Both the position numbers and the translations under genes were made by a program. Positions 1 through 64,000 of a stretch of DNA of 64,000 nt are shown here, piece by piece. A model generated the notes under the pieces. It saw only the letters and a list, made by a program, of their open reading frames with translations. It made no database searches and had not been told where the DNA came from. This DNA comes from Mobula hypostoma (Eukaryota). Positions within the stretch are counted from its first letter, which is position 1, and each line of letters begins with the position of its first letter. Location of the stretch: the NCBI RefSeq assembly GCF_963921235.1, contig NC_086108.1, positions 9,610,001-9,674,000 of the forward strand. Reading direction: 5' to 3'.

Positions 1-551
1 TTTACTCGACTGCTGGGTGAATTCCCAAACCTCACCAAGCCCACATTCTCCACTGCAGTCGCAAAACATAGAGGTGAGCACCACATTCCCACAACTGGCC
101 CGTCAGTCCAGGCCCACGCGCGTAGACTGGGCCCAGAAAAGCTGGCAACTGTGAGGGCTGAGTTTGCCAACATGGAAAGAGTTATTGAGGTCTGCACCCC
201 CGATTGTTAACTGGTCCCACACATCCAAGACTTTTTGGCACCCATGGATCGTAGGACCCAAGGCAGGTGGCTCGTCTGAGCTCCAGACAGGCTCACAATC
301 CTGGTTTTAGTGAATTCTGGGGGGCGGGGGAGCTGTGTTGGGTAACGTAATTGGGAGAAATCTCCATAAATCATAACCACCGACATCGAGTTGGGTTTCA
401 CTTTAAGAGGCTGGTCTGATGTGATGTTATTACGTAAGACGTTTTAGTGCATCTTTGTGTGTAGGTTTTGAAGTTCAGTAAAATGAGTTACAAGTTTCAG
501 TGAATATAAGACACCTCACTTTGCTTTATTTTTGCGAAAACCTGCGTTGCG
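1..551 (+). mobile_element. Ty3/Gypsy LTR retrotransposon remnant (pol fragment, polypurine tract, probable 3' LTR)
   Basis: Frame +1 from nt 1 reads FTRLLGEFPNLTKPTFSTAVAKHRGEHHIPTTGPSVQAHARRLGPEKLATVRAEFANMER, resembling the Gypsy protease-RT linker. A G-rich PPT-like run at 319-332 is followed by TG at 334 and a ~220-nt LTR-like segment. Confidence 0.6.
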
Positions 552-574
552 CTAATTGACGCCTGCATTGGTGC

Positions 575-925
575 TGCTTCGTGCACCCATGCTGAACTTG
601 ACAATTTCATCAGCTTTGCCTCCAACCTCCACTCTGCCCTTAAACTCAGTTAGTCCATTCCTGGACACTTCTCTCCCCTTTCTCGATTTCTCTGTCTCCA
701 CCTCTGGAGGCAAACTGTCTGCCGCAGGGGATCCCAACTGATTTTATGCCACGGACTTACACCATTAAACAGGGGGTCCGTGGACTCCTGGTCTACTAAT
801 ATCTTTTATAAAACTATGGCTATCGTGACCATACCTCTTCCCACCCTGTCTCCTGTAACAATGCTATTTCCTTCTCTCAGTTCTTCCGACTCTGCCGTAT
901 TTGTTCCCAGGATGAGGCTTTTCCA
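575..925 (+). mobile_element. Penelope-like element RT fragment, interrupted by a small MITE (~725-790)
   Basis: Decayed frames read ...DTSLPFLDFSVS...STNIFYK...SSHPVSC...FSQF.RL.RICSQDEAF, typical of the PLE RT thumb region. Confidence 0.6.
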
Positions 926-1250
926 AGGTTACACATTGTATCGGAGGGATAGGAAGGTAGGCAGGGGGGGCGACGTAGCTCTCCTGGTAAAGAATGGCAT
1001 CAAATCAGTCGAAAGATGTGATATAGGATCGGAAGATGCTGAATCCTTGTGGGCTGAGTTAAGAAACAGCAAGGGTAAAAGGACCCTGATGGCAGTTATA
1101 CACAGGCCTTCAAACAGTAGCTGGGAGGTAGACCACAGATTACAACAGGAAATAGAAAAGGCAGGTCAAAAGGGCAATGTTATGATAGTCATGGGAGAGT
1201 TCAACATACAAATCGATTGGGAAAATCAGGTTGGAAATGGATCTCAAGAT
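920..1250 (+). mobile_element. CR1 LINE ORF2 endonuclease fragment
   Basis: GYTLYRRDRKVGRGGDVALLVK...ESLWAELRNSKGKRTL...VMGEFN, APE endonuclease motifs. Confidence 0.8.
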
Positions 1251-1789
1251 TCTGGTTCAGAATCAGAATCAGGTTTATTATCACCGGCATGTGACGTGAA
1301 ATTTGTTAACTTAGCAGTAGCAGCAGCAGTTCAATGCAGTACATAATCTAGCAGAGAAAAAATAATAAATAAAATAATAATAACAATAAATAAACAAATA
1401 AATCAATTACGTATATTGAATAGATTAAAAGAAAAAACGTGCAAAAACAGAAATACTGTGTATTTAAAAGAAGTGAGGTAGTGTCCATTTGGGAATGGGA
1501 TGGCAGAGGGGAACAGGCTGCCCCTGAATCACTGAGTGTGTGCCTTCAGGCTCCTGTATCTCCTCCCTTCTGATCCTCCCCAAAATAAAATAACTGATGT
1601 TAGATTTTATTCTTGAGCTGTGGCCCAACCAGAGTTTTATGGTTCACTACTATTTCCCTAAAATGTACCCAGCCCTATTTAGGGTCATAGCATCATGGAG
1701 TCTAGAACGGAAACAGGCCATTTGGCCCATCTGGTCCAAACCAGAGTACTTAAACTGCACCTGGACCATAACCCTCCATACCCCTACCA

Positions 1790-4700
1790 TCCATGTACCT
1801 ATCCAAACTTCTCTTAAATATTGAAATCGAGTTCACACGCACCACTTACACTGGCAGCTTGTTCCACACTCTCACCACCCACAGAGTGAAGAAGTTTCCC
1901 CTCATGATCTCCTTAAACTTTTTACCTTTCACCCTTAACCCATGACTTTCCTCCATCTTCTATATTCCAAGGAATAAAATCCTAACCTATTCAATCTTTC
2001 CTTTGAATTCAGGTCATCCAGGCCCGGCAACATCCTTGTAAATTTTCTCTGTATTCTTTCAACCTTATTTACATCTTTCCTGTAGGTAGGTGACCAAAAC
2101 TGCATGCAAATACTCCAAATTAGACCTCACCAATGTCTTATACAACTTCAACATAACGTACCATCTCCTGTACACAATACTTTGATATATGAAGGCCAAG
2201 GTGCCAAAAGCTTTCTTTAGCACCCTAACAACCTGTGAAGCCGTTTTCCATGAATTATGGACCTGTACTCCCAGACCCCTGTGCTCTATCGCACTCCTCA
2301 GAGCCCTACCATTCACTGTGTAAGACCTATCCTGGTTGGTCCAACTGAGGTGCAACACCTCACACTTGTCTGCATTAAATTCCATCTGCTATTTTTCAGC
2401 CCATTTTTCCAGCTTGTCCAGATCCCTCTGCAAACTCTGATAGTCTTCTTCACTGTCCAGTACATCTGCAAATCCAGTTAACCACATTATCATCCAGATC
2501 GTTGGCATAGATGACCAATAACAACAGACCCAGCACAGATCCCTGCGGCATTCTACCAGTCACAGGCCTCCAGTCAGAAAGGCAACCTTCTACTACCACT
2601 CTCTGGCTTCTCCCACAAAGACAATGACTCATCCAATTTACTACCTCATCTTGAATGCCAAGCGTCTGAACCTTCTTGACCAACCTCCCATGTGGGACCT
2701 TGTCACAACTTTGCTAGAGTCCGTGCAGACAATGTCCATTGCCTTGCATTCAACAACTTTGCTGTTAACTTCCTCAACAAACATCTATAAGATTGGTTAG
2801 ATATGACCTACCATGCACAAAGCCATGTTAACTACGCCTAATCAGTCACTGCCTATTCAAATACTTATATATTCGATCCCTTAGAATACCTTTCAATAAC
2901 TTTCCCACTACTGAGGTCAGTCTCACCGGCTTATAATTTCCTGGTTTATTTTTAGAGCCTTTTTTAAATGGTGGAACAACATTATGTATTCTCCAATCCT
3001 CTGGTGCCTCTCCTGTTGCTAAGGATGATTTAAGTATCTCTGCTGGAGCCCTGCAGTTTCTGCACTTGCCTCCCACAGGGTCCGAGGGAACACCTCATCA
3101 GGCCCTGGGGATTTATCCAGCCTAATTTGCCTGAAGACAGCAAACACCTCCTCCTCTGTAATCTGTATAGGGTCCATGACCTTGCTGCTGCTTTGCCTCA
3201 CGTCTATAGACTCCATGTCCATCTCCTGAGTAGATACAGATGCTAAGAGTCTGTTAAATGTTCTCCCCATTTCTCTTTTGGCTCCATGCATAGTTTGCCA
3301 TTCTGATCTTCAGAGGACCAATTTTGTCCCCTGCAATCCTTTTACTCTTAACATATCTGTAGAATCCCTTCGGATTCTCCTTCACCTTGCCTGCTACAGC
3401 AACCCCATGCCTTCTTATGAAATGAAATATCTTTATTGTCATTGCATAGTACAATTTGTCATGCACCAATACAGCGAAAATGAGTTTGCAACTCTCGTAC
3501 TCAATGCTATAAAACAACAAATAAAATAAATAAACAATAAATAAAATCAAGTAACCAGCCAGTACAAGCAATGTCCAGCAGTACAAAAGCACAACTCAGA
3601 TACATGACAGCCATAAAACCAGTATTAAAAGTATTAATATAACTAATTTATGGATGATGCTTGATCGATTGGTTCACAGCAATTATAGCTCTGGGGAAAA
3701 AGCCCTCCTGATTTCTTTCTAAAGTGTTCTCTTGCATTTTGCTATACCATATAAGTACCTCATTTGTTCCGACCTGCCTCTACCTGCTCTCTGCTCCATT
3801 TTTTTCTTAACCAGGGCCTGAATATCTCTTGAAAACCAACGTTCCCTAGACCTGTTATCTTTACCTTTTATTTTAACAAGCACATGCAGGCTTTGTACTC
3901 TTAAAATTTCACTTTTGAAGGCCTCCCACTTACCAAGTGCACCTTTGCCAGAAAACAACCTGTCCCAGTCCACACTTTCCAGATCCTTTCTGATATCATC
4001 AAAATTGGCCTTTCTCTAATTTAGAATCTCAACCTGAGGGCCAGACCTATCTTTTTGCATATTTACTTTGGAACTAATGGCATTATAATCACTAGATGTA
4101 AAGTGTTTCCCTACACGAACTTCCCTCATAGCAGATCAGGTATTGCACACTCTCTCTTTGGGACTTCTATGTCCTGATCCAGGAAACTTTCCTGAACATA
4201 TTTGACGAACTCTATCCCATTTAGTCCTTTCAGAGTATGGGAGTCCCAGTCAATACCTAGAAAGTAATACCACCTACTATAACAACCTTATGTTTCCTGT
4301 AATAGTCTGCAATCTCTTTACAGAGTTATTCCTCTGATTCCCATGGACTGTCTGTAATAAAGACAGTATGTCCAGACTGAGCTCTGCTGTGACATTTTCC
4401 CTGACTAGCAGCGCCACCCCTCCCCCTTTAACCCCTCCCGCTCTGTCGCATCTAAAACAACGGAACCCTGCACTATTGAGCTGCCAGATCTGCCCCCACC
4501 CCCGCACCAAGTCTCACTAATAGCTACAATATCATAATTCCATGTGTTGATCCATGCCCTGAGCTCATCCTCCTTTCCTACGACACTAGTCGCACCATGC
4601 TCAAACTTTTGATTCCTGACTTGTCTGAGGTCTTACCAACATCTACCGCCACAATTTCTCCATGATCTGCTGCAAACCGTCTCTTCTGTACAGGTCCCAC

Positions 4701-5290
4701 CTTCCCTGGAAGAGAACCCAATGATCCAAAAATCTGACACCCTCTCTCCGAACCAACTCCTTAGCCACGTGTTAAACTGTATAATCTTCCTAGTTCTGGT
4801 CTCACTAGCACGTGGCATGGGTAGCAATCCTGAGATCACAACCCTGGAGGTCCTGTCCTTTAACTTAGCACCCGACTCCCTGAACTCACTTTGCACTCTT
4901 CCTACCTGTGTCATTGATAACTACATGGACCATGACCACTGGCAGCTCACCCTCCCGCTTAAGAATGCTGAGGACTCAATCCGAGATATCCTGTCCCTGG
5001 CACCCGGGAGGCAACATACCATCAGAAACCTCATTCTCGTCCACAGAACATCCTTTCTGTTCCCCTAGCTAACAAATCCCCTATCACCATAGCTCACCCC
5101 TTCTCTCCCCTTCCCTTCTGAGTGACAGTCAGAGACCTGACTGCTGTGGCGTTCCTCTGCTGGATCATCCTCCCCAACAGTATCCAACGTGATATGCCTG
5201 CTGTTGAGGGGGGTGGCCACAGCGGTACCCTGCACTGGCTTCTTAACCCCTTTCCCCTTCCTGACTGTCACGCACTTTCCTGTTTGGATA
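1790..5290 (-). mobile_element. Long degenerate CR1 LINE (ORF1 C-terminal region plus ORF2 EN/RT)
   Basis: Minus-strand ORF pieces [57 protein letters not shown]1-like [16 protein letters not shown] at 4633-4914. Confidence 0.85.
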
Positions 5291-5939
5291 ACTCAGGGCT
5301 CCAAGTATGTTTTTAACCCTTTCCTCACCCTGAACCGCGTGCAGGTGCTTTCTGGTTCTGGATCTGCTTTAGTACGTGCTCTTAAAATTCCTCTTGCGTT
5401 CTCCGTGGTAAAGCCCAGGTTCATTTAGCACTGGAGGAATGGAATGTGTCACATGCCAACGGAACACCAATGAGGTCGGCTTGGATGAAGGAGACGGTAG
5501 TTCGTAGAAGCCTGTCTGGTTCAACTGAGGAAAAGCTTTGTTGGTAACAACAGGGAATCTGTCTCCCCTCTGGTTTTCTTCCCCTTGGATAAAGAAAACT
5601 AATCTGATGAGAAATCAACTGAGAATGACCTTTGCTCATGGCAGCAGGCGTTTTGATTTCCCTCCCTTTATTTGGAGGAGACAGTTGAATTTTAAAAAGC
5701 AGTTTGGCATAGAAGAACTGTAACTTCCCCTTTGGCCGTTAAATCAGCAAGAGTTCCGTTGCATTTCTCCGAAGCGGCTTTGTGGTAAGCCGGACAGGAC
5801 CTTGAGATCTGAATCTTGCCTGCAGGAACACTCGCTGGGCAGGAGCCATTTGGTTTCTGAGTGCAGGGAGCAAGCTCCTGGGAGTCATTCAATACAGGAG
5901 TCTTTTGGAAACTTTGTTTCTGCTTTCAGCTAGAAAGTT

Positions 5940-6061
5940 GCTTTATGCAAATTTGTGGCATACGTTATCTTTTTCATCAGTTTTGAGGAACTGACAATTC
6001 GAGCATCCTGTCACAAGGCTAGGCTGAGTTCGATTAAGTACGGCCATACTGAGGAATCGTC
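5940..6061 (+). promoter_or_regulatory. Candidate TATA-less GMFG promoter / 5' UTR
   Basis: Octamer ATGCAAAT 5945-5952, GATA site (TTATCT) 5965-5970 and PU.1-like GAGGAACT 5985-5992, just upstream of the ATG|GTAAGC exon. Confidence 0.45.
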
Positions 6062-6064
6062 ATG
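6062..6064 (+). CDS. GMFG: GMFG coding exon 1 (initiator ATG only)
   Basis: gtcATG|GTAAGC with a purine at -3 and a strong donor. Exon 2 starts in phase 0 at Ser2 and needs exactly one upstream codon. This is the best candidate seen, not proven. Confidence 0.7.
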
Positions 6065-7114
6065 GTAAGCAAATTGCATTTCTTATCAGGCATTTTCTTC
6101 CCCATTCAGATATAAAAAGTGTCCCTTGATACCTCTTTCGTTGATACTACACCCATGGGCAGAAACAACCTCAGGTGGGTCTCTGTAGTCCTATGTGCTT
6201 TTCTTCTCACTCCTGGCCACCAGCCTCCCCAGCATCGAGGACACCTTCAAAAGGCGATGCCACAAAAAGGCAGCATCCATTGTTAAGGACCCCCACCACC
6301 CAGGACATGCCCCCTTCCCATTGAGGGTAGGAGGTACAGGAGCCTGAAGGCACACACTCAACGATTCAGGAACAGCTTCTTCCCCTCTGCCATCTGATTT
6401 CTGAATGGACATTGAACCCATGAACACTACCTCACTACTTTTTTTCTTTTCTTTTTTTCCCTCTGTTTTAGCACTGCTTACTTGATTTAATTATATATAT
6501 TTACTGTAATATATAGATTTTAAAAATTATTGTGTATTGCCATGTACTGCTGTCACAAAACAACGATATTTCATGACATACTGTATGTCAGTGATTTTAA
6601 ACCTGATTCTGGTTCTGAAAATTGTGCACAGCAGTGAGGAGCAGGGACTCGGGAGGGGGGAAAGGCGCTGAATTTTCTGACCTACTAAAGCGGGGTTCCC
6701 AATCTGGGGTCCATGGACGCCTCAGTTCATGGTAGGGTCCATAGCCTTATAAAGGTTGGGAACCCCTGCACTAAAGATCTCTGGCTTGCTGAGGATAAAG
6801 TTGCAGAAAACATGGTATGCTGCCACATTATAATCCCGACCTTGTACCTCGTGCAGAGTGAAGCGCTTCTAGACTGCGCATTAACCCTAAACCCAGTTCT
6901 GGAGGAACTCAGCAGATCAGGTAGCATCTATGGAGAGGAGTAAACAGTCAATATTTCAGACCAGCACACACAAAAGTGCTGGAGGAACTCAGCAGGTTAG
7001 GCAGCATCCGTGGAGGGGAGTAAACGGACAGTCGTGTTTCAGCTGAGATCTTCATCGGTACTCATGGGGTTCTGATAAAGGGCATCGGCCAGACTTGCAG
7101 AGTTCCTCCAGCAT

Positions 7115-7145
<31 letters not shown>

Positions 7146-10100
7146 TGCTCTGAATTTCCAGCATCTACAGATTCTCTTGTGTTTATGGTGTTCCGGAAAT
7201 TTAAGTATGTTTCCAATCTGCCTCTCCCAGGCCTGTGCTTCCTGGATGTTCATGGTTTGGTGACTAGCGGAAGTGACTGATTCTATCTCTCGGTGGCAAC
7301 ATGTTTCTGGTCACAAACCCTGGTTGGTAACTCCGTTCTTTTGGATTCTCCAACCACAGCTGTTCTCAGCCCACGAGCAACGGCCCTTCCTCACCTTATT
7401 CCTGTGACTCAGCTAACAGGTGGACAAACTATAGGGCAGAGGTTCCCAACCTTTCGTATGCCATGGGCTTACCATTAACAGAGGGGTCTCGGGGACCCCA
7501 GGCTGGGAACCGCTGCGTACCGTTGCGTACCGTTGGTGTGACCGCATTTGGTTCTGGTCAGTTACCTGGTGTATTTAGTGCCTGGATTCACTGGGGCAAA
7601 GGGAGGAGAGAGGGACTGATGATAGTGAGAGAGAAAGATAAAGAGAGAGAGAGAGTGAGAGCAAGAGAGTGTGTGTGTGTGTGCGAGAGCGAGAGAGAGA
7701 GAGAGAGAGAGAGAGAGGTGAGGAGGAGGTGAGAGGGAGGTAGAGACAGAGAAAGACAATGAAAGGCAGAAAGACAGTGAGAAAGACAGACAGACAGAGA
7801 TAGACAGAGAGAGAGAGAGAGATAGGCTGATGTGAGAGAGTGGTAGAGAGAGGTGAGAGAAAGGTGAGAGGGAGATAGAGAGAGACAGAGAAAACAGAGA
7901 CAGATACTAAGAGAATAGATAGTGAGAGAGAGACTATTAACTCTCAAAATTCACAAATCATTTGAAAATCCCAGAAATGCTCAGCTTTTCCCTCTGCACA
8001 TATGGAGCCTGAATTTTAAATATTAAATTCACTCTTCAGGTGGTGTTGATGTGATTTATTTATTTATTGAGATACAGCACAGAACAGCCCCTTCCGGCCC
8101 TTTGAGCCACACCGCCCAGCAATCCCCCGATTTAACCCTTGGCTAATCACAGGACAATTTACATTGGCAGTTCACCCAACAACGAGAACACCTTTGGACT
8201 GAGGGAGGAAACCGGGGCACCCGGAGGAAACCCACGCGGTCACGGGGAGAACGTACAAACTCCTTACAGGCCGTGGCGGGAATTGAACCCATGTTACTGG
8301 TGCTGTGAAGTGCTGTGCTGACCACCACACTGTGTTCTGCACAGTTGGGATTCACTTTCACATCATCTTCCCTTTGCAGTCTCAGTTCAGAATCTCTTCA
8401 CCTCGGCCCTCCTCCCTGCCCCCATTGATTCTCCTTGAGCTCCATTTATGGCTTCTATCAGTAAGTTTTCTTTCCTTCTTCTTAGAAGAAATTCGGGTGG
8501 GAGAAATTTGGCCACTCGCTCATCGAAACCTGCCCTGTCATTCAATGTAATAATGGCTTTGCATAGGTACATGATTTGGCATAGACTAGATGGGCTGAAT
8601 GGCCTGTTTCTATGCCTTAGTGCTGTAAAGCTCTATAACCCCCAACTTTTTGTTGTACCCTTCTATTTCTTTCAATTTCCTTGGAGGGTAAACGTCTAAC
8701 AGTTTCAGTCTTTAGCGCACCAACCATGTTAAGGAGTTGGAGCTGGGACTGGATGAACTCCGGGTTATTCAGGAGGTTGAGGGGTTGATAGAGAAGACAT
8801 ACAGGGATGTAGTTACACCCAAGGTGCTGGGTGGCAGTCAGGTGGGGGAAAGGGGATAGGCAGCCAGTGCCGGGCACCCCTACGGCCGTTACCCTCAACA
8901 ACAGGTTGGAAAATACTTTGAATATTGTTGAGCAGGATGACCGAGCAGAAGAAAGAGACAGCGGTCAGATCTCTGGCTCTGTGGCTCAGAAGGAAAGCGG
9001 GGTGAAGGGGCGAGCTGCAGTGATGGGGATTCACTGGTTAGTTAAACAGACAGGAAGTTCTGTGGATAAGAACAGGCTTCCCGGATGGTCCATTGCCTCC
9101 CGGGTGCCAAGGTCAGGATCGTCTCGGACTGAGTGTACAGCATCCTTAAGTGGGAGGTGAACAACTAGAAGTCCTAGTCCACGTAGATACCAATGACATT
9201 GGTAGGACGGGTTTCTGCAGAGGGAATTAAGGGAGTTAGGTGCTAAGTTAAAGGGCAGGACCTCCAGGGTTGTGATCTCAGGATTGCTACCTGTGCCACG
9301 TGCTAATGAAGTCGAACTAGGAAGACCATACAATCTAACATGTGGCTAAGGAATTGGTTAGGAGGGAAGGTATCAGATTTTTGGACCATTGAGCTGTCTT
9401 TCAGAGAAAGTGGGACCTGTACAAGAAGGGACAGTTTGCACCTAAACTGGAGGGAGACTAATACCCTAGTGGGAAGGTTTGCTACTGCTGGGCGGGGGGT
9501 TTAAACTAGAGTCGCAGGGGGATGGGAACCAGTGCCAGAACAGTTTTTAGAGAGGTTGTGGAGACAGATGTTGTTAAGTCTACAGACAAAGTCAGGAATC
9601 AAAAGGTCGAGCATGGTGGGACTAATGTTCTGAGCTGCATATATTTCAATGCAAGAAGTATTGTAAGAAAGACAGATGAACTTAGGGCATGGATCAGCAC
9701 AGGGAATTATGATATTGCAGCCATTATTGAGACCTGGTTGCAGGAGGGGCAGGACTGGCAGCTCAGTATTTCAGTTCTGTTGTTTTAGTTGTGATAGAAT
9801 GGGAGGGATTAAATGTGGAGGTGTGGTGTTACTAGTCAGAGAGAATGTCACAGCAGTGCTCTCTCAGGACAGTCTGGAGAACTTGTCTAGTGAGGCTTTA
9901 CGGGTGAAACTGAGGAATAAGAAAGGTATGATCACGTTAATGGGGCTGTATTACAGACCACCCAAACAGGGCAAGGGATTGAGCGCAAATTTGTAGAGAG
10001 TTCGCAAATTGTTGCAAGAAACCCAAAGTTGTTATGTAGGTGATTTTAGTTTTCCACATATTCCCATAGTGTAAAAGGACGAGACGGGATAGAGTTTGTC

Positions 10101-13100
10101 AAGAGTGTTCGGGAAAGTTTCCTCAATCAGAACATAGAAGTCCCCACGAGAGAGTGTGCAATACTTGATCTGCTATTAGGGAATGAGACTGGCAGGTGAC
10201 CAAAGTTTGTGTAGGGGAAACACTTTGCACCTGGTGATCCAATGCCGTCAGCTTCAAGGTAATTGTGGAAAGGGACGGGTCTGGTCCTTGAACTGGTTCT
10301 AAATTGATGGAAGGCCAATTTTGATGTTATCAGAAAGGAGCTGGCAAGTATGGATTGGGATGGGCTGTTTTCTGGTAAAGATGTACGTGGTAAATAGGAG
10401 GCCTCCAAAAGTGAAATTTTGAGATTACAGAGATTGTATGTGCGTGTCAGAATAAAAGACCAGGATAACAGTTTTAGGGAACCTTGGTTTTTGAGAGATA
10501 TTGAGGTCCTGGTTAAGAAAAAGAAGGCGGTGCATAGCAGGAATAGGCAGAAAGGAGTGAATGAGGTACTTATGGAGTATAAGAAATGCAAGAGAACACT
10601 TAAGAACTAAGTCAGGAAGGATAAAAGAAGGCATGAGGTTGCTCTAGCAGACAAGGAGAATCCTTAGGGCTTCTACAGATATGTTAAGAGCAAAAGGATA
10701 GAAAAGTGACAAAATTGGTCCTCTGGAAGATCAGAATGGCAATCTATGCGTGGAGCTGAAAGAGATGGGGGAGATCTTAAACTGATTTTTTGCTTCTGGG
10801 AGGTGGACACAGAGTCTACAGATGTGAAGCAATCCAGCAACGAGATTATGGACCTTATACAAATTACAGAGGAGGAGGAGTTTGCTGTCTTGAGGCAAAC
10901 TAGGGTGGATAGTTCCCCAGGGCCTGACAAGGTGCTCCTTTGGACCCAATAGGAGGCTAGTGCAGGGGCCCTAGCAGAGATATTTAAATCATCCTTAATG
11001 ACAAGTGAGGTACCAGAGCATTGGAGGATAGCCAATGTTCTGTTGTTTAGGAAAGGCTCTCAGAACAAGCCAGGAAATTATAGGCTGGTGAGCCTGACAT
11101 CAGTAGTGGGAAAGTTGTTGGACAGAATTCTAAAGGTTTGGATATACAGGTTGTGTAAGTCTTATCTGAAAATCCAAAATCCGAAAACCTCTGAAATTTG
11201 ATTTTTTTTGAGCGCTGACATAACGTCACAGATGGAAAATTCCAGAAGGCACTAAGAAGGCTCCCTGGCGATGGACGGGTCTCTGTGCACCACAGATCGT
11301 TCTGAGCATTATCAGTACTCTTCAGAGATTGTCTGCCTGGCATCAGTGGCTGCATGGCCAGGACTTGTGATATGTACTGGCTGCTCGTACGACCATCCAC
11401 CGCCCTCTCCCATGGCTTCACATGACCTGCTCAGGGTGGTGGGGAGGAGGGGGTTATGCAAGTTCTACACCTTGCCCAAGGGTGACCTGCAGGCTAATGG
11501 AGGGAACGAGCATCTTACTCCTCCTTTGATAGGAACGTATTTCCACACCACCACCTGCACTTTACGTAATGCCATTAAATTTTTAAAATGTTTCTGATGA
11601 AAATCTAACACCACAACAAGTCTACAACACCAATTGTTTTTGTATCTTACATAAAACCTAAAAAAAGTAGTGTATTGTAACCTTTTAATCAAAACACGGC
11701 ATTGTTGGTGCAGACTGACAGCTGATCAGGTATTCTCCTGATGCTGCTGTGCTGCTTTTGATACCATAGTTATTGCCCAGTATGCCACTGGCGTTTAGCA
11801 CAGCAATGGAGGTCCTGCATCTCTGTCCTTGGCCATCTTCTCTACTGTGCCCCAAGTGAGGTTCAGGGTCCTCATTTCTGCCTCTCCGGTATGGTGCCAA
11901 GTTGCCTTTGGTCTCCCGTGTTTCCTTCGCCCTTCAGGTGTCCAATGGAGTGTTGTCTTGATGATGGAGTTGGCCTGTCTTCTCATCGCGTGCCCAACCC
12001 ATCTCCCACGTTTCCTCATGATGGTTGTGGCCATGTCCTCTTGGTGACACTGAAAGACAAGGGCGTGGATCGCCATCATTTCAGACTCTGAATTTATCTG
12101 CTATCTGTAAGCAATCTTTGTCTTACACTTGTTCATCACACTTATGTAATTAACAGTAAAACAATTATTACATACCATTAATATAATGAAAACATAATGC
12201 ATGCAGAGTTTGTGGTATATAATAACTTTTACTGTTCAGTGCATATATGTTTTCAACAAGTGTAAGACGAAGACTGCTTACTAGTAGCACATAACCCAGA
12301 GTTGGCAATCCCAAGCAATCTCATCATGTATTCCAAAATCCCAAAATATCCAAAATCCAAAACACTTCCAGCCCCAAAGGTTACTGAAGCTGTATTAGAA
12401 TTTGGATGGACAGGGACTGATTAGGAAGCGTCAACATGGCTTTGTGAGTAAGTCACTGTCCTGTTTTGTTACACCCGCAAGATGCTGGAGGAACTCAGCA
12501 GGCCAGGCAACATCTATGGGAAAGAGTATAGTCGATGTTTAGGCAGAGACCCTTCACCAGGACTGGCTTTTTTGTTGCTACTTTAGGGTGATTTTTAAAT
12601 CGGGGCGGGCTGCTGGTAAAACTGAGCTGAACTGAATTGAAATATGCCTTTTGATTTTGTGTTTTATATTCTGTGTTTTTCACTTTTTTCTTTGTTGCTT
12701 TTTGCGCATTTTTTCCCCATGTGGCGGGGGGAGGGTGAGTTTGCTGTTTGACGTTTCTCTTTGAATGGGTTGGTTCCATGGTTCCTCTTTGTTTCATGAC
12801 TGTCTGAGGGGAAGACAGATTTCGTGATTGTACATGGCATGCATACTTTGAAAAATAAATGCTTGAATCTTTGAATCTTTGATAAGGCTCTGTTGAGGCC
12901 TCAGGGAATATTGTGAACACTTCTGGAGCCCCTTATCTGAGAAAGGATGTGCTGACATTGGAAAAGGTTCAAAGGAGTTTCATGAGAATGATTCCTGCAG
13001 AAAGGTGTAAATATGGTTGAAAGAGTACAGAGAAAATTTACAAGAACATTGCCGGAACTTGAGGACATTAATTATAGAGATAGGTTGAATAGGTTAGGAT

Positions 13101-16100
13101 TTTATTCCTTGCTTAATCTCTCCTCATGGGTCATCTGTGGATGGGGTAGAAGATTGTTGTAGGTTACAACAGGACAATGACAGGGCTGAGAAGTGTCAGA
13201 TGGATTTCAACCCGGCGTGTAAAGTGATTCACTTTGGAAGGTTGAAATTGAAGTCAGAACACAGATCTAATGGCAGGATTCCTGGCAGTATGAAGGAACA
13301 AAGGAAGCTTGGGATCCATCTAAATCTTTGACAAACTTCTATAGATGTGTGGTGGAGAGAATATTGACTGGCTGGATCACAGCCTGGTATAGAAGCACCA
13401 TTCCCCTTGAATGAAAAATCCTATAAAAAGTGGTGTATGCAGCCCAGTTCATCACGGGTAAAACCCTCCCAAACATTGAGTACATCTACACAGAGCGTCA
13501 CCACAGGAAAGTAGTATCCATCATCAGGGACCCCCACCACCCAGGACATACCCTCTTCTCGCTGCTGTCATCAGGAAGAAGTCACAGGAGTCTCAGGACC
13601 CACACCACCAGGAACGGTTATTGCCCCTCAACCATCAGTCTCTTGAACAAAAGGGGATAATTTCAATCAACTTCACTTACCCCATCATTGAAATGTTCTC
13701 ACAACCAATAGGCTAATTTTAAGGACTCTTCATTTCATGTTGATATTTGTTGTTTATTTATTATTATTATTTAGTTTTGTACTTGCACTGCCTACACTTG
13801 TCTTTTGCACATCGATTGAGAGCCCAAGTTGATGCAAGCTTTCACAAATTCTATTATAGTTATCATTCTAGTATGGATTTACTGAGTATGCCCACAAGAA
13901 AATGAATCTCAGGGTTGTATATAGTGACATATATGTACTTTGATACTAAATTTACTTTGAACTCTGAACTTTGATGCCCATAGACCCCTCAAAGCTGCTG
14001 CACAAGTTGATAGGGTGATTAAGAAGGCGTGTGGCGTGTTGGCTTCATTAGTCAGGGGATTGAGTACACGAGCCGTGAGGTAAAGTTGCAGCTCTGTAAA
14101 ACCCTGGTTAGACCATACTTGCTTTCATAGCCTAGTCCTCTCGAAATGAATGCTAACATCGCATTTGCCTTACATGCCTCTAACTTAACCTGCAAATTAA
14201 ACTGTCGGGAATCCTGCACTAGGACTCCCAAAACCCTTTGCATCTCTTATTTTTGAAATATCTCCCTGTTTAGAAAATAATCTGTGCCTTTATTCCGCTT
14301 TTTTACCTGGAGGCTGACTGTGATTTCTTTCCTCTGCTCTGTTCTCCACCGTCCAACCTCTGGTCAGTCGGACTCGCTGGTCGTCTGTGACGTGGACTCC
14401 GAGCTCCTGGCCCGGCTGAAGAAATTCCGCTTCCGCAAGGAGACCTCCAATGCTGCCATCATCAGTGAGTGAGGGGCCTGGGTTTGTGGTAATGGGGGAG
14501 GGTGGGGGTCACCCTGTGATGAATGCCTCTCCCCTCAGGTGATCATCCCCTTGCTGCCCCCCCACCTCCCTGGAGCTTCCAGTGTGACTCCAGGGCCAGG
14601 GAACGAGGCAGAAGGCCGGCCTTTGATGATCTTAACCCTTTGCATTGAGCCAGTGTTGTGTTGCTCGTGGGGAAGACCGGGGGGGGGGGGGTGGTGGATG
14701 GAAACATCTACCCAAACTCAGTCCTTCTACCCCAGCACGGGTGGATGGTCTGGGCTGTATCCCTTCGACAAGACCCATTGAACCATTCAAGGTCCTGGGG
14801 TGGATCTAACGTCCTCGTGGCTTTGGCCAGTGGTCCTTGGGTTGCCTCCTGGCAGGGTTGTGGTGCGGGGGGAGAGTGGAGGTGGGAAATCAGACCGTAC
14901 ACCCGCCAGCAACCCAGTGAATCAACCTCGTGGAGTCTGTCCGCATTGGAGCTCACCCAAAACTTGTCCCCTCACCCGTAACATATCAAGTTTCAAGTTT
15001 GGGTTCAAGTTTAGTATCATCTGACTGTACATATATGTGCTTGTCCATCATGACGTCGATGAGGACCTTGACACCATTATGATGGTGTCTAGACTAGCGC
15101 GTGATTTGGATTTAAGTGAGGGAGAGTTGCGCAGCCCATCTGGATCCAGTGGCAAGACAGAGCCTAGACAGCTGGAGATGGGACTAGGCACAGTGGATGA
15201 CCAGGACGTCTTCTGTGTCTTGTCCTGCTCTACATGTTCCACGATACTTGCAGAGAACGCCTTCTTAACCGTTGGACCTTCCATTGGTCTCGTCCGCTCA
15301 ATCCGCCGGAGTCTGTCTTCACATGCTGGGATAGACAACTCCCTATCTCACCGAGGGTTTGAGACCCGTCGGCTACCCTCACCTGGTTTAGCCGGCATGT
15401 CGAAGCCGTTGCCCGGGGTGTGGCCGCTGTCGCATGCAAACAGCTACGGGGAGCCACAGGTGAGAGCTGAGTGCCAGGTGGGGACCAAAGGTGGACAAAC
15501 CGCCCTGAAAAGGACGCGACATGTTCCCCCACCAGAGGTGCTACCCCTCCCTGACACCCCATACACTCCGTACATATATACAACTAAACGAAACAACATT
15601 CCTCCGGTCCACAGTGCACCCACTAAACATGTATCACACACACCACATTAAAAAATATTACCATAAGACCATAAGATACAGGAGTAGAATGAGACCATTT
15701 GGCCCATCGATTCTGCTCTGCCATTTCATCATGGCTGATCCAATTTTCCTCTCAGTCCCAATCTCCTGCCTTCTCCCTGTAACTCTTCATGCCCTGACCA
15801 ATCAAGAATCTACAGCACAGGCAAATTGTAAACAGTAAGCTGCTCGCTGTCCTAGTGACAAGGTCTCGGTAGTGACAAGGTCTCGGTGGTGACAGGGTAT
15901 CCATTAATCTCACAGCCTTAGGGAGGAACCATTCTAGCAGTCCTGGTCCTGATGCTCTTGTACCTCTCTCCTGACGGTAGTGGGTGTGCGGCTCTGTAAA
16001 TGAATGGCTCTTGCACCTCCTGCAAGGACGGAGTGATGTTAGCCTTACCTGGTCCAGAGCTACATATGGCCCTCTGATGCAGCCATAACCACTGAGGGTG

Positions 16101-19100
16101 CTCATGGGCGACTGTCCCCAATAGTGGACTCGCTCACACGTAGCGTGTTAACTCACGCTTGGCCTTGCCTGTATCCACTGGTCCCTGCGGTGTGTTAGCA
16201 TGGCAGTTAGCGCAATGCTTTCGAGCAGCCAGTTGTAAGATAGGCGTTCGATTCCTGCCGCAGTCTGTAAGGAGTTTGTATGCTCTCCCGGTGACTGTGT
16301 GGGTTTCCTCCGGGTGCTGTGCTTTCCTCCCACAGTCCAAAGACGTACCAGTTTGTTTGTCCAGAGATCTGGCGCAGAACAGGTCCTTCCGAGCCAAGTA
16401 TCCGGGTCGCCTGGCAACCTGCCTATTTAATCCCAGCCGGATCACAGGACAACTCACAATGACCAATTCACCTACCAACCAGAAATCCACACGGCCATGT
16501 GGAGAACATAGAAACTCCTACGGACAGTGGCGGGAATTGAACCCGGGTCGCCTGTACTGTGAAGTGTCGTGCTAACCACGGCACTACCTTGCCACTTACC
16601 TATCTGTCTCTGTCATGATGTTAGACACCTCTGTCAGAACACTCTTTAGTCTTCTACACTCCGAGAGATGAAGTATCAACCTCTCCCCCAACCCACTCCC
16701 TTGATTACACCCATGTGACCAATTAACCAACTAACCTGTATGCCTTTGGGATGTGGGGGAAACTGAAGCATCTGGAGTTCACGGGGAGAACGTACAAATT
16801 CCTCACAAGTGGTGCCGGAATTGAACTCTGAACTCCGGAAAGCTGCGAACTGTAATAGTGTCGTACTAACTCCCACACCACCAGGGCGTACCTGTGGAAG
16901 GGTCTCGTCTTTCTTCAAGCGTTAACATTTCATGTCCCCCTCTCCTTCTAGTTAAAGTTGACAAAGAAAGCCAGAAGATGGTGTTGGAAGAGGAACATGA
17001 GGTGAGTCCCTCAAACAACCCTTTCAAAAGTTCAAAGATTCTGCTGTTCTGATGAGTAAAACGTGAAGTCCAAAAAGTTTCAAACTACATTTAATATCAG
17101 AGAATGTATGCGGTATACATTCTGAAATTTGTACTCTTCACAGACATCCACAAAACAAGAAACCCCACAGAATGAATGATAGACACATCAAAGCCCTGGT
17201 TCACCTCCTGCCTCCCTTTTCACAAGCGGCAACTAAAGCATCGACCCTCCTCCCCTCCCCTCCCCACTCGCATCAGTAGAAACACTTTCTGCCCCCCCAC
17301 ACACCTCACCATGCAAGCAAGAGCAAAAGCCCCAATGAGACCTTGATCCAGAGTCCATCAAAACTATAGTCCATCCTAACAATTTGGTATCTCAGACGGG
17401 CTCTCTCTCCATCGAGAGAGAGAGGGCGATTGCTCGAGTAGAGGTGCCTTCCTCTGACAGCAGCCAATGATCAGCAAATAAATCACCTGCTGTCTCGATG
17501 TCCCAGTCTCCCTCATTGCTTCATTCGACGAAATCGGGCCACTCCCTGACTTCTGATCTCCCAGCCCCGAGGGGTGCATGTCTTCCTAGCCGTTCCCGGA
17601 GCTAGCACAATTGGTCCGAAAACCTGCCACTTGCGAGCTGTGCCTTCGAAGAGGAGAACATCAGTGATGAGCTTTGTTAATATAGATCCCTCTAGGCTCT
17701 GGATCTCCAGTTCAGTCCTAAATCCCTACGGTTTTTATTTCTCTAAAATAGGCCAACACTGTAAAGATAGATGTAGAGTGGAGAGTTTACCAGGAGAACT
17801 GTTATAATCTCAAAAATTCTCAGCCCGTACAGTCATTGTTAAACCAATGTTTTTCCTTCCAGGACATTTCACCAGATTCACTCAGAATGGAACTACCAGA
17901 GAGGCAACCTCGATATCCTTTAGTAAACCATTTTTCCTAGCAATAACAATTGGTATCTGTCAAAGCGTAGTTTGCAAAGCCTTAGGACTTCAAACAACCT
18001 TAAAGATAAAACTAGGCAACAAATCTTTTTCAGAACTGTTGCTACCTTAGACTTTTTCTGTGGTTATGATAGACTTCTTGAAGCTAAACACAAACCAAAT
18101 TTTGGACTAGTTGCATCATTTTGTAGGAATTTGGAGAAGCAAGAAATTAATTTTTATTGAATATAATAAATTTAGTTGCATAACAGTGCTGACACTTTGC
18201 AATAGTTCAGCTAAGCTAAAAATGTTTTGTTGATGATTTTCACTTGTACTCAGTGTCTGAAGCTGCTCACTTAAGTGTCCAACAATAATCAGCCAGCACT
18301 GATGGATTCCAGCTGCCCTGATACCGTTCCTTCATGACCGCAATGTCCTGGTGAAACCTTTCACCATTGTCGTCACTGACAACGCCAAGAAGTCTAAATG
18401 GGAATGCAGAAAATGAATCTTTAGTGACATGTTGCGCTTCATGGTTTTGTATGCTTGAAGCATGTTGTCAACCAGCTGCACATAGTTTAGTGCTTTGTAG
18501 TTGCCAAGAAAATTTTCAATATCTTTGAATGCTTTCCATGTGATTTTCTCCAGTCCTACTGGAAGTTCTTTAAATTGCCTGTCATTGATGACCTGTTTGA
18601 TTTGTGGACCAACAAAAAATGCCTTCCTTAATCTTGGCATCAGTTATTCTGAAATAGGAACTGAAATAACAAATATAGGTGATTAAAATTGGTGCATGAT
18701 AGGGAAATTTTATGGTGATTTTCATAATCAGCAGCCCAAAATCCATAAGATAGACCGAAAAGTATTGATGAAGTAATGTTGTCAGCAAATTTGCACAAGT
18801 CACGTTCCCACAAATGGTGATGTGGTAAGGGCCAGGTAACCAGGAAGTAAAACAACACAGACGCTGAAATCTAAAAGTGGAAAATTCTTGATTTATTCAG
18901 CAAACTGGACAGCATCTACAGAGGATCCTACTTTCGGTGGCCACTTTATGTGTTACACCAGTACACCTGTTCATTAATGCAAATATCTAATCAGTCAATC
19001 ATGTGGCAGCAACTCAATGCATAAAAGCATGCAGACAAGGTCAAGAGGTTCAGTTGTTGATTAGACCAAACATCAGAATGGGGAAGAAATGGGATCTAAG

Positions 19101-22100
19101 TGAGTTTGACCATGAAATGATTGTTGGTGCCACATGAGGTGGTTTGAGTATCTCAGAAACTGCTGATCTCCTGAGATTTTCATGCACAACGATCTCTAGG
19201 GTTTACAGAAAATGGTGCGAGAAACAAAAACAAAAAAATCCAGTGAGGGGCAGTTCTGTGGGTGAAATCGCCTTGTTAATGGGAGAGGTCAGAGGAGAAT
19301 GGCCAGACTGGTTCAAACTGACAGGAAGATGACAGTAACTCAGACAACCACACATTACAACAGTATTGTGCAGAAGAGTGTTGCAGCACCTGAAGACCAT
19401 GAGCATAGATTCAATGGCTACTTTATTAGGTACTATTATTAACTAATAAAGACCTTGAGACCATAATGTATAGGAGCAGAGTTAGGCCATCGAGTCTGCT
19501 CTGCCTTTTCATCATGGCTGATCCAATTTTCTTCTCAGCCCCAATCTCCTGCCTTCTCCCCATATCCCTTCATTCCCTGACCAGTCAAGGATCTATCAAC
19601 CGCTGCCACATTAGCTCGCACAACTTCAGACACAAAGTAGCCATTGAATGTCTATTACTAGCCTGCACAACCTCAGAATCCAGAACTGCCTTAAGCAATA
19701 ATGAGGTTCTTTATCGAGTGTTGTTGATGAGGTAATGTGGTCAGCACCAGTTCCAACAAATACCAATGTGTGAAGGGCCAGATAATCTTTTTAAACTAGA
19801 GAGCAAAAGAACATAGATGCTGAAAATCTGAAATAAAGGCAGAAATTATGGAATTACCCAGCAGGCCAGTCAGCATCTGTGGAGGAAATGTAGATCCTCC
19901 ATCACAGTTCTTATAATGCTCAGAAATAGTCTCATCCTCATCTACGAGCCGGTAATGATCGGGCAGATCTGAGGTTGATAGAAATTCAGTACAGAAGATT
20001 TAGGAGCGAGTCATGAGGCGGAGGAAGTGGGACATTAAGGGATAAGAGAGGCTCTTGTAGGATTTCATTCAGCGTTCAGATGAACATGAGCACCAACTGT
20101 GTCATGGTCTCTTTTTAATCCTTGACCATCCTGAGACAAGACTTGTTATCATTGAGGCGAATGAAGACAAGAGGTGACTTGATAGAGGTGTACAAGATGA
20201 TAAAAGTGGATAGCCAGAGACTTTTTTTTCCCATGGTGGAAATGGCTAACACATGGTGATTGGAGGACAGTATGGGGGGAATATCAGGGGTACATATTTT
20301 AGAAAGAGAGTGGGGGGACTGTAGAACATGCTATCAGAGGTGGTGGTAGAGCCAGACCCATTAGGAGCATTTAAGAGACTCTTAGATAGGCACAAGGATG
20401 TCAGAAAATTGCAGGGTTATATAGAAGGGAAGGGTGAGATTTAACTTAGAGTCAGTTAAAAGTTGGGCAAAATATTGTGGACTGCAGGGACTGTACAGTG
20501 CTGTAATGTTTTATGTTCTCTGATATACCAGTGAAAGTGACCAATCCCCCCAGCATGAAACAAGTTCCCTCCTTTCATTAGGGTGTGCCCTGCTACCCTA
20601 ACATGGGTTAGAGGAGTTGCAGAGTAGTCTGGAGAATACTGAGATGTGGTTTGGGGGAAATTGGCCATGCCTGTTGATCCTATGGTCATGGGGAGATTGA
20701 TCATGCCTGTTGATCTTGTGGTCATGGGGAGATTGGTCATGCTTGTTGATCCTGTGGTCATGGGGAGATTGGTCATGCCTGTTGATCCTGTGGTCATGGG
20801 GAGATTGGTCATGCCTGTTGATGTGGTCATGGGGAGATTGGTCATGCTTGTTGATCCTGTGGTCATGGGGAGATTGGTCAAGGCTTTTGATCCTGTGGTC
20901 ATGGGGAGATTGGTCATGCCTGTTGACCCTATGGTCATGGGGAGATTGGTCATGCCTGTTGATCCTGTGGTTATGGGGAGATTGGTCATGCCTGTTGACC
21001 CTGTGGACATGGGAGGATTGGTCGTGCCTGTTGACCCTGTGGACATGGGAAGATTGGTCATGACTGTTGATCCTGTAGCCATGGGGAGATTGGTTATGGG
21101 GAGATTGGTTGTGCCTGTTGATCCTGTGGTCATGGAGAGATTGGTCGTGCCTGTTGACCCTGTGGACATGGGGAGATTGGCAATGTCTGTTGATGTGGTC
21201 ATGGGGAGATTGGTCATGCCTGTCGATCCTGTGGTCATGGGGAGATTGGTCATGCCTGTTGATCCTGTGGTCATGGGGAGATTGGTCATGCCTGTTGATC
21301 CTGTGGTCATGGGGAGATTGGTCATGCCTGTTGATCCTGTGGTCATGGGGAGATTGGTCATGCCTGTTGACCCTGTGGACATGGGAGGATTGGTCATGCC
21401 TGTTGATCCTGTGGCCATGGGGAGATTGGTTATGGGGAGATTGGTTGTGCCTGTTGACCCTGTGGACATGGGGAGATTGGCAATGTCTGTTGATGTGGTC
21501 ATGGGGAGATTGGTCATGCCTGTTGACTCTGTGGTCATGGGGAGATTGGTCATGCCTGTTGACCCTGTGGTCATGGGGAGATTGGTCATGCCTGTTGATG
21601 TGGTCATGGGGACATTGGTCATGCCTGTTGATCCTGTGGTCATGGGGAGATTGGTCATGCCTGTTGATCCTGTGGTCATGGGGAGATTGGTCGTGCCTGT
21701 TGACCCTATGGTCATGGGGAGATTGGTCATGCCTGTTGACCCTGTGGTCATGGGGAGATTGGTCATGCCTGTTGATGTGGTCATGGGGACATTGGTCATG
21801 CCTGTTGATCCTGTGGTCATGGGGAGATTGGTCATGCCTGTTGATCCTGTGGTCATGGGGAGATTGGTCGTGCCTGTTGACCCTATGGTCATGGGGAGAT
21901 TGGTCGTGCCTGTTGATGTGGTCATGGGGAGATTGGTCATGCCTGTTGACCCTGTGGTCGCAGGGAAATTGGTCATGCAGTGGTCATAACAACAATCTCC
22001 AGAAAGTACAGATCTAGAATTCAGGCACCTATGGGTTGAAGAGTTGATTTAGGCATTTAAGAAGTTTCTAGACAAGCTCTTAAATCACCGTGGCATAGCA

Positions 22101-25100
22101 AGCTATGGACAAGGTGTAAATTCATTGGATTAATGTAGTTAAAGTGAGCATATCAGGCTGAATGGCCAGTCTCTCTGCTCTTTGACTTTGTGAATATGAC
22201 TCTTTGAAAGGCTGAGATGAGTGAACGTGGAGAGGTTGTTTCCTATCTTGGGAGAGTATAGGACCAGAGGACATGGCCTCAGAATAGAGGTCCCTTTACT
22301 ACGGAGATGGGAGTAATTTCTTCAGCCAGAGGATGGGGAGTCTGTGTAATTCCTTGCTACAGACAGCTGTTGGGGCCAAGGCATTGGGTATATTTAAAGT
22401 GGAGGTTGATAGGCTCTTGATTAGCCAGGGCATCAAAGGGTATGGGGAGAAGTTGGGAGAATGGGGTTGAGGAGGTTAGTAAATCAGCCGTGAAGGAATG
22501 GCAGAGCAGACATGATGGCTGAATGGCCTGAATCTACTCCTACGTCTTCATGTCTTATGACACCTAGCACCTTTAGAACTTAAAAGCAAGGATGTAAAGT
22601 CGAGGCTTTATAAGGGAGTGGTGAGACCTCATTTGGAATATTGTGTGCAGTTTTGGGCTCCTTATCTAAGAAAGATGTGCTGACATTGGAGAGGGTTCAA
22701 AGAGATTCATGAAGATTGAAAGGCTTATCACAAGCACAGTGTTTGATGACTCTGGACCTGTACTCACTGGACTTCAGAAGAATGAGGGAGGATCTCATTG
22801 AAACCTATGAAATGTTCGATGGGCCAAATGGCCTAATTTTGCTTCTTTGTTTTATGGTGTTATGTTCCAACATTTTAATAGATCTGATGACCAGATATGA
22901 CAGTTGATGTGCTGACTAGTGTAAAAGCTGTATTTTCCCCTGTGTGTGAACTTGGATGGAAGTTAATTTGGATGTCAGTGTTTCTTTAAGGCAGGCTAGG
23001 GTCAGTGTGTCTTAAAGCAATTCTTTCTCTCTTCTGCTCTGGCACTGAACCCGTTCCAGAAAGAGGAGCTGAGACTCTCTCTGTGGTGACTATAAAAGCC
23101 CTCAGTGTTTGAGAATTCTCCACGTATTACACAGCGGGTGCGGTACCAGTATACAGCACAGACCCAAACTCGGAACAAATTCATCATTAGAAATCAGAGT
23201 GACTAAAGCAGTGAAGGGCGTGGGAAATTGCGGAGCACCAGCCTGTGCTGCAAGGGATGTTGTTCAGGCGGTTTCAGAGGGCGATTTGCTTGTGCTCGTC
23301 TCAGGACTGCTGACAGCGAGGCACTCTGTGTCTAAGTCATGCCTTCTCTGTCATCAGTCAGGGTAGGGCGGTGCAGAAGGACCCTTGTTCTCTGTCTGAG
23401 TTGCTACTGCCCCTGTCCTGGGAGAAAGTCGTGTGTGTTGTTGCTCCTCCAACTGCAAAACCAAAAGTCATGAATTGGCTTTTTTATGTCAAACTCTTGA
23501 TAAATTAACCAATCTTTGTCAGCACAAAGAACGTTATAATGTAAGAAAGTGTGTGGTCATGCACTTTGGTAAAAGGAATAAAGGTGTAAACTATTTCCTA
23601 ATGGGGAGAAAATTCAAAAATCACAGGTGCAAAGTGACTTGGAAATCCTTGTGCAGGGTTCCCTAAAAGTTAACTTGCAGGTTGAGTCAGTGGTGAGGAA
23701 GACAAGTGTTTGCATTCATTTCAAGAGGACTAGAATATAAGAGCAAGGATGTGATGTTGGGGCTTTATAAAGCATTGGTCAGACCACACTTAGAGTATTG
23801 TGACCAGGTTTGGGTCCCTTATCTAAAAAAAAGATGTGCTAGCTTGGAGAGGGTCCAGGGGAGGTTCACAAGAATGATCTCAGGAATGAAAGGGTTAACG
23901 TGTGAGGAATTCATTGCCACAGATGGCTGTAGAGGCCAAGTCATTGGGTTTTGTCAAAGCAGATATCAATAGGTTCTTGTTTAGTTAGGGCATCAAAGGG
24001 TACGGAGAGAAGGCAGGAAAATTGGGTAAAGTGGGATAATAAATTAGCCATGCTGAAGTGGCAGAGCAGATTAGAGGGGCTGAATGGCCTCATTCTGCTC
24101 CCATGTCTCACGGTCTAGAATTCGAGAGTCAACATTCAGTTTGGGTGTCTGTAACTGTTACTGTCACATGTAGCAAGGTACAGTGAAAAGCTCGACTTGC
24201 ATACTTTTGTTTTATCGAGGTTCCGCACGGAACGGACTGTTCAAATGTAACTCTTTCTTACATTATAACGTTCTTTATGCTGACAAAGATGGGTTAATTT
24301 ATCAAGAGTTTGATATACGAAAGCCAATTCATAACTTTTGGTTTTGGTGCTGCCTAGCAATCCTGATTTAATCCTAGCCTAATCATGGCCAACGGGCACT
24401 CGACCTACTAATGGGGACTTCCTTGGACTGTGGGAGGAGACCCATAGGGTCACTGGAAGAACGTACAAGCTCGGTACAGGCAGAGGTGGGAATTGAACCC
24501 TGGTCACTGTAAAGTGTTAACCACTAGGCTGCTGTGTCACCCTTCCGGGGCAGTACAGTCACGTGGTGATCAGCAAAACATTACAGGTGCCAGTACCGGG
24601 GGTCAATTCTGTTGCTGTCTGTGAAGAGTTTGTATATTCTCCCTGTGACTGCGCTGGAGCAGAATTAGGCCATTCGGCCCATCCAGTCTGCTCTGCTATT
24701 CCATGATGGCTGGTTTATTATCCCCCTCAACCCAGTTCTCCTGCTTATTCCCAGGCCTTACTGATCAAGAACCTATTAATTTCTGCTTTAAATATACTCA
24801 TTAACTTAGCCCCAGCAGCCGTCTGTGGCAACAAATTCCACAGATTCACCACCCTCTGGGTGAGAAATTCCTGCTCAACTCTGCTGTAAATGGACATCCC
24901 TCTATTCTGAGGCAGTGCCCTCTGGTCCTAGACTTCCCCACTATAGGAAACACCCTCTCCATATCCACTCAATTTAGGCCTTTCAGTATTCGATAGGTTT
25001 CAGACTATTATTTAAATAGGGAGAGAATTCAAAGTTCTGAGATGCAATGGGACTCGGGAGCCCTCGTGCGGGATGCCCTTAAGGTTAACCTCCAGGTTGA

Positions 25101-28100
25101 GTCGGTGGTGAAGAAGGCGAATGCAATGTTGGCATTCATTTCTAGAGGAATAGAGTATAGGAGCAGGGATGTGATGTTGAGGCTCTATAAGGCACTGGTG
25201 AGACCTCACTTGGAGTATTGTGGGCAGTTTTGGTCTCCTTATTTAAGAAAGGATGTGCTGACATTGGAGAGGGTACAGAGAAGGTTCACTAGAATGATTC
25301 CGGGAATGAGAGGGTTAACATATGAGGAACGTTTGTCTGCTCTTGGACTGTATTCCTTGGAGTTTAGAAGAATGAGGGGAGACCTCATAGAAACATTTCG
25401 AATGTTGAAAGGCATGGACAGAGTGGATGTGGCAAAGTTGTTTCCCATGATGGGGGAGTCTAGTACGAGAGGGCATGACTTAAGGATTGAAGGCCGCCCA
25501 TTCAGAACAGAAATGTGAAGAAAATTTTTTAGCCAGAGGGTGGTGAATCTATGGAATTTGTTGCCACGGGCAGCAGTGGAGGCCAAGTCATTTAAGGCAG
25601 AGTTTTTTTAGATTATGAAGATACGTAGTCCCCTTTTATTGTCATTTAGTAATGCATGCATTACGAAATGATACATTATTTCCTCCGGTGTGATATCACA
25701 AAAACACAGGACAAACCAAGACTGAAAATAACTGACAAAACCACATAATTATAACATATAGTTACAACAGTGTAACAATACCATAACTTGATGAAGAAAG
25801 TCCGTGAGCACAGTAAAGTTCAAAGTTTCTCAAATGTCCTGCATCTCACGCAGACGGGAGAAGGAAGAAAAACTCTCCCTGCCATGCCGACCACAATCCG
25901 ACTCTGAGTCATCTGAAAACTTCGAGCCTCTGATCAGCTCTCTGACACCGAGAACTGAGCGCCATCTCTGTCCGATCGATTCAACCTCCTTCTCGGTCGC
26001 CAAAAGCAGGCAAGGCCGGGGATTTTGAGGCCTACCCTTTGAAAGATTCCCGACCACACAGTAATGACAACAGCAAACGGGCTTTTCAGAAATTTCTCCA
26101 GATGTTTCTCTGTGCTTTCACGTCCATTCTCCATCAAATCAGAATTGTCCACGGCCTATTTAACAGATACGACATCATTTATAGGTTGATTTTAGAGATT
26201 GATAGGTATCTGAGTAGCCAGGGCATCAAAGGTTATGGTGAAAAGGCGGGGGAGTGGGACTAAATGGGAGAGTGGATCAGCTCATGATAAAATGGCGGAG
26301 CAGACTCGATGGGCCAAATGGCTGACTTCTGCTCCTCTGTCTCATGGTCTTATGGTTTCAATAAGATCCACCCAGATTCTTCTAAAATCCAGCAAGTGAA
26401 GGCCCAGAGCCGTCTGATGTTCCTCACTTGGGTGGGTGTGGGCTCGTTGGGATAGATGGGCCTGTTACTGAGCTGTATCTCTAAATAAAAAAAACTAAAT
26501 ACATACTACACAGAGAAAATTTACAAGGAAGTTGCCGGGTCTGGAGGACCTGAGTTATATGGAAAGACTGAATAGGTTAGAACTTTGTTCCTTGGAACGT
26601 AGAAGATTGAGGAGAGATTTGATGGAGGTATACAAAATTATGAGGGGTATAGATAGGGTAAATGAAAACAGGCTTTTTCCACTGAGGTAGGGTGGGATGA
26701 CAACCAGAGATCATGGGTTAAAGGTGAAAGGTGAAAAGTTTAAAGAGAACATGAGGGGAAACTTCTTCACTCAGAGGGTGGTGAACGAGCTGCCAATGCA
26801 AGTGGTACATGCGAGCTCAATTTCAATGTTTAAGAGATGTTTGGATAGGTACGTGGATGGTAGGGGTATTTAGGGCTATGGTCCTGAAGCAGGTCGATGG
26901 GAGTCACTAGTTTAAACAGTTCGGGACAGATTATATGGGCTGAAGGACCTGTTTCTCTGCTGTACTTTTCTATGACTCTATAACTCAATGCATTACCCAG
27001 TGTGTTGAGCTCGAGGAAGGTAAAACAATAACAATGCAGATTAAAGCATAAAAGCTATTGAATGGGTGCAGTTTACTGTAAAATTACGTTATTTTTTTCC
27101 TGTCTGATGAATGGTCTTTGTCCTTTGGAGCCTTCCTGCCTTACTAAATCTTCCCTCCTTTGTTAGTTTACGACTTCCTCGGATTGCTTCCACTCATTTC
27201 ATTTTCCCCAATTATCATATGGTATTCATTCCCAGTTCAAAGTGCAACAGGTGCTTATGTTTCTTAACAGCTGATCAGATTCATAGTTTACAGCTATAAG
27301 TATGTGCATCACGACAAGAGGGTGTCCTACCCAATGTGCCTGATCTTCAGCAGCCCGCAGGGTGAGTTGGTGAGGTTGGTCTGCTACCGCACCGGAGCCC
27401 CTTCTGAGAAGTATTGTCTCATCATGGCTGTCACTTTGCCCGTCCTTGCTGGGATGTTGCTTTCAGCTTTCTCTGAGTTTGCATTGGCTCTTGCTTGGAA
27501 CCTGTGTCTTGTTTGGGATATGACTTTTGGTTCGGATGCGTGTCTTGTCGGGGTGCATGTCTTGTTGGAATCTGTGATCTGTGTCTTGGTTGGGATGTGT
27601 CTTGTCGGGCTCCGTGTCTTGTCGGGCTCCGTATCTTGTCGGGATTCGTGTCTTGTCGGGATTCGTGTCTTGTCGGGATCTGTGTGTTGTTGGGATCTGT
27701 GTTTTGGTTGGGACTTGTGCCTTGTTGGGATGTGTGTCTTGTAGGGATCAGTATCTTGTTGGGATCTCTGTTTTGTTGGGATCTGTGATCTTAGACACAT
27801 GGATGAAAGAAAATTGAGGAGTATGTAGGGAGGTTTAGATTGATCTTAGAGTAGGTTAAGAGGATGGCACAATATTGTGGGATGCAAGGCCTGTTTTAGA
27901 AACATAGAAACATAGAAAATAGGTGCAGGAGTAGGCCATTCGGCATTTTGTGCAGTAATATTCTATGTCCCATATTAAAAAGCCTAAAAATATATAAGGA
28001 TTGGAAGCTGTGGGTTGGCCACTTAAACCTGCTCTGCTTTTTAGTGAGACCACGCTTTTAGAGTCCAAGGACTCCCAGCCTAGAGTCCGCAGACCCCTCA

Positions 28101-31100
28101 GTTAACAGTAGGGGTCCATAACATGAAAAGGTTGGGAACCCCTGATTTAGACCATTAGAAAAATGGAGGGCTATACCAGAAGGAAGCATTGGATTTATCT
28201 TGGCGTAGGTTACAAGGCCAATAGAACATCATGGGCCTATATTGTGCTGTAATGTTCTATGTTTTGTGCTGTACGGCTGACCCAGCTCCCTACACTCACT
28301 TCACAGCCCTGAGTCCCTTCATATTTAAACTACCACCCGTCTGCACCTTAGATAATGTCAGTCCCCTCAACCTCTGGTGGAGAGGGGCTTCCAGGCTCAG
28401 TAATTCACTGATGCTCTCAGCTGTAACACCCAGTATGACATGCCCTGCAAATTCCTCCTCCCAGGTGTAGCCAAGGAAAGTGGTTGTTACTTCTGAAACT
28501 ATTGGGACCTTGGTCACCAGCTGCTGGATGAGGGGGAGTGATGGGGTGGGGGGGAGTTGAGGTTTCTCTTCTCACTCCTCACTTAGGAAGGTGGGCAGAT
28601 GCAGTGACCCCAACACTTAGTTTTAAAGCCTCTGGGTGTCTATGTTCCGCCAGACTCCAGTTTATGCTGGGACACACTACGAACAACTCTAACCTTGATT
28701 TACAGGTTGTAATCCCCAACAGCAGGTGATGTACGCTGGGAGTAAAAACAGATTGGTTCAGGCTTCAGAAATCACCAAGGTGGGTGTTGCTGAGGAATGA
28801 GTATTGTTTCTATGCTTTTTAAAACCAATTGTTTGGAATTCTCTCAGGTTTCTCTCCTCCCCTTTCTTCCAAGGCCCACTCTCCTCTCCAGATTCTGTCT
28901 TCTTCTACCCTTTACCTTTTCCACCTATCATCGCTCAACACCAACCAGTAATCCCAACAACAACCACTAATCCCAACAACAACCACTAATCCCAACAACA
29001 ACCACCAATCCCAATATCAACCACTAATCCCAACAACAACCACTAATAACAACAGGAATTCTGCAGATGCTGGAAATTCAAGCAACACACATAAAAGTTG
29101 CTGGTGAACGCAGCAGGCCAGGCAGCATCTCTAGGAAGAGGTACAGTCGACGTTTCAGGCCGAGACCCTTCGTCAGGACTAATTGAAGGAAGAGTTAGTC
29201 ACTAATCCCAATATCAACCACTAATCCCAATATCAACCACTAATCCCAACAACAACCACTAATCCCAACAACAACCACCAATCCCAATATCAACCACTAA
29301 TCCCAACAACAACCACTAATTCCAACAACAACCACCAATCCCAATATCAACCACTAATCCCAACAACAACCACTAATCCCAATATCAACCACTAATCCCA
29401 ACAACAACCATCAATCCCAATATCAACCACTAATCCCAATAACAACCACTAATCCCAACAACAACCACCAATCCCAATATCAACCACTAATCCCAACAAC
29501 AACCACTAATCCCAATATCAACCACTAATCCCAACAACAACCACTAATCTCAATATCAACCACTAATTCCAATATCAACCAGTAATCCCAACAATAACCA
29601 CCAATCCCAAAGTAATACTAATCCCAAAGTAAACTACTAAGCCCAACACAAACCACAAATCCCAACATAAACCACTAATCCCAACACAAACCACTAAATC
29701 CCAATATCAACCACTAATCCCAACAACTACTAATCCCAAAGTAATACTAATCCCAACAACTACTAATCACAATGTCAACCACTAATCCCAAAGTAAACCA
29801 CTAATCCCAACATAAACCTCCACCCAATGAATCTCACCCCACACAAAATTCCCAAGCCTCAACCAACACTCCCAAACTCCACCGAGTGAATCTAAACCTC
29901 ATCCAACCCTCCCAAACCCCACCCAGTGAATCTAACTGCCACTCAACACCCCAAACACCACCCAACCTATTCAAACCTCACTTAGTGAATCTAACACCCA
30001 TCCAACACTTTCAAACCCTACCAGGTGAATTCAACCTCACCCAACACTCTCAACCCCCATCCAGTGAATCTAAACCCCACACAACACTCCCAAATCCTGT
30101 AAAGTGAATCCAATCCCACCCAACCCAATGGATCTAACACCCACCCAACACATTGAATCCTCACCCAAAACTCGCAAACCCTACAAAACACTCCTAAACT
30201 TCACCCAGTGATCTAACCCCACCCAATATCCTAAGCATCACCCAACACTCGTAAACACCACCCAACATCCCAAACCTCACTTATTGAAACTAAGTCCCAC
30301 CCAACACTCCAAACCCCCAGTCAACACTCTCAAACCCCGCCCAACACTCCCAAACCCCACCCAACACTCTTAACCCCACCCAGTGAATCTAACCTCCACC
30401 CAACATCCCCAAACCCCACTCAGAGAATCTAAGCCCCACCCAACACTCCAAATCCTCACCCAACACCCAGTGAATCTAACCCCCACCCAATGCCCCCAAT
30501 CCCCACCAAGTGAATCTGACCCTCACCCAACATTCCAAAACCCCACCCAGTGAATCTAACCCGCACCCAACACTCCAAACCCCACTGAATGAATCTACAC
30601 CCATCCAATACTCTCAAACCCCACCCAGTGAATCTAACCCCACCCACCACTCCCAATCCTCACCTAACACTACCAATCTTCAGACAACAGTCTCAGACCC
30701 CACCTCGTGAATCTAACCCACCCAACGCTCACAATCTCCAGCCAACACTCTCAAACTCCATCCAGTTAATCTAGTCCCCATTCAACACACCCAAACCCCA
30801 CCAACACTGTCAAGACCCACCCAGTGAATCTACCTCCCAAACCCCACCCAGTGAATCCACACTCCCAAACCATACCCAATCAATCTAATCCCCACGTAAT
30901 AGTTCTAACTGCCACCGAACACTCCCAATACCAATTGAATGAATCTAGCCCCACCCAATACTCCCAAACCCCACTCAACACTCTCAAATCACACCTTGTG
31001 AATCCAACACCACCCAACACTGCCAAAACACACCCAACACTCTCAATCCTCACCCAACGAATCTAACCCCACCCAAAATTCCCAAACCCCACCCAACACT

Positions 31101-34100
31101 CCCACACCCCACCCAACACTCTCAAAACCACCCAATGATCTAACTCCACCCAACACTCCCAAACCCCACACAATGAATCTAACTCCCACCCAATAATCCC
31201 AAGCCCCACACAATGAACCTAACTCCCACCCAATAGTCCCAAACCTCACCCAGTGAATATAACCCCTACTCAACACTCTCAAACCTCACCCAGTGAATGA
31301 AACCCCCACCCAACCCTCCCAAATCCCATCTAGTGAATCTAACCACACTCAACACTCCCAAACTCCAACCAATGCTCTCAAACCCCACCCAGTGAATATA
31401 ACCCCTACTCAACACTCTCAAACCCCACCCAGTGAATCTAACCCTACCCATCACTCCAAAATCCCTCCCAGTGAATCCAACCCACACTCAGTGAATGAAA
31501 CCCCCACCCAACCCTCCCAATTCCCATCCTGTGAATTTAACACCACCCAACATTCTCAACCACACCCAACAGCCCCAACCCCCACCCAACACTCTGAACC
31601 CCCAGTGACTCTAACACTCCCAATACCAATTGAATGAATCTAAGCCTCACCAACATTCCCAAACCCACTGAGTTAATCTGACCCTCACCCACTACTCCCA
31701 AACCCCTCTCAACACACCCATACCCCACCCAGTGAATCTAAATCCCACCCAACCCTCCCAAACCCAATGCAGAATCTAACCCCACTCAACACTCCTAATC
31801 CCCCCAAGCACTGTATCCAGTGAATCCGAATCCAATGCAACACTCCCAATCCCCCAACACTGTATCCAGTGAATCCAAACCCTATGCAACACTCCCAATC
31901 CCCCCAACACCGTACCCAGTCAATCTGAACCCTATGCAACATTCCCAATCCCCCAACACTGTATCCAGTGAATCCGAACCCTATGCAACACTCCCAATCC
32001 CCCAACACTGTATCCAGTGAATCTGAACCCAATGCAACACTCCCAATCCCACAACACTGTATCCAGTGAATTCGAACCCTATGCAACACCCCAATCCCCC
32101 AACACTGTATCCAGTGAATCTGAACCCTATGCAACACTTCCAATCCCCCAACACTGTATCCAGTGAATCTGAACCCTATGCAACACTCCCAATCCCCCAA
32201 CACTGTATCCAGTGAATCCAAACCCTATGCGACACTCCCAATCCCCCAACACTGTATCCAGTGAATCTGAACCCTATGCAACACTCCCAATCCCCCAACA
32301 CTGTATCCAGTGAATCTGAACCCTATGCAACACTTCCAAACCCCCAACACTGTATCCAGTGAATCTGAACCCTATGCAACACTCCCAATCCCGCAACACT
32401 GTATCCAGTGAATCTGAACCCTAAGCAACACTCCCAATCCCCCAACACTGTATCCAGTGAATCCAAACCCTATGCAACACTCCCAATCCCCCAACACTGT
32501 ATCCAGTGAATCCGAACCCTGTGCAACACTCCCAATCCCCCAACACTGTATCCAGTGAAGCTGAACCCTATGCAACACTCCCAACCCCCCAACACTGTAT
32601 CCAGTGAATCTGAACCCTATGCAACACTCCCAATCCCCCAACACTGTATCCAGTGAATCTGAACCCTCGGCAACACTTCCAATCCCCCAACACTGTATCC
32701 AGTGAATCTGAACCCTATGCAACACTCCCAATCCCCCAACACTGTATCCAGTGAATCTGAACCCTATGCAACACTCCCAACCCCCAACACTGTATCCAGT
32801 GAATCTGAACCCTATGCAACACTCCCAATCCCCAACACTGTATCCAGCGAATCTGAACCCTGTGCAACACTCCCAATCCCCCAACACTGTATCCAGTGAA
32901 TCCGAACCCTATGCAACACTCCCAATCCCCCAACACTGTATCCAGTGAATCTGAACCCAATGCAACACTCCCAATCCCACAACACTGTATCCAGTGAATT
33001 CGAACCCTATGCAACACCCCCAATCCCCCAACACTGTATCCAGTGAATCTGAACCCTATGCAACACTTCCAATCCCCCAACACTGTATCCAGTGAATCTG
33101 AACCCTATGCAACACTCCCAATCCCCCAACACTGTATCTAGTGAATCCAAACCCTATGCGACACTCCCAATCCCCCAACACTGTATCCAGTGAATCTGAA
33201 CCCTATGCAACACTCCCAATCCCCCAACACTGTATCCAGTGAATCTGAACCCTATGCAACACTTCCAAACCCCCAACACTGTATCCAGTGAATCTGAACC
33301 CTATGCAACACTCCCAATCCCCCAACACTGTATCCAGTGAATCTGAACCCTAAGCAACACTCCCAATCCCCCAACACTGTATCCAGTGAATCCAAACCCT
33401 ATGCAACACTCCCAATCCCCCAACACTGTATCCAGTGAATCCGAACCCTGTGCAACACTCCCAATCCCCCAACACTGTATCCAGTGAAGCTGAACCCTAT
33501 GCAACACTCCCAATCCCCCCCAACACTGTATCCAGTGAATCTGAACCCTATGCAACACTCCCAATCCCCCAACACTGTATCCAGTGAATCTGAACCCTCG
33601 GCAACACTTCCAATCCCCCAACACTGTATCCAGTGAATCTGAACCCTATGCAACACTCCCAATCCCCCCAACACTGTATCCAGTGAATCCGAACCCTATG
33701 CAACACCCCCAATCTCCCAACACTGTATCCAGTGAATCCGAACCCTATGCAACACTCCCAATACCCATTGAATGAATTTAACCCCCAGCCAACATTCCCA
33801 AACACCACTCAGCGAATCTACCCCCAACCAATGCTCCTAAACTCCACCCAGTGAATCTAACCCCTAGCCGTCACTCCCAAATCCCACCTTGTGAATCTGA
33901 ACCACCCTGGGAAAAAAATCACAATCACAAGTGTTTCTGCAGATGCTGGAAATCCAGAGCAACTCACACAAAACGCTGGTGGAGATCAGCAGGTCAGGCA
34001 GCACCTATGGAAATGAATAAACAGTCAGCGTTTCAAGCTGAGACCCTTCAAGAAAAAGTCTCCTTCCTCAAGCAAAAAGTCCAAGCTCACTCAATCTATC

Positions 34101-34450
34101 CTCTTAAGTCTTTAATCCAGGTAACATGCTGGTAAATCTCCTCTGCCCCTAACTCGAGCATCCTTGTGCAAACTCCACACACAGACTGCGTCCAAGGAGT
34201 TGAACCTGGGTGTCCAGAGAGCTTCCCACTGTACCACAGTACCTCATTAGATCTACTGACGTTTGGGGTTTCCATACTGTGAATGCATCTTCTCCCCACG
34301 CCGTTAGTGAAGTCCACCACATGACTTGGTGCCAAAGGCAGGTCACACTCACTGGCTTCTCCTCTTGATTGGCAACAGGTTTTCGAGATTCGGAACACCG
34401 AGGAGCTCACCGAAAACTGGTTGTGCGAGAAGCTGGCGTTTTTCCGCTGA
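6062..34450 (+). CDS. GMFG: Glia maturation factor gamma-like (ADF-H domain, Arp2/3 debranching factor), 7 coding exons, 142 aa
   Basis: Spliced translation [142 protein letters not shown]. Exon sizes 3/97/50/50/83/74/72 sum to 429 nt with consistent phases. SDS, KVDK, YVH, NRLV and the FFR terminus favour gamma over beta. Confidence 0.93.
6210..6620 (+). mobile_element. Rex1/Babar-like LINE 3' fragment (related copies at ~1255-1565 -, 13320-13975 +, 35210-35800 +, 35830-36240 -, 38690-39110 +, 45654-45872 -, 53480-54005 +, 55940-56872 +, 58990-59430 +, 63800-64000 -)
   Basis: Recurrent C-terminal motif DPHHPGH.LFSLLPSGRRYRSL.T.T.RF.NSFFP.AIR.LN followed by an AT-rich 3' UTR ending in (tgattc)n or (tttgaac)n. 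Confidence 0.65.
6690..6768. mobile_element. Short hAT-like MITE (related copies ~725-790, 7432-7515, 28066-28144)
   Basis: Inverted ends ggggttcccaa / ttgggaacccc and an imperfect 8-bp flanking duplication (tactaaag / cactaaag). Confidence 0.55.
7625..7935. repeat. (GA)n/(GT)n compound microsatellite, purine-rich tract
   Basis: Directly visible. Confidence 0.95.
8060..8335 (-). mobile_element. tRNA-derived V-SINE (HE1-like); further copies ~16185-16360 +, 16420-16590 -, 16700-16870 -, 24340-24540 -, 48905-49270 -, 58045-58315 -
   Basis: B-box-like GGGTTCAATTCCC and the V-domain core gagtttgtacgttctccccgtgaccgcgtgggtttcctccgggtgc.ccggtttcctccc.cagtccaaag. Confidence 0.75.
11147..12392. mobile_element. 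Non-autonomous pogo/Tigger-like (Tigger4/MER46-type) DNA transposon carrying nested inserts
   Basis: TA|CAG...CTG|TA ends and (aaaatcc)n subterminal repeats at both ends; interrupts the CR1 frame. Confidence 0.6.
11780..12080 (-). mobile_element. RTE-clade LINE 3' fragment
   Basis: [13 protein letters not shown]...[22 protein letters not shown], the RTE C-terminal signature. Confidence 0.8.
14368..14464 (+). CDS. GMFG: GMFG exon 2 ([32 protein letters not shown])
   Basis: ggtcAG acceptor, GTGAGT donor, 97 nt. Confidence 0.95.
15037..15569. mobile_element. Non-autonomous RTE-related retroposon with 10-bp target-site duplication
   Basis: GTACATATAT at 15027-15036 and 15570-15579. The internal ttggatttaagtgaggga...ggatccagtggcaaga resembles RTE-derived SINE/UTR sequence (from memory, unsearched). 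Confidence 0.55.
16952..17001 (+). CDS. GMFG: GMFG exon 3 ([17 protein letters not shown])
   Basis: Polypyrimidine tract and ctAG acceptor, GTGAGT donor, 50 nt. Confidence 0.95.
17863..17912 (+). CDS. GMFG: GMFG exon 4 ([17 protein letters not shown])
   Basis: ttttccttccAG acceptor; followed by the U12 donor ATATCCTTT; 50 nt. Confidence 0.95.
18150..18760 (-). mobile_element. DNA transposase C-terminal remnant, probably Chapaev (CMC) type
   Basis: FVGPQIKQ...[14 protein letters not shown]...(frameshift)...[30 protein letters not shown]. Confidence 0.6.
18929..19395 (+). mobile_element. Tc1-family non-autonomous element (copies at 55119-55345 plus 56873-57153, and 59710-59970)
   Basis: End motif agtggccactttattagg and the paired-like HTH region MGKKCDLSDF...[22 protein letters not shown]. 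Confidence 0.8.
20665..21976. repeat. 36-bp tandem repeat (~37 units); the minus strand encodes ([12 protein letters not shown])n
   Basis: Unit cctgttgatcctgtggtcatggggagattggtcatg with 33-bp and +15-bp variants. Confidence 0.95.
25005..26356 (+). mobile_element. CR1 LINE 3' portion interrupted by a ~590-bp insert (25604-26190)
   Basis: ORF 25042-25518 [13 protein letters not shown]...[13 protein letters not shown]...RGDLIETF; continues at ~26193 ([15 protein letters not shown]) to the 3' tail. Confidence 0.85.
27279..27361 (+). CDS. GMFG: GMFG exon 5 ([28 protein letters not shown])
   Basis: 83 nt, GTGAGT donor, conserved GMF motif YSYKY...RVSYP.C.IFSSP. Confidence 0.95.
27500..27792. repeat. 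Degenerate 17-bp tandem repeat (tgtgtcttgtcgggatc)
   Basis: Directly visible in GMFG intron 5. Confidence 0.85.
28706..28779 (+). CDS. GMFG: GMFG exon 6 ([25 protein letters not shown])
   Basis: tttacAG acceptor, GTGGGT donor, 74 nt, MYAGSKN motif. Confidence 0.95.
28937..29815. repeat. 19-bp tandem repeat (ccactaatcccaacaacaa / ccactaatcccaatatcaa)
   Basis: Directly visible; interrupted by a PLE-derived insert at ~29050-29199. Confidence 0.95.
29144..29181 (-). ncRNA. Minimal type I hammerhead ribozyme of a Penelope-like terminal repeat
   Basis: Minus strand reads UAGUC CUGACGA AGG gucucgg CCU GAAA C GUC GACUG: stem I, core, short stem II and a palindromic ACGU stem III. Confidence 0.65.
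29820..31800. repeat. Degenerate ~39-42-bp C-rich satellite (ccccacccagtgaatctaaccccacccaacactcccaaa)
   Basis: Directly visible; resumes at 33760-33905. Confidence 0.9.
31800..33760. repeat. Homogeneous 49-bp minisatellite (~40 units)
   Basis: Unit aacactgtatccagtgaatctgaaccctatgcaacactcccaatccccc. Confidence 0.95.
34379..34450 (+). CDS. GMFG: GMFG exon 7 coding part ([23 protein letters not shown])
   Basis: caacAG acceptor, TGA at 34448-34450. Confidence 0.95.
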   Translation, partial: VFEIRNTEELTENWLCEKLAFFR

Positions 34451-34572
34451 TGGCCTGACTTTCACCCTGGCCGTGCAACCATCTCACCCGGAGAGTTTGG
34501 TTTGTTGCATCAAAGCATATTAGAGCAACACAACACAAGCTTCATTTTAATGCTGGAGTTTTATACTGCGGA

Positions 34573-34578
34573 AATAAA
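34573..34578 (+). terminator. Probable GMFG polyadenylation signal AATAAA
   Basis: First AATAAA after the stop codon (~120 nt downstream), followed by a GT/T-rich tract at ~34597-34618. Confidence 0.6.
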
Positions 34579-37140
34579 TGGAATTGCCAAGTCATTAGTG
34601 ATGTGTCTCTCTGTTCTAGGTGAGCTTTTAATATGATTGAAAGGCTTGTCACATGAGGAGTGTTTGGTGGCCCTGGGCCTGTATTCACTCATTGAAACCC
34701 ATCGAATGGTGAGAGGCCTTGGATGTGGAGTGGATGCTTCCTATGGTGGGGTGTCTGGAGCAGGCAGCCTCAGAATAGAGGAATGTCCTTTTAGAGTGGA
34801 GATTAGCCAGAGAGTGGTGAATCTGTGGAATTTGTTGACACAGATGGCTGTGGAGGCCACGTCACTGGGTATATTTAAGGCAGCGTTTAATAGATTCTTG
34901 ATTGGTCAGGGCATGAAGGGATACGGTGAGAAGGCAAGAGATTGTGACTGAGAGGGAAATGGATCAGTCATGATGAAATGGCAGAGCAGACTCGATGGGC
35001 CAAAGGGCCTAATTCTGCTCCTTTATCTTATGGTCTTCTGGTCTTGTGCAGGTCAGCAAGTTCATTGTTCACACTGTGGAGAAGAACGTGGGAGCGAGGG
35101 GATGTGAAAAGGTTGAAGCGGGATCTGTGTACGATTGGTGTCAATGGGTGGTTAATAGTCAAGTTTGATTTGGTGGGTAATGGGTAATTAACTGATTATT
35201 GTCTTGATAATCAAGACCAAAGATCTGATTGTGGACCAGAAAGAGTAAGACAAGAAACACACACTAGTCCTTATAGAGGGATCAGAAGTGGAGAGAGTGA
35301 GCAATTTCAAGTTCCTGTGTGTCAGCATCTCTGAGGATCTAATCTGATCCCAATATATCAATGCAGCTACAGAGAAGGCACAATAACGGCTGTATTTTAT
35401 TAGGAGATTTGGTATGTCACCAAAGACACTCACAAATTTCTACTGATGTATCGTGGAGAACATCCTAACTGGCTGCATCACCGTCTGGTATGGGAGGGGG
35501 CTACTGCACAGGATTGAAATAAGCTGCAGAGAGTTGTAAAAGTAGTCAGCTTCATCATGGGCACGAGCCTCTGTAGCATCCAGGACATCTTCTGGGAGCA
35601 ATGCCTCAAAGAGGTGCTCATCGTAATGACCCAGGACATGACCTCTTTTCATTGCAACCACCAGGGATGAAGTGCAGGCGCCTGAAGACACACTCTCAGT
35701 GACTCAGGATTAGCTCACCTGCTTCTCTGTCATCCAATTTCTGAATGAACACCACCTCACTACTTTTGTATTTCTATTCTTGGACTCTTGGACTACTTAT
35801 TTAATTGAACTATTATACATATATTTGTACGCCGATTGTACAAGGAGAAAACGATCACAGAATACAGAATAGAGTGTCACAGTTACAGAGAAACTCAAGT
35901 ACAAGAGCCACGAGGAGGCAGATTGTGAGGTCAAGAGTTCATCCTTATCGTATTCAATAGTCTTATAAGAGCGAGGTAGAATCTGTCCTTGAGCCTGGTG
36001 GGATCGTTACAGGATTTTCTATCTTCTACTTCAGGGTAGGGCGGAGAAGAGAGTATGCCTGGGGTGGGAGGGGCCTTCGAGGATGCTGACTGCCTTAGTG
36101 AGGCAGCGAGTAGTATAGACAGAGTCTGTGGAGGGGAGGCTAGTGTTGGTGATGTGCTGAGTGCCATCCACAATTCTCTGCAAACTCCTGCAGTCCTGGG
36201 CAAAGCCATTGGTGTACCAAGCTGTGAAATAACTCGGAAAACGTGTAGCTCGGGTAGTCAATGGCTGGATTGGGTTGTTCTCTGATTTTGGCAATTAACT
36301 TGGGAACATTTCATCACCGTGTGAGGAGGCATTGTCAGCGCACTGTTAATTGTGATGTGTCTTCCGAACGCCTGGCCTTTATACATCATAAGACACAGGA
36401 GCCAAAGTAGGCCATTCGGCCCATCCAGTCTGCTCCACCATTCCATCATGGCTGATTTATTATCTCTGTCAACCCCATTCTCCTGCCTTCTCCCTGTAAC
36501 CTTGATGCCCTGACTAATCAAGAAGCTATCAACCTCCCCCTCCCATTTAAATATACCCAATGACTTCCACAGATTCACCACTCTCTGGGTAAAGAAATTC
36601 CTCCTCATGTCTGTTCTAAAAGGATGTCCCTCAATTCTGAGGCTGTGTCCTCTGGACAGAGGCTCCTTACCAGAGGAAACATCCTCTCTGCATCCACTCT
36701 ATTGAGGTCTTGCAACATTGATAGGTTTCAATGAGATCCCCCTCATTCTTCTGACCTCCAGCAAGTTCCTGTCAGTTCCAGAGCCATCAAGTGCTCCTCA
36801 TACATTAACCCTTTCATTCCTGGAGTCATTCTCGTGAACCTCCCCCGGACCTTCTCCAATGCCAGCACATCCTTTTTTCAGATAATGTGTGTGAAAGGAG
36901 GTAAGATACCCTTCCTGTCATACACCCCCACTTGACACACTCCATGGTGGAGGGTGTGTGGGTCACAGCTCACAGCAGGAAGAAGGGTTACTGTGATAAC
37001 TGCTCCAGTGAGAGCACAGTGGGCCACGGGTGCGGGGGGAGGGGGAGGGGGGGATGGATAAAATCTCCGTCCTGTCCTGAGATCTCAACTGGGGAGCCCA
37101 CTGCCACCCCCACTCCCTACCCAGAGATCCCCGAAAAAAG

Positions 37141-37177
37141 CATGCACGCGTACACACACACACACACACACACGTGT

Positions 37178-37238
<61 letters not shown>

Positions 37239-37413
37239 CATACACACATCCACACACATACACACAGACATACAGACACACATGCGCACTCACACATGCA
37301 CATACGTACACACACAGACTCAGGCACACACAGACGCATGGACATGGACAAACACACACACACACACACACACACACAAGTGCATACATTTACATACATA
37401 CACTCAAACACAG

Positions 37414-37457
<44 letters not shown>

Positions 37458-37575
37458 CACACTCACACACATGTACACAGACTCGTGCACTACAAACGCA
37501 CAGACACAGACAAACACACATGAACACTCACACACACACACACACACACAATTGCATGCAAACAGGCACACATAC
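37141..37575. repeat. Compound (CA)n microsatellite
   Basis: Directly visible. Confidence 0.95.
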
Positions 37576-38084
37576 ATTGAGGGTACAGCCTGCTCTGTCT
37601 GGGGTACTGCCAAGTTTTCCCAGTGTCCGATTGGGCTCAGCTCCACCTACTGAGCAAAGGTGGGCGAGTTTTGTTTCTGCAGAGCAGGCAGCCAGGGCCT
37701 CACGTCGCCAGTATCCTGAGGTCACATTCCCTGGAGTGCTGTTAGTTGGCAGAGATTGTCTGTTTCATAATCCAGCTTCTCCCTTGGGTGTTGCAGCCTC
37801 CTGGGAATTAAATCTTCGTCTTCAGGATACTGTGCACACTGTAGAAAGCCAAAGAGGTGCTGGAGTGAGACCCCTCCACTCTGACCTGACGCTTGGTGTG
37901 GGCCAAGATCACACTGTGGAGGTAGTGGGTGCAGGGTTGATCCCAACTATTGAGAGGTTTGGACAGGTACGTGGATGGGAGGAGTATGGAGGGCTGAGGT
38001 CCTGGTCTGAGTCGAAAGGACTAGAGAGAGTAACAGTTCAGCATGAACTAGATAGGCTGAAGGGCCTGTTTCCATGCTGTAGAA

Positions 38085-38690
38085 GAACATAGAACATGGA
38101 CCAGTACAGCACAGGAACAGGCCATTTGGCCCACAATGTTATGCTGAACCAGCTAACAAACAAATCAAAAACACCCAAACACTAATCCCTCCTACCTACA
38201 CATCCCTTCACCTTCCTCACATCCATGTGCCTAAACGTCTCTTAAAAGCCCTGAATGTTTTTGCCTCTATCTCCATACCAGGCTCACATTCCAGGCATCC
38301 ACCACTCTCTGAGTAAAAAAACTTACCCCTCACATCCCCCTTGAACCTACCCCTCTCACCTTCAATGCATGCCCTCTGGTATTAGACATTTCAACCCTGG
38401 GAAACAGATACTCCCTGTCAACTCTATCTATGCCTCTCATAATCTTGTAAACCTCTGTCAGATCTTCCCTCAGCCTCCGACACTCCAGAGAAAACAGCCC
38501 AAGTTTATCCAGCCTCTCGTGATGGCACATGCTCTCTAAACCAGGCAGCATCCTGGTAAACCTCTCCTGCACCCTCTCCAAAGCCGCAACATCCTTCCTA
38601 TAGTGGGGCAACTAGAACTGTGTGCAATATTCCAGATGTGGCCTAACTAGAGTCAGCATTAGTTGCAACATAATCTCCTGTTTTTGAACG
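38085..38690 (-). mobile_element. CR1 LINE 3' fragment
   Basis: [37 protein letters not shown]; tail (ttctatg)n at ~38085. Confidence 0.85.
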
Positions 38691-39411
38691 ACTTCTACGA
38701 ATTTACGACTTTGAAACCACTGTGATGAAGTTGTCAATACTATCTTTCCCTGGGACATTGGACTGGGCGCAGACCACACCCTCAGCTGGGAATAAATTGT
38801 CCTTTGTCTACTGTCGGAAAAAGCTGCAGGAAGTTTCAACGTCAGCCGGCTCCATCATGGGCTCAGCCTCCCCAGCACCCAGGACGCCTTCAAACGGCGG
38901 TGTCTCAAAAACACAACAAATATCATTCAGGCCCCCCATCACCAGGGACATTGCTGCCATCAGGAAGGAGATACAGACATCTGAAGGCACACACTCAGCG
39001 ATTCAGGAACAGCTTCTTCCCCTCTGCCATCAGATTCCTGAATGGACATTGAACCCATGAACACTACCTCCCTACTTTTTTCCTGTTTTTGCACTACTTA
39101 TTCAATTTAATTTTCTACAGTACTGTGCAAGAGGCCCATAAATATAGCCAGGGTGCCTAAGACTTTTGCACAGTACTGTATTTGTCAATGTGGAGCAGAA
39201 AGCAAGTTTAAAAATCTGGCGGGAGCGAAGGATGTTGGGAATGGCGAGGGTGGAGCGCCGCGGGAGGGGTGTGGGACAGGTGGCAGAGAAGGAGTGTCAT
39301 GGGTGGGGGGGGGCGGTGGTGGTGGTGCAGGTGCAGACACACCCAGTCCTGAGACTCCAGGAAAGGTCATTTGATTCCAAACAATTGGTTTATTGATCAT
39401 TATAGAACGTC

Positions 39412-39642
39412 TGATGCACTATCAATTACTCCAAAAGACTGGAAGTAAGAGTAAATACTGAAAGGCTTTTATTAACAGTAAATGGGTCCACGTCCCTGTT
39501 GAGTATCTGTCCTGGACTGAGAGGAGGAGCAATGGCGCAATCACCTTTATTCAGGGGTCTGTGGGAGGAGCCACAGGGGCAGTCAGCAGAGGGGCATGTC
39601 CAGACAGGTAACCCAGTTACAACATATACATGGTTTACCACA
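39412..39642 (-). mobile_element. Solo LTR (231 bp)
   Basis: TG...CA ends, AATAAA on the minus strand, 5-bp flanks ACGTC (39407-39411) / ACGAC (39643-39647). Confidence 0.6.
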
Positions 39643-41669
39643 ACGACTCTCTGGTTTACAACATATACATGGTTTACCACAACGACTCTCCGGTGCTTCC
39701 CGCTCCCTCCCCTCCCGCTTCTCTCTCTCAGTCCACAATAGGGACCCATATCAGAATCATGTCATAAAATTTGTTTTTTTTTGCAGCAGTACAGTGCAAT
39801 ATATAAAATTATTACAGTATTGTGCAGAAGTCTTTGGCACCCTAGCTTTGTATATGTGTCTAAGACTTGTGCATAGTACTGTGTGTTTGTGTATATATAT
39901 AACAAAAACTGTAAATTACAATAAGAAATATGTAGATATATATATATAACTACGTATTTCTTATTGTAATTTACAGTTTCTGTTGTTAGGTATTGCAGTG
40001 TACTGTTGCTGCTAAACAAGAAATTTCACAACATATGTCAGTGATATTGAACCTAATTCAGATTCAGATTTTGTCCCGAAGAAGAGGAGGGGAGTTTCGG
40101 GAGAGACCTGGGATGGTTGTACATTCTTAACCGGCAACACGGGAGGGACTGTGCGGTCCTGATCCCCTGGGCGAGGTGGATGAGGCCGGCCGCGAGAGAG
40201 TGGCCCGGGGAAGGGGAGTGAGTGCGGCCAGGACCCTGCCACGAGGGAGCAGGACACGGCGGGATGGCAGGGTCCCTGGCAGGAGCAGCGGTTGGGTTCC
40301 ATTTCTGTGGATATTAACTCATCAACAGCGCTCAGAATAGAGAGACTTGTGAAACACAACAGATGTGCCTTCAGGGCTTGCCAGGATTGTGTGGCAGAAG
40401 CAGTGACTGAAGAGGCGATTCGCTGCCTGTCTCTCCGTGCTTCCCGACCATCACTCCACGTGGACTGAGGGTCCAAGGGCAACCCGTGGGGTTTTCGACG
40501 CTGGGGGAGAGGGGGCAGTGAATTTGTCAGCTGCAGGCATCCACGCCTGGCGCCAGCTTCCTACAGGAGATACCATCACTGAGTTATCTCCGACCCCCAA
40601 CCCCCGCCCCCCCGAGACATGCAGGGGCACCTCAATCCGGTGGGTGCAGTCGGAGGGGTTCCCCACACTCTCCGCCACCCTGTGATTCTTCCTGTCAACT
40701 TCCTTGTCCAACAGCCCTGAGTATAACTCCATTCTCAGACAGACAGTCCTTGGGGTGGGGTGTGGGAAGAAAGGAGAAGGGGCGTTGGTTGGCCTGCGCC
40801 CACAGGTTCTGTGGGTATTCCAGTGGCTGAGGGATCTCCAGTGAGATCAGCAGGCGCTTTCTCTGATAGAGAAGCTCAGGGCAATACTGTCACGTCAGAG
40901 AATCAGAGCCTGGTAACAACCTTCCCACCATTTCATCCTCCCCACATTCAAATCAAATCAAGTTTAATTACTTTTCAAACCATACATGATACAGCTGAAC
41001 GAGATGGAATTCCTTTGGGGCCAAGATGCAAAACACACACGCGCATTCAAAATAGCAAAAGAGAGAAAGAGAACATAGTCATGCAAGTAAACATATTTTT
41101 AGTCCAAGACCCTGAGCGACTGTTTCTGCAAAATAGTGGTTCCAGGCAGTCCAGCCTGTAATTCCACTGATCCACCAGTGGAGGGCAGCACTGACAGGAG
41201 AGGCCACCCCGAATTGAGCATGAAGGCCACGCTACACCGCCTCTGGCATCTCCTCACCTGGACTACAGCAGCAGGTAAGCCTACGGCTTGAGACCTATCA
41301 ACTCCATTTTATTTGTCACATCTACGTCGAACCATACGTTTTATAGATGTCTGTGAAGATGTCAGAATCACGGTTAATATCACTGGCATATGTCGTGAAA
41401 TTTGTTAACTTCGTGGCAACAGTATAACAGGGCAGTAGCTGAGGCAGCAGAAAAAAGATCAGCATGGGTGTGGACCAAGTATGTCCAGAGGGGCAGATAG
41501 TCAGACAGTGTATACGTATCTTGTAAACCCTTCAGTAGTTGCATAGACACCTGAAGAGCAGACTATCTGTTGTATGGAAGTGACCAACAACTCTGATAGA
41601 GACAGATGCCAAGTTTTTAAGCTCACCAGTGGGAGGTGGTGCTTTAGCACTGCTGGCCCACCACCTCGA

Positions 41670-41736
41670 GGGAGTCTTGATCATAAGTGGGCCGAAACTC
41701 CTGAAGACAGGTGGCAGATCAACTGATGATCCCACT
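41670..41736 (+). ncRNA. Putative non-circularly permuted hammerhead ribozyme (copy 1)
   Basis: GGAG-UC / GAAA-CUCC (stem III); UUGAUC / GAUCAA (stem I); CUGAUGA core; CCCACU / AGUGGG (stem II). Predicted cleavage after C41676. Confidence 0.7.
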
Positions 41737-41826
41737 GGTGATAGCACAGGACAGTTAACATCTTAGTCTAAGTGTATTTTGTAACTCTTTTGTTCTGGAC
41801 ACCAGTGACTACCAGGAATAGTCTGG

Positions 41827-44800
41827 TTGGCAACCTGGAATAGTCCGGTGACAGCGTGGAGAGACAGCGGACAGCCAGGAAAGACTAGCACCGGGGGTGT
41901 CAGGATTGGCAGTCCGGGCACCAGCTCAGAAGGGCACCCACCTCTTGAAGCTTCTAGTCTACATGGAGAAACATACCCTCGGGGTCCTCTGAGAGGGAGG
42001 GAGAATGATGGACCCAATCGTATGGATACAGTTAATTACAGGGAACGACTACGACTGAGGGCTAGGATAAGAGGCTCTGAGTGTCCAGTGTGTTGGTGTG
42101 GGAGAGCGTTTTCCAGCATTAAAGGTTTACAAGTCCACCAAGCAAAGCTGAAGTGCTATTCCATCCCAGTGGATGAAGATGAGGTTTCTTCACCAAGCAC
42201 AGATGATGTGGTCTTTTCAACCACTGATTCACAAGCCACAGCGATTCGCTCTGGAGAGAGTCATCATACTCCAGGTCAGATGAGAGATAACCCAGGTCAG
42301 GTTTGAGACCACAGTACCCAGGTAGATCCTTCGCATGATGGCGGTGGTGAGGAGGTAGAGAAGAAGAGGAAGGTCAAGTGACCAGCAATGGTAGATGAGA
42401 AGGCTTGGCGTGTATTTGATGAGGATATCAGTATGATGTTGGAGAACATTCTCAGGGGAACATCAAAGAGAAAGTTGGAAGTGATGGGCGATATGATTTA
42501 CGATGTTGGAAAGTACAGGTTTGGTTTGGTTGAGTTGAAGAAAACAAAGCCTACACAGCAACCAAGCAGGCGCCAGAAGGAGATTAGCAGGTTGAGGAGA
42601 GAGCTTAGATCATTGAGACAGAGGTGGAAGGTAGCAAGTGAGGGTGACAAGCCAGGGCTTGCTGATCTCTGAGAGCATTTTTGAATAAAGTTAGCATCGC
42701 TCTGTCGTGCAGAGTCACAACGTAAAAACAGAAAGAAGAGAGAGAAGGCAAGAAAGTCGTTCTTTGAGAACCCTCACCAGTTCACAAAGAAACTGTTTGA
42801 ACAAAGTAAGAGCGGGCAGCTTAACATCTCTCAACAAGAACTTGAGGATCACCTGGCAAGCACTTACTCGAACGAACAGCGGGAGGCTCCTTTGCTTGAC
42901 ATTTCAGGGCTTGTGAAGCCTACCAAGCCAGGAGTGAAGTTCAATCTGTCAGAACCCAAACCGGCAGAAGTCGAACGGTTCATCAGAAGGGCAAGGTCAG
43001 GCTCAGTGCCAGGACCTAATGGAGTGCCGTATAAGGTGTTCAAGAAGTGTGAGGAGCTGAGGAAATACTTGTGGAGATTGTTAAAGGTGGTGTGGAGACA
43101 AGGTGTTGTTCCTTTGTCATGGAGTGAGGCTGAAGGAGTATACATCCCGAAGGAAGAGAATTCTTCTACATTGAATCAGTTCCGACCATTTTCACTCCTG
43201 AAGGTAGAGGGGAAGATTATGTTTGGCATTCTGGCAGAAAGAATATCTTCATTTGTGATAGGGAATGGATTAGTAAATACATCTGTGCAGAAGGCAGGAA
43301 TACCAGGCTTCCCGGGATGCCTTGAACATTCTAGTATGATATGACATACCATCCAGGAGTCGAAAAGGTTGAGAAGAAATCTGGCTGTAGTTTGGCTTGA
43401 TCTGGAAAATGTGTATGGATTTGTTCTCCATGTCCTGATTGAGTTTGCGATGGAATTCCTATGGATTCCTGCTAAGGTGAGGAACTTTGTTATGCAGTAC
43501 TACAACAATTTCCGGATGAGGTTTTCCACTCAGCAGTTTACAACTAGGTGGCAGAGCTTGGATGTTGGAATCCCAGTGGGATGTGCGATTTCACCCATCC
43601 TTTTTGTGTTAGCCATGGAGGTCATTGTGAGGGCTGCAGAATCAGTGGGACCAGGTGTCGCACATGATGGCAGAGGGGAGTTACCACCAATACGAGCGTT
43701 CATGGACGATCTCACCCTTCTGGGTCCCAGCACGGAGGCAGTGGAAAGTGTACTATCTAGACTCGAGGAACTAATGGATTGGGGAAGAATGAAGTTCAAG
43801 ACCAAGAAGTCAAGGAGCCTTGTTCTTAGGAGAGGAAAGCTGGTTGACTTTCATTTCACCCTTTCTGGAGAGGAGATTCCATCCATTCAGGACCAACCAG
43901 TTAAGAGCCTCGGGCGATGGTACACAGAGGAGCTGAGAGACACCAAGAGGGTTCAAGAGACAGAACAGATCAGCAGAGGTCTGATGTCTGTTGACAAGTG
44001 TGGCTTGCCTGGCAAGTTGAAGTTGTGGTGCTTGCAGTACAGACTGATGCCACGGATAATATGGCCACTAACTGTCTATGAAGTGCCAATGTCCCATGTT
44101 GAGGCAATGGAACAGAAGATCAACAAGTATGTGAGGAAGTGGCTTGGAGTACCGAGCAGCCTCACCAATGTCACAATCCACAGTAGCCAGACAAAGCTTA
44201 CCATCCCAGTGCAATCCCTTGTTGAGGAGGTCATGGTAGTCAAGGTAAGATCATTCTTGATGCTTCGAGACTCAAAAGACCCTGTCATCAAGAACACCCA
44301 GCCGGATGTGAGATCAGGGAGGAAGTGGTCAGCCCGTGTAGCAGTGGATGAGGCAGAGTCTAGATCGAAGCACAAGGAGATGGTTGGGGCTATCCAGCTA
44401 GACCGCCAGGGACTTGGATGGACAACCCACAAGTGGTGGTCATCTTCTACAGGTAAGGAGCGCCGTGAGCTTGTAACACAAGAAATATAAGAGGTAGAAG
44501 AGGAGAAGAGGTTAGCTGAAACAGCTGGCCTGGCCAAACAAGGGGCTTGGACCCGGTGGGAAAGTGTTGAACAACGACACCTATCTTGGAATGTTCTGTG
44601 GCAGATGGAACCGCTCCGCATTTCTTTTCTATGCAGAGCAGCGTACAATCTGCTCCCAACACCTGCCAACCTCAGCACCTGGTATGAAGATAAGACAGAC
44701 AGGTGTGCAGCTTGTGGCGAGGAGGAACACTTCAACATATTTTCAATGTATGCAGAGTCAATCTTTCCAGCGGCATGTACACTTGGAGACATAACAATGT

Positions 44801-45362
44801 TCTCAAAGTTGTGACAGAAGCGGTTGAGCAGAGAGTACTGCAGCACAACTTATCTCATGCCCCATGCTGCGCAGAACATCGCATATCATTTGTGAAAGAA
44901 GGCTCCAAGTCAAGGGTGTACAGCGCAGGCTCACGATCAAGCATACTTTCTTCAGCCAATAATTGGTGTGTCAAGGCTGACCTGGATGGGAAAAGCAGTT
45001 TCCCGGAGCAAATAGCTTTCACCACATTGCGTCCAGATATAATCGTATGGTCTGACACCAGTAGAGAAGTGGTTATTGGTGAACTCACAGTCCCCTGGGA
45101 AGACAACATCGATGAAGCCCATGAGCGCAAGTTAACCAAATATGCAGAATTAAGATCAGAGTGCAGAGACAGAGGGTGGAAGGTCTCATGCTATCCATTC
45201 GAAGTAGGCTGCCGTGGGTTTATTGCGTTCACTCTCCAGAAGTGGCTGCGTGACCTTGGCTTCACTAGAAGAGAGATCAAGTCAACTAGCTGGGCTGTAG
45301 CTGAGGCAGCAGAGAAAGGATCAGCATGGGTGTGGACCAAGTACGTCCAGAGGGGCAGATAG
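41827..45362 (+). pseudogene. Disrupted RT-RLE polyprotein ORF of the HERO-like element
   Basis: Same-frame segments broken by stops (e.g. 42304, 42379, 42670, 43342, 44488) and a frameshift near 44720. Confidence 0.85.
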
Positions 45363-45531
45363 TCAGACAGTGTATACATATCTTGCCAACCCTTCAGTAG
45401 TTGCATAGACACCTGAAGGGCAGACTATCTGTTGGATAGAAGTGACCAACAACTCTGATAGAGGCAGATGCCAAGTTTTTAAGCTCACCAGTGGGAGGTG
45501 GTGCTTTAGCACTGCTGGCCCACCACCTCGA

Positions 45532-45598
45532 GGGAGTCTTGATCATAAGTGGGCCGAAACTCCTGAAGACAGGTGGCAGATCAACTGATGATCCCACT
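45532..45598 (+). ncRNA. Putative non-circularly permuted hammerhead ribozyme (copy 2, in the 3' UTR)
   Basis: Identical to copy 1 at offset +3862; predicted cleavage after C45538. Confidence 0.7.
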
Positions 45599-47199
45599 GG
45601 TGATAGCACAGGACAGTTAACATCTTAGTCCACGTGTATTTTTTTTTAACTCTAATGAAATACATGATAAACAGAGAAAAAGAAAATTACGGTAAGTATA
45701 TACATGTACTTTGTATATTAAATAGTTAAATTTAAAGTAGTGCAAAAATAGAAATAATAAAAGAAGTAGTGCTAATGGGTTCAATGTCCATTCAGAAATC
45801 CGATGGCAGAGGGGAAGAAGCTGTTCCTGAATCACTGAGTGTGTGTCTTCAGGCTCCTGTACCTCCTCCCTGATATAATTCATTATGGGTTATAGGGTTG
45901 AGAAGGTATTGCTTGGATTTCCGGCATCTGGAGATTTTCTTGTTTGTAAAACTAAGTAGACCTATTTCCTGGCTCCCATGTTTTTTCTTTCAATTAGTTT
46001 TTGGAGTTGCAAAACGTAACAGAGGTGACACAGCTGTCCTGTTCCTCGATCTTCTGGTGACATGAACGTTCCTCTGTTTCTGCTCTTCTTCCCAGATGTG
46101 CCCCCGTCCACTTCACATTCCCACTCCAACCCATCCTGGTCTGGTGATCAACACCTCCACCCACTCACCTGCCCCACCACCACTATTTTATCATTTCTTG
46201 TCAGTCACCTTATGCACAGAGATTCCTGTGCCTAGCATCAATTTATGGTGATAAAATCAATCTATATACATAATCTATCTTTTGTATCTGATGTGTTTTT
46301 ATTATTTTTGTGTTCTTTATCTTATTGTGTTTTGTTTTTGTGCTGCATCAGATCTGGAGTAACAATTATTTTGTTCTTCGTTACACTTTGTGTACTGGAA
46401 ATGATATTAAACAACCTTCAATCTTCAGTGAGGGAAAGGATAGCCAGAGAGTGGTGAATCTGTGAAATTCTTCACCACGGGCAGTAGTGGAGGCCAAGTC
46501 ATTGGATGTACATAAGGCAGAGGTTGATAGATTCTTGATTAGTCAGGGCATGAAGGGATTTGGGGAGAAGGCAGGAGACTGGGGCTGAGAGGGAAAACGG
46601 ATCAGCCATGATGAAATGGTGGAGCAGACTCGATGGGCCAAATGGCCTAATTCTGCTCCTATATCTCATGGTCTTGAGGTATAAATGGTGCAGGCGCTTC
46701 TTTGTCAGTTGGTGGCGCTGTGGGACCACAGCACAGCCCAATGCCGCCAGTCCTGGAAAATGAGCCCACTTTGTGTTTGTGACAGAGTACTTAACACACA
46801 CTGATCCGGTCACTGACACTATACAACAGGCTGGGAGGTGTTCTTGAGTGAAGTATATATGCTGATGTGTGTAAATCTGGTTAAAATGCCTAATAGTCTG
46901 CTAATCACATATTCCGACATATCACTTTCTTCAACACAGGGGTGTGGATGGTATTCTTTTTAATATCCTTGCTGAGGTATGTTACTCTGCTAATGTACTA
47001 CTGTGGTGTGTTAACAGAAGTGTTGGTACGTCACTGTTAATGTGTGTATTCCACTTAAGGAGAGAAGTAGACCGTTTGGCCCAACAAATCTGCTCCAGCA
47101 TTCCAACATGGCTGATTTATTATCGTTCTCAACCCCATCTCCTGCCCTCTCTGGGTAACATTTGACACCCTGACTACCAAGAACCTACCAACCTTCTGA

Positions 47200-47565
47200 A
47201 TGGCAGGATGGAGATATGTCTCTACCAAAGAACGTGCATGGCACTCCTTCCCTCCACCCTGCAGGTCACCTTGGGCAAGGTGATCAGGGTCACGTGAAGC
47301 CATGGGGGCAGATGGTGGATGGTCGTATGAGCAGCTGATGCACATCACAAGTCCTGGTTATGTGACCACTGACGCCAGGCAGTCAATCTCTGAAGAGAAT
47401 TGATAATGGCTGGGGTTACCCGTCTTGTAAAGACACTGCCCAGAAGAAGGCAATGGCAAACCATTTATGTGGAAAAATTTGCCAAGTACAATCATGGTGA
47501 TGGAAAGATGAAGATGTAATGATGTAATGATGAAGTCATATGACACGGCACGTAATGATGATGAC
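47200..47565 (+). mobile_element. SINE with RTE-type 3' end (inverted partial copy at ~11305-11545)
   Basis: gaagaaggcaatggcaaacca motif and (gat)n tail; a second copy is visible in the window. Confidence 0.55.
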
Positions 47566-49540
47566 CAACCTCTGTTTTGAATATACCCAATGACTTGACC
47601 TACAAAGCCACCTGTGGCAATGAATTCCACAGATTCACCACCCTCTGGTGAAACAAACTCCTCCTCATCTTTGTTCTAAAGGGACATCCCTCTATTCTGA
47701 GGCTGTGCCCTCTTGTCCTAGACCCCCCTCCCCCGCCTCCACTATAGAGAACATCCTCTCCACATCCACTGTATCAGAACCTTTCAATATTTGATAGGTT
47801 TCAATGAGATCCCTCTTCATTCTTCCAAACTCTAAAGCCATCAAATGCTCCTCATTCATTAATCCTTTAATTCCCGGAATCATTCTCGTGAACCTCTTCT
47901 GGGCCCTCTCCAATGTCCTTAACATACCCAGTGGAGGAGTTACGTCCTCAGCATTTGTGCTGGGGTGTTTTACATATTTAACAGGTGAGCTGAGGTGTGT
48001 TCCTTTACCTGACAGATGTGCTGGGGTAAATTACTTGTTTAAAACGGGCGCTGGGATGCATTGTTCTGCTGAGGGTGGTAGGCACGCGATGTTGGCACTG
48101 GGATGTGTGGCAATACTTGCCGCAATGTATTTCACTGTGTGTTTAGGTGTACATTTGATAAATAAATCTCAACCTGAGTCTGAATTACTTTGTTAACGGA
48201 GTTGCTGGGGTGTGAAAATGTATTTGCTTTCTCTCTCCAGTTGCTCACGGGTCAGCTGTCAGGTTTTTCTCTCATCGAGGGAGATAATATTTCTCAGGAG
48301 TTGTAAAGCAGGGAGACATTGCCCTCCTTTCTTGGTTTACGTTGGGGCTGGAAATCTCGGAAGTGAGTGCCATCAAACAAGGAGCCTGAAGACCCGAACC
48401 TCAAGTTTCGACAACAACTTCTTGTCACTGACACCAGCCTGAAAGACCCGAACACTACCATGGATTGTATTTCCCTCAACTTGCACTGACGACGAGCATC
48501 CATGGAGGGGAGTAAGCAGCTGGCGCTTCGGGCCAAGACCCTTCATCAGGACTGGAGAGGAAAGCAGCAAGAAGTTTAAAGGAATGTAAGAGTTAGGAGT
48601 TTACTCACGCAGGGAGAGAGTGGAATTCAGCTACACAAGGTGGTGGTAGAGGCAGATACATTAGGGTCATTTAAGAGACTCTAGGATAGGCACGTGGCCA
48701 TGAGTGAGGGAAGGCTTACATTGATCTTGGAGTTGGTCAGAGGGTGGGCACGACATTGTGGGCTGAAGGGCCTGTTCTGTGCTGTACTGTTCTATGTTCT
48801 ATGTGGTGAGCACCAGGAGCGTCCTACCATGGGTGGTGGTAGAGGCTGATACAATAGGGCCATGAAGGATTTTTACGTGGATTATAGAAAGAAATTTTGA
48901 TGTATTTATTTTGAGATCCAGTGCGGAGAAGGCCCTTTCAGCCCTTTGGGCTGCGCTGCCTGGCAGCCCCTGATGAACCCAATTAATCCTAATCTAATCA
49001 CGGCACAGCTTACAATGAGCAATCAACTGACGTTTAATTGGCCAGTAATTAAATAATTTGTCATTTAAATATTTGGTCAATTTACAATGTCCAATTAACC
49101 CACCCATTGCGTCTTTGGACTGTGGGAGGAAACCAGAGCACTGGGAGAGAACCCACACATTCCACGGGGAGGACGTACAGAGACTCCTGACAGAACCGCG
49201 CCGGAATTGAACTCTGAACTCCGTAACGCCCTGAGATGTAATAGATTCACGCTAACCACTGTGCTACCGTGGTGGAGAGTAATGGGCTGTGTAGGCAGGT
49301 GTTTATTTTCCGATCTTTAGGGTTCTTCTGGTAGTCAAAAAATGGTGAGCAGTCTTAATTCTAACGATCGTTTATTTTTGAGTATGAAGAAGCACGCAAA
49401 TACTGAGCAAACTAAATAAAGGACTGAGAGATAAATGTATGGCAAAGACAAAAGGAATAAAGAATAAAAAAAAAGATGGCTCCTCTGAAAATTCCATTGC
49501 TTCTATAGATAAGATAAGAAATTCCTTAGATAGGAATAAA

Positions 49541-52297
49541 CATAGAAACATAGAAACATAGAAAATAGTTGCAGGAGTAGGCCATTCGGCCCTTCGAGCC
49601 TGCACCGCCATTTATTATGATCATGGCTGATCATCCAACTCAGAACCCCGCCCCAGCCTTCCCTCCATACCCCCTGACCCCCGTAGCCACAAGGGCCATA
49701 TCTAACTCCCTCTTAAACATAGCCAATGAACTGGCCTCAACAGTTTGCTGTGGCAGAGAATTCCACAGATTCACCACTCTCTGCGTGAAGAAGTTTTTCC
49801 TAATCTCGGTCCTAAAAGGCTTCCCCTCTATCCTCAAACTGTGGCCCCTCGCTCTGGACTTCCCCAACATCAGGAACAATCTTCCTGCATCTAGCCTGTC
49901 CAATCCCTTTAGGATCTTATACGTTTCAATCAGATCCCCCCTCAATCTTCTAAATTCCAACGAGTACAAGCCCAGTTCATCCAGTCTTTCTTCATATGAA
50001 AGTCCTGCCATCCCAGGAATCAATCTGGTGAACCTTCTTTGTACTCCCTCTATGGCAAGGATGTCTTTCCTCAGATTAGGGGACCAAAACTGCACACAAT
50101 ACTCCAGGTGTGGTCTCACCAAGGCCTTGTACAACTGCAGTAGTACCTCCCTGCTCCTGTACTCGAATCCTCTCGCTATAAATGCCAGCATACCATTCAC
50201 CTTTTTCACCGCCTGCTGTACCTGCATGCCCACTTTCAATGACTGGTGTATAATGACACCCAGGTCTCGTTGCACCTCCCCTTTTCCTAACTGGCCACCA
50301 TTCAGATAATAATCTGTTTTCCTATTTTTGCCACCAAAGTGGATAACTTCACATTTATCCACATTAAATTGCATCTGCCATGAATTTGCCCACTCACCCA
50401 ACCTATCCAAGTCACCCTGCATCCTCTTAGCATCCTCCTCACAGCAAACACTGCCACCCAGCTTCGTGTCATCCGCAAACTTGGAGATGCTGCATTTAAT
50501 TCCCTCATCCAAGTCATTAATATATATTGTAAACAACTGGGGTCCCAGCACTGAGCCTTGCGGTACCCCACTAGTCACCGCCTGCCATTCTGAAAAGGTC
50601 CCGTTTATTCCCACTCTTTGCTTCCTGTCTGCTAACCAATTCTCCACCCACACCAATACCTTACCCCCAATACCGTGTGCTTTAAGTTTGCACACTAATC
50701 TCCTGTGTGGGACCTTGTCAAAAGCCTTTTGAAAATCCAAATATACCACATCCACTGGTTCTCCTCTATCCACTCTACTAGTTACATCCTCAAAAAATTC
50801 TATGAGCTTCGTCAGACATGATTTTCCTTTCACAAATCCATGCTGACTTTGTCCGATCATTTCACCGCTTTCCAAATGTGCTGTTATCACATCCTTGATA
50901 ACTGACTCCAGCAGTTTCCCCACCACTGACGTTAGGCTAACCGGTCTATAATTCCCCGGTTTCTCTCTCCCTCCTTTTTTAAAAAGTGGAGTTACATTAG
51001 CCACCCTCAATCCTCAGGAACTAGTCCAGAATCTAACGAGTTTTGAAAAATTATCACTAATGCATCCACTATTTCTTGGGCTACTTCCTTAAGCACTCTA
51101 GGATGCAGACCATCTGGCCCTGGGGATTTATCTGCCTTCAATCCCTTCAATTTACCCAACACCACTTCCCCACTAACATGTATTTCCCTCAGATCCTCCA
51201 TCTCACTGGACCCTCTGTCCCCTACTATTTCTGGAAGATTATTTATGTCCTCCTTAGTGAAGACAGAACCAAAGTAATTATTCAATTGGTCTACCATGTC
51301 CTTGCTCCCCATAATCAATTCACCTGTTTCTGTCTGCAGGGGACCTACATTTGTCTTTACCAGTCTTTTCCTTTTTACATATCTATAAAAGCTTTTACAG
51401 TCCATTTTTATGTTCCCTGCCAGTTTTCTCTCATAATCTTTTTTCCCCTTCCTAATTAAGCCCTTTGTCCTCCTCTGCTGAACTCTGAATTTCTCCCAGT
51501 CCTCAGGTGAGCCACTTTCTCTGGCTAATTTGTATGCTTCTTCTTTGGAATTGATACTATCCCTAATTTCTCTTGTCAGCCACGGGTGCACTACCTTGCT
51601 TGATTTATTCTTTTGCCAAACTGGGATGAACAATTGTTGTAGTTCATCCATGCAACCTTTAAATGCTTGCCATTGCATATCCACGGTCAATCCTTTAAGT
51701 GTCATTTGCCAGTCTATCTTAGCTAATTCACGTCTCATACCTTCAAAGTTACCCCTCTTTAAGTTCAGAACCTTTGTTTCTGAATTAACTATGTCACTCT
51801 CCATCTTAATGAAGAATTCCACCATATTATGGTCACTCTTACCCAAGGGGCCTCTCACGACAAGATCGCTAATTAACCCTTCCTCATTGCTCAAAACCCA
51901 GTCCAGAATAGCCTGCTCTCTAGTTGGTTCCTCGACATGTTGGTTCAAAAAACCATCCCGCATACATTCCAAGAAATCCTCTTCCTCAGCACCTTTACCA
52001 ATTTGGTTCACCCAATCTACATGTAGATTGAAGTCACCCATTATAACTGCTGTCCCTTTATTGCACACATTTCTAATTTCCTGTTTAATACCATCTCCGA
52101 CCTCACTACTACTGTTAGGTGGCCTGTACACAACTCCCACCAGTGTCTTCTGCCCCTTAGTATTACGCAGCTCTACCCATATCGATTCCACATCTTCCCG
52201 GCTTATGTCCTTCCTTTCTATTGCGTTAATCTCTTCTTTAACCAGCAACGCCACCCCACCTCCCCTTCCTTCATGTCTATCCCTCCTGAATATTGAA
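49541..52297 (-). mobile_element. Young 5'-truncated CR1 LINE; ORF2 intact except for one 1-nt frameshift at ~51008
   Basis: ORFs 51007-52254 and 49640-51010 join at VPED|WRVANVTPLFKKG; YLDFQKAFD, PQGSVLGP, FADD; (ttctatgt)n tail; GAATAAA at both flanks (49534-49540, 52295-52301). Confidence 0.95.
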
Positions 52298-52387
52298 TAA
52301 AATAGCTAATAGACTACGTAATTAAAACAATGATGTCACATGTGTAATGTGCTAATACCTAGCCAATGAAAAATGAGAAAGGTGATA

Positions 52388-52799
52388 AACCCACAAACAC
52401 AAGGAAATCTGCAGATGTAGAATTTCAAGCAACACACATCAAAGTTGCTGGTGGACGCAGCAGGCCAGGCAGCATCTCTAGGAAGAGGTACAGTCGACGT
52501 TTTGGGCCGACACCCTTCGTCAGGACTAACTGAAGGAAGAGTTAGTAAGAGATTTGAAAGTGGGAGGGAGAGGGGGCGATCCAAAATGATACGAGACAGG
52601 AGTGGGAGGGATAGAGCCAAGAACTGGAGCGAGTCTGAGTCAAAATGTGGTCGAAAAGTTGAAGAGCCGAAGAAATTACAGACAGGGAGCAATGAGAGAT
52701 GGTTTCACTGAACTCCCATCGAAGAGAAGATTTAAACTTCTTCAGTGCAGGCATCACTGGAAGAGGCTTCGCAGTCGTGAATTTAAAAACGCAAACACG
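52388..52799 (-). mobile_element. Penelope-like non-autonomous insert with 8-bp flanking duplication
   Basis: AGGTGATA at 52380-52387 and 52800-52807; same terminal sequence as the 29050-29199 insert; hammerhead core mutated (GAAA to AAAA). Confidence 0.6.
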
Positions 52800-54219
52800 A
52801 GGTGATACCTTTAGTTTAGCTGCTATACCGCTTTCTGCCATCGAGTGGAGATGGACCATCACAAACTGTGAAAAATACATGAGTTTGTTAAAAAGTACAA
52901 ATCTTATAAAAAATATTATTTAAAAAAAACAGTGATTTCCAACAAGGGATGGGTTAGATTGATCAGGGAAAAGGATTATACTGGTTTGCACGACATTGTG
53001 GGCCAAAGGGGCTGTACTGTGCTGTACTGGTCTATGTTCTGTGAATGAATGCAGTAGGTGAACTTGGACAAGTTGGTCTGAAGGATGTGTTTGTATGCTG
53101 TGTGACTCTGTTAGATTGTCAATGACTCACAGAATCTCAGATACTGTACTGCTTTAGGAAGGTCAGACTAACAAGCATCAATAAATAAGTCTTCATCTCC
53201 CAAGTTTTATAACCAGCAAGATCAGCACATTAACGTTAGTCAACCAGCTACATTTGGACACTGCCTTATTTCAGTTTTATTGTTTCGTTAGTTTTAGTGA
53301 GTGGTTAGTGTGTTTACAATTATATCTCACCTACTGCACTCCACAGCGCCGGTCAGACCTTAAACAGACTTGTTAAGAGAGCCACAGAAGGAAGTCCATG
53401 TGGAATGCAATGCATGAAAGAGGTCCACGGACCCCACGGTTAATGGTTCGGCTCCACGGCATCAAAACGGTTGGTCTACAGAAAACTCCATTGAGAAAGC
53501 CCTCCCCACCTGCGAGCACATCTACACGGAGCGCTGTCACAGGAAAGCAGCATCCATCATCAGGGACCCCCACCACCCAGGACGTGCTCTCTTCCCCCCG
53601 CTGCCATCAGGAAGGAGCTACAGGAGCCTCAGGACCCACGCCACCAGGTTCAGGAACAGTTATTACCCTCAACCATCAGACTCCTGAACCGGTGTCGATA
53701 ACCTCACTCAACTTCACTTGCCCCATCATTGAAATGTTCCTCCTACCTATGGACTCGTTTTCAAGGACTCTTCATCTCATGTTCTTGATATTTATTGCTT
53801 ATTTAATTATAATAATATTTTTTTCTTTTTGTATTTCCACAGTTTGTTGTCTTTTGCTCTCTGGTTATTTGTCCATCTTTGCAGTTATTTATTAATTCTA
53901 TCATGGTTCTTTGTATCTACTGGGAATGCCCACAAGGAAATGAATCTCAGGGTTGTATATGGTGACAGATATGTCGCTTGATTATACATTTACTTTGGAC
54001 TTTGAAATCAAAAATCAAACCTTTGTTTATGTAATGCCATGGCATTCCGAGGGAGAGTGTCAGACTGAAACAGGCAGTGAACCTGCTGCTGCGAGAGTCA
54101 GAGCTGTAGAAGTGTAGGAGGCACCAGAGGTTTTGGCGGACCTGGGCGACTTCTTCAAGTTCATGTACGAAACAACTTAAATCTCCTGCTGGTGTCTGTT
54201 TCCTCCTTTTCACGGTGAC

Positions 54220-54468
54220 TGGGGTCCTGTGGGAGCCCGCGATCTACGGCCGGGGTCCTGTCGGAGCCCGCAAGCTACGGCCGGGGTCCTGTCGGAGTCT
54301 GCGATCTACGGCTGGGGTCCTGTCGGAGCCCGCAAGCTACGGCCGGGGTCCTGTCGGAGTCTGCGATCTACGGCCGGGGTCCTGTCGGAGCGCTCGATCT
54401 ATGGCCGGGGTCCTGTCGGAATTCGCGATCTACGGCCGGGGTCCTGTCGGAGCCCGCGATCTACGGCC
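54220..54468. repeat. 31-bp CpG-rich minisatellite (~8 units)
   Basis: Unit ggccggggtcctgtcggagcccgcgatctac. Confidence 0.9.
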
Positions 54469-55794
54469 GCAGTCAAGCTGCGCTCTTCACCAACGGTGGG
54501 TTCCTGCTCTTCAGAAGAGCGGCTCAGAAGTTCTGTGACTCCGGGGTGTGGTCCTGAGTTCAACCCAACTCCTCACCGGTGTGGCCGACTGAAGTGTCAT
54601 CGAGACAATCAGACAATCAGCCACCTCACTTCTTGTTAGTGAGGAAGAGGGTCAATGGAGATGTTGAGGTGTTGGGATGGATCATAGTTTTTGATGGACT
54701 ATAGATCATGGTCTTTGGGGGCTTGCTGTAGGTGGGGGGGGGCTGATACCTCTACTGGAATGTGGGGTGAGGGTCGATGCTTTGCTGCTGCTTGTGCATG
54801 GGAGGGGGAGAGGGGTCTTTGGGGTTCTAACTTTTACTGCCAGTCATTCTTTGGGGTTTTCTTCTGTTTCGTGGATGTGTGCGGAGTAAGAATTTCAGGC
54901 TGTATACTGTCAACATTCTCTGATTTTAAATTGGACCCGAAACAGGCCCTTCTGTCCATCTAGCCTGTGCTGACCCATTTATGAAGCAGTGTTGAAGAGG
55001 TCAGAGAGATCAATGATGGAATTATAGAACAGATGGAGCTGGTGTTGTATTAAATGCTCTCAACTCTGTCCTGTCACACACTCCCAGCACAAGTGAGAAT
55101 CACAGTATTGCTCCCATGACACTCAGTGGCCACTTTGTTAGGTTCCCTTGTACACCTGTTCATTAATGCAAATGTCTAATCAGCCAATCAGGTGACAGCA
55201 ACTCAGTGCATAAAAGCATGCAGACATGGTCAAGAGGTTCAGTTGTTGTTCAGACCAAATGTCAGAATGGGGAAGAAGTGTGATCTCAGTGACTTTGACT
55301 GTGGGGTGATTGTTGGTGCCAGATGGGGTGGTTTGAGTATCTCAGTACCTCGAGTGCCTGTTTAACATCAACCTTTAGTGGCATGTAAACTGTGGCCAGG
55401 CTCACGGAGAAGGGTTGGCACCTCATCATTACGTGTTCCAGGTCAGGAGAACGAGAGGGTGACAACACCGCTGCGTCCAAGCACCAGGGAGAGTTTATCA
55501 TGAAACACAGACACTACCTTTTGCCTTCTCTGAATCAGCAGTCTTGTCCACCTGGTGTATCGAGAAGCCCTCAGGTCTGATCACCAAATCTGGCATGTCT
55601 TGAGTTAGCCCCTGCTCTACGTGCTTTATGACGGTGAGGCTAGGCACAGCTCCAAAGCCGTATTTAAGTTTGTTGATCCTCCCTAGTGTATCGCACCAGC
55701 CAGTCAGCCATTCTTGTCTGGCGGATAGTGTCGGGATTGGTCTCCTTTCGAATTAACCGGGTCATGATATGAATGTTCCTGATTCCACTCTTCT

Positions 55795-55935
55795 TTTTTA
55801 TGAGGCCGAGTGGCTAGCTTGACGCTCAACCCGGCACGGATGGAAAGCATGCTCGGGGGGGCGGCCCGACTTGGATTCGAACCGGGAGCCTTTGCTCCGG
55901 AGTCCGGCGCTGATGCCACTGCGCCACCAGCCGGC
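55795..55935 (-). mobile_element. tRNA-derived SINE head, related to the 58459 element
   Basis: A box TGGCGCAGTGG, B box GGTTCGAATCC. Confidence 0.7.
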
Positions 55936-57171
55936 ATTTGTTGATGACATCGTTGTCGTTGGCCAAAGCAGCATACAGGAGGGAGATTGACAGCAACCCC
56001 TCAGCCAATGTCAGCAAGACCAAGGAGCTGCTTATAGACTTCAGGAAGAGGAAAGCAGAGGTCCATTGGCCAGTCCTCCATCAGGGGATCAGTGATGAAG
56101 AGGTTTAGCAACTTTAAAATCCTGGGTGTTACTGTTTTAGAGGATCTGTCAGGGCCCAGCTTGTAAGTGCAATCATGAAGAAAGCACAGCAGTGCCTCTG
56201 CTTCCTTAGGAGTTTGTGAAGATTTGCTGTGACGTCTAAAACTTTGACAAACTTCTACAGATGTGCAGTGGAGAGCATATTGACTGGTTGCATCACGGCC
56301 TGGTATGGAAACAACAATGCCCTTGAATGGAAAATCCTACAAAAACTAATGGATATGACCCAGGCCATCATGTGTAAAGCCCTCCCAACATCAATCACTG
56401 TCACAGGAAAGCAGCATCCATCATCAGGGACCCCCACCACTCAGGATATGCTCCCTTCTCACTGCTGACATCAGGAAGAAGGTACAGGAGCTTCAGGACC
56501 CTCCCCACCAGGTTCAGGAACAGTTATTATTCCTCAGACATCAGGCTATTGAACCAGAGGGGATAACTTCACTCATGCCAGCACTGAAATGTTCTCACAA
56601 TCAATGGACTCAATTTCAAGGACTCTTCATCTCATGTTCTTGATATTTATTACTTATTTATTGATTAATTATTCTTACTGTTTTTCTCTCTTTGTATTTG
56701 TACAGTTTGTTGTCTTTTGCATATTGGTTGTTTGTCGGTACTGTTGGGTGCAAGTTTTTCATCAATTCTATTGTGTTTCTTGTATTTACTGTGAATGCCC
56801 GCAAGAAAAATGAATCTCAGGGTTGTTACGGTGACATGTACGTACTTTGATAATAATTTTACTTTGAACTTTGAAACTGCTGATCTCCTGGGATTTTCAT
56901 GCACGACAGTCTCCAGTGTTTATGCAGGAATGGTGTGAAAAACAAAAAAAAAACTAGTGAGTGGCAGCTCTGTGGGCAAAATCATCTTGTTAATGAGAGA
57001 GGTCACAGGAGAATGGGCAGACTGGTTCAAGCTGACAGGAAGGTGACAGTAACTCAAATAATCACACGTTACAACAGTGGTGTACAGAAGAGCATCTCTG
57101 AACACACATGTCAAACCTTGAGGTGGCCACCTTATTAGGTGCCTTCTGAGTGTATATCAAAGTCCCTCAGA

Positions 57172-58040
57172 GTAACACACACCAGATTCTGGAGGAACTC
57201 AGCAGGCCAGGCAGCATCTATGGAGAGGAATAAACAGTCAACTTTTCAGAGTGAGATCCTTCATCAGGACTGGAAAGACAGGGGGCAGAAGCCAGAATAG
57301 GGAGGGGAGGGGAGGGAAGGAATGCAAACTGGTAGGTGATAGGTGAGACCGGGTGAGGTGGAAGATGGGTGGGTGGGAGAGGGGGGATGAAGTGAGAAGC
57401 TGAGAGGTGATAGGTGGGAAAGGCAAAAGGCTGAAGAAGAAGGAATCTGATTGGAGAGGAGAGTGGGCACTATGGGGAGGTGATGGGAAGATGAGGAGAA
57501 GAGAAGGGGAGAAAAGGGAGCCAGAGTGAGAAGTGGAAGAAGAGGGAAGGGAGACATGGAGAAATTACCGGAAGTTAGAGAAAACAAAGTTCATGCCATC
57601 AGGTTGGAGCCACCAAATGAGGTGTTGCACCTCCAACCTGGCTGTGGCCTCATCGCATCAGTAGAGGTGGCCACAGACGGAGATGTTGGAATGGAAAGTA
57701 GAATTAACATGGGTGGCCACTTGGAAATCCCGACTTTTGTGGTGGGCACACTGAAGGTGCTCAATGAAGCTGTCCCTCGATCTACATCGGGTCTCTCCAA
57801 CGCAGAGGAGGCCGCACTGGGAGCACCGGATACAGCAGACTCACAGGTGGAGTGAGCCCTCACCTGGGAGGGCTGAGTTGTGGTGAGGGAGGTGGCGCAT
57901 TTGTCCCACTTGGAGGGGTAAGTGCTGGGGGGAGATCAGGGGGTGAGGGTCGACTGCACAAGGGAGGCGTGTGGAGAGTGATCCCTGAGTTACGTAGAGT
58001 GCGGTTCCTGCGGAATGTGGAGAGTGGGAGGAGGGGGAAA
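57172..58040 (-). mobile_element. Penelope-like element 3' end (GIY-YIG region remnant plus terminal repeat)
   Basis: Decayed ...GETRCRS.DSFIEHL...HFQVATH.NSTFHSN...QHLI..LQPDGMNF.FSNF followed by the pyrimidine-rich PLE repeat. Confidence 0.6.
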
Positions 58041-58458
58041 TATTTATTTATTGAGATACAGCGAGGAACGGGCCCTTCCGGCACTTCAAGCCCAGCTGCA
58101 TAGCAATGCCCCAGTCTGAGCCTAACCACAGGACAATTTACAATGACCAATTAACCTACCAACCGGTACGTCTTTGGACTCTGGGAGGAAACCAGAGCAC
58201 CCGGAGGAAACCCACATGGTGACGGGGAGAACATACAAACTCCTTACAGGCAGTGGCAGAAATTGAACCTGTGTCACTGGTACTGTAAAGTGTTGTGCTA
58301 ACCACTATGATACAGTGTCACTATAGTGTGGTAACAGACCCTTCCGACCCTCAGTGAGACCTGGCTCTCCAATTACACCCAAGTGACCAATGAACCTACC
58401 AACCGGTACGGCTTTGGACTGTGGGAGGAATATGTTCAGTGGCAGGATAGCAGAAGGT

Positions 58459-58755
58459 GGGCCGGCTGGTGGCGCAACGACATCAGCGCCGGACCCAGGA
58501 GCGGAGGTTCCCGGGTTCGAAACCAGTTGGATCCGCTCCCGAGTACGCTTTCTATCCGCGTCGGGTTGAGTGACAAGATCGCAACTCGACCTCGTAAAAT
58601 AAAGGTAAAAAGACTGCGAAAATGTCTGTTTGAGGAGTGGTGCTCCACACAGTCTCTCTCTCTCACTCCACGCCTTGTAAGAGCCACGAAAAAGACATCG
58701 TCACAGATGTGCACATGCACAGACGCGCACGCACGCAGGCACACGCCAAAAAAAA
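58459..58755 (+). mobile_element. Young tRNA-derived SINE with A-tail and 15-bp target-site duplication
   Basis: AGGATAGCAGAAGGT at 58444-58458 and 58756-58770; B box GGTTCGAAACC; CpGs retained. Confidence 0.85.
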
Positions 58756-60129
58756 AGGATAGCAGAAGGTAGCAGAAGTTATGGCGATTGATGTGCTGGA
58801 TGCAAAGCCTCCCATTGTGGGTTAGAATCAGAGCAAAGCTTCCTCTACTGTCTGTCAGATTCTCGCCGTGGGACAGAGATGCTCCGAGGGTGAAGACAGC
58901 AAAGGGCTTAGGGGGTGCACGAGGAAGGGCCAGAGTCCAGGGCCTCTTGGCAATGAACGGAAATTCGTTAACATTGGTGTATTAACCAGTCTACCTGCCA
59001 TCAAGGATGTACACACAGAAAGAAGCCACCCACCTTGCTCATAGACTGTTTGTCTCCCTCCCATCAGGGAGGAGATTTTGCAAAATCCACACCAGGACCA
59101 TCAGACTCAAAAACAGTTCCTTTCCCCTATCAGTAAAACTGATCAACACCTCCACCCACTGACCCACCCCTCCACACCCACAACCACCACTACTTTATCA
59201 TTTCCTGTCAGAGTCACCTTATGTACAGACAGTCCTGTGCCTAGCGTCACTTTATGCACATACAATCAGTCTATGTATAGAAGCTACCCTACGTATTTAT
59301 ATTTATTGTGCTTTTTCATTATTGTGTTCCTTGCCTTACTGTGTTTTTCTTCTGCTGCATCAGATCCAGAGTAACAATTATTTCATTCTCCTTTACACTT
59401 GTGTACTGGAAATGATATTAAACCCTTAAATCTTGACTCGTAGAACCCCAGAAACTACTTATTTGTAACTGGGTGATGACTGATGATGTGATTTGTTCAG
59501 GAATGGAATAATATTACTTGTTATAAAACTTGTTACTTACACTAATTACATGTACTAATGTCGTTATGTCTATTTTTCTTTATTTGATCATGTAAGTTAT
59601 GTATAATTTATGTTAATTTAAGTTTATGTTAATTAATATTGTCATGATTGTTATGTATTGTACTGTTGCAAAAAATGCTAATTTTCATGACACTTACAGC
59701 TTGAGTGGTACACCCAGTGGCCACTTTATTAGGCACATCTGTTCGTTAATGCAAATATCTAATCAGCCAATCACATGGCAACAACTCAATGCATAAAAAC
59801 ATGTAGACATAATCAAGAGGTTCAGTTGTTGTTCAGACCAAATGTCAGAATGGGGAAGAAATGTGATCTAAGTGACTTTGGCTGTAGAGTGATTGTTGGT
59901 GCCAGATGGGGTGGTTTGAGTATCTCAGAAACTGCTGACCTCCTGGGATTTTCATGCACAACAGAGGTATAAAGTGGACAGTGGGAGTGGTTTTGTTGTT
60001 GCATGGTCTTCAAAGTTTAAGGTAATTTAATTATTACAGTACCTATATGCCACCATATACAACCCCAGATTCAGCTTCTTGCGGGCATTCACGGGAAAAT
60101 AATGAAATAAAATAGAATTTACAAATCAA

Positions 60130-60432
60130 TACTCTCTCTCTTTCTCCCTCCCTTTCTCTCTCTCCCTCCCTCCCTTTCTTCCCCATGCTTCCCTCATCCC
60201 TCCCTCTCTCTCTCCCATCTCCCCTTCTTCTCCCTCCCTCTCTCTCTTCCCTCTGCCTTCCCCCTCTCCTCATACCTCCCTCCCATCTCTTTTTCTCTAT
60301 CCCTCCATCTATTCCTCCCTCCCTCTCTACCCCTTTCTTTTCACCCCTCTCTCTCCCCCCTCCCCCTCCCCCTCCCCTCCTCCTCCCCCTCCCCTGCCCC
60401 CCATCCCCTCTCTCTCCCTCTCCCTCTCTCTA
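60130..60432. repeat. Polypyrimidine (CT-rich) low-complexity tract
   Basis: Directly visible. Confidence 0.95.
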
Positions 60433-60944
60433 ACATAAATCTCTACTTCCTTTCCACTGCTCCCTCTGTTAGCTGCCTCTTTTGGTATCCGGATCACTGT
60501 ACAGACCCACTTTCCCTTTGAATCCTGTCACAGGCCCCATCGTGTTTGCCTGTCATTAGATCTCACTTAGTCCCAGTTTTAGTGTGGCAGAAGCAAGCTG
60601 GCTCATTTTCAGCAGTCCATGTTTTAACTTAATTATAATCTGTATGTATTCCTGAAGAACAGATGGCATTTAGCATGGAAGATAACAAGTGGCAACGAGA
60701 GCTGACTGCATCTAAAGTGAATTCTGGACATTAAATCAATGTGACTACGTTTATTTCTACACTCAAATGTTGCAGAGTGCACTGCAGACACGCCTGATGT
60801 CTGTTGGGTTATTTCTGAAGCATTGTCTCTGCTGTACTGAACGAAAGGCGCACCAACTAAAACCCAAAATCAGCAATCTGTTCAAAAATGTGCAGTGCGT
60901 TTCACAGGAGGGTGGCCAGAAAGAAAAATCTTCATGGATCTGGT

Positions 60945-61595
60945 AAAAGCTTTTGGCACACTGGCCTTCATAAGTCAAAGTACTGAGAATGGGAGTTGGG
61001 ACGTTATGCTGAAGTTGTATAAGACATTGCTGAGGCCTAATTTGGAGTATTGTGAATAGTTTTGGTCACCTGCCTGCCGACAAGATGTAAGTAAGGTTGA
61101 AAGAGTACAGCAAAAATTTATAAGGATGTTGCCAGGTCTGGAGGACCTGAGTTATAAGGAAAGATTGATCAGGTTAGGACTTTATACCTTGGAATGTACA
61201 ATATTGGGAGGAGATTTGATAGAGGTATACAAAATAGAGGTATACACGAGGGGTATAGATAGGGTAAAGGCAAGCAGGCTTTTTCCACTGAGGCTGGGTG
61301 GGGCTACAACTAGAGGTCATGGGTTAAAGGTGAAAGGTGAAACGTTTAAGGGGATCATGAGTGGGAGCTTCTTCATGGAGAGGGTGGTGAGAATGTGGAA
61401 CCAGCTGTCAGTGCAAGTGGTGCATGAGAGGTAAATTTCGATGTTTCAGCGAAGTTTGGATAGGTACACGGTAGGGGTATGGAGAGCCATGGTCCAGGTG
61501 CAGGTCAATAGGAGCAGGTGGTTTAATTCGTTCAGTGCAAATTAGATGGGCCAAATAGCCTGTTTCTGTGCTGTACTTTTCTGTAACTCTATAAC
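60945..61595 (+). mobile_element. CR1 LINE 3' fragment
   Basis: [42 protein letters not shown]. Confidence 0.85.
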
Positions 61596-62589
61596 ATCGA
61601 TCAAAAACTAAGCAGTCAGGAATGCTGAGACCCAGTGTTTGTGTAAACAGTCCTGTGGCAAGCCGCTGAGCAGGGAGTGCAGTAGATGTGTGAGTAAATT
61701 GCTCAGTCCTTGCTGGGACTCCTTTGGGATAATGACTGTAATTGGACTTGATGCGAGGTTTGGCTACGCAACGCATACACCCACCCTCCCCTCCGCAGTA
61801 CGTCTTCACATCCCTGACAGAAGACAAAAAGAAAACCCTCCAATGTTCACAATACTTACTTGTCACCAGTTCATTTGTATTTAGAAAGGGGCGTGTTGAT
61901 GCTCTTGACAACGTTCAGCGTGTTAGACATTAACTCATCTGCTCTAATTTACCTGCTGTGTGCTGGAAACAGAGCTAACTTCATTTCCGAGTGTTAATCT
62001 CTCAGATTCAGTGACTTCCACTGAAACTCAGCCTGGTGGATTCTATCTGACTGTCGACCAGTTCCTCAGGACGATAACCTATATGTGCTTGCTGACGCTA
62101 TCTTATGTGTGCGAGGACTAGGCCTCAAGCCACAGTGTTGCCTGTTCACAGCTGCCAGGAGAGAGACACTGGAGACAGTGTGCTGCACTGGGGGCAGTGT
62201 GGCACAGTGTCCTGGTTGGTGCTGTTGCCCACACCCCCATGTGTTTGCTTGGCAGAAGGAAAGCTCTGTTGCTTCCGCCTGCAGATTTCGACGACGTTGG
62301 GCGGCTTAGGTTTGGTCTCTTTTATTGAGTGGCTGTACGTGTTATGTGTGCTTTGTGCTGTGTGTGACTGTTGGTACTGTGTTTTGTACCTTGACCCCGG
62401 AGTAACACTGTTTTGTTTGGCTGTGTCCATGGGTATTCATATAGGGTTGAATGACATCTAAACTTGAATTGAATTGATAAGGTGCACACTTCACCTCGTA
62501 ATCTACCTTGATTATGAACTTGCACCTTAACGTCTGCCTGCTGTGCACCTTCTCTGTAATTGTCAGAATCAGGTTTAATGTTACTGGTA

Positions 62590-63795
62590 TAACCATATAA
62601 CAATTACAGCACGGAAACAGGCCATCTTGGCCCTTCTAGTCTGTGCCAAACTCTTACTCTCACCTAGTCCCACTGACCTGCACTCAGCTCACAACCCTCC
62701 ATTCCTTTCCTGTCCATATATCTATCCAATTTAACTTTAAACGACAACATTGAACCTGCCTCAACCACTTCTGCTGGAAGCTCGTTCCACACAGCTACCA
62801 CTCTCTGACTAAAGAAGTTCCCCCTCATGTTACCCCTAAACTTTTGTCCTTTAGCTCTCAACTCATGTCCTCTTGTTTGAATCTCCCCCACTCTCAATGG
62901 AAAAAGCCTATCCACATCAACTCTATCAATCTCCCTCATAATTTTAAACACCTCTATCAAGTCCCCCCTCAACCTTCTACGCTCTAAAGAATAAAGACCT
63001 AACTTGTTCAAACTTTCTCTGTAACTTAGGAGATGAAACCCAGGCAATATTTTAGTAAACCTCCTCTGTACTCTCTCAATTTTATTGACATCTTTCCTAT
63101 AATTCGGTGACCAGAACTGTACACAATACTCCAAATTTGGCCTTACCAATGCCTTATACAATTTCAACATTACATCCCAACTCCTATACTCAATGCTCTG
63201 ATTAATAAAGGCGAGCAAACCAAAAGCTTTCTTCACCACCCTATCCACATGGGATTCCACCTTCAGGGAACTATGCACCATTATTCCTAGATCCCTCTGT
63301 TTTACAGCATTCTTCAATGCCCTACCATTTACCATGTATGTCCTGTTTTGATTAGTCCTACCAAAATGTAGCACCTCACATTTTTCAGCATTAAACTCCA
63401 TCTGCCATCTTTCAGCCCACTCTTCTAACTGGCCTAAATCTCTCTGCAATCTTTGAAAACCTACTTCATTATCCACAACTCCACCTATCTTAGTATCATC
63501 TGCATACTTACTAATCCAATTTACCACCCCATCATCCAGATCATTAATATATATTACAAACAATATTGGAGCCAGTACAGATCCCTGAGACACACCGCTA
63601 CACACCATCCTCCAATCTGACACACAGTTATCCACCACTACTCTCTGGCGTCTCCCATCTAGTCACTGCTGAATTCATTTTACTACTTTGATATTAATGC
63701 CTAACGATCGAACCTTCCTAACTAATCTTCTGTGTGGAACCTTGTCAAAGGCCTTACTGAAGTCCATATAGACAACATCCACCGCTTTACCCTTG
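62590..63795 (-). mobile_element. CR1 LINE RT 3' fragment (ORF 62664-63638)
   Basis: SQGSVLAP, YADD, LVRPNLEYC, RGDLIEVFK; (ttatatgg)n tail. Confidence 0.92.
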
Positions 63796-64000
63796 TATAT
63801 TTCTTAAAAATTTTTGTATTTGCAGTAGCAGTACATAATCATAGAGAAAAAATGTGAATTACAGTAAATATATATAGTTAAAAATATATATAAAATAGTT
63901 AAATTAAGTAAGAAGTGCAAAAAAATAGTGAGGTAGTGTTCATAGGTTCGTTGTCCATTCAGAAATCATATGTCAGAGGGGAAGAAGCTGTTGCTGAATC

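Follow-up and report, generated by a model that had tools for sequence, protein, structure and literature searches.

A rewired hammerhead motif in a high-copy retrotransposon of Mobula hypostoma: 3' UTR of a non-LTR element encoding a restriction-like endonuclease

Introduction

Does a retrotransposon of Mobula hypostoma carry a hammerhead ribozyme, and can such a ribozyme be assembled from strands in the unusual order in which they are found at this locus? Hammerheads were long held to occur as three circular permutations. In 2023, three non-circular permutations were added, with each of the three blocks assumed to be unbreakable (Eckert et al., PMC10085705), and an earlier note on this DNA was right in mentioning that non-circular hammerheads had been described before. 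That note had proposed a further case, with non-circular and pseudoknotted strand order, at 41660-41736 of the window, by which we mean the whole stretch of 64,000 nucleotides that was analysed. A non-LTR retrotransposon of high copy number, which encodes a restriction-like endonuclease, harbors a rewired hammerhead motif within its 3' UTR in this window. Sequence comparison demonstrates the motif's fold and its conserved core, and we consider it likely that 41623-41741 and 45485-45603 encode a hammerhead ribozyme of previously undescribed strand order, which is predicted to be self-cleaving.

Results

The retrotransposon and its two copies in the window

The window holds a full-length copy of the element directly adjoining a truncated one, each with a complete motif copy. 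All of the following features are on the + strand.

41428..41788, +: 5'-truncated upstream element copy (end of the ORF and 3' UTR), adjoining the full-length copy
41623-41741, +: first complete motif copy, predicted cut after C41676
41789..45652, +: full non-LTR retrotransposon unit, its 3' end taken from the sequence
41809-45362, +: single reading frame of the element, carrying stops and a frameshift
43345-44490, +: RT region (Pfam RVT_1, E 8.6e-12)
44694-45362, +: C-terminal endonuclease part with CCHC and RPD..E..K motifs
45485-45603, +: second complete motif copy, within the full-length element's 3' UTR, with C45538 preceding the predicted cut

That the motif is located within a retrotransposon 3' UTR, as proposed in the earlier note, is borne out by this combination of an RT with a C-terminal CCHC and RPD..E..K restriction-like endonuclease. 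Moreover, the element, which the earlier note called HERO-like, has the defining architecture of the R2 superfamily: one ORF leads from the RT through CCHC to a PD-(D/E)XK-type endonuclease, and no Pfam match to an AP endonuclease was obtained among the 12 ORFs scanned. A protein alignment (A2), which was also used to search for related loci, shows no variation in the CCHC, RPD, ELTVPWE, and K motifs. Named relatives are known from sea urchin, amphioxus, molluscs, and fishes.

The truncated upstream copy is 96.3% identical to 45292-45642, and other copies of the element terminate near 41786-41788. The predicted cut site lies 112 nt upstream of the element's 3' end. Both window copies carry the whole hammerhead core, and the covariance-model match of the second motif copy (45517-45591) scores 67.2 bits, the same as that of the first.

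Anatomy of the revised fold

The letters on which the earlier note relied all occur where it had placed them, and its three proposed helices are Watson-Crick in the window copy. Nevertheless, the extent of 41660-41736 was drawn too short, as it leaves out the 5' strand of stem II, a hairpin, and a closing helix. In the revised fold, the first motif copy is composed of the following strands.

41623..41634, +: 5' strand of the closing helix P_a (UCACCAGUGGGA), partner 41730-41741
41635..41654, +: hairpin H, spanning the gap from P_a to stem II with zero unpaired bases at both ends
41655..41659, +: 5' strand of the true stem II (GGCCC), in which G41655 is G10.1, partner 41689-93
41661..41666, +: 5' strand of helix IV (CCACCU), partner 41709-14, linking the far ends of stems I and II
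41667..41670, +: linker CGAG, short strand of a kink-turn-like junction of helices IV and III
41671..41675, +: 5' strand of stem III (GGAGU), in which U41675 is U16.1
41676, +: C17, with cleavage predicted 3' of C41676 by analogy with hammerheads
41677..41682, +: 5' strand of stem I (UUGAUC), partner 41717-22
41689..41693, +: 3' strand of the true stem II (GGGCC), in which C41693 is C11.1
41694..41697, +: GAAA (G12, A13, A14, A15.1), conserved core
41698..41701, +: 3' strand of stem III (CUCC), assigned by pairing and covariation
41702..41708, +: linker UGAAGAC, long strand of the kink-turn-like junction, pattern N-NNN-GA-N
41709..41714, +: 3' strand of helix IV (AGGUGG), covarying with 41661-66
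41717..41722, +: 3' strand of stem I (GAUCAA), assigned by pairing and covariation
41723..41729, +: CUGAUGA (C3 to A9), conserved core
41730..41741, +: 3' strand of P_a (UCCCACUGGUGA), partly read as stem II in the earlier note

The strand order thus begins with the 5' strand of P_a, hairpin H, and the 5' strands of stem II, helix IV, stem III (with U16.1 and C17), and stem I, and continues with the 3' strand of stem II (ending in C11.1), GAAA, the 3' strands of stem III, helix IV, and stem I, CUGAUGA, and the 3' strand of P_a. The non-circular, pseudoknotted character of the order, which had been recognized from the start, persists in this fold. P_a comprises 12 contiguous pairs from the first base after A9 onward, and the closing stem of hairpin H has 9 pairs including wobbles. 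Since P_a and H clamp the break that separates A9 from G10.1, a four-way junction without unpaired bases is predicted, in which these two elements meet the core and stem II. The predicted cleavage triplet is GUC (41674-76), in agreement with the N-U-H rule.

Furthermore, helix IV appears to be joined to stem III via a GA/GA kink-turn-like junction, an assignment based on the kink-turn consensus, in which a three-base bulge and then tandem G.A / A.G pairs separate a regular helix from a second one. The NGAG linker was found in 34 of 57 distinct relatives and GA at the expected positions of both junction strands in 35/57, with a flanking pair that is G-C in 30 and G-U in 10.

Conservation and covariation among relatives

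Related loci (n=80) were obtained from metagenomes. A covariance model (R1) that contained only helices IV and III as structure was run with a cut-off of E <= 0.01 over 289,594 bases on both strands and returned 60 matches, consisting of the 2 in the window and 58 in the 80 related loci, all 60 of which lie on the coding strand. Among the 62 loci in which 150 nt or more follow the ORF match, 56 contain the motif.

Across 57 distinct sequences, 94.4% of the cells are paired, compared to 61% in shuffles and 34-44% in slid controls, and 356 cells represent compensatory double changes (92.7 in shuffles, 57 distinct rows). The covariation score of 0.814, compared to 0.203, was attained by none of 500 shuffles. 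Stems I and III are supported together with the original assignment of the predicted cleavage site, with 95.6% and 96.7% of cells paired, respectively, and helix IV reaches 93.9%, with 5/5 pairs covarying. The same holds for the revised stem II (91.6% of cells paired, 5/5 pairs changed on both sides) and for stem I (5/5 pairs covarying), both of which were outside the structure given to model R1. In helices I, II, and III, changes on both sides were found in every pair except the A-U pair. MAFFT alignments (A3 and A4), the seed sequences of which had been selected by script for possessing the helices, repeat this pattern.

P_a and H were measured with anchored scripts, because whole-motif MAFFT alignments (A3, A6) misalign both. 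At least 7 contiguous P_a pairs were identified in 36/57 relatives, compared to 9.4% when 3' strands were swapped among loci, and 29 of these 36 have a closing stem of at least 4 bp in hairpin H.

The hammerhead core proposed in the earlier note (UH, GAAA, CUGAnGA) is kept across the 57 distinct relatives. Within CUGAnGA, the expected base occurs at C3 in 51, U4 in 55, G5 in 55, A6 in 55, G8 in 54, and A9 in 55, while N7 varies (U 35, C 9, A 8, G 4). G12 is found in 53/57 and A13, A14, and A15.1 in 57/57 each. Position H17 is U in 16, C in 20, A in 21, and G in 0 sequences. The A15.1-U16.1 pair is retained in 56/57, and stem II opens with a G-C pair (G10.1-C11.1) in 45 of the 57 sequences and with G-U in 6; these two are the least variable pairs, as in hammerheads. 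A complete canonical core is present in 45 of the 57.

The comparison with Rfam that the earlier note had suggested was carried out with Rfam 15. No ribozyme family was matched when gathering scores were applied to the entire window, when 41000-42500 was examined with E <= 10, or when 12 related loci were examined with E <= 1. The absence of a hammerhead match is expected, because covariance models cannot hold the strand order of the motif. It is worth noting that this silence provides no independent support for the hammerhead assignment. A nested minimum-energy fold of 41660-41745 was no better than shuffles (z -0.62), and nested folds (41600-41790 and 41660-41745) cannot represent pseudoknots.

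Variation among copies of the element

The perfect stem II of the earlier note is private to a minority of copies. For the exact 28-mer at 41688, the genome contains 524 occurrences with C, 107 with T (the window copy), and 54 of the CpG-decay partner CA. C at 41688 was read in 20 of 31 copy rows, none of these 20 having a compensating change at 41734, and the position is C at nearly full depth in contigs of four other organisms. Among the rows listed for these organisms, 41688 is the only position in 41603-41780 that differs near full depth in at least three of them, and it does so in all four; within 41460-41602, several positions differ near full depth in at least three of the four.

Variants with G12 changed to A are common in the contigs of the four other organisms, where they account for depths of 67/297, 0/19, 5/12, and 24/38, and count against the ribozyme reading. 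The G12 position is part of a CpG, and the contig copies with G12 changed to A are mostly dead.

At the predicted cut site, no pile-up of 5' ends was found among genomic copies. A non-C base before U41677 occurs in only 15 genomic copies, compared to 524 with an intact GUC context. In addition, 52 copies that hold the unit's first 25 nt were read directly at their junction, which lies within a run of T, and 22 of them continue straight through the upstream site. Both observations count against the ribozyme reading.

Discussion

Chance resemblance and the choice of stem II

The probability that the motif is a chance resemblance within structured, repetitive sequence is negligible. It is true that very many windows were scanned in the first stage and that a high-copy family supplies many mutants from which the best-looking can be picked, here the one with T at 41688. 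However, the random expectation is tiny: a descriptor scan of the window gave 2 matches on the plus strand (41674 and 45536, 0-based) and none on the minus strand, while a random sequence of 200 Mb with the same composition as the window gave 1 match at the loosest setting (3, 3, 2 bp) and 0 at tighter settings, and the chance expectation for 6+6+4 bp is about 1e-4 per Gb-strand when extrapolated with a factor of 4 per extra pair. Furthermore, 58/80 related loci repeat the core together with four helices that are built from other sequences, invariably on the coding strand and at a distance of 16 to 408 nt (median 67) past the ORF match. That the letters of the motif are not due to chance is confirmed. 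Very improbable, too, is a type-SGC hammerhead contained within 41660-41736, in which AGUGGG (41686-91) would pair with CCCACU (41731-36) as stem II, leaving an internal loop of U and CC by the core. Its six stem II pairs are Watson-Crick in the window copy, and its S-G-C order, short linker from stem I to stem II, and U after CUGAUGA are similar to the published descriptor. Nevertheless, among 22 relatives these pairs, which are those of the earlier note, remain at control level (45.6% of cells paired, slid controls 38-45%), so that the covariation analysis of the three stems originally proposed supports stems I and III but not this stem II. The best helix of the type-SGC kind attains at least 5 bp in only 4/46 loci, whereas the upstream partner forms at least 4 bp in 40/46; moreover, C at 41688, the majority base of the family, breaks the helix without compensation. 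Loci L053 (GCCCC/GGGGC) and L037 (GCUCC/GGAGC) are distinguished by a double change that keeps the upstream pairing and breaks the type-SGC one, the strand after CUGAnGA being identical in both loci. Finally, two points of the type-SGC model, CGAAA and CUGAUGAUG, violate the published descriptor.

The 'U opposite CC' anomaly that had been reported beside the core was an artefact of the former stem II assignment, since CC pairs with GG at 41655-56 and U41730 with A41634. Five objections raised early on, which were likewise due to that assignment, vanish in the revised fold and were dropped: a missing G10.1-C11.1 pair, two extra C before GAAA, a missing fourth helix, a competing 10-bp helix, and a C.A mismatch in stem II.

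Relation to known hammerheads

The closest known relatives are type-SGC hammerheads (HRIMA-1 motif and variants), which comprise 583 sequences, all from assembled metatranscriptomes and probably representing small circular RNAs (PMC10085705). They share with the window motif the conserved core, the cyclic order in which the cleavage-site strand, GAAA, and CUGAnGA follow one another, a short linker between stems I and II, at least 2 pseudoknots in the core, and a fourth helix that ties the other sides of stems I and II. Helix IV occupies the position of the stem I/II interaction helix, which was required, by mutation, in SGC-3 (Eckert et al. 2023, PMC10085705). The block order agrees with the type-SGC descriptor, with linkers of 3 nt (between the stems of the earlier note) and 15 nt, within limits of 0-8 and 0-15 nt, and helix IV corresponds to the descriptor's helix between the 5' side of the stem I 3' strand and the 3' side of the stem II 5' strand. 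In contrast, the descriptor's stem II 5' strand directly after CUGAUGA(U)G is absent: type SGC has this strand immediately behind CUGAnGA, whereas in the window motif it lies upstream of the cleavage-site block. Further differences from type SGC are P_a and the hairpin, which separate A9 from G10.1, the kink-turn-like junction by which stem III adjoins the fourth helix, and the origin from retrotransposon 3' UTRs in animal-type genomic DNA. Judged by its predicted strands, the window motif is a type-SGC hammerhead that has been turned as a circle, with its opening placed inside 'block C', where A9 is followed by G10.1. The two type-CSG sequences, for which cleavage was demonstrated, have the same order from the 5' strand of stem II through the 5' strand of stem III, UH, stem I, the 3' strand of stem II, and GAAA to the 3' strand of stem III; there, the strand of stem I and CUGAnGA lead the sequence and continue into stem II, whereas here they come last and are not joined to it (PMC10085705).

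The block spanning A9-G10.1 was assumed to be uninterruptible by Eckert et al. (PMC10085705), and our literature search found no report of a hammerhead split between A9 and G10.1 across a four-way junction. Because the motif breaks the hammerhead block at this point, the range of allowed hammerhead topologies would exceed what was assumed, and a search with a three-block descriptor misses the motif. We know of no precedent for a backbone break between A9 and G10.1. Moreover, the motif would bring permuted hammerheads from metatranscriptome RNAs of unknown nature into animal-type genomes and provide a widespread clade of R2-like retrotransposons with a candidate ribozyme in their 3' UTR. To our knowledge, only 5' HDV-like and twister ribozymes were previously known from non-LTR elements. 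The HDV-like ribozymes carried by R2, L1Tc, and further non-LTR elements and the twister variants of Schistosoma non-LTR elements are likewise self-cleaving RNAs of non-LTR elements, but they belong to other classes and are located at the 5' end, where they set the 5' end of the element RNA, and not in the 3' UTR. Being a short RNA with many natural variants, the motif offers an experimental handle, and it bears on how templates are made or marked by R2-type elements, which are now used as gene-insertion tools.

Possible roles in the element's life cycle

Hammerheads of Penelope-like elements were reportedly described by Cervera and de la Pena in 2014. These elements resemble the one studied here in having a hammerhead in a repeated tail region, in partial-tandem insertion, and in that ends at the cut site were unseen (Frangieh et al. 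2024, PMC11167929); according to the same source, their hammerheads are of type I with ordinary topology and accompany a GIY-YIG endonuclease, in contrast to the permuted motif and the R2-like restriction-type endonuclease here. If the motif acts as the ribozyme that we favor, the RNA would cut itself after C41676, yielding a 2',3'-cyclic phosphate and a 5'-OH, and both cleavage products would presumably stay joined through more than 25 base pairs. In the partial-tandem insertions that are usual for the element, the upstream ribozyme copy might perhaps free the downstream element RNA from read-through transcripts, with uncut or re-joined RNA conceivably being the insertion template. The suggestion of the earlier note that the ribozyme processes element transcripts found no support in the genomic copies, given that their ends do not pile up at the site.

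Rather unlikely, in our estimation, is a real and conserved fold that does not cut, serving instead as a structured handle in the 3' UTR, to which the RT would bind when initiating target-primed reverse transcription, with the hammerhead-like junction kept or converged. Such a role would accord with the binding of structured, pseudoknotted 3' UTRs by R2-type proteins (PMC12222951), with a site that is intact in genomic copies 112 nt before the 3' end and lacks an end pile-up, and with a Penelope-like element of which ribozyme-dead mutants inserted as well as the wild type in vitro (PMC11167929). However, a mere scaffold needs neither an invariant G5, A6, G8, and G12 nor a free position 7 nor an H17 that is never G, and this combination of invariant core, free N7, and H17 matches the catalytic requirements of hammerheads, which argues against it. 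The catalytic role and the role as an RT handle are compatible with each other. Self-cleavage remains our preferred reading, and a variant of it, which we regard as quite doubtful, is that the ribozyme both cuts and re-joins, so that two-copy transcripts would give unit-length circular RNA which the RT copies past one turn. If true, this would amount to rolling-circle reverse transcription by an autonomous non-LTR retrotransposon. A circular template copied past one turn would account for insertions whose 3' end is constant, whose 5' end is not set at the start of the unit, and whose length in many cases exceeds a single unit.

Host element and sequence motif

The region 41600-41800 belongs to a high-copy repeat of the 3.48-Gb genome, with 2318 candidate copies at first look and 96-100% identity among the 40 that were scored. 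The module 41428-41788 is present again at 45292-45642 (96.3% identity), and element copies elsewhere in the genome have their 3' ends at 41786-41788; thus, 41428-41788 represents the tail of a 5'-truncated copy. The element features are as follows:

41428-41788, plus strand: tail of a 5'-truncated element copy, adjoining the full unit
41789 to about 45652, plus strand: full element unit, directly downstream of the truncated copy
41809-45362, plus strand: single element frame, interrupted by stops and one frameshift
43345-44490, plus strand: Pfam RVT_1 (E 8.6e-12)

The C-terminal part of the ORF contains CCHC, RPD, ELTVPWE and K motifs, no Pfam match to an AP-endonuclease was found among the 12 ORFs scanned, and named relatives occur in sea urchin, amphioxus, molluscs and fishes. 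Judged by its sequence, the element is of the R2 type with a restriction-like endonuclease. The 3' end/5' start junction lies within a run of four T (41788-91). In contigs of four other organisms, family copies match to about 41780, followed by CAAT... and then differing flanks, so that the element's terminal few bases vary between organisms. Elsewhere in the window, a head-to-tail pair of long open frames on the minus strand (49640-52305; 457 and 432 aa) probably represents another retroelement.

The earlier note had proposed a hammerhead ribozyme at 41660-41736 in a retrotransposon 3' UTR, and the motif does lie in the 3' UTR. All sequence stretches it listed are where it had put them, and its three helices are Watson-Crick paired in this copy. 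Rfam gave no ribozyme match, either for the whole window at gathering scores or for 41000-42500 at E <= 10. A descriptor scan of the window returned two plus-strand matches, with U16.1 at 41675 and 45537, and no minus-strand match. Since random sequence matched to the window in base composition (200 Mb) yielded a single match at the loosest setting (3+3+2 bp) and none at tighter settings, chance is not a serious explanation. One extra match to the loosest descriptor (59380-59490, plus strand; 5+3+4 bp, G-U allowed) is unmatched by the covariance model described below and therefore probably arose by chance.

Conservation and revised fold

An endonuclease-domain protein alignment (A2) led to 80 loci from metagenome contigs with 35-78% identity to the window's protein. 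In most loci with enough downstream DNA, CUGAnGA lies 80-280 nt past the ORF match, and block-wise parsing revealed a single shared architecture with differing helix sequences, in which the strand before GAAA finds its partner upstream of the cleavage-site block and not in the strand after CUGAnGA. Loci L053 and L037, for instance, have GCCCC/GGGGC and GCUCC/GGAGC, respectively, and are identical in the strand after CUGAnGA.

In the seed motif alignment A3 (22 sequences, script-selected for the presence of all helices), helices II, IV, III and I are paired in 94.4% of cells compared to 34-43% with slid partners, with a covariation score of 0.819 versus 0.206 in shuffles (matched by 0/500). In order to avoid our own selection, the covariance model R1 was built with helices IV and III as its only structure and searched on both strands of the 80 loci and the window (289,594 bases in total). 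Of the 60 matches obtained at E <= 0.01, every one is on the coding strand; 2 fall in the window and the others in 58 of the 80 loci. Where 150 nt or more follow the ORF match, 56 of 62 loci have a match, and 16 of the 22 loci lacking one have a shorter downstream stretch. For the 57 distinct matches, 94.4% of cells pair, double-change cells number 356 versus 92.7 in shuffles, and the covariation score is 0.814 versus 0.203 (matched by 0/500 shuffles); stems II and I, neither of which was fitted by R1, are 91.6% and 95.6% paired. A13, A14 and A15.1 are each present in 57/57, H17 is U in 16, C in 20, A in 21 and G in 0, N7 is U in 35, C in 9, A in 8 and G in 4, and the complete canonical core occurs in 45/57. 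Overall, this is a real and conserved permuted hammerhead motif, with a stem II and an extent that differ from those in the earlier note.

Stems I and III of the earlier note hold among the relatives, whereas its stem II (41686-91 with 41731-36) is paired in only 45.6% of A3 cells, the level of slid controls (38-45%), and was rejected, as the strand before GAAA pairs upstream instead. Position 41688 reads C in 20/31 copy rows, which creates a C.A mismatch in that stem, and none of these 20 rows carries a compensating change. Exact genome 28-mers have C at this position in 524 cases, T (the window form) in 107 and another CpG-decay form in 54, and C occurs at nearly full depth in the contigs of four other organisms. 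Furthermore, CCCACUGGUG is the perfect complement of an upstream stretch. The fold, extended from 41660-41736 to 41623-41741, comprises:

41623-34 / 41730-41, plus strand: P_a, 12 bp, opening with A41634-U41730 immediately after A9
41635-54, plus strand: local hairpin H, zero unpaired bases at both ends
41655-59 / 41689-93, plus strand: stem II (G10.1 = 41655, C11.1 = 41693)
41661-66 / 41709-14, plus strand: helix IV, linking stems I and II at their distal ends
41671-75 / 41697-701, plus strand: stem III (U16.1 = 41675)
41677-82 / 41717-22, plus strand: stem I

Here, 41688 (T or C) forms a sixth pair outside the usual five of stem II, and the apparent anomaly of a U opposite CC disappears, both being paired. 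Beginning with the base that follows A9, P_a runs uninterrupted for 7 or more pairs in 36/57 sequences (9.4% with strands swapped), and in 29 of these 36 relatives the closing stem of H has at least 4 pairs. P_a and H clamp the break between A9 and G10.1, forming a four-way junction in which all bases are paired.

In L031, L032, L097 and L035, G follows CUGAUGA and the upstream strand offers no partner for the C beside GAAA. Stem II may therefore retain, at its first pair, the usual A9-G10.1 connection, with the junction moved by one pair; this subgroup could represent an intermediate.

In hairpin H, which immediately precedes the stem II 5' strand, the loop carries a 6-nt palindrome in 18/25 distinct hairpins compared to 13% of shuffled loops (UGAUCA 14, UGGCCA 2, UCAUGA 1, GACGUC 1; L046, L062, L074, L056, L065 and others). 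The palindromic character persists across different loop sequences, which suggests a loop-loop kissing contact between two RNA molecules. The window hairpin (41635-41654) has the nonpalindromic loop UUUA, and UGAUCA is found within a stem I strand (41678-83).

Relation to published permuted hammerheads

Natural non-circular hammerhead permutations were described by Eckert, Friedrich, Weinberg and Weinberg (NAR 2023, PMC10085705), who distinguish a cleavage-site block (S), a GAAA block (G) and a CUGAnGA block (C) and exclude block interruption by assumption. They report 583 type SGC sequences, with cleavage demonstrated for five, and two of type CSG, leave type GCS doubtful, and derive all permuted examples from assembled metatranscriptomes (Supplementary Note 1). 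In type SGC, about three bases join stems I and II, and a fourth helix, required for cleavage, links their other sides. The layout conceived in the earlier note is exactly S-G-C and therefore already known, in line with its own remark that the class may not be new. The window motif fails the published SGC descriptor at 'CGAAA' and 'CUGAUGAUG'. Its order corresponds to a circular rotation of type SGC with the opening placed between A9 and G10.1, which splits block C, with helix IV in the position of the SGC stem I/II helix. A literature search that covered only a minority of subscription papers turned up neither a hammerhead whose CUGAnGA is apart from stem II nor any hammerhead in restriction-like-endonuclease retrotransposons, and for 'alternative permutations' a November 2026 paper (PMC13725137) still refers to just two works, one of them that of Eckert. 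As far as the literature searched shows, the motif is a previously unreported variant of permuted hammerhead.

The join of stem III and helix IV reads NGAG on one strand (34/57) and N-NNN-GA-N on the other, with GA on both strands in 35/57 and a flanking G-C or G-U pair in 40/57. This GA/GA pattern resembles the kink-turn consensus, and a kink is likely here. Such a kink would bend helix IV back beside the core, bringing it to the distal ends of stems I and II. If real, it would resolve the steric puzzle that PMC10085705 raises for its own permuted forms.

Predicted cleavage and copy ends

Because the catalytic pattern is conserved, we infer self-cleavage of the motif RNA, predicted to occur 3' of C41676. 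Cut templates left no sign in the genomic record: only 15 copies have a non-C base before U41677 versus 524 with intact context, and neither do 5' boundaries, read in 52 own-genome copies (L126-L177) holding the unit's first 25 nt, point to them.

Table. 5' boundaries in 52 copies
At or before 41435: 12 copies
41494-41626: 10 copies
41627-41690: 0 copies
41691-41788: 30 copies, four at 41691-95

Boundaries are dense from 41788 back to 41691 and sparse upstream of 41627. This spread shows that the unit start is not a defined 5' end and that many templates read through the upstream predicted site. The step near 41691 coincides with the base of stem II and is 14 nt 3' of the predicted cut. After a cut, P_a, II, IV and III (>25 pairs) would keep both pieces together, making re-joining or copying across the nick conceivable. 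The same uncertainty over role applies to Penelope-like element hammerheads, for which PMC11167929 reports normal in vitro insertion of ribozyme-dead mutants and zero reads ending at the site. Our working view is that, in partial tandems, the upstream ribozyme copy would release the downstream element RNA from read-through transcripts, and the motif may additionally serve as a binding handle for the RT.

Follow-up and report, generated by a model that had tools for sequence, protein, structure and literature searches.

How does a retrotransposon come to carry a piece of its own 3′ end directly in front of its 5′ end? The question is raised by a locus of Mobula hypostoma within a stretch of 64,000 nucleotides (assembly GCF_963921235.1, contig NC_086108.1, positions 9,610,001 to 9,674,000 of the forward strand), which was analysed as a whole and is called the window in the following. 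A first-pass annotation had described at 41430 to 45653 of the window a restriction-like-endonuclease retrotransposon with a Penelope-like pseudo-LTR, that is, with its 3′ end duplicated upstream, a ribozyme included, and had taken the composite for one insertion event. The parts of the composite and its insertion site are as follows, in window coordinates.

41362 to 41427, + strand: older interspersed repeat into which the element inserted, left half; the repeat resumes at 45654 (from uninterrupted copies and contig joins)
41430 to 41789, + strand: piece of the element's own 3′ end, duplicated upstream, pseudo-LTR-like; homology begins at reference position 45292
41784 to 41799, + strand: junction of the 3′ end (AACTCT) with the 5′ start (TTTGTTCTGG), in the register AACTCTTTTGTT and with no extra bases
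41790 to 42021, + strand: 5′ UTR with tandem 22-nt hairpin-like repeats at 41806-41849; the ATG of a conserved MDT follows at 42022
42022 to 45362, + strand: degenerate single open reading frame with six in-frame stops and one frameshift near 44720 (from the translation)
43360 to 43914, + strand: reverse transcriptase domain (Pfam RVT_1, E 8.6e-12)
44704 to 44753, + strand: motif before the endonuclease, which we take to be Cys-Cys-His-Cys, read across the frameshift (from the translations)
44950 to 45290, + strand: predicted restriction-like (PD-(D/E)XK) endonuclease domain (from alignment, model and Foldseek)
45363 to 45653, + strand: the unit's own 3′ UTR, ending in ...AACTCT without poly(A) (from copy comparison)
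45560 to 45640, + strand: 3′ module common to the non-autonomous element B (77-90% identity to B copies)

The unit at 41790-45653 is a dead, degenerate non-LTR retrotransposon of the R2 superfamily. Its in-frame stops have their first bases at 42304, 42379, 42670, 42682, 43342 and 44488. When the reverse transcriptase was compared by sequence with solved structures, all five matches were R2-type retrotransposon proteins (best E 1.4e-16), three of them named R2 or R2Tg and two deposited as 'Reverse transcriptase-like protein'. Across 24 homologues the C, H and C of the motif at 44704-44753 are invariant or nearly so, and D105, E120 and K136 of the endonuclease (at about 45036, 45081 and 45129) are invariant in 24 sequences. 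For the endonuclease by sequence alone, neither phmmer nor a profile of 24 sequences returned anything relevant from the PDB. A model of this domain (pLDDT 81.5) had seven R2 proteins as its top matches in a Foldseek search of the PDB (E 1e-5 to 7e-3, TM 0.54-0.60), followed by PD-(D/E)XK cap-snatching nucleases; judged by its predicted fold, the C-terminal domain matches the restriction-like endonuclease part of R2. There are no LTRs, the 3′ end ...AACTCT is defined and 5′ truncation is frequent, all as in the R2 superfamily. A 361-nt probe from the tail matched 2425 candidates and one from the 5′ end 252; such probe counts along the unit are first-look candidates and rough lower bounds which vary with probe length. 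The assignment to the restriction-like-endonuclease retrotransposons is thus borne out by the reverse transcriptase, the structure matches, the endonuclease fold and the invariant D, E and K. No motif recurs in the 3′ flanks of about 45 copies; insertion therefore proceeds without a fixed target sequence. The fold of the 5′ UTR showed no extra stability against shuffles (z 0.48).

The upstream repeat was first detected as 41425-41724 against 45287-45586 (96% identity, spacing 3862). Self-alignment extends it to 41430-41789 against 45292-45653 at 96% identity and an offset of 3862, and BLAST aligned 351 nt at 96.3% identity. The stop codon lies at 45360-45362; thus the repeat takes in the final 23 codons, the stop and all 291 nt of the 3′ UTR, much as had been read at the outset (41430-41788 with 45292-45653, the last ~23 codons plus the 3′ UTR). 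The end of the upstream copy, ...GTAACTCT, directly abuts the first bases of the unit, TTTGTTCTGGACACC. That the halves of the flanking repeat rejoin across the composite had also been proposed, and it is seen in other DNA: at the loci L009 and L021 the older repeat is unbroken, with about 80% identity, and reads straight through the insertion point, and in contigs from four public runs 41411-41424 is fused directly to 45654. For the element itself these contigs show no starts, ends or junction-bridging pieces; what they contain is the older repeat, in joined form. An AA flanks the insertion on either side, which amounts to a 2-bp target duplication or none. Across the composites target-site duplications are mostly absent or 0-3 bp long (the exception being about 13 bp at L048) and are thus generally unusable as proof of one event. 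The insertion at L040 sits inside a minisatellite. We also considered a segmental duplication, for a copy 1.13 Mb away matches two 100-nt probes at 100%. This copy is a separate 5′-truncated sibling with different flanks and 96.7% overall identity to the window element, and the idea was rejected. Nor is the window structure an assembly artefact, a worry voiced in the first-pass annotation, since the same architecture occurs at 39 other loci of the assembly.

Among the full-length copies of the element's family, here called A, 39 of 40 are preceded by a piece of their own 3′ end. The pieces measure 8-1692 nt, with a median of 184 and a maximum of 1692 nt, and in 38 of the 40 copies the junction has the register AACTCTTTTGTT with no added bases. 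The collection of copies that had been proposed, scored for upstream 3′-end pieces of variable length, is therefore positive almost throughout, and the layout is that of a Penelope-like pseudo-LTR. By contrast, none of 19 mapped 5′-truncated copies has such a piece (Fisher p 1e-14). In an independent sample of 30 tails two are followed by element DNA, and both enter it at the exact 5′ start. The terminal variant type of the upstream piece agrees with that of the copy's own tail in 17 of 19 composites (scored by eye, p about 0.001). Compared with random pairs, upstream piece and own tail had no excess identity (8/16 positive, Wilcoxon p 0.9), in a family too star-like to give this comparison power. 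Taken together, the exact rejoining of the flanks, the counts of 39/40 against 0/19, the two tails that run into the exact 5′ start and the concordance of terminal variants argue for one event rather than two, as the annotation had it.

A second family, C, is far more abundant than A and about 44% identical to it in the reverse transcriptase; full-length candidates number about 250 for A and at least 330 for C. The 3′ UTRs of A and C are unalignable, which left no basis for a covariation analysis. Units of family C start with CTTACACCC and have the 3′ end ACACAG, and their 5′ region contains tandem repeats of the same kind as the 5′ UTR of the window unit. An upstream piece of 22-602 nt with a constant junction precedes 20 of 23 full-length C copies; in a set of 20 of these 23, all 17 fragment-bearing copies have this junction, point changes aside. 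The other three of the 23 end exactly at the unit start, where a continuous template would lead one to expect about 0.3 (p 0.002); we infer that a discrete RNA 5′ end exists. The short passenger element B, which shares the tail of the window unit from about 45560 on, behaves differently from both families, as none of its 15 full-length copies has an upstream piece. The module at 45560-45640, being common to the unit and to B, is probably the part recognised by the reverse transcriptase. Since B nevertheless lacks the piece, the enzyme does not simply run on whenever it reaches the 5′ end of a template. At two loci, L035 and L072, B adjoins internal element sequence with its exact 3′ end, and these chimeras show that the enzyme moves in vivo to the 3′ ends of other RNAs. 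Complementarity between the 5′ and 3′ ends was rejected as the cause of running on: matches of 7-8 nt exist in A and C, yet B has them too without running on.

We suggest that full-length insertions arise as 'one-and-a-bit' units in a single event, in which the reverse transcriptase runs on from the 5′ end of the RNA onto a 3′ end. We regard this as the best explanation, and as about equally apt to prove right or wrong. By analogy with R2, reverse transcription would be primed at a chromosomal nick, begin at ...AACTCT and proceed along the RNA as far as its 5′ end. There, instead of stopping, the enzyme would copy a further stretch, tens to hundreds of bases long, from the 3′ end of element RNA, most likely by a template switch from the 5′ end to the 3′ start site of a second RNA or of the same one. 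The cDNA would be joined to the chromosome after this second, partial copying. The result is the Penelope pseudo-LTR layout, arising in an R2-type element. Running on does not need a ribozyme, and none is supported (see below). Besides the absence of the piece in B and the lack of excess identity between piece and own tail, further points speak against this reading. If copying started anew on a second RNA, the junction should be as ragged as the units' own 3′ ends at the chromosome (9 of 18 unbiased cases), whereas it is fixed (p 2e-4). Moreover, a free 3′ end must fall exactly at AACTCT in the RNA.

A comparable reaction is known from R2 proteins, which in vitro make full-length cDNA and then go on to further 3′ UTR RNA molecules; head-to-tail repeats of transgenes are found in cells (PMC11371274). 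The protein superfamily is common to both cases. Template jumping by R2, however, is a side reaction of the test tube or of engineered systems, whereas we are dealing with the normal genomic outcome, which has a precise junction and is absent on B (0/15).

Instead of switching, the enzyme could copy a template in which the 5′ start of the RNA is already joined to a 3′ end, as in a circle or a concatemer. The second pass would stop early while the enzyme displaces its own product. We consider such a template possible, though we rather doubt it. It would account for a junction that is invariant in A (38 of 40) and, point changes aside, in those 17 fragment-bearing C copies, for the near-universal layout in A, for the absence of the piece in B and for the concordant terminal variants. 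The second pass also falls off much more steeply than the first: 15 of the 24 pieces that measure 100 nt or more extend to 360 nt, against a first-pass ratio of 0.92, and 2 of the 15 that measure 360 nt or more extend to 1000 nt, against 0.5, the first-pass values being taken from the probe counts, which are rough lower bounds. On the other hand, the three C copies that finish exactly at the unit start are not expected from a joined template, no circularising device was found, with no Rfam ribozyme in A or C, and the upstream piece of the window does not carry a lineage variant (45387) common to the unit's own tail and a sibling copy. Whatever its form, a joined template would not have its ends at 41676 and 45538, the cuts proposed in the first-pass annotation. 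A stronger version holds that rolling-circle reverse transcription of a circle or concatemer is the normal replication mode in this R2-type clade, the upstream piece being the mark of a second lap. This reading would explain the invariant junction, the near-universal layout, the absence in B and the steep second-pass fall-off; we think it unlikely.

Or the enzyme might not run on at all. If master copies were transcribed from a start or promoter inside their own upstream piece, daughters would inherit this piece as a leader, shortened from the 5′ side. An invariant junction and concordant terminal variants would follow, and the loose cluster of piece starts (8/40 in 45553-45587) speaks for this reading as well. 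There is a precedent in HeT-A, where the upstream 3′ UTR serves as promoter; in the arrays the 3′ end of one element serves the element downstream. HeT-A and TART form telomeric arrays, whereas the copies studied here are dispersed. TART is described with repeats common to its 5′ and 3′ regions, in a source that only sketches promoter positions (PMC5537684), and in Penelope and Chlamys transcription begins in the pseudo-LTR (PMC8557442). With an inherited leader, however, lengths could only shrink from generation to generation, yet a piece is still present in 39 of 40 copies and longer than 360 nt in 15 of 40. The starts are spread across 1.7 kb with no dominant site, and copies with similar starts have no upstream flank in common. 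This explanation is improbable in our view.

The first-pass annotation itself had favoured a ribozyme: a hammerhead-like motif would cut at 41676 and 45538, the released RNA of 3862 nt would circularise, and the circle would be copied in rolling-circle fashion. Two further features are needed here.

41624 to 41742, + strand: structured 3′ UTR core with a closing helix of 12 bp (41624-41635 paired to 41731-41742; predicted minimum free energy fold, z-score -2.3)
41671 to 41736, + strand: putative 'hammerhead' of the upstream copy, with GGAGUC (C at 41676), GAAA at 41694-41697 and CUGAUGA at 41723-41729 (pattern search)

The arrangement has a twin in the unit's own tail at 45533-45598. In both copies of the window the core words are surrounded by helices of 6, 6 and 6 bp, and when the 362-nt tail was dinucleotide-shuffled 20000 times, an arrangement with helices I/II/III of at least 5, 5 and 4 bp arose in only 6 cases. 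Moreover, about half of the composites, those with pieces of at least roughly 170 nt, would hold two copies of the motif. Without a distance limit, however, an arrangement turns up in 480 of 1000 shuffled versions of the unit as a whole. Rfam found no hammerhead, HDV-like, twister or other ribozyme family in 41000-46200 at E<=10, and no ribozyme family in family C. The strand order is cleavage site, GAAA, CUGAUGA, which matches no hammerhead type (I, II or III) and no circular permutation; helices I and III cross in this order, so a pseudoknot would be required. The pair adjacent to the core is absent (U opposite C), and the 12-bp closing helix competes with the proposed helix II. This helix requires a T at 45550, a CpG site at which 52 of 68 copies have C and 14 of 68 have T. 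Of the 40 upstream pieces none starts 10 nt or less from the predicted cut, the closest starts lying 14 nt downstream and 30 nt upstream. Copies of B with the common 3′ module read CUGCUGA instead and are without the upstream half of the motif, and family C, though of the same architecture, has no hammerhead-like arrangement even at relaxed settings. Retrozymes do make unit-length RNAs, which paired hammerheads cut before circularisation; for the present element such a pair of ribozymes is unsupported. A ribozyme as part of the element is likewise unsupported, and we give the model built on it hardly any credit.

That two insertions were involved, a full-length element having targeted its own tail and so inserted precisely after the 3′ end of a truncated copy already in place (some restriction-like-endonuclease elements are target-specific, PMC4640811), or in a variant that a local duplication or assembly error made the structure, is already contradicted: about nine in ten copies are 5′-truncated and so should be most partners, yet both elements found behind sampled tails begin at the exact 5′ end and none of the 19 truncated copies stands behind a tail, the insertion flanks are otherwise unrelated, and the 39 other loci exclude a local artefact.

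Running on from the 5′ end, our preferred reading, also bears on the Penelope-like elements, in which partial tandems are regarded as a hallmark. There a full-length copy stands behind a 5′-truncated copy of variable length in the same orientation, and 5′ truncation is frequent (PMC8557442, PMC8969392). A variable upstream truncated copy is likewise found in A (39/40) and in C (20/23). The proteins differ, being GIY-YIG nuclease and telomerase-like reverse transcriptase there, and restriction-like endonuclease and R2-like reverse transcriptase here. Also, our element has no canonical hammerhead, and in the loci read here upstream copies are never inverted and a 'tail' extension of 30-40 bp is absent. 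A 2021 paper tied the pseudo-LTRs to the GIY-YIG nuclease and stated that they are not seen in non-LTR target-primed reverse transcription (PMC8557442). The two R2-type families described here regularly produce this structure although their nuclease is a different one, which points to the reverse transcriptase and its template as the cause of pseudo-LTRs and not to the nuclease. Such copies would give a natural, genome-scale record of the serial template use known from R2 test-tube work and from gene-insertion tools, and the comparison of the autonomous elements with their tail-sharing passenger B offers a handle on what triggers running on. In repeat annotation these copies may pass for LTR elements or inflate the length of a consensus.

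Tandem insertions of LINEs are not unheard of: Zebulon, a fish LINE, is said in the title of its description to have a tandem structure, and to our knowledge it is not an R2-type element. For the HERO clade, we found no description of partial tandems in the literature searched, including portions of PMC10294476. With HERO the window element shares the domain order and insertion that is not site-specific, and homologues of the element occur in amphioxus, echinoderms, molluscs and fishes; it probably belongs to this clade, a name given only from the non-specific insertion and the host range.

Upstream of the element in the window lies a partial copy of its own 3′ end. A direct-repeat search over the window pairs 41425-41724 with 45287-45586 (spacing 3862, identity 96%), and alignment together with BLAST places the limits of the repeat at 41430-41789 and 45292-45653, with 351 nt at 96.3%. 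As the stop codon of the reading frame is at 45360-45362, the upstream copy comprises the last 23 codons, the stop and the entire 291-nt 3′ UTR. It terminates in ...GTAACTCT, and the first bases of the unit, TTTGTTCTGGACACC, come immediately after. The first-pass annotation had described this duplication with its offset of 3862, and the three methods agree with it. It had also stated that the halves of an older repeat rejoin across the composite of upstream piece and unit. Indeed, the flanks are parts of an older, very abundant repeat which is unbroken across the insertion point in two other loci of the genome, L009 and L021, and 41411-41424 is joined directly to 45654 in contigs of four public runs. 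Thus, the composite occupies a single point of the target. AA is found on each side of it. A 45-nt inverted repeat (40018-40062 and 41362-41406, 82% complementary) marks a second, oppositely oriented copy of the older repeat 1.3 kb upstream.

Elements and features, in window coordinates or in those of loci fetched from the M. hypostoma genome (L handles)
41430-41789: upstream piece, partial copy of the 3′ end
41790-45653: full unit of the window family (family A)
L112:2222-5858: unit of family C, a related R2-type LINE; further whole loci L113 and L114 (contigs C12, C5, C45)
L096:805-1749: element B, short and non-autonomous; further copies in L097, L098, L035:1-478 and L072:1-117
41800-41807 with 41734-41741 and 45596-45603: 5′-3′ complementary stretches of family A; those of C in L112, those of B in L096

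The single reading frame of the unit is degenerate: six in-frame stops interrupt it, as does one frameshift near 44720. Pfam detects RVT_1 (E = 8.6e-12), and sequence comparison with solved structures gives five matches, every one an R2-type retrotransposon protein (R2 or R2Tg by name in three cases; best E = 1.4e-16). For the C-terminal 212 residues there is no Pfam match and no PDB sequence match. We therefore rely on an AlphaFold model built on 24 homologues (pLDDT 81.5): the best seven Foldseek matches are R2 proteins (E 1e-5 to 7e-3, TM 0.54-0.60), PD-(D/E)XK cap-snatching nucleases rank after them, and D105, E120 and K136 are invariant in the 24 homologues. The initial label of an RLE retrotransposon thus stands. 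Homologues are hosted by amphioxus, sea urchin, brittle star, molluscs and many fishes, and no common motif was found in the insertion flanks of family A copies. Host range and motif-free flanks would fit the HERO clade, which according to one passage of PMC4640811 "contains many non-specific retrotransposons". The layout is that of Penelope-like elements, but the enzyme features defining that class are missing, thus the element works like one in its layout without being one. Searches of a literature collection short of most subscription journals and of Repbase Reports retrieved no account of partial tandems for HERO or for any other LINE with a restriction-like endonuclease, so that an earlier notice is possible. 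The title of one paper (Bouneau et al. 2003) names a fish LINE "with tandem structure".

First-look searches of the 3.48 Gb genome gave 2425 tail and 252 5′-end candidates of family A. Of the 30 tails retrieved, 28 lead into unrelated flank and two (window, L002) into the exact 5′ start. We then scored 40 full-length 5′ ends, that is, all 40 scored matches of the 5′-end search (30 as loci, 10 fetched separately). An aligned upstream piece of at least 24 nt precedes 36 copies, only 8-17 nt of the terminal motif precede three, and the remaining one, L067, has an aberrant double junction. The variable-length 3′-end piece for which the first-pass annotation had proposed to score such copies is therefore present in 39 of 40 (8-1692 nt, median 184). 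The junction register AACTCTTTTGTT is identical in 38 of the 40, with zero added bases. None of 19 5′-truncated copies with the 5′ boundary inside the locus carries the tail motif upstream (Fisher p = 1e-14). By a count made by eye, the terminal-variant type of the upstream piece is that of the copy's own tail in 17 of 19 composites (p about 0.001), including the rare AATTCT and TTCTG forms; the exceptions are the window and L033. In combination, these results rule out an assembly error, local duplication and the landing of a second element in the tail of an older copy.

A genome search with the fish homologue P0028, which is 44% identical to the window's reverse transcriptase, uncovered family C. 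Its 61,050 first-look reverse-transcriptase candidates (66-69% identity to P0028), far more than in family A, and the uninterrupted frames of more than 1100 codons in some copies suggest that it is one of the main repeats of the genome; it is possibly young. In each of the three loci fetched whole, where the unit measures 3637 nt, the locus's own 3′ end is repeated upstream in direct orientation (216, 435 and 602 nt). Among 20 further 5′ ends, 17 have upstream pieces of 22-557 nt with the constant junction ...GTACACAG|CTTACACCC and three have none, which makes 20 of 23 in total. The 3′ UTRs of A and C could not be aligned when this was attempted, and each folds compactly with a closing helix of 10-12 bp. 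The trait is therefore a property of the clade rather than of a single sequence. Kept between the two families, although the 3′ UTRs are unalignable, is a pattern of tandem hairpin units of about 22 nt in the 5′ UTRs (41806-41849; L112:2240-2330), GTGAC followed by a CCAGG...CTGG stem, which may be a protein-binding or promoter array. Two of the three whole C loci have an ATG (L112:2208, L114:2116), placed 14 nt ahead of the 3′ end, from which a frame stays open through the junction and joins the main ORF; as the conserved MDT start is located further inside, this extension may be fortuitous.

At two loci, L035 and L072, a diverged tail module (77-90% identity to 45560-45640) lies directly against internal element sequence. 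The module is part of element B, a non-coding element of about 945 nt with 92-nt internal tandem repeats and at least 873 first-look candidates, whose 3′ end reads ...GTGTATTCTCGTCACA, also given as CTCGTCACA. Element B shares with the LINE only the last 66-80 nt (window 45560-45640) and is probably a passenger of the window's family. In all 15 full-length B copies examined, the sequence before the 5′ end is unrelated flank and never an upstream piece, against 39 of 40 with a piece in A (p = 1e-12). In L035, B comes first, next an A piece that begins at 44631 and reaches the 3′ end, and last a full A unit, which indicates that the enzyme also switches to B RNA, precisely at its 3′ end. Each of A, C and B has 7-8 nt, at a distance of 11-18 nt from its 5′ end, that match the complement of a stretch lying 38-51 nt short of the 3′ end, and the two may pair; shuffles reach as many matches or more in 84 (A), 252 (C) and 53 (B) of 2000 each. 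Such pairing does not explain the running on of the cDNA past the unit start, because B has it too and no upstream piece.

Continuation into the 3′ end of the element is a feature of full-length cDNAs and of no others; it passes through an exact junction and extends only a short way. We suggest the following steps. The enzyme would first copy the element RNA to its 5′ end. Then it would change templates, moving to the 3′-end start site of another element RNA or of the same one, and copying of this 3′ end would go on until the cDNA is resolved. We give this template switch about an even chance. R2 proteins make exactly such a switch in vitro, according to an excerpt of PMC11371274, and the B chimeras demonstrate switching to the 3′ ends of other RNAs. 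Both count in favour of the switch, as do the three of 23 family C copies which end at the unit start, compared with about 0.3 expected from a continuous template (p = 0.002). The latter speaks against a template already joined as circular or concatemeric RNA, which we consider possible but rather unlikely, the ribozyme version of the first-pass annotation being counted within it. On its side are the 0 of 15 in element B, also counted against the switch, and the uniformity of the junction, which by far exceeds that of the 3′ ends by which the units themselves adjoin the chromosome (shorter than AACTCT in nine of 18 unbiased cases, p = 2e-4). Further, losses mount much more rapidly in the second pass than in the first: survival is 15/24 against a probe-count ratio of 0.92 and 2/15 against 0.5, the probe counts being rough. 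A leader inherited from an upstream start site is improbable, and equally so are the remaining explanations together.

The first-pass annotation had placed a ribozyme in the duplicated 3′ end, cutting at 41676 and 45538 to release a unit-length RNA that could circularise. The ribozyme is not supported, and we regard self-cleavage by the candidate motif as most improbable. The letters of a hammerhead are present (GGAGUC with the C at 41676, GAAA at 41694-41697, CUGAUGA at 41723-41729) with three flanking helices of 6, 6 and 6 bp in both window copies, and such an arrangement (helices I/II/III of at least 5/5/4 bp) occurs in only 6 of 20000 dinucleotide shuffles of the tail. Against it, no hammerhead, HDV-like, twister or other ribozyme matches in Rfam at E ≤ 10 on either strand of 41000-46200. 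The order cleavage strand, GAAA strand, CUGAUGA strand is not among the three circular permutations of the hammerhead, so helices I and III would cross. The pair due to close helix II at the core is a U facing C, with unequal bulges. At 45550, where helix II requires T, 68 copies have C in 52, T in 14 and a gap in two; this is a CpG site, and T there looks like decay. A competing 12-bp helix uses the same bases. All 40 upstream pieces start more than 10 nt away from the predicted cut (nearest starts 45553 and 45509). B copies have CUGCUGA instead of CUGAUGA and lack the upstream half, and family C has neither such an arrangement, even at relaxed settings, nor an Rfam match.

Several single copies of family A deserve mention. 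L067 (C63:50271377-50272206) contains a 3′-end remnant, the first 7 nt of the 5′ start, one extra base and the 5′ start again; here the donor RNA may have extended past the junction by a few bases. A sibling of the window unit 1.13 Mb away (L091, C50:8517600-8522400, minus strand) is 5′-truncated at 42275 and has no upstream tail piece; the two have private variants in common (two 100-nt probes 100% identical, 96.7% overall). Stuttered 3′ termini in L012, L022 and L076 (GTAACT GTAACTC; AACTCT AACTCT) suggest slippage, or a renewed initiation, as reverse transcription began. Finally, large internal deletions are present in L033, L039 and L041, three of the 40 copies whose 5′ end is complete; about 42515-42553 is joined to 45082-45376, each copy having a different breakpoint, which looks as though the enzyme had jumped ahead within its template.
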